A stretch of 15,119 nucleotides of DNA from Abditibacteriaceae bacterium (GTDB lineage Bacteria > Armatimonadota > Abditibacteriia > Abditibacteriales > Abditibacteriaceae). Under the pieces are notes generated by a model. That model worked only from the letters and a program-made list of their open reading frames with translations, did not search any database and had not been told where the DNA came from. Every line of letters starts with the position of its first letter. Position 1 is the first letter of the stretch. The stretch lies in NCBI GenBank assembly GCA_031425655.1, contig JANPJS010000071.1, positions 1-15,119 of the forward strand. Reading direction: 5' to 3'. The translations under genes were made by a program, and so were the position numbers. This document shows positions 1-15,119 of the stretch, piece by piece.

Positions 1-135
1 GTGTGCCGTCGCGCGTAAACTGGCCCGCTTGTGTTGGTCGCTGGTCACCCACGGCACAACTTACGACCCCGACCGCGCTTACCAACAAAACTCCCAAAAG
101 GAGTCGCCGACCCCTTGACTTCAACCATAGAATCT
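1..135 (+). mobile_element. Right end of an IS110-family element
   Basis: The transposase C-terminus is followed by TTGACT (115-120, -35-like) and TCAACCATAGAATCT, ending in a CT dinucleotide (134-135; a second CT at 136-137). This matches the short, TIR-less right end of IS110-group elements. The exact boundary is inferred. Confidence 0.7.
2..118 (+). CDS. IS110-family (DEDD recombinase/transposase) C-terminal fragment, truncated by the window start
   Basis: Not in the ORF track. Frame 2 reads CAVARKLARLCWSLVTHGTTYDPDRAYQQNSQKESPTP* (TGA at 116-118). AVARKL-x3-W-x6-YDP is the typical IS110 transposase C-terminal signature. Confidence 0.85.
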   Translation, partial: CAVARKLARLCWSLVTHGTTYDPDRAYQQNSQKESPTP

Positions 136-210
136 CTGGGCAGGGTTGCCGCGAATTTATTCGCCCGGCCATTCCGTGAAACACCGAAGAATCCTCATGC
201 GATTGCCCTG
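136..210. mobile_element. Remnant or partial ISAs1-type miniature element (MITE)
   Basis: Ends in ATGCGATTGCCCTG (197-210; reverse complement CAGGGCAATCGCAT). Shares CTGGGCA, CCCGGCCA and GCGnTTGCCCTG, in the same order, with the reverse complement of the MITE at 14856-14944. No target duplication is visible in the window. Confidence 0.45.
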
Positions 211-247
211 CGACTGCAACGCATCGCGGTCGGGACTTGAATAAGCG

Positions 248-256
248 TGCTAAGAT
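248..256 (+). promoter_or_regulatory. Possible extended -10 promoter for sucA
   Basis: TGcTAAGAT (TGn-TAnnnT) about 70 nt upstream of the likely start codon. No well-spaced -35 seen. Confidence 0.25.
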
Positions 257-324
257 AATTTAAGGGCCGCGTTTTTGCTTAAAACAGCTATGCGGCATTG
301 CAAATGTTGAAAGCGGGCGATTAT

Positions 325-3294
325 ATGATGAACAATGGCGAAATTTCACTCCATCCCGGCAACCTTTCCTTCGCCGAAGCGATTTACGCCGAGTATCTAA
401 CGTCTCCCGAATCGGTATCCGCCGAATGGCGCGCCTATTTCGCCGATTGGAACGAACCCGCAGAAACGAACGGCCACTCCGCCAACGGTCACCAAACCAA
501 CGGCTTCAGCCCGCCCGCTGTGCATTCCAAATCGGCCAACGGCTCGTCGAACGGCACCCAAAACGGCAGTGTGACGGCGCGTCTGGGGCCGAGTTTTCGC
601 CCGGCGAGTATGTTCAACGCAATGGGCACCGGCATCGCGCAGAACTTCGCCGCGGAACAAGTCGTGGCCGCCGGGCCGGCGGAAATTCCCGTCGTGCCCA
701 AATCGGAGCACGAAAGCTTCGCCGCGATGCAGGATCGCGTGGATCAACTGGTTCGCGCGCACCGCGAGCGCGGTCACATGGTGGCGCGCATTGATCCTCT
801 GAATTTGCCGCGCGATTATCCGCCCGAAATTGACCCGGAATTTTACGGTTTCACGCCCGAAGACGAAGCGCGCACTTTTGCGTGCGAAACGCTCAGTCCC
901 GGCAAAATGATGCCGCTCTCCGACATTCTTTCGCAACTGCGCGAAACTTATTGTCGCACCGTTGGCGTGCAATTCATGCACATTGACGAATTGGATGTGC
1001 GCCTGTGGTTGCAGCATTATATGGAATCCACGCGCAACCGTTTGGCGCTGGGACGCGACGAGCAAGTGCGGCTTTTGACGCGCCTGACCGACGCTTCGAT
1101 TTTCGAGGAATTCATTCGCCGCAAATTCGTGGGCGCCAAGAGCTTTTCGCTCGATGGCTCGGAAAGCCTGATTCCCTTGCTCGACCGCGCCATCGAAAAA
1201 GCCGCCGCGCAGGGAACGGAAGAAGTTGTTATCGGCATGGCGCATCGCGGACGTTTGAACGTCTTGGCCAACATCATCGGCAAAAGCCCGCGCGAAATTT
1301 TCCGCGAATTTGAAGACCGCGACCCCGATTTGCACATCGGCGGCGGCGACGTGAAATATCACCTGGGTTATGCCAACGATTTTGAAACTGCCAGCGGCAA
1401 AAAAGTCCATCTGGCATTAAGTTTCAATCCCAGCCATCTGGAAATTGTGAACCCTGTCGCGCAAGGCCGGCTGCGTGCCAAAATGAGCCGCTGGAAAAGC
1501 GAAGTCGAGGGCGAAACGCGCGTCGGGCCGGACAAGGGTTTGTGCCTGCTCATTCACGGCGATGCGGCTTTTGCGGGCGAAGGCGTGGTGCAGGAAACGC
1601 TCAATCTGAGCCAGCTTAAGCCGTATTCCGTCGGCGGCACGCTGCACGTCATCGTTAATAATCAGATTGGTTTCACAACCGCGCCGTCCGAATCGCGCTC
1701 GACGCCGTATGCCACCGATGTCGCGCGGATGCTGCAAAGCCCGGTATTTCACGTCAACGGCGAAGACCCGGAAGCCGTCGCAGCGGTTGTCAACCTTGCA
1801 TTGGATTTCCGCCACAAGTTCCACCGCGATATAGTGATTGATATGTATGGTTATCGGCGGCTTGGCCACAACGAAACCGATGAACCGTCGTTCACGCAGC
1901 CTAAAATGTATCGCGCCATCAAAGCGCGCAAGCCGGTGCGTGAAGCTTATTTGGAGCAATTGCTCAAAATGGGCGACATCACGCAGCAGGAAGCGGATAC
2001 CATCGCCGAAAATCGCCGCGAGATTCTCGAAAAAGAATTGACTCAGGCGCGCAGCGACGACGCTTATGTGCCTTCGCACCTACGACGCACCGCGACCGGC
2101 TATCAAGGCGGCCCGGAGCCGCTGGACACAACCGTCACCGCCGTGCCGACCGAACGTCTTAGCACTCTGCTGGAATCGCTCACGCGCGTGCCCGCAGGCT
2201 TTTCGCCCCATCCGAAAATTCAGAAGATTTTAGATACCTATAAAGTGATGGCACGCGGCGAAGCGCCGCTCAACTGGGCCGCTGGCGAAGCGCTGGCTTA
2301 CGCGACTTTAGCCACCGAAGGCGTGCCGGTGCGCCTGACCGGACAAGATTCCGAACGCGGCACCTTTTCGCATCGCCACGCCGTTTTGCACGATGTCGAA
2401 ACCGACGAAACCTATCGCGCTTTTGATCACTTGGCGGCAGAGCAAGCGCCGGTCGAGATTTATAACAGTCCGCTTTCCGAAACCGCCGTTTTGGGTTTTG
2501 AATACGGTTACAGCCTCGATTGTCTGAGCGGTTTAACGATGTGGGAAGCGCAATTCGGCGACTTCTGGAACGTCGCGCAGCCGATTGTTGACCAGTTCCT
2601 CGTTTCCGCCGAAGACAAGTGGAATCACTTGTCGGGCATTACGATGCTGCTGCCGCACGGTTATGAAGGCATGGGGCCGGAGCATTCGACGGCACGCTTG
2701 GAACGCTTCATGTCCTTAGCCGCCGAAGACAACATTCAAATCGTTTATCCGACCACTCCGGCGCAGTATTTTCACTTGATTCGGCGGCAGGTTTTGCGGC
2801 GTTGGCGCAAGCCTCTTATCGTGATGTCACCCAAAAGCCTGCTGCGCCACTTGGAATGCACTTCGACGTTAGACGAATTGGCCACGGGCCGCTTCCAACG
2901 CATCATTCCCGACCAACTGGAGCGTCCGGCGGGTGAAGTCACACGGATTTTGCTGTGCAGCGGCAAAATCTACTACGAACTCGACGCCAAACGCGCCGCA
3001 TTGAAGCGCAACGACGTGGCGATTGTGCGTTACGAGCAGCTTTATCCTTATAGTCCTGAAACTCTGCAAGAAGTATTGGCGCCCTACGCGGACGGCACGC
3101 CAATTTTCTGGGTGCAGGAAGAGCCGATCAACATGGGCGCTTGGCGTCATATGCGGGTTTTCTACGGACACACGATGTTCGAGCGTCTCCCATTTACTCA
3201 CGTCACGCGCCCGGCGTCGTCCAGCCCGGCCACGGGTTCATCCAGCGCCCACAAAAAAGAGCAGGAAAAGCTGTTAAACGAAGCTTTCGCATAA
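325..3294 (+). CDS. sucA: 2-oxoglutarate dehydrogenase E1 component
   Basis: Motifs GMAHRGRLNVL, GDVKYHLG, NPSHLE, HGDAAFAGEGVVQETLN (ThDP-binding), RRLGHNE, GQDSERGTFSHRH, WEAQFGDF, LPHGYEGMGPEHS and WVQEEP. ATG 325 or 328 is more likely than TTG 298. Confidence 0.97.
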   Translation: MMNNGEISLHPGNLSFAEAIYAEYLTSPESVSAEWRAYFADWNEPAETNGHSANGHQTNGFSPPAVHSKSANGSSNGTQNGSVTARLGPSFRPASMFNAMGTGIAQNFAAEQVVAAGPAEIPVVPKSEHESFAAMQDRVDQLVRAHRERGHMVARIDPLNLPRDYPPEIDPEFYGFTPEDEARTFACETLSPGKMMPLSDILSQLRETYCRTVGVQFMHIDELDVRLWLQHYMESTRNRLALGRDEQVRLLTRLTDASIFEEFIRRKFVGAKSFSLDGSESLIPLLDRAIEKAAAQGTEEVVIGMAHRGRLNVLANIIGKSPREIFREFEDRDPDLHIGGGDVKYHLGYANDFETASGKKVHLALSFNPSHLEIVNPVAQGRLRAKMSRWKSEVEGETRVGPDKGLCLLIHGDAAFAGEGVVQETLNLSQLKPYSVGGTLHVIVNNQIGFTTAPSESRSTPYATDVARMLQSPVFHVNGEDPEAVAAVVNLALDFRHKFHRDIVIDMYGYRRLGHNETDEPSFTQPKMYRAIKARKPVREAYLEQLLKMGDITQQEADTIAENRREILEKELTQARSDDAYVPSHLRRTATGYQGGPEPLDTTVTAVPTERLSTLLESLTRVPAGFSPHPKIQKILDTYKVMARGEAPLNWAAGEALAYATLATEGVPVRLTGQDSERGTFSHRHAVLHDVETDETYRAFDHLAAEQAPVEIYNSPLSETAVLGFEYGYSLDCLSGLTMWEAQFGDFWNVAQPIVDQFLVSAEDKWNHLSGITMLLPHGYEGMGPEHSTARLERFMSLAAEDNIQIVYPTTPAQYFHLIRRQVLRRWRKPLIVMSPKSLLRHLECTSTLDELATGRFQRIIPDQLERPAGEVTRILLCSGKIYYELDAKRAALKRNDVAIVRYEQLYPYSPETLQEVLAPYADGTPIFWVQEEPINMGAWRHMRVFYGHTMFERLPFTHVTRPASSSPATGSSSAHKKEQEKLLNEAFA

Positions 3295-3365
3295 TTTTGA
3301 ATTTTGAATTTTGAATTATGAATGAGAGGCCGCAATTCAAAATTCATAATTTAAAATTCAAAATT
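3293..3365. repeat. Intergenic inverted repeat built from tandem heptamers (AATTTTG)n / (CAAAATT)n
   Basis: 31-nt arms at 3293-3323 and 3335-3365 pair at 28 of 31 positions around an 11-nt loop. Confidence 0.9.
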
Positions 3366-3380
3366 TCCTGAAAGGATTCT

Positions 3381-4766
3381 ATGCCGGTCGAACTCAAAGT
3401 GCCCGGAATGGGCGAATCGGTGTCGGAAGTCGAAATCGCCGAATGGCTCAAAAAAGAAGGCGACAGCGTCCAAATGGACGAGGACATCGTGGTTCTCGAT
3501 TCGGCGAAGACTTCGCAGCCGATTCCCTCGCCGATTACGGGCACGATTACCAAGATTCTCAAGTTGCAAGGCGAAGCCGCCAACATCGGCGATGTCATCG
3601 CGCTTTTGGAAGAAGGCGCCGCGAAAACCGATGCCAAAGCTGCCGACGCAACTCCGATTGTGCCCGCGCCGGAATGGGAAAAAAGCGACACGCAGGCCGA
3701 GGCCCCCAAAGCCAGCGCGGCCAAACCGGCGCAGGTGCCCTTAGACGCTCCGGCGCCCAAAGCCGAAGAAGCGCCGCCGATTTTGCCTCAGGAACCCGCG
3801 CACGATGCCGCGCCAATCTCCGAGGCAAAACCCGCTGACGCTTTCGTAATGCCCGCCGCCGCGCGCGAAATGGCGCAAAGCGGCATCGCGCCCGAAAGTG
3901 TCACGCCAAGCGGCCCCGGCGGGCGTGTGCTGAAAGAAGACGTGCAGCGCGCAAGTGCCGAACACGTAACGACCGAACGTGTCGCGCCAATTACGCCCGC
4001 GCCCGCTGCGCCGCAAGCCGTTTCAACTCCGATGCCAAAACCGGCACCCGCCGCACCGATTTCCGACGGCGAAGAAGACGTGGTGCCGATGACGATGATG
4101 CGCCGCCACATCGCGCAGCGCCTTGTCGAAGCGCAGCAAACCGCCGCATTGCTGACCACATTCAACGAAATTGACATGAGCGCGGCCATGTCGCTGCGCA
4201 AAGAGCATCAAGACGCCTTCACCAAAAAATACGGCATCAAACTCGGCTTCATGTCCTTCTTCGTAAAAGCCTCCGTAGATGCCTTGAAAGCGTTTCCCGT
4301 CGTCAACGCCGAAATTCGCGGACGCGACATCGTTTACAAAAATTACTACGACATCGGCGTTGCCATCGGCAGCGGCAAAGGCTTGGTTGTGCCCGTCCTT
4401 CGCCGCGCCGAACGCCTGAGTTTTGCCGAAGTTGAGCAAGGCATCGCTGCGTTCGCCGGTCACGCCAAAGCGGGCACGCTGAAACCCGATGATCTGGCCG
4501 GCGGCACTTTTACCATCACAAATGGCGGTATTTACGGCTCGCTGATGTCCACGCCGATTATCAATCCGCCGCAAAGCGCGATTCTGGGAATGCACTCGAT
4601 TCAAGAGCGCCCGATGGCCGTCAACGGCGAAGTCGTCATCCGTCCGATGATGTATGTCGCCCTGACTTACGACCATCGCCTGATTGATGGCCGCGAAGCC
4701 GTGAGCTTTTTAGTGCGCCTCAAACAATGCATCGAAAACCCGGCGCGTATGCTTTTAGAAGTGTGA
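3381..4766 (+). CDS. sucB: Dihydrolipoyllysine-residue succinyltransferase (OGDH E2)
   Basis: N-terminal lipoyl domain ([10 protein letters not shown]...DSAK), Ala/Pro-rich linker, E3-binding domain ([13 protein letters not shown]), catalytic domain ([43 protein letters not shown]). RBS AAAGGA upstream. Confidence 0.97.
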
Positions 4767-4774
4767 ACGTAGGA

Positions 4775-4901
4775 ATTAAACACAAAGACACAGAGACACA
4801 AAGGAACCACAAAGAAAATGAGGGAGTTTGCAGGCGTGATGCCTTTTAACCTTTCAAAATTCTTTGTGGTTCCTTTGTGTCTCTGTGTCTTTGTGTTTAA
4901 T
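4775..4901. repeat. Perfect 42-bp inverted repeat with 8-nt units (ACACAAAG/ACACAGAG) and a 43-nt loop
   Basis: The arm at 4775-4816 is the exact reverse complement of 4860-4901. Confidence 0.95.
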
Positions 4902-4911
4902 ATTTAAAACC

Positions 4912-6297
4912 ATGAACCAATTTGATTTAGTCGTGATCGGCGCCGGGCCGGGCGGATATGCAGCGGCGATTCGTGCCGCGCAGCTTGGCCTCAAGGTCGC
5001 CTGCGTGGAATATGAAGAAGCGTTGGGTGGCACTTGTTTGCGCGTCGGATGTATTCCCAGCAAGGCGCTGCTCGAATCGAGCGAGCAGTTTCACGTCGCC
5101 GGGCACGAGTTGGCGCAGCATGGAATCAAGGTTTCGGGCGTCGAACTCGACCTCGTGCAAATGCTGAAACGCAAAGACGAAGTCGTGCGAATGCTCACCG
5201 GCGGCATCGCAGGGCTGTTTAAAAAGAATAAAATCACGCGTTTTGCAGGCATCGCGCGGCTGGACGGAGCGGGCCGCGTCGTTGTGAAAAAGGGCGATGA
5301 CGAAACGGTTCTCGAAGCGAAAAATGTCCTCATAGCAACGGGCAGCAAATCGGCGCCGTTGCGCGGCGTTGAAGTGGACGGCGACCGCATCGGCACCAGC
5401 ACCGAAGCGCTGAATTACCCGTCTGTGCCCAAACACCTCGTTGTTATCGGCGCCGGTTATATCGGACTCGAACTCGGCTCGGTCTGGCATCGTTTGGGCG
5501 CCAAAGTCACGGTTTTGGAGTATCTCGACCGCATTTTGCCGGGCATGGATGCCGAAATCGCCAAAGAAGCGCAGAAGATTTTCACCAAGCAGGGCTTGGA
5601 GTTTCGTTTGGGCGCCAAAGTGACAAGCGCCAAAGTCGTCGGAGACGAGTGCGTAGTCGAATGCGAAGGCGCCGAAGCCGTGCATTGCGACCGCGTTTTG
5701 TTAGCCGTAGGCCGCATTCCCAACACCGAAGGGCTGAATTTGGAAAGCGCCGACGTGCAAACCGACAATCGCGGGCGCATCGTCGCCGACGCGCATTTTG
5801 CGACCAGCGCGCCGAATATTTATGCTATCGGCGATGTCATCGCCGGGCCGATGTTGGCGCACAAAGCCAGCGAAGAAGGCATCGCCTGCGTCGAATTTTT
5901 GGCAACCGGCTACGGCCACGTCAACTACGACACGATTCCCGGCGTGGCTTATACCAATCCCGAAATCGCCACCGTCGGCAAAAGCGAAGAGCAGCTCAAA
6001 GAAGCCGGCGTTGAATATCGTAAGGGCGTTTTTCCCTTTCAGGCCAATGGCCGCGCGCGAGCGTTGGCCAATACCGATGGCCGCGTCAAGATTTTAGCCG
6101 ACGCCAAAACCGACCGCATTTTAGGCGTGCATATCATCGGCCCGCGCGCCGGCGATCTCATCGCCGAAGCCGTCGCCGCGATGGAATTTGGCGCCAGTTC
6201 CGAAGACCTCGCGCGCACCTGCCACGCGCATCCGACACTGGCCGAAGCCGTCCACGAAGCCGCGTTAGCTGTTGATGGCAGGCCGATTCATATTTAG
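4912..6297 (+). CDS. lpdA: Dihydrolipoamide dehydrogenase (E3)
   Basis: VVIGAGPGGY FAD-binding fold, GGTCLRVGCIPSK redox disulfide, IGAGYIGLE NAD fold, HAHPTLAE catalytic motif. Start placed at ATG 4912 because the extension to 4864 runs through the repeat arm. Confidence 0.97.
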   Translation: MNQFDLVVIGAGPGGYAAAIRAAQLGLKVACVEYEEALGGTCLRVGCIPSKALLESSEQFHVAGHELAQHGIKVSGVELDLVQMLKRKDEVVRMLTGGIAGLFKKNKITRFAGIARLDGAGRVVVKKGDDETVLEAKNVLIATGSKSAPLRGVEVDGDRIGTSTEALNYPSVPKHLVVIGAGYIGLELGSVWHRLGAKVTVLEYLDRILPGMDAEIAKEAQKIFTKQGLEFRLGAKVTSAKVVGDECVVECEGAEAVHCDRVLLAVGRIPNTEGLNLESADVQTDNRGRIVADAHFATSAPNIYAIGDVIAGPMLAHKASEEGIACVEFLATGYGHVNYDTIPGVAYTNPEIATVGKSEEQLKEAGVEYRKGVFPFQANGRARALANTDGRVKILADAKTDRILGVHIIGPRAGDLIAEAVAAMEFGASSEDLARTCHAHPTLAEAVHEAALAVDGRPIHI

Positions 6298-6340
6298 CCG
6301 CTCAATCTGCGATTACTCGGAAAAACGCGACTTCTGAAAC

Positions 6341-6889
6341 ATGAAACCAAGTATCAATGGTGTTCTGCTTTTGCCGACAATCCTTCTATTCTCAACAATG
6401 AATGGCTGCGAACCTCGTAGAGACACCTTAATTGATCGTTATCCTTCTTTTCCAGATACGGAAACACGAAACGTGGCAAAGAAGATCAAAGCGTCCCAAG
6501 TAACTTCGGTTTCGATTCGAGCCTTCAGTAGGGGCGTCCACCGATCAATCAACATCACCGACCAGCGCGTCATAAAGCAGCTTCTTCTCGGTTTGACTCA
6601 TGCCACCGATACGAACATTCTGAACCAAGTGTCTCATGTGCAGTTGAACGGCTCACGCGGTAGCGTTCTGCTGTGGGAGAATTTTGCGCTCGATGGCCCA
6701 GAGCACGCGCTTAGTCCTGACTTCATCATTGGCCTGAAGCAAGCGGGCGTCATTTTGCCGTGGGAAGAAGCGGCGCGGCGGCGCCAGCAATGGACCTTTG
6801 GAGCGTTAGCCTGTGGCGGTATTCTTCTGCTTGGTTTGCTTCCATTGTGGCTGTTGACGCGGCGGCGCCCGCGAAAACAATTAAAATAG
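6341..6889 (+). CDS. Hypothetical membrane protein, possibly a lipoprotein with a C-terminal TM helix
   Basis: Fills the gap between lpdA and the ligase. Hydrophobic N-terminus ending ...FSTMNGC; C-terminal hydrophobic helix (FGALACGGILLLGLLPLWLL) followed by the basic tail TRRRPRKQLK. Confidence 0.6.
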   Translation: MKPSINGVLLLPTILLFSTMNGCEPRRDTLIDRYPSFPDTETRNVAKKIKASQVTSVSIRAFSRGVHRSINITDQRVIKQLLLGLTHATDTNILNQVSHVQLNGSRGSVLLWENFALDGPEHALSPDFIIGLKQAGVILPWEEAARRRQQWTFGALACGGILLLGLLPLWLLTRRRPRKQLK

Positions 6890-6897
6890 AGCGTTCC

Positions 6898-7617
6898 ATG
6901 CTCCTCCTCGATCTTTCTCTGCCTTTGCCCGCCGAAAACCTCGCGCTGGACGAAGCACTGCTTAACGAATGCGAAAGCGGCGCGTGCGATGAAGTCCTGC
7001 GCTTCTGGCAGACGCCTTCGCCATTTGTGGCTTTAGGCTATGTTTGCAAATGGCGCGACGAAGCCCACGTTGAAGAATGCCAGTCGCGCGGAGTGCCGAT
7101 TTTACGGCGCGCCAGCGGTGGCGGAACGGTTTTGCAAGCGCCCGGCGTGCTGAATTACGCGCTGATTTTACGCATCGAAAACGGCACGCCGACCGAAAAT
7201 CTCACAACGACAAACTGCTTTATTTTGCAGCGCAATCGCGCCGCATTGCAATCGCTGTTGTCCGGCGAAGTTTCGATTCGCGGCACTTCGGATTTGGCGC
7301 TTGGCGACCGCAAGTTTTGCGGCAACGCCCAACGCCGCCGCCAGAAATGGTTACTTTTTCACGGCGCGTTTTTGCTCGATTGCGATCTCGATTTGCTTTC
7401 CTCCGTCTTGCGCCCGCCGCCGCGCCAACCCAATTACCGCGCGCACCGCACGCACGCCGATTTCGTGATGAATCTACACTTGTCGGCAGAGAAAGTCAAA
7501 GCCGCGCTCCGCGAAATTTGGCACGCCGATGCGCCGCTTACCGATTGGCCACGCAACGCTATCGAAACCCTCGTAGCCGAAAAATACGCGCGCGACGAAT
7601 GGATTTTCAAGTTTTAA
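6898..7617 (+). CDS. Lipoate-protein ligase family protein (BPL/LplA/LipB catalytic domain only; LipM/LplA-like)
   Basis: Motifs NLALDEALL, VLRFW, RRASGGGTV, LNY, KFCGNAQ, HGAFL. Start at ATG 6898 avoids overlapping the upstream ORF. Lacks the LplA C-terminal domain. Confidence 0.88.
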   Translation: MLLLDLSLPLPAENLALDEALLNECESGACDEVLRFWQTPSPFVALGYVCKWRDEAHVEECQSRGVPILRRASGGGTVLQAPGVLNYALILRIENGTPTENLTTTNCFILQRNRAALQSLLSGEVSIRGTSDLALGDRKFCGNAQRRRQKWLLFHGAFLLDCDLDLLSSVLRPPPRQPNYRAHRTHADFVMNLHLSAEKVKAALREIWHADAPLTDWPRNAIETLVAEKYARDEWIFKF

Positions 7618-7637
7618 AGTCCTTCTAACTAACACAA

Positions 7638-7705
7638 TCACCGCAGAGAACGCGGAGGACGCAGAGATTTAATTTTCTCTGCGTCCTCCGCGTTCTCTGC
7701 GGTGA
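7638..7705. repeat. Perfect 30-bp inverted repeat with 9-nt units (CGCAGAGAA/CGCGGAGGA); probable bidirectional terminator between convergent genes
   Basis: The arm at 7638-7667 is the exact reverse complement of 7676-7705, with loop TTTAATTT. It lies between the stop codons at 7617 (+) and 7713 (-). Confidence 0.9.
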
Positions 7706-7712
7706 ATGTTTC

Positions 7713-9227
7713 TCAAGCCGCGAAGCCACAGGCCAACAAAAGCGCCTCAATTTCCGCCGGAGTCGCCTCGACTTTGTGCGCGGCGCGGCGCAAATCGTCG
7801 GCGTCTACGGGATACCAGTTGCTGCGGTCGGCGCGTGTCAGGCCGGCGATATTTATCGGTTCGATGGCCTGCAAAATTTGCTCACGCGAGGCGCCATTTT
7901 CGAGGCACGCACGCAGCGCCGGGCCAAAAGTCGGATGATCGTGCATCAAAAATCCGCCGGCAAGATGCGGGCGCTTCAAACGGCGCGCAGTTTCCGCATA
8001 ACTCGCGGCGGCGAAGTAAAGAAGAGACAGCGCCGCGAACTTCTCGAAGTCGTTCATCGAGCGATAAAGTGCGCTAACCATTCGCGCCGTAATTCGCACT
8101 TCGCTTCGGGTTTGCGCGGCGTAATTGTGCAGATTTTTCACCCCGCGCGGCGTGTTCCAATCATGCTCAAAAAACTCGGCCAAGCGCGCAATGCCAAGCA
8201 GCGTCAGCGGAAATCCCGTCGAAAGCAGCGGATCAACGAAGCCCGCCGCCGACGGTAAAAGCGCCCAGTTCTCGCCCGCGATTTGGCCACTGCAAAACGC
8301 CAATCGCGGCGCATACACAAAAGGCTGCGTGGCGCGTGAGCCTTCAAATTGCGCGTTAATCGTCGGAAAGCGCGTCAGTAATCGCTGCCACGCAGCGGCG
8401 CCCTCACGCAAATTTAATTCGTTCGCCAATTCGTCGCGCAATGCGAATCCGGCGCTGGTCAGGCCGTTATTAAAACGCAGAACCCACATCCAGCCGCCGT
8501 CGAAAACGTGATGCAGTGCGGCATCGTCGGCAGGATACGGTGTCGCGGAATTATCGAAAACGCCCATTTCATCCAGCCGCTTCACGCCTTCAAAATGCGA
8601 ATAAAGAGCCTGCGTTGGCGGCAAAACCGGCAACACTTCTTCGCCTAAATTCAGCGCGCGATGCAAAAAGCCGCGCGGGCCGGTGGCGTCTACTAAAAAA
8701 CGCGCGCGACACGCAAAATCTTGTCCTTGCCGCGTGCCGCGAAGCGATACGCCGTCGTCAAAACGCGGCGCTTCCAGCGCGATTCCGTCTCCATATTCGA
8801 CGCCGCAACGCGCGGCTTCTTCGACGAAAAAAGCATCGAAGTCGGGGCGAAACCAATGCGTATCGGCGATGCCGTCGTGCGGGCTGGCCGCAACTAATAA
8901 TTGATCGCGCCGCGCGCCGGAAAATGCTTCGCCCGGCGCGTGATGCAAAAACGTAAAGCCGCGTTTGAGTCCACAGCCGATTTCGGGATAGGACTGCTGC
9001 CACGCGCCCCACTTGCAAAAAGGCAAAAGGCGCGGCAAATCGTAGCGTGTGGCCAACTCTTCGAGCAGCAAATTGGCAAGAGGCGTAGACGATTCGCCAA
9101 TCGCAAAGCGCGGATGCCGGCCTTTTTCGAGCAGAATAACGCGCAAGCCCAGCCGCCGCGCGATCATCGCCAGCAGCGAACCGCCGAAGCCGGAACCGAT
9201 AATGGCCAAATCGAAATCAGTTTGCAT
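7713..9227 (-). CDS. Flavin-dependent halogenase-like FAD oxidoreductase (PrnC/CtcP-like)
   Basis: IIGSGFGG Rossmann fold, HPRFAIGESS, GLKRGFTF (candidate catalytic Lys), HWFRPDFD, LHHVFDGGWMWVLRFNN (variant of WxWxIP), AGFVDPLLSTG. Confidence 0.8.
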   Translation of the reverse strand: MQTDFDLAIIGSGFGGSLLAMIARRLGLRVILLEKGRHPRFAIGESSTPLANLLLEELATRYDLPRLLPFCKWGAWQQSYPEIGCGLKRGFTFLHHAPGEAFSGARRDQLLVAASPHDGIADTHWFRPDFDAFFVEEAARCGVEYGDGIALEAPRFDDGVSLRGTRQGQDFACRARFLVDATGPRGFLHRALNLGEEVLPVLPPTQALYSHFEGVKRLDEMGVFDNSATPYPADDAALHHVFDGGWMWVLRFNNGLTSAGFALRDELANELNLREGAAAWQRLLTRFPTINAQFEGSRATQPFVYAPRLAFCSGQIAGENWALLPSAAGFVDPLLSTGFPLTLLGIARLAEFFEHDWNTPRGVKNLHNYAAQTRSEVRITARMVSALYRSMNDFEKFAALSLLYFAAASYAETARRLKRPHLAGGFLMHDHPTFGPALRACLENGASREQILQAIEPINIAGLTRADRSNWYPVDADDLRRAAHKVEATPAEIEALLLACGFAA

Positions 9228-10194
9228 TCGCGCAAAATCCGCACGTCACTGACGGCAAAACCTGCTGTTCAAAATTCATGGCTTGCAGACGTAAGCGGCG
9301 CGCTTGGAAGCAGTGAATACACGTCGAAAACTGCTCTAAATCCCATAAATCAGCGAAAACGCGACCGCGCCGCAACGTGACGCCGTAATCTGTCGCGTTT
9401 TCCAGAGTTTGCAGGCGCGGCGGCGACCATTCGCCGCGCGATTCCAAAACTTCCATCGCGCCGTTGCCGCGTCGCGTGGGAATCAGCGCCACGACATCGG
9501 CGCCGCAATCGAAAGCGAAATCCGTCGAGCGGTTCGCCCACAATAACGCTTCACTTTCGTCCATAAACGGCGGCTTTACCAGCACAAAAGCGCGCAGCGC
9601 AATATCGTTGTCGCGCAGCATTCGCGCCGCGCGGGCGAAATCGTCCGGCGTTGCGCGTTTATTGAGGCGTTCGCTGACTTCGGGATGAATTGTTTCCAAG
9701 CCCATCGCCACTTCGAGAGCCACGCCGTGCGCGCCCAGCAAATCTCGAAAGCGCCAACACGAATCGCCAATCAACGTTGGATGAGATTCGACAATGACAC
9801 GCTCGAAACCCGCTAATCGTGCGGCAATGAATTCATAATCTTCGCTGGGAATCGCGCGAGGATCAAAAAAGCTACCACTATTATAAAGCTTGATTTTCCG
9901 CGCGTCGGGAAGTTGCTTTAACGCTAAATCAATTTGCGCCGGAATCGCGCCGGGCGGCACCGATTCAGTGAGCGTGTGCCGCCACAAATCGCACATCAGG
10001 CATTTCCACGGGCATTCGCGATTGGTCAGCAGCAGCGTTGCGACCGGCACGATTTCGCCAGACGCGGCGCGCTCGTCTTCGACCCAGAAAGCGTGTGGCC
10101 GAAAGGCGTCCACTTTGCCGCGCGGCACGTTTTCGCGCTGCTGAATTATCCAGCGGTCACGGTCGCGCGGCGCAGTGGGATAAAGGGAAACCAT
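9217..10194 (-). CDS. Radical SAM protein, RaSEA/TIGR01210-like
   Basis: CxxxCxxC (CPWKCLMC), IKLYNSGSFFD, VESHP, EVAMGLET, VLVKPPF, and C-terminal CIHC...CGFC. Overlaps the halogenase start by 11 nt. Confidence 0.85.
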   Translation of the reverse strand: MVSLYPTAPRDRDRWIIQQRENVPRGKVDAFRPHAFWVEDERAASGEIVPVATLLLTNRECPWKCLMCDLWRHTLTESVPPGAIPAQIDLALKQLPDARKIKLYNSGSFFDPRAIPSEDYEFIAARLAGFERVIVESHPTLIGDSCWRFRDLLGAHGVALEVAMGLETIHPEVSERLNKRATPDDFARAARMLRDNDIALRAFVLVKPPFMDESEALLWANRSTDFAFDCGADVVALIPTRRGNGAMEVLESRGEWSPPRLQTLENATDYGVTLRRGRVFADLWDLEQFSTCIHCFQARRLRLQAMNFEQQVLPSVTCGFCANAN

Positions 10195-10207
10195 GTGCGA
10201 ACTAAAT

Positions 10208-11419
10208 TTACGGCGCAGACATGCGGCTCAGGAAGAGAATAGCACCCGACTCGCTTTCTTGAATCGCCATCACGAACGGGCGGTTGGCGATGAACGTGAA
10301 CGGCGTGGGCGCGGCGCCGCGCAGCATGGTCATGCCGGTGGCTCCGGCGGCTTCGGTGCCCGATTCGTTGACTTCGATCACGGTTTTGTGCTTTACCTGC
10401 GAAATCCACACCGGTTTTTCGGGCGTCAGGTTGGAAAAATCGGCGTGCTGCGCGCTGAACGCCGATTTCATGCCCAATGCGGCCAGTATTTTGTCCAAAT
10501 CGGCGGAGGCGCTCAGTTTCACTTTCGGCAATTTGATGGTGCCGGGTTCGGGCATTCGCGATTGCGCCCATTCGCGCCACGTTTTGGCATCAAGACTGTT
10601 CAGCAGCGCATCCACCGAAATCTTGCCTTTGGGCAGCGCGATGGTCATTTGGTAGCGCCCGCCTTCGTAAGGCAATGTCAGCACTTGCGCCTGTTTGGCG
10701 TCCACATAGTTGAAGTCGCCGGTTTGCTCCATGAACGGCACCGAGCGTTGGCCCGACGGCGAAAAGAAGGGGCCGGGGCGCGTTTTCGCGGGGTCGAACT
10801 TCGTTTGCCACTGCCCTTTGAAGTAAACGGCGTTCACCAGCACAAGCACGCCGCTGCTGTCCAGCGCATCGAGGATGCCGGGAATTTTGCCGCCGGTGTT
10901 TTGGCGCACAAAATCGTTGATGCCGCGCAGTGTGGACGGCGATGCAAAATCGGCGCTCCGGGTGCGCGCCGCGAAAAACTGCTGCGCGTTTTTCAAAAAC
11001 TGGGGCTTGATGGCGGCGCTTTTGTTCGTCCACACGCCATTGGCGACGGCGACACGAGTGTGCGGCCCAGCCTTGGTCATCAGCGCACTAAGTTCACGAT
11101 TGGCGACGTTTAACTGGGCCGGAGTCATTTTTTTTGCACCCAGCAATTGTGCGATTTCCTGCCGGGTGCGGCCCGCCGCTCCGCTATGAGCCAGCGCCAA
11201 CGCGCTGGCCACGCTGTAAGGCGAAACGCACACCGAAGCGTTTTTCTTGCCTGCGGCCACGCGGCGCAACAGCTTAAAACCAAACTCGTTGTAGCCGTCG
11301 GCCAATGGCATGATGGCGCCCACCTTGCCATTTGGCTGACCGTGCGCCGACAACGTGCCGAAGAGGCACTGGCAACCCCACACGGCAACCGCACTGGCCA
11401 TCAAAAATCGTTTGTCCAT
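10208..11419 (-). CDS. Secreted serpin-family protease inhibitor
   Basis: Signal-peptide-like N-terminus. Serpin motifs SPYSVASALAL, GAAGRTRQEI, INDFVRQNTGGKIP, LVNAVYFKGQW, LPKVKL, hinge EVNESGTEAAGAT, FIANRPF. Purine-rich RBS region (AGGAGAGGGAG). Confidence 0.95.
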   Translation of the reverse strand: MDKRFLMASAVAVWGCQCLFGTLSAHGQPNGKVGAIMPLADGYNEFGFKLLRRVAAGKKNASVCVSPYSVASALALAHSGAAGRTRQEIAQLLGAKKMTPAQLNVANRELSALMTKAGPHTRVAVANGVWTNKSAAIKPQFLKNAQQFFAARTRSADFASPSTLRGINDFVRQNTGGKIPGILDALDSSGVLVLVNAVYFKGQWQTKFDPAKTRPGPFFSPSGQRSVPFMEQTGDFNYVDAKQAQVLTLPYEGGRYQMTIALPKGKISVDALLNSLDAKTWREWAQSRMPEPGTIKLPKVKLSASADLDKILAALGMKSAFSAQHADFSNLTPEKPVWISQVKHKTVIEVNESGTEAAGATGMTMLRGAAPTPFTFIANRPFVMAIQESESGAILFLSRMSAP

Positions 11420-11471
11420 GATTCACTCACTCCCTCTCCTACTTTGCGGGGCAGGCACCCAAAAGTGAGCG

Positions 11472-11501
11472 TTAGATAGAACGCGGCGCGGAAAATGTTC
11501 C
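11472..11501 (-). promoter_or_regulatory. Possible ECF-sigma-type promoter upstream of the serpin
   Basis: The minus strand reads GGAACATTTTCCGCGCCGCGTTCTATCTAA, a GGAAC -35-like box and a TCTA -10-like box, in the only sizeable gap within the block. Spacing is imperfect. Confidence 0.25.
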
Positions 11502-11544
11502 ATCAAGCGTGACAAGGGCCACATTTTTCGCGTTTGCGCCGGTT

Positions 11545-12864
11545 TTATCCATAAATCGCATGAAACGATTTGCGATACTCGGCCTCGCGCGACGGCAAAT
11601 GCTGATGCAATTTTTCTTCGGACATCGCGCCGTGTTGAAAACGCCGCTTGGGAAACACCGGCATTTCCATTCCCGTCACGGCACGCACGCCGCGCGCCAC
11701 GACTTCGCCTTTGAGAGCATAAAGCCGCGTCACGTCATATTCGGTCAGCGATTTAAAGGGAATCGCTTCGGCCACTTCGACGACTGCGGGACGAGTAAAC
11801 GGGCTAAAAGCATCGAAATTGTAACGGCGCGCCGGTGCGTAGGTTCGCACATAAGAACGGCTCAGCCCGCCGCTGTAAGTCAGAGAATGCTTGATTTTGC
11901 CGACGCCCCAGCCTTCCTGATACAGCATCACGTTGTTGATGACGCTGTTAATCGTCAGTTCAGGATTGACTTCGATGGGATAGTCTTTGAGATTTTCATC
12001 GCCGCCGTCGCCATCTAACAGGAAGCGCCAATCGGGATAGCGTTCGCGGATGCCCCGGCACAAAGCCAGTCCCATCGCGGCGCATTCGATGTCGAGAGGC
12101 TTGTAATCTTCGACGACGCGCACGGTTTCGCGCGCGTCCATCGCGCTGGCCGCGCCGGTGATTTCTTCGAGAAAAAGACCCAAATCTAAAGCGCGCAAAA
12201 ATTCGCGCGCTTGTTCCAAATCCGGGCCGTCGCCCATGTTCAGCGTAAAGGCTTTGAGACGCGCCGGACTGTGCCCAAGTGTGCGTAAAACGTGATACGT
12301 CGTCAGGAAAACCGCGCCGCTGTCAACGCCGCCCGAAAAACAGATGCCAATCGGCTCGCGTGCAGGAATCGCTTTCACCCATTTGGCGATTTCTTCGGCT
12401 AAGGCGCCGATGTAAGCTTTACCGATAAAGTCCAAGTCGGGCGGCAGCGTGCCGGGCATTGGTTCGAAGAAGCGCGTGTAAACCGGATCAGGGTCGGGAC
12501 AACCGATGAGTTGGATTTCGACGACGTAATGCGCGGGAACCATGCGCGTGTAGCTGGGATGAAATTGGTCACCAAAGCCTGCTTCGTTTAGCCAGTCGCG
12601 GATCGCATCCATGCGGTCGGCGACGATTAAAGCCGGGCCTTCCTGCCGCTTGGCCAGAAAATATCTCAGTGGCCTATCCAGAGAGCGCGCCAGCCGCACG
12701 GTTTTGCCTTCGCGCGCCAACAACGCGAACGAGCCGTCAATAGCGCGCACGGCGTCCGGCGCGCCGCTGAGAATGCGCGCTCGCGCGTCCTCGACGCTCA
12801 TGTTGAAAATGCGGTTGGTGGCGGGATCAGTCAAATCCACCACGCGCTCGATATATTGTTGCAT
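11545..12864 (-). CDS. Asparagine synthetase-like ATP pyrophosphatase/amide synthetase lacking the glutaminase Cys1
   Basis: PP-loop CFSGGVDSG, DGDGGDE and C-terminal PKRRFQHG. Only a degenerate Ntn remnant is present (IDGSFAL...LARSLDRPLRY); the N-terminus is MQQY. RBS AAAGGA. Confidence 0.85.
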   Translation of the reverse strand: MQQYIERVVDLTDPATNRIFNMSVEDARARILSGAPDAVRAIDGSFALLAREGKTVRLARSLDRPLRYFLAKRQEGPALIVADRMDAIRDWLNEAGFGDQFHPSYTRMVPAHYVVEIQLIGCPDPDPVYTRFFEPMPGTLPPDLDFIGKAYIGALAEEIAKWVKAIPAREPIGICFSGGVDSGAVFLTTYHVLRTLGHSPARLKAFTLNMGDGPDLEQAREFLRALDLGLFLEEITGAASAMDARETVRVVEDYKPLDIECAAMGLALCRGIRERYPDWRFLLDGDGGDENLKDYPIEVNPELTINSVINNVMLYQEGWGVGKIKHSLTYSGGLSRSYVRTYAPARRYNFDAFSPFTRPAVVEVAEAIPFKSLTEYDVTRLYALKGEVVARGVRAVTGMEMPVFPKRRFQHGAMSEEKLHQHLPSREAEYRKSFHAIYG

Positions 12865-12872
12865 AAATTCCT

Positions 12873-13178
12873 TTACGTCAGTCGAAGTTTGGGCCGTCCC
12901 GATGGCGGCAGAGGCGGCGGTTCGTCGCGTTGATTCGGGTCGAAGTGTTCAAGATGAATGCTGGGCACATTGACCGTGCTTGGCAGGTCTTCGAGATCGG
13001 CGTAATCGGATTCGTCCCAATCCACCCACACAGCGATGGTGCCGCGCGGCGCATCGTGACGGCTTGATAAAACGCGCCCTGTCAGACCGACCAGAGAAAC
13101 CGTCGGCGAGAGCATGGTGCGCCCGCCAATGACGACTTTATCGTTGAGTTGAAAGCCTCGCACTTCTTGTTTTCTCAT
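12873..13178 (-). CDS. Small hypothetical protein (101 aa), possible SH3/KOW-like barrel with a Pro-rich SspB-like tail
   Basis: Its ATG overlaps the amidohydrolase stop (ATGA, 13175-13178) and it ends 8 nt before the synthetase start. Beta-strand pattern FQLNDKVVIG...GLTGRV...IAVWVDW. Confidence 0.7.
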   Translation of the reverse strand: MRKQEVRGFQLNDKVVIGGRTMLSPTVSLVGLTGRVLSSRHDAPRGTIAVWVDWDESDYADLEDLPSTVNVPSIHLEHFDPNQRDEPPPLPPSGRPKLRLT

Positions 13179-14479
13179 AATGCGGCCTTCACCAAACGCG
13201 CGGCGCGGCGCTGCGATTCGGCGCAAATGCGCGGGGCATCCAACGTTGTTAGCACGCCTTTACGAAGCAGAATTTCGCCGTTGACTAAAACCGTATCCAC
13301 GTCACCGGCGCCGGCAGAATAGACAAGATGCGACACCACATTGTGGCGTGGATAAAGGTGCGGTTTGTCGAAATCCACGACGGTAATATCAGCGCGTTTG
13401 CCGACTTCGAGGCTGCCAATGCTGTCGCCAAGATTCAGACAGCGTGCGCCATCGCGCGTGGCCATGAGCAAGGCTTGCTGCGCCGAAATCGCCGTCGGAT
13501 CGCCGCTCGTGCCTTTGTGCAGCAGCGCGGCAAAACGCATTTCCTGCCACATATCGAGCTTGTTGTTGGAAGCGGTGCCGTCCGGGCCAAGCCCAACTTT
13601 GATGCCTGCTTTCAAGTATTCGGAAATCGGCGCGAAGCCGCTGGCGAGCTTCAAATTCGAGGTTGGATTATGCGCCACGCGCATATCGTGGGCGCGCATC
13701 AATTCGATGTCGCCTGCTTCGGGATAAACGCAGTGCGCCGCCAAAAGCGGGCCTTGCATTGCGCCGATGTTGTGCAAAGTTTGAATTGGTGCCGCGCCCC
13801 ATTGCGTTGTCACGTCCGCCACTTCGCGGCGCGTTTCGGCGGCGTGCGTGTGAATCGGCACCTTTAAATCGCGCGCGACTTTGATAATCGCGGCCCATTG
13901 CTCACGGTCGCAAGTGTAAAGCGAGTGCGGCGCCATAAATGGCGTAATACGCCCGTCGCCTGCGCCTTGAAACTCGCGCACAAAAGCGGCGCCTTTGGCG
14001 ATGCGCTGCATCGGTTCGGGTAAAAAGCCCAGCAAAACCGCACCGGGACAAGCGCGAATGCCGCTTTCGAGCATCGCTTGCACGCCTTGCTCGTAGAAAA
14101 AATACATATCGGCGAAGCAAGTCGTGCCGCCGCGCAGCATTTCGGCAATGGCCAGCAGAGTGCCCCAATAAACGTCTTCGGCTTCCAAGTTGGCCTCAAA
14201 AGGCCAGATTTTCTCGCTGAGCCACGGTTCCAGCGCCATATCATCGGCATAGCCGCGCATCAGCGTCATCGCGGCGTGCGTGTGCGTGTTGACCAAGCCG
14301 GGCATGGCCACCAAATGCGCGCCGCCAATGACGGTTTCGGCATCGAAAACGGGCGCGTTTTGCGCCGCGCCAACGTAAGTGATGCGCGAATCTTCGATAT
14401 GAAGCGCGGCGTTTTCGACGACTTCAAAGGCGCCGTTGCAAGTCACGGCGGTGATGGGAGAAAGAGCGATTTTCGACAT
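13175..14479 (-). CDS. mtaD: Amidohydrolase, 5-methylthioadenosine/S-adenosylhomocysteine (or 5'-deoxyadenosine) deaminase-like
   Basis: Motifs PGLVNTHTHAAMTLMRGYADD, WLSEKIWPFE, EMLRGGTTCFADMY, PHSLYT, HAAET, AHCV, HNPTSNLKLASG, GPDGTASNN, GSLEVGKRAD. Start at ATG 14479. Confidence 0.75.
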   Translation of the reverse strand: MSKIALSPITAVTCNGAFEVVENAALHIEDSRITYVGAAQNAPVFDAETVIGGAHLVAMPGLVNTHTHAAMTLMRGYADDMALEPWLSEKIWPFEANLEAEDVYWGTLLAIAEMLRGGTTCFADMYFFYEQGVQAMLESGIRACPGAVLLGFLPEPMQRIAKGAAFVREFQGAGDGRITPFMAPHSLYTCDREQWAAIIKVARDLKVPIHTHAAETRREVADVTTQWGAAPIQTLHNIGAMQGPLLAAHCVYPEAGDIELMRAHDMRVAHNPTSNLKLASGFAPISEYLKAGIKVGLGPDGTASNNKLDMWQEMRFAALLHKGTSGDPTAISAQQALLMATRDGARCLNLGDSIGSLEVGKRADITVVDFDKPHLYPRHNVVSHLVYSAGAGDVDTVLVNGEILLRKGVLTTLDAPRICAESQRRAARLVKAAL

Positions 14480-14521
14480 CGGAAGTTGTTGAATGCCCGC
14501 ATTAAGGATAATGCGAACCCG

Positions 14522-14558
14522 CAAAAACAGCGAGACAGCCGATTTTTGGCTGTCTCGC
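14522..14558 (-). terminator. Rho-independent terminator after the small acidic ORF
   Basis: On the minus strand: 11-bp stem GCGAGACAGCC, loop AAAAATC, GGCTGTCTCGC, then TGTTTTTG. Confidence 0.75.
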
Positions 14559-14572
14559 GTTGGTTTCGACTG

Positions 14573-14800
14573 TTACTTCGTCGCGGAAGGCGGCGAAGTG
14601 CCGTCCGTTGAGGCTTTCAAGGCATCGCGGACGCGCTCTTCGGTCGTCGCGCCTGCGATTGCGGCTTCGGCGTGGCTGACTTCAGCGCCTGTCGTATCGG
14701 ATTCGACAACATCGTCGTTGGCCGGTTGGTCGTTGAAATGCGCGCCCTGATTGGGTGCGGTGCCGTCCAAATCCACTAAATTGACTTTCGAGTTGAGCAT
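14573..14800 (-). CDS. Small acidic hypothetical protein (75 aa), probably disordered
   Basis: Strong RBS (GGAGG 6 nt before ATG 14800) and a terminator just downstream. Sequence MLNSKVNLVDLDGTAPNQG...PPSATK. Confidence 0.65.
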   Translation of the reverse strand: MLNSKVNLVDLDGTAPNQGAHFNDQPANDDVVESDTTGAEVSHAEAAIAGATTEERVRDALKASTDGTSPPSATK

Positions 14801-14855
14801 GATAAACCTCCGCCGCATTTTTAGCAGATGGCGCGCCACGATTGCGGCTTACTAC

Positions 14856-14944
14856 CAGGGCAAACGCCTTGCTCCCCAAAGGGCGTTGCTGGCCGGGTAT
14901 TTCAATGCCCAGTGACAGAAATCAGGAGCGATGCCCTTGCCCTG
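14856..14944. mobile_element. 89-bp MITE with ISAs1-type ends and a 10-bp target-site duplication
   Basis: TIRs CAGGGCAAACGCCTTGCTCC (14856-14875) and reverse complement CAGGGCAAGGGCATCGCTCC (14925-14944) match at 16 of 20. Flanked by the exact direct repeat GGCTTACTAC at 14846-14855 and 14945-14954. Confidence 0.8.
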
Positions 14945-14995
14945 GGCTTACTACCCAACGCCGAGACGATTTATAAAGCAATAGTCCGGTAAGAA

Positions 14996-15118
14996 TCAAA
15001 CAGCCCATTGGCCAATGTCGAGGCATTGAAGATAGGTGGTTTGGTGTTTATTCAAACTCAGGTCAAGACCTAAGTTTTGAAAAACTCTGTCGGTCCAAAG
15101 TTGGTTGGTGAAAAGCAG
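14996..15118 (-). CDS. Possible 3' end of an unknown gene entering from beyond the window
   Basis: One minus-strand frame is open from the window edge for 40 codons (LLFTNQLWTDRVFQNLGLDLSLNKHQTTYLQCLDIGQWAV*). No recognisable motif. Confidence 0.3.
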   Translation of the reverse strand: MLFTNQLWTDRVFQNLGLDLSLNKHQTTYLQCLDIGQWAV

Positions 15119-15119
15119 T

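Follow-up and report, generated by a model that had tools for sequence, protein, structure and literature searches.

Three enzyme genes that lie close together on one contig of an Abditibacteriaceae bacterium raise the question of whether they act in a single pathway and, if so, what that pathway makes and for whom. The first-pass annotation had proposed an "attach then radical-cleave" route to a halogenated metabolite or modified base, in which a synthetase, a radical SAM enzyme and a halogenase would act on one molecule.

The Locus

The window, by which we mean the whole stretch of 15,119 nucleotides analysed, is the entire contig C71 of the source genome (G000), and the gene context is limited to this contig. 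The three genes are all on the minus strand, as had been claimed. The ligase gene (P0003, 11545..12864, 439 aa) encodes a predicted adenylating ligase of the asparagine-synthetase fold that is devoid of Cys1 (PF00733, 48.7 bits); the radical SAM gene (P0002, 9217..10194, minus strand, 325 aa; PF04055) encodes a relative of RaSEA; and the flavoenzyme gene (P0001, 7713..9227, minus strand, 504 aa; PF04820) encodes a protein of the flavin-dependent halogenase type related to PltM and CtcP. The overlap between the latter two genes was re-measured and is indeed 11 nt. The absence of NRPS, PKS and carrier protein genes was also borne out, there being no match to acyl or peptidyl carrier, NRPS or PKS families in the nine ORFs of the window that were scanned. 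Three large plus-strand ORFs were judged from their translations to be the E1, E2 and E3 components of 2-oxoglutarate dehydrogenase. A promoter and terminator scan gave a result near chance.

A serpin gene (10208..11419, minus strand, 403 aa; PF00079, E 2e-106) separates the ligase from the radical SAM gene. Among the loci compared, it is present only in two that were cut from the window itself, and its third-position G+C is 0.74 compared with 0.62-0.67 for the four genes that flank it. It was inserted locally and lies outside the conserved unit. The upstream genes for an amidohydrolase resembling MTA/SAH deaminases (PF01979, under the NCBIfam cut-offs) and for a 117-aa hypothetical protein (together 12873..14524, minus strand) are family-level neighbours that also lie outside the unit; apart from the window, L015, L024 and L026 are the only loci in which the amidohydrolase adjoins the ligase.

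A Conserved Unit in Several Phyla

The proposal would lose its footing if homologues of the three genes rarely sat together in other genomes. What was found is the opposite. In the window's phylum, the ligase gene is present in 25 of 151 genomes, the radical SAM gene in the same 25 (with one weak match in an unrelated context) and the halogenase gene in 25; all three occur together in 24, where 14 trios are fully linked and 10 split, no two genes being linked in 3. Some of the split trios possibly reflect assembly breaks; in the single-contig genome G022, the halogenase gene lies about 68 kb from the rest. The same gene order was seen in loci of Verrucomicrobiota, Acidobacteriota and Planctomycetota, without the serpin, and the trio was found in 25/151, 46/121 and 15/121 genomes of three little-cultured groups, counts that come from related genomes and are not independent events. 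The radical SAM gene is next downstream of the ligase in 71 of the 79 loci with at least 1.5 kb of downstream sequence, these being drawn from 111 ligase-holding loci that are partly non-independent and some of which were retrieved with the radical SAM gene as the query. The frameshifted second copy L023 was excluded from the alignments. The trio is a real genetic unit that travels together.

The halogenase is a non-obligate member of this unit. Despite sufficient room downstream, it does not follow the ligase-radical SAM pair in eight loci (L070, L071, L075, L081, L082, L085, L089 and L099), and it is missing from two of five verrucomicrobial draft genomes and from G074. A DAHP synthase gene lies inside the cluster in L081, L085 and L099, which favours the pathway proposed below.

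The trio is confined to sub-lineages and is patchy inside genera. Across the phylum of G152, the ligase search returned only G152 itself (1/151 genomes), and sampling was therefore narrowed to the order of G152. Profile searches of 10 selected non-carriers, run without a positive control, found no diverged copies of the trio, and the ligase had no match among plasmid sequences. A search of the ESM Atlas returned only the family's own clusters. Apparent fusions among the three genes were not used as evidence: those of ligase with radical SAM enzyme are truncated in the ligase half and probably result from frameshifts, and those of radical SAM enzyme with halogenase are mostly partial, the two that were checked (P0274 and P0275) being single-member clusters. 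A complex prediction for the ligase and the radical SAM enzyme scored 0.00 and was counted neither for nor against. The literature searched, which excludes most subscription journals, gave no description of the trio, in agreement with the earlier statement that no characterised pathway is known to contain it.

The Three Enzymes

The ligase is strongly conserved, with about 70% identity across phyla. It has both parts of the AsnB/beta-lactam synthetase fold, an Ntn-like domain and an adenylation domain with a PP-loop (SGGVDS at 177-182, in which S177, G179, D181 and S182 are invariant), and further invariant motifs, namely GCPDP (Cys122), which sits in the remnant Ntn domain, QEGWG and KRRFQ. 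Its score against TIGR01536 (asparagine synthetase B) is 45 bits, below the cut-off of 267.1, and the single sequence had no match among solved structures in a sequence search. The structure model (pLDDT 88) has beta-lactam synthetase as its best Foldseek match (E 1.5e-12) and superposes on AsnB with a Z of 24.7 (rmsd 3.3, 360 residues aligned), on beta-lactam synthetase with 24.1 and on CarA with 20.6. The claim that it has no glutaminase Cys1 stands: none of 57 homologues has a cysteine in the first 12 alignment columns, and the model aligns with E. coli AsnB only from AsnB residue 40 onward.

The radical SAM enzyme has the cluster motif C61-x3-C65-x2-C68 and a C-terminal site, C292/C295/C318/C321, each cysteine of which is present in 66 of 76 aligned rows. 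The description of this enzyme as RaSEA-like holds in part. RaSEA is its only NCBIfam match (TIGR01210, 115.3 bits, below the cut-off of 212.15), and the four-cysteine site is common to the family and to RaSEA-like rows. However, the family forms a group separate from RaSEA (SH-aLRT 100 in a quick unrooted tree with no outgroup), several positions conserved in RaSEA are changed, and CX3CX2C occurs in 19/19 sampled members against a longer spacing in 25/26 RaSEA-like rows. As judged from these comparisons, the enzyme is related to RaSEA but falls outside that family. The single sequence matched no solved structure in a sequence search.

These results bear on the suggestion that the product is a modified tRNA or DNA base made by an archaeosine-like route. 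The exclusive NCBIfam match, the common cysteines and the presence of QueC elsewhere in the source genome would suit this. Nevertheless, the ArcS domain (PF17884) was not found in G000, which is 97% complete, whereas it was detected in three archaeal controls; no transglycosylase or RNA-binding gene is among the recurring neighbours, which are secreted and transport proteins; and the separate clade, the different cluster motif and the patchy distribution inside genera also argue against it. This branch of the proposal therefore found no support, and a modified base is very improbable. As to the trio's radical step, RaSEA-type cleavage is an analogy because the enzyme is outside the RaSEA family and has no ArcS partner in G000.

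WxWxIP is a motif of flavin-dependent halogenases. In the flavoenzyme, W246 of W246-x-W248 is invariant and W248 is present in at least 90% of homologues, with IP replaced by LR, against PltM. The FAD motif, GSGFGG, and Lys88 accompany it, G11, G13 and K88 (the GxGxxG motif and the lysine) being invariant in 25/25 flavoenzymes. K88 aligns with PltM K87, which is catalytic (PMC6424973). Among solved halogenases, the nearest are the phenolic enzymes CtcP (E 4e-49) and PltM (E 1e-48, or 3e-78 in a profile match), and Glu49 of the PltM pocket is Leu50 here. The first-pass annotation had likened the enzyme to PrnC, of which no sequence appeared among the matches. The assignment to the halogenase type is accordingly upheld, and the enzyme probably halogenates rather than hydroxylates.

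Propellers, an RnfD-Like Protein and an Importer

Who might use the product? ASPIC/UnbV propellers (PF07593) are encoded in 49/49 carrier genomes checked: in 25/25 of the window's phylum (median 11 matches, at least four in 24/25), in 15/15 of the Acidobacteriota and in 9/9 others. At least four matches occur in only 5/126 non-carriers of the window's phylum. Propellers are also found in 73/106 acidobacterial non-carriers, many with several copies, so that propellers do not need the trio; copy number as a general mark of carriers, true in the window's phylum, failed in the acidobacterial order. A propeller gene lies inside 20 of 84 loci, in four or more lineages. The structure model of the propeller best matches CRTAC1, followed by a dehydratase, lectins and integrins, and no cofactor-binding dehydrogenase is among the matches listed.

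An RnfD-like membrane protein is encoded in 21/25 carriers compared with 5/126 non-carriers in the window's phylum, and in 15/15 compared with 3/106 in Acidobacteriota, where 13 of the 15 carriers have its gene no more than 7 kb from the ligase. A close ortholog was found in none of 46 verrucomicrobial carriers (3 have weak homologues, and one non-carrier has a strong match), and the protein was rejected as an obligate partner for this reason. Its family match is weak and to PF03116/rnfD only, the propeller's label being PF07593, "ASPIC and UnbV"; orthology of the propeller and the membrane protein to the enediyne E4/E5 proteins (UnbV/UnbU) is putative. The binding protein of an ABC importer, which bears a conserved CxxxC motif, is encoded in 20/25 carriers and 5/126 non-carriers of the window's phylum, these being the same five genomes that have the RnfD-like protein. 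This is the pattern expected of salvage. The importer was found in none of five verrucomicrobial carriers, in a search without a positive control. A small CxxC protein adjoins the binding protein in L126, L068 and L069.

One explanation would be that the trio makes a secondary metabolite, signal or metal chelator in its own right, with the propeller, RnfD-like and importer genes sharing an island or a lifestyle, or serving uptake only. It would account for the many propeller-rich genomes without the trio and for the verrucomicrobial carriers in which neither the RnfD-like ortholog nor the importer was found; the CxxxC and CxxC motifs would suit metal uptake, and the product of PltM is itself a small chlorinated phenol. 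Against it are the propellers in every carrier checked, the propeller genes inside loci of several lineages and the retention of the trio even when scattered, persistence of this sort being unusual for a dispensable secondary-metabolite cluster. We consider this explanation somewhat unlikely, though a serious contender.

Another possibility is post-translational modification of a protein by the three enzymes, along the lines of lasso cyclases or quinone-cofactor maturases; targets might be, for instance, the propellers, an unlinked peptide or the prepilin-like DUF1559 proteins. Asparagine-synthetase-like enzymes are known to act on peptides, examples being lasso cyclases, TsrC and PesC (PMC13060819); the flavoenzyme has weak NCBIfam matches to QhpG, GoxB and LodB, all far under the cut-offs; and six of the eight propeller genes of about 600 aa in the source genome adjoin prepilin-type genes. 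One in-frame fusion of the radical SAM enzyme to a propeller, which also favours the propeller link in general, exists, a single sequence identical in two databases, which may reflect a lost stop codon because a signal-like segment and a methionine lie at the junction. On the other side, no conserved short ORF was found across 85 loci in the 700 nt that precede the ligase, and the sole PF13471 match is on another contig (C100). Membership of the ligase among lasso peptide cyclases, which calls for a precursor peptide and B1/B2 partners, was rejected on these grounds. Moreover, no propeller column is invariant in 11 carrier orthologs yet different in at least four of six non-carrier ones, and the flavoenzyme is far nearer to halogenases of free substrates. 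Protein modification is improbable.

A Proposed Pathway

The reading that we favour, tentatively and at slightly under even, is that the trio works without a carrier protein and makes a diffusible aromatic amide, which is likely halogenated and may act as a ligand or cofactor of propellers. It starts from the observed co-occurrence, the folds, the catalytic motifs and the linkage to propeller and transport genes. The ligase would activate a small aromatic acid by adenylation and couple it to an amine other than glutamine; the adduct would next be cleaved or cross-linked by the radical SAM enzyme, and the flavoenzyme would halogenate the aromatic ring. That the three enzymes share one product is very likely, and adenylation with amide formation by the ligase, as predicted, nearly as much so. 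The "attach then radical-cleave" route is argued by analogy only, and C-N cleavage of the RaSEA type as the radical step is doubtful. The diffusible product may serve the secreted propellers, a role that is possible although we lean against it; transport or salvage of the molecule by the RnfD-like protein and the importer would be confined to two phyla.

A more specific version is unlikely: the trio would make an undescribed halogenated cofactor or ligand of ASPIC/UnbV (CRTAC1-like) propellers, in the way that PQQ serves quinoproteins, through amide ligation of the lysine type and radical cleavage of a C-N bond. Some genomes would produce it, others would only salvage it with the importer, and the RnfD-like protein would act as its carrier. 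If true, a biochemical function could be assigned to a protein family that spans bacteria to vertebrate CRTAC1 and that presumably reaches to the unexplained enediyne E4/E5 proteins. The trio is a compact, directly expressible three-gene pathway, in which a glutaminase-less ligase is joined by a RaSEA-related family of radical SAM enzymes that is uncharacterised, and microbial organohalogens may arise from it; through the propeller link, a widespread family without a known ligand becomes accessible to experiment.

Comparison with Known Systems

In archaeosine synthesis, the adduct that ArcS forms by lysine transfer is converted by RaSEA (PMC11298593). The ArcS-RaSEA pair of Euryarchaeota resembles the trio in that no named family is closer to the radical SAM enzyme than RaSEA, with the C-terminal four-cysteine site in common, and in that an amine-attaching partner (predicted in the trio) is encoded alongside. 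It differs in its CX6-10CX2C spacing, from which the trio's CX3CX2C family stands apart on a long branch, and in its partner, which in the trio is an ATP-dependent AsnB-fold ligase rather than a transglycosylase homologue. With beta-lactam synthetase, CarA and AsnB, the ligase shares the two-domain fold and the PP-loop but only 11-20% identity; it has invariant motifs of its own and is without the first 39 or so residues of AsnB, Cys1 included. None of the known cluster partners of these enzymes was recognised among the trio's recurring neighbours. The flavoenzyme keeps the FAD motif, catalytic lysine, WxW and DP..S.G loop of PltM (a phloroglucinol halogenase) and CtcP (a tetracycline 7-halogenase), although the match stops at about residue 400, the PltM glutamate is replaced by leucine and the polyketide context is absent.

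In ammosamide synthesis, the asparagine-synthetase-like amidotransferase Amm20 and the flavin halogenase Amm3 tailor one aromatic core (PMC12715798), a pairing like that in the trio. However, a scaffold peptide and PEARL ligases are required there, whereas no such neighbours recur at the trio, and the part of that account available describes no RaSEA-like enzyme. The clients of the trio, the propellers, are putative, and neither a precursor peptide nor PqqD was found with it, in which it differs from the PQQ and mycofactocin systems. Those systems combine a single biosynthesis operon with an importer and numerous client enzymes, and the genomic pattern of the trio, which holds in two of the three lineages tested, likewise comprises makers, genomes with the importer alone and an expanded family of putative clients.

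Gene organization in the window

The window is a complete 15.1-kb contig of a 5.98-Mb genome (97% complete). The nearest named relatives are MAGs of Abditibacteriaceae, which would place the genome in Armatimonadota. On its minus strand, an amidohydrolase gene and a gene for a 117-aa hypothetical protein lie in the same run as the genes for an AsnB-fold ligase (12864-11545), a secreted-type bacterial serpin (11419-10208), a radical SAM enzyme (10194-9217), and a halogenase-type flavoenzyme (9227-7713). These coordinates agree with the first-pass annotation as to the 11-nt overlap between the radical SAM and flavoenzyme genes and the position of the serpin gene as the separator of the ligase from the other two. 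The serpin gene is the sole serpin match across the genome (10208-11419), is absent from every fetched locus except two cut from this window, and has a third-position G+C of 0.74, as against 0.62-0.67 in the four flanking genes; given this confinement and composition, it is read as a local insertion into the operon.

Genes for 2-oxoglutarate dehydrogenase-like E1/E2/E3 and a lipoate-protein ligase (298-7617) converge on the trio. Lipoyl-dependent genes are likewise neighbours of the trio in loci L007 and L005 and of the ligase in L136, a proximity that is probably due to chance. A long inverted repeat (7640-7705), immediately 3' of the halogenase gene and between convergent genes, could represent either a terminator or a dispersed repeat.

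Distribution of the trio

The expectation that the trio is a unit conserved across phyla without the serpin is borne out by loci from Abditibacteriaceae, Verrucomicrobiota, Acidobacteriota, and Planctomycetota, where the three genes occur together, the prevailing order being ligase, radical SAM, halogenase. The radical SAM gene comes next after the ligase in 71 of the 79 loci with downstream room, which are a subset of 111 ligase loci, partly redundant and partly fetched using the radical SAM gene. Among 151 genomes of Armatimonadota, 25 encode the ligase, the same 25 encode the radical SAM protein (with one weak match elsewhere), and 25 encode the halogenase. All three genes are present in 24 genomes, linked in 14 and split in 10, with no two linked in 3. 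Assembly breaks may lie behind some split trios, but in G022, a single-contig genome, the halogenase gene is ~68 kb away. The exceptions are G074 (88% complete), in which the halogenase was not found, and G091, which has the halogenase alone of the three. The ligase is present in 46/121 genomes of one verrucomicrobial order and 15/121 of one acidobacterial order; a phylum-wide draw of 151 verrucomicrobial genomes found it in the centre genome only. In locus L023 (6626-10554) all three genes occur again as a heavily frameshifted second copy; the intact copy of the same MAG is in L001.

The halogenase is an optional part of the trio: it is not downstream of the ligase-radical SAM pair in eight loci with room, and it is missing in two of five verrucomicrobial draft genomes. 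Several of these eight loci appear, from their neighbours, to be Bacteroidota-like, and one cluster listed for the family is commonest in Bacteroidota. A putative loss in anaerobes would fit an enzyme predicted to be oxygen-dependent.

Propellers and transport genes

The one broadly recurring neighbour of the trio is an FG-GAP/ASPIC-UnbV propeller, found inside 20 of 84 loci. In Armatimonadota, PF07593 occurs in all 25 carriers (median 11), and at least four copies occur in 5/126 non-carriers. Propellers are also present in 73/106 acidobacterial non-carriers and in 5/5 verrucomicrobial carriers in which the importer described below was not found. The trio thus implies a propeller (49/49 genomes checked), and the converse fails; the genomes are related, so these counts are not independent and no p-values are given. 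One radical SAM-propeller read-through protein, identical in two databases, is evidence of adjacency more than of fusion. The structure predicted for the propeller resembles murine CRTAC1 most closely. Six of eight ~600-aa propeller genes adjoin a prepilin-type (DUF1559-like, H-X9-DG) gene (window genome contigs C1, C34, C46, C120, C187, and C263; loci L106 and L107), and this genome has 41 such prepilin-type ORFs, which suggests a propeller-pilin partnership.

In the acidobacterial order, the trio belongs to a conserved gene block that also contains TPR-propeller, propeller, and RnfD-like genes; a NitT/TauT-type ABC importer, its binding protein carrying a CxxxC motif, is often adjacent. The window's genome has these same components on other contigs (C215 and C158). 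In Armatimonadota, the RnfD-like protein is found in 21/25 carriers versus 5/126 non-carriers, and the importer binding protein in 20/25 versus the identical five. In Acidobacteriota, the RnfD-like protein is found in 15/15 carriers (within 7 kb in 13) versus 3/106 non-carriers. A close RnfD-like ortholog was found in 0/46 verrucomicrobial carriers, and the importer in 0/5. These two counts and that of propellers in acidobacterial non-carriers speak against an obligate link.

Near the propeller/RnfD-like block, five loci (L127:16789-17385, L100:6371-6967, L062, L090, and L118) encode a membrane protein of ~200 aa that contains paired His motifs and lacks a Pfam match; it was not found in the window's genome. 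In L126 (2415-3543), L068, and L069, the gene for the CxxxC binding protein is followed by genes for a small CxxC protein and a DUF169 protein, hinting at metal handling.

A proposed pathway

No publication describing the trio was found in the literature searched, which covers few subscription journals; we consider the trio a real, uncharacterised pathway assembled from known enzyme families. The reading adopted is that the trio makes a single diffusible aromatic amide by a carrier-free route: the ligase would adenylate a carboxylate and ligate it, the radical SAM enzyme would cleave or cross-link the adduct, and the third gene, where present, would contribute halogenation. Three related clusters also encode DAHP synthase, a hint that the product ring may derive from shikimate. 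The propellers are the likeliest users of the product, and the transport genes kept without the trio in five genomes would be expected of salvage.

A different role, the modification of a protein, is improbable: no alignment column separates the propeller orthologs of carriers (11) from those of non-carriers (6), and a diffusible ligand, or no link at all, would fit these alignments better than a modified residue. The product might also be a stand-alone metabolite or chelator, which we regard as possible though doubtful.

The enzymes and their known relatives

The ligase has a weak PF00733 score and is far under the TIGR01536 cut-off. For its predicted model (pLDDT 88), the first Foldseek match is beta-lactam synthetase, and VIA-align places AsnB, beta-lactam synthetase, CarA, and TsnB9 at Z 19-25. 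Carboxylate adenylation is the chemistry common to this fold family. The claim that the ligase is glutaminase-less holds, since Cys1 is gone in 57/57 aligned rows and the structural alignment begins at AsnB residue 40. Hydrolysis of glutamine by the enzyme itself cannot supply the nucleophile; free ammonia is possible. The PP-loop and, in the remnant N-terminal domain, GCPDP are invariant among homologues. Further products of AS-like enzymes include lactams, peptide amides, and nitriles (PMC13060819).

The best matches of the flavoenzyme among solved structures are PltM and CtcP. It retains the WxW of the halogenase motif WxWxIP. The substrate is probably other than phloroglucinol, since Glu49 of the PltM pocket is replaced by Leu50. 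A PAP2-family protein, for which NCBIfam gives a weak acid phosphatase match only, is encoded close to a trio and propeller block (L100:4763-6301); the PAP2 family includes vanadium haloperoxidases. Lys88 of the flavoenzyme is invariant among homologues and aligns with PltM Lys87, mutation of which abolishes activity (PMC6424973).

For the radical SAM protein, RaSEA is the sole NCBIfam match, at about half of the cut-off score. A bacterial protein over this cut-off (231.7 bits; L116:1221-6479, genome G149), which has many bacterial relatives, is encoded directly after a single-module NRPS (C-A-T-TE), and genuine members of the RaSEA family may have roles in natural-product chemistry. A quick, unrooted tree sets 19 sampled trio proteins apart from 26 RaSEA-like proteins, archaeal and bacterial, on a long branch (SH-aLRT 100). 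The trio proteins have a CX3CX2C cluster motif where RaSEA-like proteins have a wider one, and 17 positions conserved in the trio family differ, whereas four C-terminal cysteines are common to both. No ArcS domain was found in the window's genome. A modified base, which the first-pass annotation had proposed beside a halogenated metabolite, is very improbable as the product. In the ArcS-RaSEA complex, ArcS adds lysine, and the resulting adduct is the substrate that RaSEA converts (PMC11298593). The earlier idea of 'attach then cleave' therefore stands as a fair analogy to this pair and not as family membership, given the sub-cut-off score, the separate group, and the lack of ArcS.
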